Virus record (IMG/VR): IMGVR_UViG_2740892230_000002
Length of the DNA: 6,541 nt
Reading direction: 5' to 3' (one strand)
From: a virus
Lineage: Duplodnaviria > Heunggongvirae > Uroviricota > Caudoviricetes
The notes under the pieces were generated by a model. It worked only from the letters and a program-made list of their open reading frames with translations, ran no database searches and was not told where the DNA came from. Shown one piece after another: positions 1-6,541 of the stretch; the first letter of the stretch is position 1, and every line of letters starts with the position of its first letter. Made by a program: the position numbers and the translations under genes.

Positions 1-259
1 TTGGCTGTGGGATTATGCCAACCGCTCACAGGCATTGTTCCGTGAGTTGTATCCCGCATTAAAACTGATTCAGTCTGGCTATTCCGGCATATGCCACGAC
101 TACGGCTATGAGTTCTCGTATATCATCGGGAGGGCGAGGGGCGTTTTAATTAATCACACGCGGGATATAGATATTTATGAGCCTGACGGGCCGACGAACC
201 TTCTGGCATGGGAAAGGCTTAAGAACAAAGAGTTGCCGCCTTCACTGCATCGCTACTGA
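1..259 (+). CDS. 3' end of a phage protein of unknown function; open from the left window edge (frame starts at nt 2), stop TGA 257-259
   Basis: Frame is open from nt 2 to 259 with no stop; the 35 start in the ORF track is a TTG inside a longer open frame. A strong terminator follows immediately. Product not recognised. Confidence 0.45.
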
Positions 260-272
260 CAATTGACAACTT

Positions 273-303
273 AAAAAACCCAGCTTCGGCTGGGTTTTTT
301 ATT
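273..303 (+). terminator. Rho-independent terminator (possibly bidirectional)
   Basis: Perfect hairpin CCCAGC-ttcg-GCTGGG (279-294) followed by T6 (295-300) and preceded by A6 (273-278), 14 nt after the upstream stop. Confidence 0.8.
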
Positions 304-333
304 GCTGAATTTTCAATGTGAGAGGACATGACA

Positions 334-735
334 ATGCTTTTAATTCAACCTGGATTTGGCCTTAGCATCAAAAAAGGGCACATGTTTGGCGAGAAAGAGT
401 CTCAACGAAAAATGGTGTCTATCCGGTTGCCATTTATCAGTATTTATTGGCTAAACAGGGAGGCAACAAATTATTGGTATACCTGCGCCAGAGCAGCATT
501 TAACGACCCTGACTGGTTTGTGAAAAACCACCACGCAGTTCGTCAGGCAAAGAGAAAGGCCAACATGACATACATGAAGGCGTATAAAAAAGCATGGAAA
601 GAACACCGCGACCGATACCAGCAAGACATGGAAAAGCTTGAATCAGAAAACATGGAATTAAGACGAAAGCTCGGTGAAGCAAAACGAGACATTGATGCTT
701 ACAAGCGACTTTTTAATGGTGAAAGCCATGCTTAG
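334..735 (+). CDS. Hypothetical phage protein at the ninE position, basic C-terminal half with coiled-coil character
   Basis: ORF 328-735 in track; GAGGA at 322-326 is 7 nt from ATG 334 (only 1 nt from ATG 328). Stop TAG 733-735 overlaps the ninF ATG at 728, suggesting translational coupling. No antisense competitor of similar quality. Product not recognised. Confidence 0.5.
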   Translation: MLLIQPGFGLSIKKGHMFGEKESQRKMVSIRLPFISIYWLNREATNYWYTCARAAFNDPDWFVKNHHAVRQAKRKANMTYMKAYKKAWKEHRDRYQQDMEKLESENMELRRKLGEAKRDIDAYKRLFNGESHA

Positions 736-904
736 TCCATCCCAATCCCTTCAATACCAGAAAGAAAGCGTCGAGCGGGCTTTAACGTGCGCTAACTGCG
801 GTCAGAAGCTGCATGTGCTGGAAGTTCACGTGTGCTCCGATTGCTGCGCAGAACTGATGAGCGATCCGAATAGCTCAATGTACGAGGAAGAAGACGATGA
901 ATGA
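728..904 (+). CDS. ninF: NinF-like protein (58 aa)
   Basis: Translation from the internal ATG at 728 (MLSPSQSLQYQKESVERALTCANCGQKLHVLEVHVC...AELMSDPNSSM.EEEDD) is near-identical to lambda NinF as I recall it; CxxC...C..C pattern. Stop overlaps the next gene's start. Confidence 0.85.
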   Translation: MLSPSQSLQYQKESVERALTCANCGQKLHVLEVHVCSDCCAELMSDPNSSMYEEEDDE

Positions 905-1619
905 GTTAATAAATGGCAATGCCATCAAAATGACAAGCATTGAAATCGCTGAGTTGGTGGGTAAGCGTCATGACAATGTGAAACGTACCATCGAAACGCT
1001 GGCTAAAAATGGTGTTATCCGGCTTCCTCAAATTGAGGTTTCCGAAAGAATCAATAACTTAGGGTTCAATGTTCAGTACGAGCATTACGTCTTCGAAGGC
1101 GAACAAGGAAAGCGAGACAGTATTGTCGTTGTAGCCCAGCTGTCGCCGGAATTCACCGCTCGTCTTGTTGACCGCTGGCGAGAGCTTGAAGAAGCTGCGG
1201 TTAATATCCCCAAAACGCTACCGGAAGCGTTGCGCCTTGCTGCTGATCTTGCTGAGCAGAAAATGCAGCTGGAAAACCAGCTCGCAATTGCCGCACCTAA
1301 AGTTGAGTTTGCCGATCGCGTTGGCGAGGCCAGCGGAATTTTGATTGGAAACTATGCAAAGGTTGTTGGAATTGGTCCAAACAAACTGTTTGCGTGGATG
1401 CGCGATCACAAAATCCTTATTGCTTCAGGTTCCCGGCGCAATGTGCCAATGCAGGAATATATGGATCGCGGCTATTTCACAGTGAAAGAAACAGCGGTCA
1501 ACACAAATCACGGAATACAGATATCGTTCACCACAAAAATCACCGGGCGTGGTCAACAGTGGCTGACCAGAAAGCTGCTCGATAACGGAATGCTGAAAGT
1601 AACAGGGGAGGCTGCTTAA
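897..1619 (+). CDS. Phage antirepressor, Rha-type N-terminal domain with KilAC/Ant-type C-terminal domain
   Basis: 240-aa ORF; N-terminus has the Rha-family signature (MTSIEIAELVGKRHDNVKRTIETL); C-terminal half resembles KilA-C/Ant domains. Start ATG 897 overlaps the ninF stop; stop TAA 1617-1619 overlaps the next ATG (TAATG). Confidence 0.8.
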   Translation: MNELINGNAIKMTSIEIAELVGKRHDNVKRTIETLAKNGVIRLPQIEVSERINNLGFNVQYEHYVFEGEQGKRDSIVVVAQLSPEFTARLVDRWRELEEAAVNIPKTLPEALRLAADLAEQKMQLENQLAIAAPKVEFADRVGEASGILIGNYAKVVGIGPNKLFAWMRDHKILIASGSRRNVPMQEYMDRGYFTVKETAVNTNHGIQISFTTKITGRGQQWLTRKLLDNGMLKVTGEAA

Positions 1620-1909
1620 TGGCTAACCTACGCAAAGAAGCGCGCGGCAGAGAATGCCAGGTTCGTATTTACGGCATATGCAATGGTAATCCTGAAACTA
1701 CAGTTCTGGCACATTACCGGATGGCTGGAATTTGCGGAACTGGAATGAAGCCTGAAGACCTGATCGGCGCATGGGCTTGTAGCGCGTGTCACGATGAAAT
1801 CGACAGACGCACCCATAATCTCGACAACAAAGACGCCAGACTTTACCACCTCGAAGGCGTGATCAGGACGCAGGCGATACTGCTGAAGGAGGGGAAGATT
1901 AAGTCATGA
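1619..1909 (+). CDS. ybcO: YbcO-like DUF1364 protein (putative Zn-binding nuclease)
   Basis: 96-aa ORF (MANLRKEARGRECQVRIYGICNGNPETTVLAHYR...ACSACHDEIDRRTH) closely resembles E. coli DLP12 YbcO as recalled. RBS AGGGGAGG at 1603-1610. Stop overlaps the rusA start (ATGA). Confidence 0.8.
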   Translation: MANLRKEARGRECQVRIYGICNGNPETTVLAHYRMAGICGTGMKPEDLIGAWACSACHDEIDRRTHNLDNKDARLYHLEGVIRTQAILLKEGKIKS

Positions 1910-2220
1910 ACGAATATCAGTTTGTGCTTCCATACCCGCCGTCGCTGAACACCTACTGGCGAAGACGGGGAAGCCAATACTACATCAGCGATAAAGGCCA
2001 GAAATACCGAAAAGACGTTCAGCAAATCATCCGCCAACTCAAGTTAGACATTTTCACCAAATCACGACTCCGCATCAAAGTAATCGCAGACGTTCCAGAC
2101 TCCCGCCGCCGCGACCTCGATAACATCCTGAAAGGTTTACTCGACTCCCTTATCCACGCCGGATTTGCGGAAGACGACGAGCAATTCGATGACATTCGCG
2201 TAATTCGTGGTGTGAAAGTA
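1906..2220 (+). CDS. rusA: RusA Holliday-junction resolvase; 3' end lost in a scaffold gap
   Basis: Translation (MNEYQFVLPYPPSLNTYWRRRG...RRRDLDNILKGLLDSL...) parallels E. coli RusA (LPWPPS..N.YYR, RRRDLDN motif). Interrupted by the N-run at 2221-2230 after about 105 codons. Confidence 0.85.
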
Positions 2221-2230
2221 NNNNNNNNNN
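2221..2230. other. Scaffold gap (10 N)
   Basis: Run of 10 n; the sequence to its right restarts inside ninF, a gene already present at 728-904. Confidence 0.95.
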
Positions 2231-2231
2231 T

Positions 2232-2300
2232 GAGCACTGCTGCGCAGAGCTGATGAGCGATTCGAATAGCTCGATGCACGAGGAAGAAGATGATGGCTAA
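2232..2300 (+). CDS. ninF: NinF 3' fragment, second allele
   Basis: Encodes [22 protein letters not shown], which is the NinF C-terminus. It differs from the 838-904 copy by SNPs and ends with GGC TAA rather than GAA TGA. Partial because it begins at a gap. Confidence 0.7.
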
Positions 2301-2432
2301 ACCAGCGCGAAGACGATGTAAAAACGATGAATGTCGGGAATGGTTTCACCCTGCATTCGCTAATCAGTGGTGGTGCTCTCCAGAGTGTGGAACCAAGATA
2401 GCACTCGAACGACGAAGCAAAGAACGCGAAAA
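2293..2432 (+). CDS. ninG: NinG (Rap-like recombination protein) 5' fragment, allele 1; truncated by gap
   Basis: [46 protein letters not shown] matches the lambda NinG N-terminus as recalled. ATG 2293 overlaps the NinF-fragment stop. Confidence 0.75.
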
Positions 2433-2442
2433 NNNNNNNNNN
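2433..2442. other. Scaffold gap (10 N)
   Basis: Run of 10 n; flanked on both sides by variant copies of the ninG 5' region. Confidence 0.95.
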
Positions 2443-2443
2443 A

Positions 2444-3040
2444 CCAGCGCGAAGGAAATGCAAAATCTGTAAGGAATGGTTTCACCCGGCATTCTCAAAT
2501 CAGTGGTGGTGCAGCCCGGAACACGGAACTCAATTAGCACTCGAACGACGAAGCAAAGAACGCGAAAAAGCGGAAAAGGCAGCAGAGAAGAAACGACGAC
2601 GAGAGGAGCAGAAACAGAAAGATAAACTTAAGATTCGAAAACTCGCCTTAAAGCCCCGCAGTTACTGGATTAAACAAGCCCAACAAGCCGTAAACGCCTT
2701 CATCAGAGAAAGAGACCGCGACTTACCATGTATCTCGTGCGGAACGCTCACGTCTGCTCAGTGGGATGCCGGACATTACCGGACAACTGCTGCGGCACCT
2801 CAACTCCGATTTGATGAACGCAATATTCACAAGCAATGCGTGGTGTGCAACCAGCACAAAAGCGGAAATCTCGTTCCGTATCGCGTCGAACTGATTAGCC
2901 GCATCGGGCAGGAAGCAGTAGAGGAAATCGAATCAAACCATAACCGCTATCGCTGGACTGTCGAAGAGTGCAGGGCCATCAAGGCGGAGTATCAACAGAA
3001 ACTTAAAAAACTGCGAAACAGCAGAAGTGAGGTTGCATGA
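2444..3040 (+). CDS. ninG: NinG (Rap-like recombination protein), allele 2; 5' end lost in gap
   Basis: Frame is open from 2444 to stop TGA 3038-3040 (the ORF track shows only the ATG-initiated tail, 2840-3040). Translation ([29 protein letters not shown]...CISCG...[11 protein letters not shown]...) matches lambda NinG across its length. Stop overlaps the ninI start. Confidence 0.85.
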
Positions 3041-3702
3041 ATATCTACGAAAGAATTGATGGCAGCAAATACCGAAATATTTGGGTAGTTGGCGATCTGC
3101 ACGGATGCTACACGAACCTGATGAAAAAACTGGAGACGATAGGATTCGACACCAAAAAAGACCTGCTTATCTCGGTGGGCGATTTGGTTGATCGCGGTAC
3201 AGAGAACGTAGAATGCCTGGAATTAATCACATTCCCCTGGTTCAGAGCTGTACGTGGAAACCATGAGCAAATGATGATTGATGGCTTATCAGAGCGTGGA
3301 AACGTCAATCACTGGCTGCTTAATGGCGGTGGCTGGTTCTTTAATCTCGATTACGACAAAGAAATTCTGGCTAAAGCTCTTGCCCATAAAGCAGATGAAC
3401 TTCCGTTAATCATCGAACTGGTGAGTAAAGGAAAAAAATATGTCATCTGCCATGCCGATTATCCTTGTGATAAATACGAGTTTGGAAAGCCAGTTGATCA
3501 TCAGCAGGTAATCTGGAACCGCGAACGAATCAGCAACTCACAAGACGGGATCGTGAAAGAAATCAAAGGCGCGGACACGTTCATCTTTGGTCATACGCCA
3601 GCAGTGAAGCCACTCAAATTTGCCAACCAGATGTATATCGATACTGGCGCAGTGTTCTGCGGAAACCTCACATTGATTCAGGTACAGGGAGAAGGCGCAT
3701 GA
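3037..3702 (+). CDS. ninI: Lambda-type Ser/Thr protein phosphatase (NinI, 221 aa)
   Basis: 221-aa ORF with metallophosphatase motifs GDLHG, GDLVDRG, GNHE; near-identical to lambda protein phosphatase as recalled. ATGA overlaps with ninG upstream and Q downstream. Confidence 0.9.
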
Positions 3703-3849
3703 GACTCGAAAGCGTAGCTAAATTTCATTCGCCAAAAAGCCCGATGATGAGCGACTCACCACGGGCCACGGCTTCTGACTCTCTTTCCGGTACTGATGTG
3801 ATGGCTGCTATGGGGATGGCGCAATCACAAGCCGGATTCGGAATGGCTG
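3699..3849 (+). CDS. Q: Late antiterminator Q, 5' part (first 50 codons); interrupted by gap
   Basis: [50 protein letters not shown] matches the lambda Q N-terminus as recalled. The frame is broken by the 10-N run at 3850. Confidence 0.85.
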
Positions 3850-3859
3850 NNNNNNNNNN
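3850..3859. other. Scaffold gap (10 N)
   Basis: Run of 10 n; followed by a 71-bp variant copy of the ninI 3' end. Confidence 0.95.
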
Positions 3860-3930
3860 ACCACTCAAGTTTGCCAACCAGATGTATATAGATACCGGCG
3901 CAGTGTTCTGCGGAAACCTCACATTGATTC
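3860..3930 (+). repeat. 71-bp near-duplicate of the ninI 3' end (allelic scaffold fragment)
   Basis: Matches 3607-3677 with about 3 mismatches; encodes [23 protein letters not shown]; bounded by N-runs on both sides. Confidence 0.7.
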
Positions 3931-3940
3931 NNNNNNNNNN
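3931..3940. other. Scaffold gap (10 N)
   Basis: Run of 10 n. Confidence 0.95.
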
Positions 3941-3997
3941 CATTCTGCGGTAAGCATGAACTAAGCCAGAACGACAAACAAAAGGCTATCAACTATC
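3941..3997 (+). repeat. 57-bp internal Q fragment, variant allele
   Basis: Encodes AFCGKHELSQNDKQKAINY (Q residues about 51-69); differs by about 4 SNPs from the copy at 4008-4064; bounded by N-runs. Confidence 0.7.
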
Positions 3998-4007
3998 NNN
4001 NNNNNNN
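3998..4007. other. Scaffold gap (10 N)
   Basis: Run of 10 n. Confidence 0.95.
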
Positions 4008-4009
4008 TA

Positions 4010-4480
4010 TTCTGTGGTAAGCACGAACTCAGCCAGAACGACAAACAAAAGGCTATCAACTATCTGATGCAATTTGCACACAAGGTATCGGGGAAATACC
4101 GTGGTGTGGCAAAGCTTGAAGGAAATACTAAGGCAAAGGTACTGCAAGTGCTCGCAACATTCGCTTATGCGGATTATTGCCGTAGTGCCGCTACGCCGGG
4201 CGCAAGATGCAGAGATTGCCACGGTACAGGCCGTGCGGTTGATATAGCCAAAACAGAGCAGTGGGGGATAGTTGCTGAGAAAGAGTGCGGAAGATGTAAA
4301 GGCGTCGGTTATTCAAGAATGCCAGCAAGCGCCGCATATCGCGCTGTGACGATGCTAATCCCAAACCTTACCCAACCCACCTGGTCACGCACTGTTAAGC
4401 CGCTGTATGACGCTCTGGTTGTGCAATGCCACAAGGAAGAGTCAATCGCAGACAACATTTTGAATGCGATCACACGTTAG
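4010..4480 (+). CDS. Q: Late antiterminator Q, 3' part (about 156 codons); 5' end lost in gap
   Basis: Frame is open from 4010 to stop TAG 4478-4480. Translation (FCGKHELSQNDKQKAINYLMQFAHKVSGKYRGVAKLEG...CRDCHGTGR...CGRCKGVGY...QCHKEESIADNILNAITR) matches lambda Q including the Zn-binding cysteines. The 50 codons at 3699-3849 plus this part sum to the 207-aa lambda Q length. Confidence 0.85.
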   Translation, partial: FCGKHELSQNDKQKAINYLMQFAHKVSGKYRGVAKLEGNTKAKVLQVLATFAYADYCRSAATPGARCRDCHGTGRAVDIAKTEQWGIVAEKECGRCKGVGYSRMPASAAYRAVTMLIPNLTQPTWSRTVKPLYDALVVQCHKEESIADNILNAITR

Positions 4481-4522
4481 CGCCATGATTGCCACGGATG
4501 GCAACATATTAACGGCATAATA

Positions 4523-4556
4523 TTGACTTTTTGAATAACTTTGGGGAAACTTGACA
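4523..4556 (+). promoter_or_regulatory. pR'-like late promoter with Q-utilisation (qut) region
   Basis: TTGACT (4523-4528), 18 nt, AAACTT, then TTGACA (4551-4556), 43 nt after the Q stop. The string TTGACTtTTTGAATAAcTTTGGGgAAAcTTGAC parallels lambda pR'/qut as recalled. The -10 is weak by consensus, as expected for a Q-dependent promoter. Confidence 0.5.
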
Positions 4557-4692
4557 CCAATAATGGGCGTTTTTTACATGTCATTGATGAGTCTCAATAA
4601 CCTGCCGCCGAGTAGTTTTTATGCTCTGAATTGTATTTGTGTAGTAAACATGCTGACTGCAATGTAATAGAGTTTTTTTAGCCTGTAACCTC

Positions 4693-4722
4693 TTGACGGC
4701 ATTGAATTGCTTTTGTTATGAG
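4693..4722 (+). promoter_or_regulatory. Candidate sigma70 promoter in front of the membrane-protein gene
   Basis: TTGACG (4693-4698), 18 nt, TATGAG (4717-4722); inspection only. If real, the ATG at 4718 lies in the -10 and cannot be the start codon. Confidence 0.25.
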
Positions 4723-4759
4723 TTGTAAGCCAATGTTATCATCTTGTATTGGGGTGGTT

Positions 4760-5476
4760 ATGAAGGATGGTGCGCTGCTCAGGAGTTCTTCACTTTTTAT
4801 TGCCTACATGGGATGCCTTGGATGGGGGAGTGCTTATTTCTATGGATGGGGTACTTCTTTTTACTACGGCTTCCCATGGTGGATTGTAGGTGCAGGTGTT
4901 GATGATGTTGCCAGAAGTTTATTTTTTGCAGTTATCGTCATTGCTATATTTCTTATCGGTTGGGGTATTGGTGTTGTATTCTTTTTCGCAGTGAAAAGAA
5001 AACATTCTATGCAAGAGCTAAATGTATTTCGCCTTTATTTTGCTGTGGAATTATTGTTTGTGCCGGCAATTATTGAGTTTTCTATATTGAGACAGAAGAT
5101 TCAGGTACCTCTTTTGCTACTGTCAGCAGCGATTGCGCTGGCGGTTACAATTTCGATAAGATCTTATGGGCGATTTTTATCGGTATCATGCTTCTATGAT
5201 AAGCCATTTATAAAAAAACATTTTTTTGAGATTGTGATGATTGCTTTTGTGGCATATTTCTGGCTTTTTTCATTTCTGACAGGATATTACAAACCGCAGT
5301 TTAAGAAAGAATATGAAATGATTAATTATAATGATGGTTGGTATTATGTTCTTGCTCGTTATGATAATTGTCTGGTTTTGTCTACTTCTTTCAATGCAGG
5401 TAGTAAAAGGTTTGTCATTTATCAATCAGCACAAGATAAGAATCTTCAGGTTGATATTGTAAGGACCAGAATTTAA
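4760..5476 (+). CDS. Uncharacterised integral membrane protein (about 5 predicted TM helices and a roughly 60-aa C-terminal soluble domain); AT-rich cargo gene
   Basis: Long ORF (track 4718-5476) with no competing antisense ORF. Five hydrophobic stretches rich in W/F/Y and GxxxG-like motifs (GWGSAYFYGWG, LIGWGIGVVFFF), then a polar C-terminus (YNDGWYYVLARYDNCLVLSTSFNAGSKRF...). Start preferred at ATG 4760 (GGGG at 4751-4754, 5-nt spacing); 4718 and 4733 are alternatives. Noticeably lower GC by eye than the flanking phage genes. No family recognised. Confidence 0.65.
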   Translation: MKDGALLRSSSLFIAYMGCLGWGSAYFYGWGTSFYYGFPWWIVGAGVDDVARSLFFAVIVIAIFLIGWGIGVVFFFAVKRKHSMQELNVFRLYFAVELLFVPAIIEFSILRQKIQVPLLLLSAAIALAVTISIRSYGRFLSVSCFYDKPFIKKHFFEIVMIAFVAYFWLFSFLTGYYKPQFKKEYEMINYNDGWYYVLARYDNCLVLSTSFNAGSKRFVIYQSAQDKNLQVDIVRTRI

Positions 5477-5609
5477 TTGGCTGCATAAATAATATTTTAA
5501 GTTGCAAGTTGGCTATTCGTAGGAATAGAACCTTAGGCATGCTGAATGCGTTTTCTGAACATTGTTTTATAAACTGTGTCTGCTTGCTGTTGTGATCCTG
5601 CTTTTAGTG

Positions 5610-5720
5610 ATGGTGATGATGGATTTCACCAGCAGGATAATGTTGGTACTGACTGATGGCGCTCTGGTCTGCGGCATTGTGGTATTGCTGTGGCCGATGA
5701 TGAAAGAACAGAATGAATAA
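5610..5720 (+). CDS. Possible 36-aa small hydrophobic protein (single TM helix, acidic/polar tail)
   Basis: ATG 5610 to TAA 5718-5720 encodes MVMMDFTSRIMLVLTDGALVCGIVVLLWPMMKEQNE. No convincing Shine-Dalgarno, and the start lies in a GTGATG tandem repeat; below the ORF-track size cutoff. Confidence 0.2.
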   Translation: MVMMDFTSRIMLVLTDGALVCGIVVLLWPMMKEQNE

Positions 5721-5906
5721 TTCTTGACTTTTTTGTTTACTGTTTATTAAAAAACCAACCGCATGGTGAATCCTCCTTGGAGGGGCTAAATGATCGAGTT
5801 TTAAGGGCACGTAGCGAGTTCTGTTTGATCATTGCAGAACTTAGCGGGAGGCGCCATGCGTACATCACTAATGTTATTTCCTTCTATCATTTTCCTTGTG
5901 AGTTCT

Positions 5907-5933
5907 GGCTGCGCATGGCGCGGCCTTTTTTTT
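5907..5933 (+). terminator. Rho-independent terminator
   Basis: GGCTGCGC-atg-GCGCGGCC, an 8-bp stem (one G·U pair in RNA), followed by T8 (5926-5933). A variant of the same element recurs at 6382-6406. Confidence 0.75.
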
Positions 5934-5938
5934 ATGAC

Positions 5939-5951
5939 CTGCCACTGGCAG
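5939..5951. promoter_or_regulatory. Perfect 13-bp palindrome CTGCCACTGGCAG within a larger TGACC...GGTCA inverted repeat; candidate protein-binding site
   Basis: CTGCCA-C-TGGCAG is its own reverse complement. It is flanked by TGACC (5935-5939) and GGTCA (5954-5958) and is conserved in the second copy (6412-6424). It sits directly after the terminator T-tract. Confidence 0.35.
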
Positions 5952-6122
5952 ATGGTCATCCTGTGATTTGATTCCGGTTCCGGCTTTTTAACTCTGTTCC
6001 TGTACACGGGAGAAATTCTATGTCGATTAATCGTTATGATATTGGTTACAAGAAGTACCACGTATTGTGTTGAGATAGAAAGCCTGGTGCCAGAGGTAAA
6101 TGCAGCAGCATAATAAAAAAGA

Positions 6123-6162
6123 GCCAGCGCAGAAGAGAACGGGTAAAAGAGTCTGCGCTGGC
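6123..6162 (-). terminator. Terminator-like hairpin readable on the minus strand
   Basis: 11-bp perfect inverted repeat GCCAGCGCAGA / TCTGCGCTGGC (6123-6133 and 6152-6162) with an 18-nt loop; on the minus strand the stem is followed by CTTTTTTATTAT. A second small hairpin GGGG-atatt-CCCC lies at 6165-6177. Confidence 0.35.
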
Positions 6163-6335
6163 GTGGGGATATTCCCCGTGGAGAAATGATATGTAACACA
6201 CATCGGGAACCTTTCTATATAAACATTATCATTATTGTCAATCATAACAGTCAGGTATTATGACGTTTATGCATCAGGGCCATCAGGAATTAACTGGTGG
6301 CTTTTTATTGTTGTCAGCTTCCGGATAACGGGAGA

Positions 6336-6345
6336 NNNNNNNNNN
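6336..6345. other. Scaffold gap (10 N)
   Basis: Run of 10 n; the sequence to its right is a variant copy of 5871-6043. Confidence 0.95.
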
Positions 6346-6516
6346 GTGTTATTCCTTTTATCATTTTCCTTGTGAGTTCTGGCTGCGCATTGCGCAGCTT
6401 TTTTTTATGACCTGCCACTGGCAGATGGTCATCCTGTGATTTGATTCCGGTTCCGGCTTTTTAACTCTGTTCCTGTACACGGGAGAAATTCGATGTCGAT
6501 TAAACATTATGATGTT
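6346..6516 (+). repeat. Near-duplicate (variant allele) of 5871-6043: terminator, palindrome, RBS and gene start
   Basis: Aligns to 5871-6043 with several SNPs and a 1-nt indel; the two copies diverge about 8 codons into the downstream ORF. Confidence 0.75.
6382..6406 (+). terminator. Rho-independent terminator (second-copy variant)
   Basis: GCTGCGCA-t-TGCGCAGC perfect inverted repeat followed by T8 (6399-6406). Confidence 0.7.
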
Positions 6517-6541
6517 GTCAGGGCGGCGTCGCCGTCAGACC
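6493..6541 (+). CDS. 5' end of an unidentified gene running off the right window edge
   Basis: GGGAG (6481-6485), 7 nt, ATG 6493; reading MSIKHYDVVRAASPSD... with no stop to the window end. The sequence becomes GC-rich. Product not recognised. Confidence 0.35.
   Translation, partial: MSIKHYDVVRAASPSD

What the first reader, a model, noticed from the sequence alone, without database searches (positions are those of the whole stretch)
4523..5933. No terminator between the late promoter and the cargo gene; first strong terminator is about 1.35 kb downstream
In lambda a short leader RNA ends at tR', roughly 200 nt after pR'. Here I see no hairpin followed by a T-tract between 4556 and the membrane gene start. 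The first convincing intrinsic terminator is at 5907-5933, after the membrane ORF and the small hydrophobic ORF. The cargo would then be transcribed from pR' even without Q and strongly after Q loading. The terminator at 5907-5933 may be the functional tR' equivalent, displaced by the insertion.
Basis: partly seen in the sequence, partly recalled or inferred. Interest (0 to 1): 0.5.

Follow-up and report, generated by a model that had tools for sequence, protein, structure and literature searches.

The report
Late promoter runs into self-promoted cargo
In this E. coli prophage the usual stop signal after the late promoter has decayed, but the cargo gene has its own promoters, and the first strong stop signal 1.37 kb downstream belongs to the known small RNA PasD, so this is a modest variant of a known layout.

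Summary
A lambda-type pR' lies at 4523-4564, and no canonical intrinsic terminator lies between it and the membrane gene (start 4760). The first strong terminator is 5907-5933, about 1375 nt from the start site.

- The terminator is not a displaced lambda tR'. It is the 3' end of the published Hfq-binding sRNA PasD1 (window 5761-5933, identical to EPEC E2348/69 PasD1). PasD1 belongs to the PasD/STnc100 family, which sits upstream of the lysis genes in many EHEC/EPEC prophages.
- A decayed homologue of the short terminator that follows the phage 434 (Q82-type) late promoter survives at 4601-4620. Its hairpin is -1.5 kcal/mol with U5, against -9.0 kcal/mol with U8 in phage 434.
- The cargo is a classic AT-rich moron (PF27470 membrane protein plus DUF3927). 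Published Cappable-seq on identical sequence in EDL933 maps constitutive start sites to window 4729 and 4749, so it has its own promoters.
- EPEC RNA-seq shows similar cargo counts whether the upstream terminator is decayed (147) or intact (226). The two copies are nearly identical, so reads cannot be assigned with confidence.

pR' read-through into the cargo is plausible but unmeasured, and it is not needed to explain lysogenic expression. Interest is low to moderate.

The parts
3699..4480 (+). Lambda-type antiterminator Q gene. In this window it is interrupted by N10 spacers and allelic duplicates; 4067-4480 is clean.
   Evidence: Pfam PF03589 Antiterm, E = 6.9e-38. The intact EPEC PP4 allele is 98% identical to lambda Q.
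4523..4564 (+). Late promoter pR' with its Q-utilisation elements: -35 TTGACT 4523-4528; the spacer that holds the Q-binding element 4529-4545; -10 GAAACT 4546-4551; start site about 4558-4559; -10-like pause-inducing element AATAAT 4559-4564.
   Evidence: Aligns column for column with lambda, HK446, mEp234 and HK022 pR', where promoter and qut are annotated. Identical in the plaque-purified phage 2B8. Activity was not measured.
4559..4728 (+). Untranslated pR' leader without a canonical terminator. It is T-rich (36% GC) with G above C throughout.
   Evidence: Positions 4560-4598 are unique to this lineage and phage 2B8.
4601..4620 (+). Decayed homologue of the short terminator that follows the phage 434 (Q82-type) late promoter: CCTGCCGCCGAGTAG + T5, against CCCGCTGCCGAGTGGG + T8 in phage 434.
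   Evidence: Alignment. The terminator is annotated in phage 434. Hairpin dG is -1.5 here against -9.0 (434) and -5.5 kcal/mol (EPEC PP2). Pairing probability in the nascent RNA is about 0.01.
4623..4679 (+). Weak candidate terminator: a long imperfect hairpin (basal stem GCUCUG/UAGAGU) followed by a T7 run at 4673-4679.
   Evidence: dG is -7.5 to -9.8 kcal/mol and no better than shuffles (z = -0.28). Basal-stem probability is about 0.5. The stem is not conserved in the 434-type sequence.
4693..4729 (+). Cassette promoter P1: -35 TTGACG 4693-4698, an 18-nt spacer, extended -10 TGtTATGAG 4714-4722, start site G4729.
   Evidence: EDL933 Cappable-seq TSS 899964 was found in 8 of 8 conditions and was the strongest gene TSS in 5 of 8. 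It maps to window 4729 on identical sequence.
4713..4749 (+). Cassette promoter P2: -35 TTGTTA 4713-4718, an 18-nt spacer, extended -10 TGtTATCAT 4734-4742, start site T4749.
   Evidence: It is the only + strand promoter-like site in 4556-4760 reported by the scan. EDL933 Cappable-seq TSS 899984 was found in 7 of 8 conditions.
4760..5476 (+). Cargo gene 1: a 238-aa polytopic membrane protein. It is labelled Pfam PF27470 'TfpB', named 'STM1630 family' by PGAP, and matches phrog_1521. Function unknown.
   Evidence: Four to five hydrophobic segments. Present in 692 of 5426 complete E. coli genomes. Expressed in uninduced EPEC.
5562..5720 (+). Cargo gene 2: a DUF3927 / TciB-like small membrane protein of 52 aa.
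   Evidence: Pfam PF13064, E = 3.4e-14. phrog_1470.
5724..5755 (+). Predicted promoter of PasD: -35 TTGACT 5724-5729 and an A/T-rich -10 region, for example TAAAAA 5748-5753. This is a prediction only.
   Evidence: Read from the sequence. The PasD1 5' end estimated from RNA-seq (window 5761) lies 8 nt downstream. PasD is about 60 times more abundant than the cargo mRNA.
5761..5933 (+). PasD1 sRNA gene (EcOnc13 homologue in EHEC; PasD/STnc100 family). The seed UGUGAG is at 5897-5902. The intrinsic terminator is at 5907-5933 (stem 5907-5925, U8 5926-5933).
   Evidence: There are no differences from EPEC PasD1 (NC_011601 1060260-1060432). The northern probe is the reverse complement of 5894-5917. 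The Rfam STnc100 hit scores 37.5 bits against a gathering score of 47. The fold has z = -2.07.
6346..6407 (+). The 3' part of a second, PasD2-like allele with its terminator (stem 6381-6399, then U8). It follows an N10 spacer in the composite window.

Best explanation
The window covers the Q-to-lysis junction of a lambda-Q-type lambdoid prophage. The arrangement occurs in E. coli O157:H7 and EPEC and is the same as in the viable phage 2B8.

The slot between the late promoter and the lysis genes, where Stx phages carry stx, holds an AT-rich moron. The moron encodes a PF27470 membrane protein and a DUF3927 protein. It carries two constitutive sigma-70 promoters of its own, with start sites at 4729 and 4749. 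Its transcripts end at the terminator of the downstream sRNA gene pasD.

In the sister arrangement (phage 434, EPEC PP2, EDL933 CP-933K), a short strong terminator lies between the Q82-type late promoter and the same cassette. In this lineage only a decayed copy of that terminator remains, at 4601-4620. RNA polymerase that leaves pR' without Q should therefore mostly run through the 170-nt leader into the cassette and stop at the PasD terminator (5907-5933), about 1375 nt downstream.

That terminator keeps the holin silent in lysogens. After induction, Q-modified polymerase reads through it into the lysis genes.

What is shown: the anatomy, the homologies, the identity of PasD1, the start sites of the cassette promoters (measured on identical sequence in another copy), and expression in lysogens. 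What is inferred: pR' activity, the fraction of cargo mRNA that starts at pR', and Q read-through.
For: - Homology of Q and pR' to lambda-type phages.
- Identical junction in plaque-purified phage 2B8.
- No canonical terminator in 4556-5906.
- Relic terminator and its energetics.
- PasD1 identity and 3' end.
- pasD lies directly upstream of the esterase gene in NC_049952.
- Cappable-seq start sites 899803, 899964 and 899984 in EDL933 match the predicted Q82-type late promoter and P1 and P2 exactly.
- EPEC RNA-seq baseMean. PP4: Q 6, cargo 147, pasD1 8652, holin 5.4. PP2: Q 69, cargo 226, DUF3927 37, pasD2 11017, holin 3.5.
- Cassette boundaries. Against the 434-type copies the window has 11-13 differences in 4610-4661 but only 2 in 4662-5700. 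The 3' flank switches to a canonical STnc100 in the O157 copy.
- GC content is 36% for the cassette and 45-51% for the flanking phage genes.
- The same slot holds TciA/TciB in phages JLK-2012 and Evi.
- The 'bookended' toxin layout of Stx phages is described in PMC7547250.
Against: - There are no 5'-end or 3'-end data for the lambda-type copy itself. The stored Cappable-seq tables stop before 3.57 Mb.
- The two cargo copies in EPEC and EDL933 are nearly identical. RNA-seq and TSS reads therefore cannot be assigned to one copy with confidence.
- The -10 hexamer GAAACT matches the consensus at only 3 of 6 positions and fails the promoter scan threshold. pR' may be weak.
- A long hairpin followed by U7 at 4623-4679 forms with probability about 0.5 in silico and could terminate some transcripts.
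- The PasD promoter is only predicted. PasD could instead be processed from the cassette mRNA.
Confidence: 0.72

Rival explanations
1. The cargo is an insertion into the pR' leader. In lysogens it is expressed mainly by constitutive pR' read-through. The terminator at 5907-5933 is the original tR' pushed downstream.
For: There is no canonical terminator between pR' and the cargo. In EPEC PP4 the cargo count is about 25 times that of Q.
Against: The terminator belongs to PasD1 and shows no similarity to lambda tR'. The cassette has two mapped constitutive start sites of its own. Cargo counts are similar behind an intact terminator in PP2. A remnant of a different terminator lies upstream of the cassette.
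Confidence: 0.15
2. pR' is still insulated from the cargo. Unmodified transcripts end in the leader at non-canonical signals, so the cargo is expressed only from P1 and P2 in lysogens. Candidate signals are the long hairpin plus U7 at 4623-4679, the U6 run at the sigma-dependent pause site, and Rho or H-NS acting on the AT-rich untranslated leader.
For: The basal stem next to U7 forms with probability about 0.5 in the nascent-RNA ensemble. In the 434-type sequence the same stem is broken, and there a real terminator exists upstream. The 170-nt leader is untranslated and AT-rich.
Against: The hairpin is no more stable than shuffled sequence (z = -0.28) and encloses about 39 nt, which is unlike efficient terminators. 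No C-rich, G-poor stretch that would suit Rho loading occurs anywhere in 4558-5900; the largest C minus G difference is 0.04.
Confidence: 0.2
3. pR' in this lineage is crippled (-10 GAAACT), and the junction is debris of a cryptic prophage. Whether a terminator is present would then be irrelevant.
For: The -10 hexamer deviates at -12 and -8 from all four compared lambda-type phages. In O157:H7 the surrounding prophage is riddled with IS elements and truncated genes.
Against: The identical Q, pR' and leader occur in phage 2B8. That phage was released by a natural isolate, plaque-purified and propagated, so its late genes are expressed. The key positions A-11 and T-7, the -35 element, the spacing and the pause element are all intact. 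The sequence is at least 99% conserved in 558 genomes.
Confidence: 0.1

Closest known systems
Phage lambda late operon: Q, pR', qut, 6S RNA, tR'
   Same: Q is 98% identical. The -35 element, the spacer with the Q-binding element, the position of the -10 hexamer and the -10-like pause element are all homologous. The promoter lies immediately 3' of Q.
   Different: There is no 194-nt 6S leader and no tR'. Homology ends at about +10. The -10 is GAAACT rather than TAAATT, and the pause element is AATAAT rather than AACGAT. About 1.37 kb with two genes and an sRNA gene precede the first strong terminator.
Phage 434 (OL657226), EPEC PP2 and EDL933 CP-933K late region, all with a Q82-type Q
   Same: They carry the same cassette (membrane protein, DUF3927, PasD), about 99.8% identical from 4662 onward. 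The cassette is joined to the promoter module at a homologous terminator element.
   Different: Their Q and late promoter are of the Q82 type. Their terminator is intact (-5.5 to -9.0 kcal/mol, U7-U9), giving a short leader. Here the terminator has decayed to -1.5 kcal/mol with U5, and about 40 nt of unique sequence precede it.
PasD1/PasD2 sRNAs (Pearl Mizrahi et al. 2021; Zhu, Shabalina and Storz 2026); EcOnc13 in EHEC; Rfam STnc100 (RF02076)
   Same: Window 5761-5933 is identical to PasD1, including the seed UGUGAG and the terminator. It sits in the same place, upstream of the esterase or holin genes and near an Esr41-like element.
   Different: None for PasD1. Against the Rfam STnc100 model the score is below the gathering threshold (37.5 against 47), in line with the published view that PasD is a diverged relative.
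Stx-phage layout: pR', StxS, tR', then stxAB, then a 3' sRNA (EcOnc42 / STnc100) (Sy et al. 2020; PMC12370729)
   Same: Cargo lies in the same slot between the late promoter and the esterase and lysis genes, and is followed by a terminator-bearing sRNA of the STnc100/PasD family.
   Different: Stx phages keep a functional tR' 258 nt after pR', and it generates the sRNA StxS. Here the 5' 'bookend' terminator is lost and the cargo carries strong promoters of its own.
Morons of lambdoid phages (concept of Juhala, Hendrix and colleagues, 2000; recalled from memory)
   Same: An extra transcription unit with its own promoter and terminator. Its base composition differs from the flanks. It lies between genes that are adjacent in relatives and is expressed from the prophage.
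   Different: The terminator it uses belongs to a separate sRNA gene rather than to the cassette. It lies inside the Q-antiterminated operon, directly after pR'.

Membership tests
Lambda-type pR'/qut late promoter | Lies immediately downstream of a lambda-type Q gene | tested here: met
   The Q stop codon ends at 4480 and the -35 element starts at 4523. Q is 98% identical to lambda Q.
Lambda-type pR'/qut late promoter | Sigma-70 -35 and -10 hexamers with a 17-nt spacer that carries the Q-binding element | tested here: met
   TTGACT, 17 nt, GAAACT. The spacer differs from lambda at 3 of 17 positions, two of which also vary among HK446, mEp234 and HK022. The -10 matches the consensus at only 3 of 6 positions, but A-11 and T-7 are kept.
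Lambda-type pR'/qut late promoter | A -10-like pause-inducing element in the initially transcribed region | tested here: met
   AATAAT at 4559-4564 aligns with lambda AACGAT at +1 to +6.
Lambda-type pR'/qut late promoter | Constitutive promoter activity and Q-dependent antitermination | not testable with these tools
   The only support is indirect: the sequence is identical in the viable phage 2B8.
tR'-type leader terminator (lambda, HK022, 82/434, Stx phages) | A stable G+C-rich hairpin directly followed by a U-tract, within about 40-260 nt of the pR' start | tested here: not met
   There is no hit in the scan. The relic hairpin is -1.5 kcal/mol with U5 and forms with probability about 0.01. 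Comparators: lambda -24.6, phage 434 -9.0, HK022 -11.3 kcal/mol.
PasD sRNA | Sequence identity to PasD1 or PasD2 of E2348/69, including the seed and the northern-probe site | tested here: met
   There are no differences over 5761-5933 against PasD1 coordinates 1060260-1060432. The probe is the reverse complement of 5894-5917.
PasD sRNA | A 3' stem-loop plus poly-U (intrinsic terminator and Hfq site) | tested here: met
   An 8-bp stem, -14.0 kcal/mol, U8.
PasD sRNA | Hfq binding and target regulation | not testable with these tools
   Reported for EPEC by RIL-seq and northern blot (PMC8550237).
Rfam STnc100 (RF02076) | Covariance-model score at or above the gathering threshold (47 bits) | tested here: not met
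   The score is 37.5 bits, E = 1.5e-5, over the full model length. The O157 allele at the same position scores 144.7 bits.
Moron | Own promoter, active in the lysogen | tested here: met
   Published Cappable-seq start sites at the equivalents of 4729 and 4749, on identical sequence. The prediction agrees.
Moron | Base composition distinct from the flanking phage genes | tested here: met
   36% GC for the cassette, 45-51% for ninI and Q.
Moron | Own terminator at the 3' end of the cassette | tested here: inconclusive
   No terminator lies between the DUF3927 stop (5720) and PasD. The first terminator is that of PasD or STnc100, which lies outside the exchanged block.

The most novel reading that the evidence does not exclude
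In lambda-Q-type prophages of EHEC and EPEC, the late-promoter leader has in effect grown from under 200 nt to about 1.37 kb. Constitutive pR' transcription would then feed a virulence-associated membrane cassette and end at the PasD/STnc100 terminator. On this reading the sRNA terminator has taken over the gate function of tR', so the sRNA is the counterpart of lambda 6S RNA and StxS. The weakened -10 and the near-consensus pause element would be compensating adaptations to the lost tR'.
Probability: 0.2. Interest if true: 0.5.

Novelty: new variant of a known kind. Interest (0 to 1): 0.25.

Why it matters
The slot between Q and the lysis genes is where Shiga toxin and other virulence cargo are carried. 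Whether such cargo is expressed in the quiet lysogen or only after induction depends on which promoters and terminators flank it.

Here the cargo is expressed without induction from its own promoters. The barrier that keeps the lysis genes silent is the terminator of a regulatory sRNA, not a tR'. That links sRNA genes of the PasD/STnc100 family to the insulation of the late operon.

The locus also offers a natural pair for measuring what a tR' contributes: the same cassette behind an intact terminator and behind a decayed one, often in the same genome. Beyond that, the parts are known and the locus behaves as lambdoid mosaicism predicts.

Tried and rejected
- Rfam at permissive thresholds found no leader RNA or riboswitch in 4556-4760. 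The only hits were the sub-threshold STnc100/PasD hit and an Esr41-like hit.
- I tried a d'Aubenton-Carafa-type terminator score using a formula recalled from memory. It rated every candidate positive and was dominated by the T term, so I discarded it as unreliable.
- Start-site and 3'-end data for the lambda-type copy could not be obtained. The stored Cappable-seq tables are truncated before 3.57 Mb. The StxS paper has no supplements held. The EDL933 ncRNA tables and the EPEC RIL-seq tables have no entry for the leader.
- Cargo function: PADLOC gave no hit and the local Pfam and NCBIfam copies gave none. The AlphaFold model was of low confidence (pLDDT 58.8), so I did not run a fold search. 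Literature searches for the Pfam label 'TfpB' returned only unrelated uses.
- Idea that PasD derives from lambda 6S RNA or tR': no similarity.
- Idea that the PasD promoter is a duplicated pR': the two share only a 17-nt stretch around TTGACTTTTT, which is not enough to claim homology.
- There are no tRNA genes, unlike in Stx phages.
Full report
**What the window is.** The 6541-base window is a composite. N10 spacers separate near-duplicate allelic pieces. The stretch that holds the finding, 4008-6335, is contiguous. Over 4480-4780 it is 100% identical to many E. coli O157:H7 chromosomes; 558 complete genomes match at 99% or better. Over 4610-5959 it differs from prophage PP4 of EPEC E2348/69 at only four positions. 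The same Q, promoter, leader and cargo arrangement occurs in phage 2B8 (NC_049952), with the junction identical and 98.4% identity overall. Phage 2B8 was released by a natural E. coli isolate, plaque-purified and propagated (PMC6969025). Gene order is ninG, ninI phosphatase, lambda-type Q, late promoter, a membrane-protein gene, a DUF3927 gene, an sRNA gene, and then a remnant of the esterase (nanS-p-like) gene.

**Checking the observation.**
- The promoter reads -35 TTGACT (4523-4528), a 17-nt spacer, then -10 GAAACT (4546-4551). It aligns with pR' of lambda, HK446, mEp234 and HK022 through the -10-like pause element, which is AATAAT at 4559-4564 here and AACGAT in lambda. Homology stops at about +10.
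- Q is 98% identical to lambda Q.
- In lambda the leader ends at tR', 194 nt from the start site. HK022, mEp234 and phage 434 have short terminators within roughly the first 40-75 nt of the transcript.
- In the window, the consensus scan reports no terminator on the + strand between 4556 and 5906. The leader folds no better than shuffled sequence (z = 0.13).
- A permissive custom scan finds only two weak candidates. The first is a 4-bp hairpin at 4602-4615 followed by U5; its dG is about -1.5 kcal/mol and its probability in the nascent RNA is about 0.01. The second is a long imperfect 50-nt hairpin followed by U7 at 4623-4679; its dG is -7.5 to -9.8 kcal/mol, which is not better than shuffles, and its basal-stem probability is about 0.5.
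- The leader and cargo have G above C throughout, so there is no obvious Rho-loading region.
- The terminator at 5907-5933 has 8 bp (7 G-C pairs), dG -14.0 kcal/mol and U8. It is the first strong one, about 1375 nt from the start site.

The caveat is that a terminator-free 200 nt is remarkable only in this genomic context.

**What the downstream terminator is.**
- Rfam gives a full-length but sub-threshold STnc100 hit at 5731-5936: 37.5 bits against a gathering score of 47.
- Zhu, Shabalina and Storz (bioRxiv 2026) report that the prophage sRNA PasD is a diverged relative of STnc100. [quoted passage not shown]
- Table S6 of Pearl Mizrahi et al. 2021 places PasD1 at NC_011601 1060260-1060432 (173 nt). 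Their northern probe is the reverse complement of window 5894-5917.
- Mapping through locus L005 puts PasD1 at window 5761-5933 with zero differences.
A PasD2-like 3' end is the duplicate at 6346-6407.
- Nothing in 4556-6060 resembles lambda 43.8-45.6 kb, so this is not a displaced tR'.
- In the O157:H7 copy of the same Q, leader and cargo arrangement, the position is filled by a canonical STnc100 (144.7 bits) followed by AgvB. STnc100 also lies 75 nt downstream of stx2 in Stx2 phages (PMC12370729). Stx1 is described as 'bookended' by sRNAs (PMC7547250).
- The PasD/STnc100 element is thus a conserved feature at the 3' edge of the cargo slot and is not part of the cargo.

**The missing tR'.**
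- Phage 434, EPEC PP2, Sakai Sp3 and EDL933 CP-933K carry the same cassette behind a Q82-type Q and its own late promoter. There, a short terminator lies between the late promoter and the cassette. It reads CCCGCTGCCGAGTGGG plus U7-U9, with dG -5.5 to -9.0 kcal/mol, and it is annotated in the phage 434 record.
- The window aligns to it as CCTGCCGCCGAGTAG plus U5. That is a decayed homologue, preceded by about 40 nt found only in this lineage and in phage 2B8.
- Divergence between the two contexts is 11-13 differences within 4610-4661, but only 2 within 4662-5700. A recently exchanged cassette therefore starts near 4662, and the terminator region is an older, diverged junction.
- Both arrangements are common: 572 genomes have the lambda-type junction, 618 have the Q82-type junction, and 692 of 5426 carry the cargo, often as two copies.

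**How the cargo is expressed.**
- The cassette is 36% GC, against 45-51% for the flanking genes.
- The only + strand promoter-like site the scan reports between 4556 and 4760 is TTGTTA, 18 nt, TGtTATCAT at 4713-4742. A second site, TTGACG, 18 nt, TGtTATGAG at 4693-4722, can be read from the sequence.
- Table S5 of the EDL933 Cappable-seq study (PMC10469882) lists gene-specific start sites for the CP-933K copy of the cargo at 899803 (8 of 8 conditions), 899964 (8 of 8), 899984 (7 of 8) and 899915 (1 of 8).
- Reading the EDL933 sequence, 899803 is 7 nt after the -10 hexamer of the Q82-type late promoter (TTGCAA, 17 nt, TATACT). Sites 899964 and 899984 are 7 nt after the two predicted -10 elements. 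They correspond to window G4729 and T4749, on sequence identical to the window and to the EDL933 lambda-type copy.
- The start site at 899964 is as strong as the late promoter in that data set; each is the strongest start site in some conditions.
- In uninduced EPEC, DESeq2 baseMean values for PP4, which has this arrangement, are Q 6, cargo 147, pasD1 8652 and holin 5.4. For PP2, which has the intact terminator, they are Q 69, cargo 226, DUF3927 37, pasD2 11017, esterase 102 and holin 3.5.
- The cargo is therefore expressed in lysogens at similar counts with or without the upstream terminator. Its own promoters explain this. The caveat is that the copies are nearly identical, so reads may be mis-assigned.
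- The drop from PasD to the holin shows that the PasD terminator region is the effective barrier in front of the lysis genes.

**Mechanism.** Two cassette promoters, and probably unmodified pR' transcripts as well, drive the membrane gene and the DUF3927 gene, and transcription stops at the PasD terminator. PasD itself is about 60 times more abundant than the cassette mRNA. It probably has its own promoter, with TTGACT at 5724-5729 and an A/T-rich -10 region ending about 8 nt before the estimated 5' end. This is predicted only. After induction, Q loads at pR' and the modified polymerase reads through PasD into the lysis genes; that step is inferred from established lambda biology and from the viability of phage 2B8. 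The -10 GAAACT differs at -12 and -8 from the TAAATT of all four compared phages. Constitutive pR' output is therefore likely to be lower than in lambda (inference).

**Rivals.**
The PasD identity, the cassette start sites and the PP2 comparison contradict it.
- Leader termination at non-canonical signals remains possible. The hairpin plus U7 at 4623-4679 is intact only in this lineage, but it is weak by every measure.
- A dead pR' is unlikely, because the sequence is identical in a viable phage.

**Verdict.** The sequence observation is correct. It is wrong in origin and overstated in consequence. All parts are known: the lambda-type pR', a moron, the PasD sRNA and the phage 434 terminator. 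What appears not to have been described is that the lambda-Q lineage has lost the leader terminator, so that the sRNA terminator is the first gate. This is a modest new variant of a known architecture, of low to moderate interest.

Noticed in passing
window 2221-2230, 2432-2441, 3850-3859, 3931-3940, 3998-4007, 6336-6345: The window is a composite. N10 spacers separate near-duplicate allelic pieces, for example 5925-6044 and 6398-6517 (97%), 3610-3679 and 3861-3930 (96%), and 842-899 and 2238-2295 (91%). ORFs that cross the spacers are artefacts.
   Followed up: partly
window 4760-5476; loci L015-L018: The cargo protein carries the precomputed Pfam label PF27470 'TfpB'. Homologues at 46-59% identity lie next to the heat-labile enterotoxin genes (Enterotoxin_a/b) on ETEC contigs, and next to an SseJ-like effector gene in Salmonella (the STM1630 context). 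The family therefore repeatedly neighbours toxin or effector genes. Its function is unknown. The AlphaFold model was of low confidence (pLDDT 58.8): about 5 transmembrane helices plus a small C-terminal beta domain.
   Followed up: partly
window 6113-6202 (- strand): There is an Esr41-like element with a terminator (32 bits, far below the gathering score of 102). Esr41 is reported to lie often near PasD.
   Followed up: no
window 6020-6073 and 6493-6541: At 6020 the esterase (nanS-p-like, DUF1737 N-terminus) start is a 17-codon remnant ending in a stop. The alternative allele after the N spacer (6493 onward) has the intact start MSIKHYDVVRAASPSD.
   Followed up: partly
window 4570-4575: A T6 run lies where the sigma-dependent, Q-loading pause of lambda (+16/+17) would fall. 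Lambda has GTTAAT there. A U-rich hybrid at the pause site might alter pausing or Q loading.
   Followed up: no
Q protein residues 135-140 (window about 4254-4271) and pR' spacer 4529-4545: Three of the four amino-acid differences from lambda Q cluster at residues 135, 138 and 140. The Q-binding spacer differs from lambda at three positions. This may be co-variation between Q and its binding site.
   Followed up: no
window 5777-5971 (+) and 5801-6199 (-): These ORFs are annotated in some records: a 'putative membrane protein' in phage 434, and a 132-aa antisense ORF (ECs_0817 / E2348C_1013). They overlap the PasD sRNA gene and are probably not genes. The high, Hfq-dependent read count of E2348C_1013 in EPEC RNA-seq most likely reflects PasD1.
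   Followed up: partly
window 274-300: A strong bidirectional terminator (AAAAAACCCAGCTTCGGCTGGGTTTTTT) follows the first ORF. The simple scan misses it, probably because the A6/T6 pairs are absorbed into the stem.
   Followed up: no
loci L013 (phage Evi) and L014 (phage JLK-2012): In these phages the same slot between Q and the lysis genes holds TciA (TerB-like) plus TciB (DUF3927) instead of the PF27470 gene. In Evi a PasD/STnc100-like element follows (70.7% identity to window 5703-6030); JLK-2012 matches the window only from 5903 onward. DUF3927 is thus the constant neighbour at the 3' edge of the slot, and the upstream partner varies.
   Followed up: partly
locus L011 7447-8621 (EDL933 CP-933K); also phage 434: A truncated lambda-type Q fragment is followed by lpxR on the opposite strand, and then by ylcG and a Q82-type Q. 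This suggests that the Q82 module, with lpxR, replaced a lambda-type Q in that lineage.
   Followed up: no
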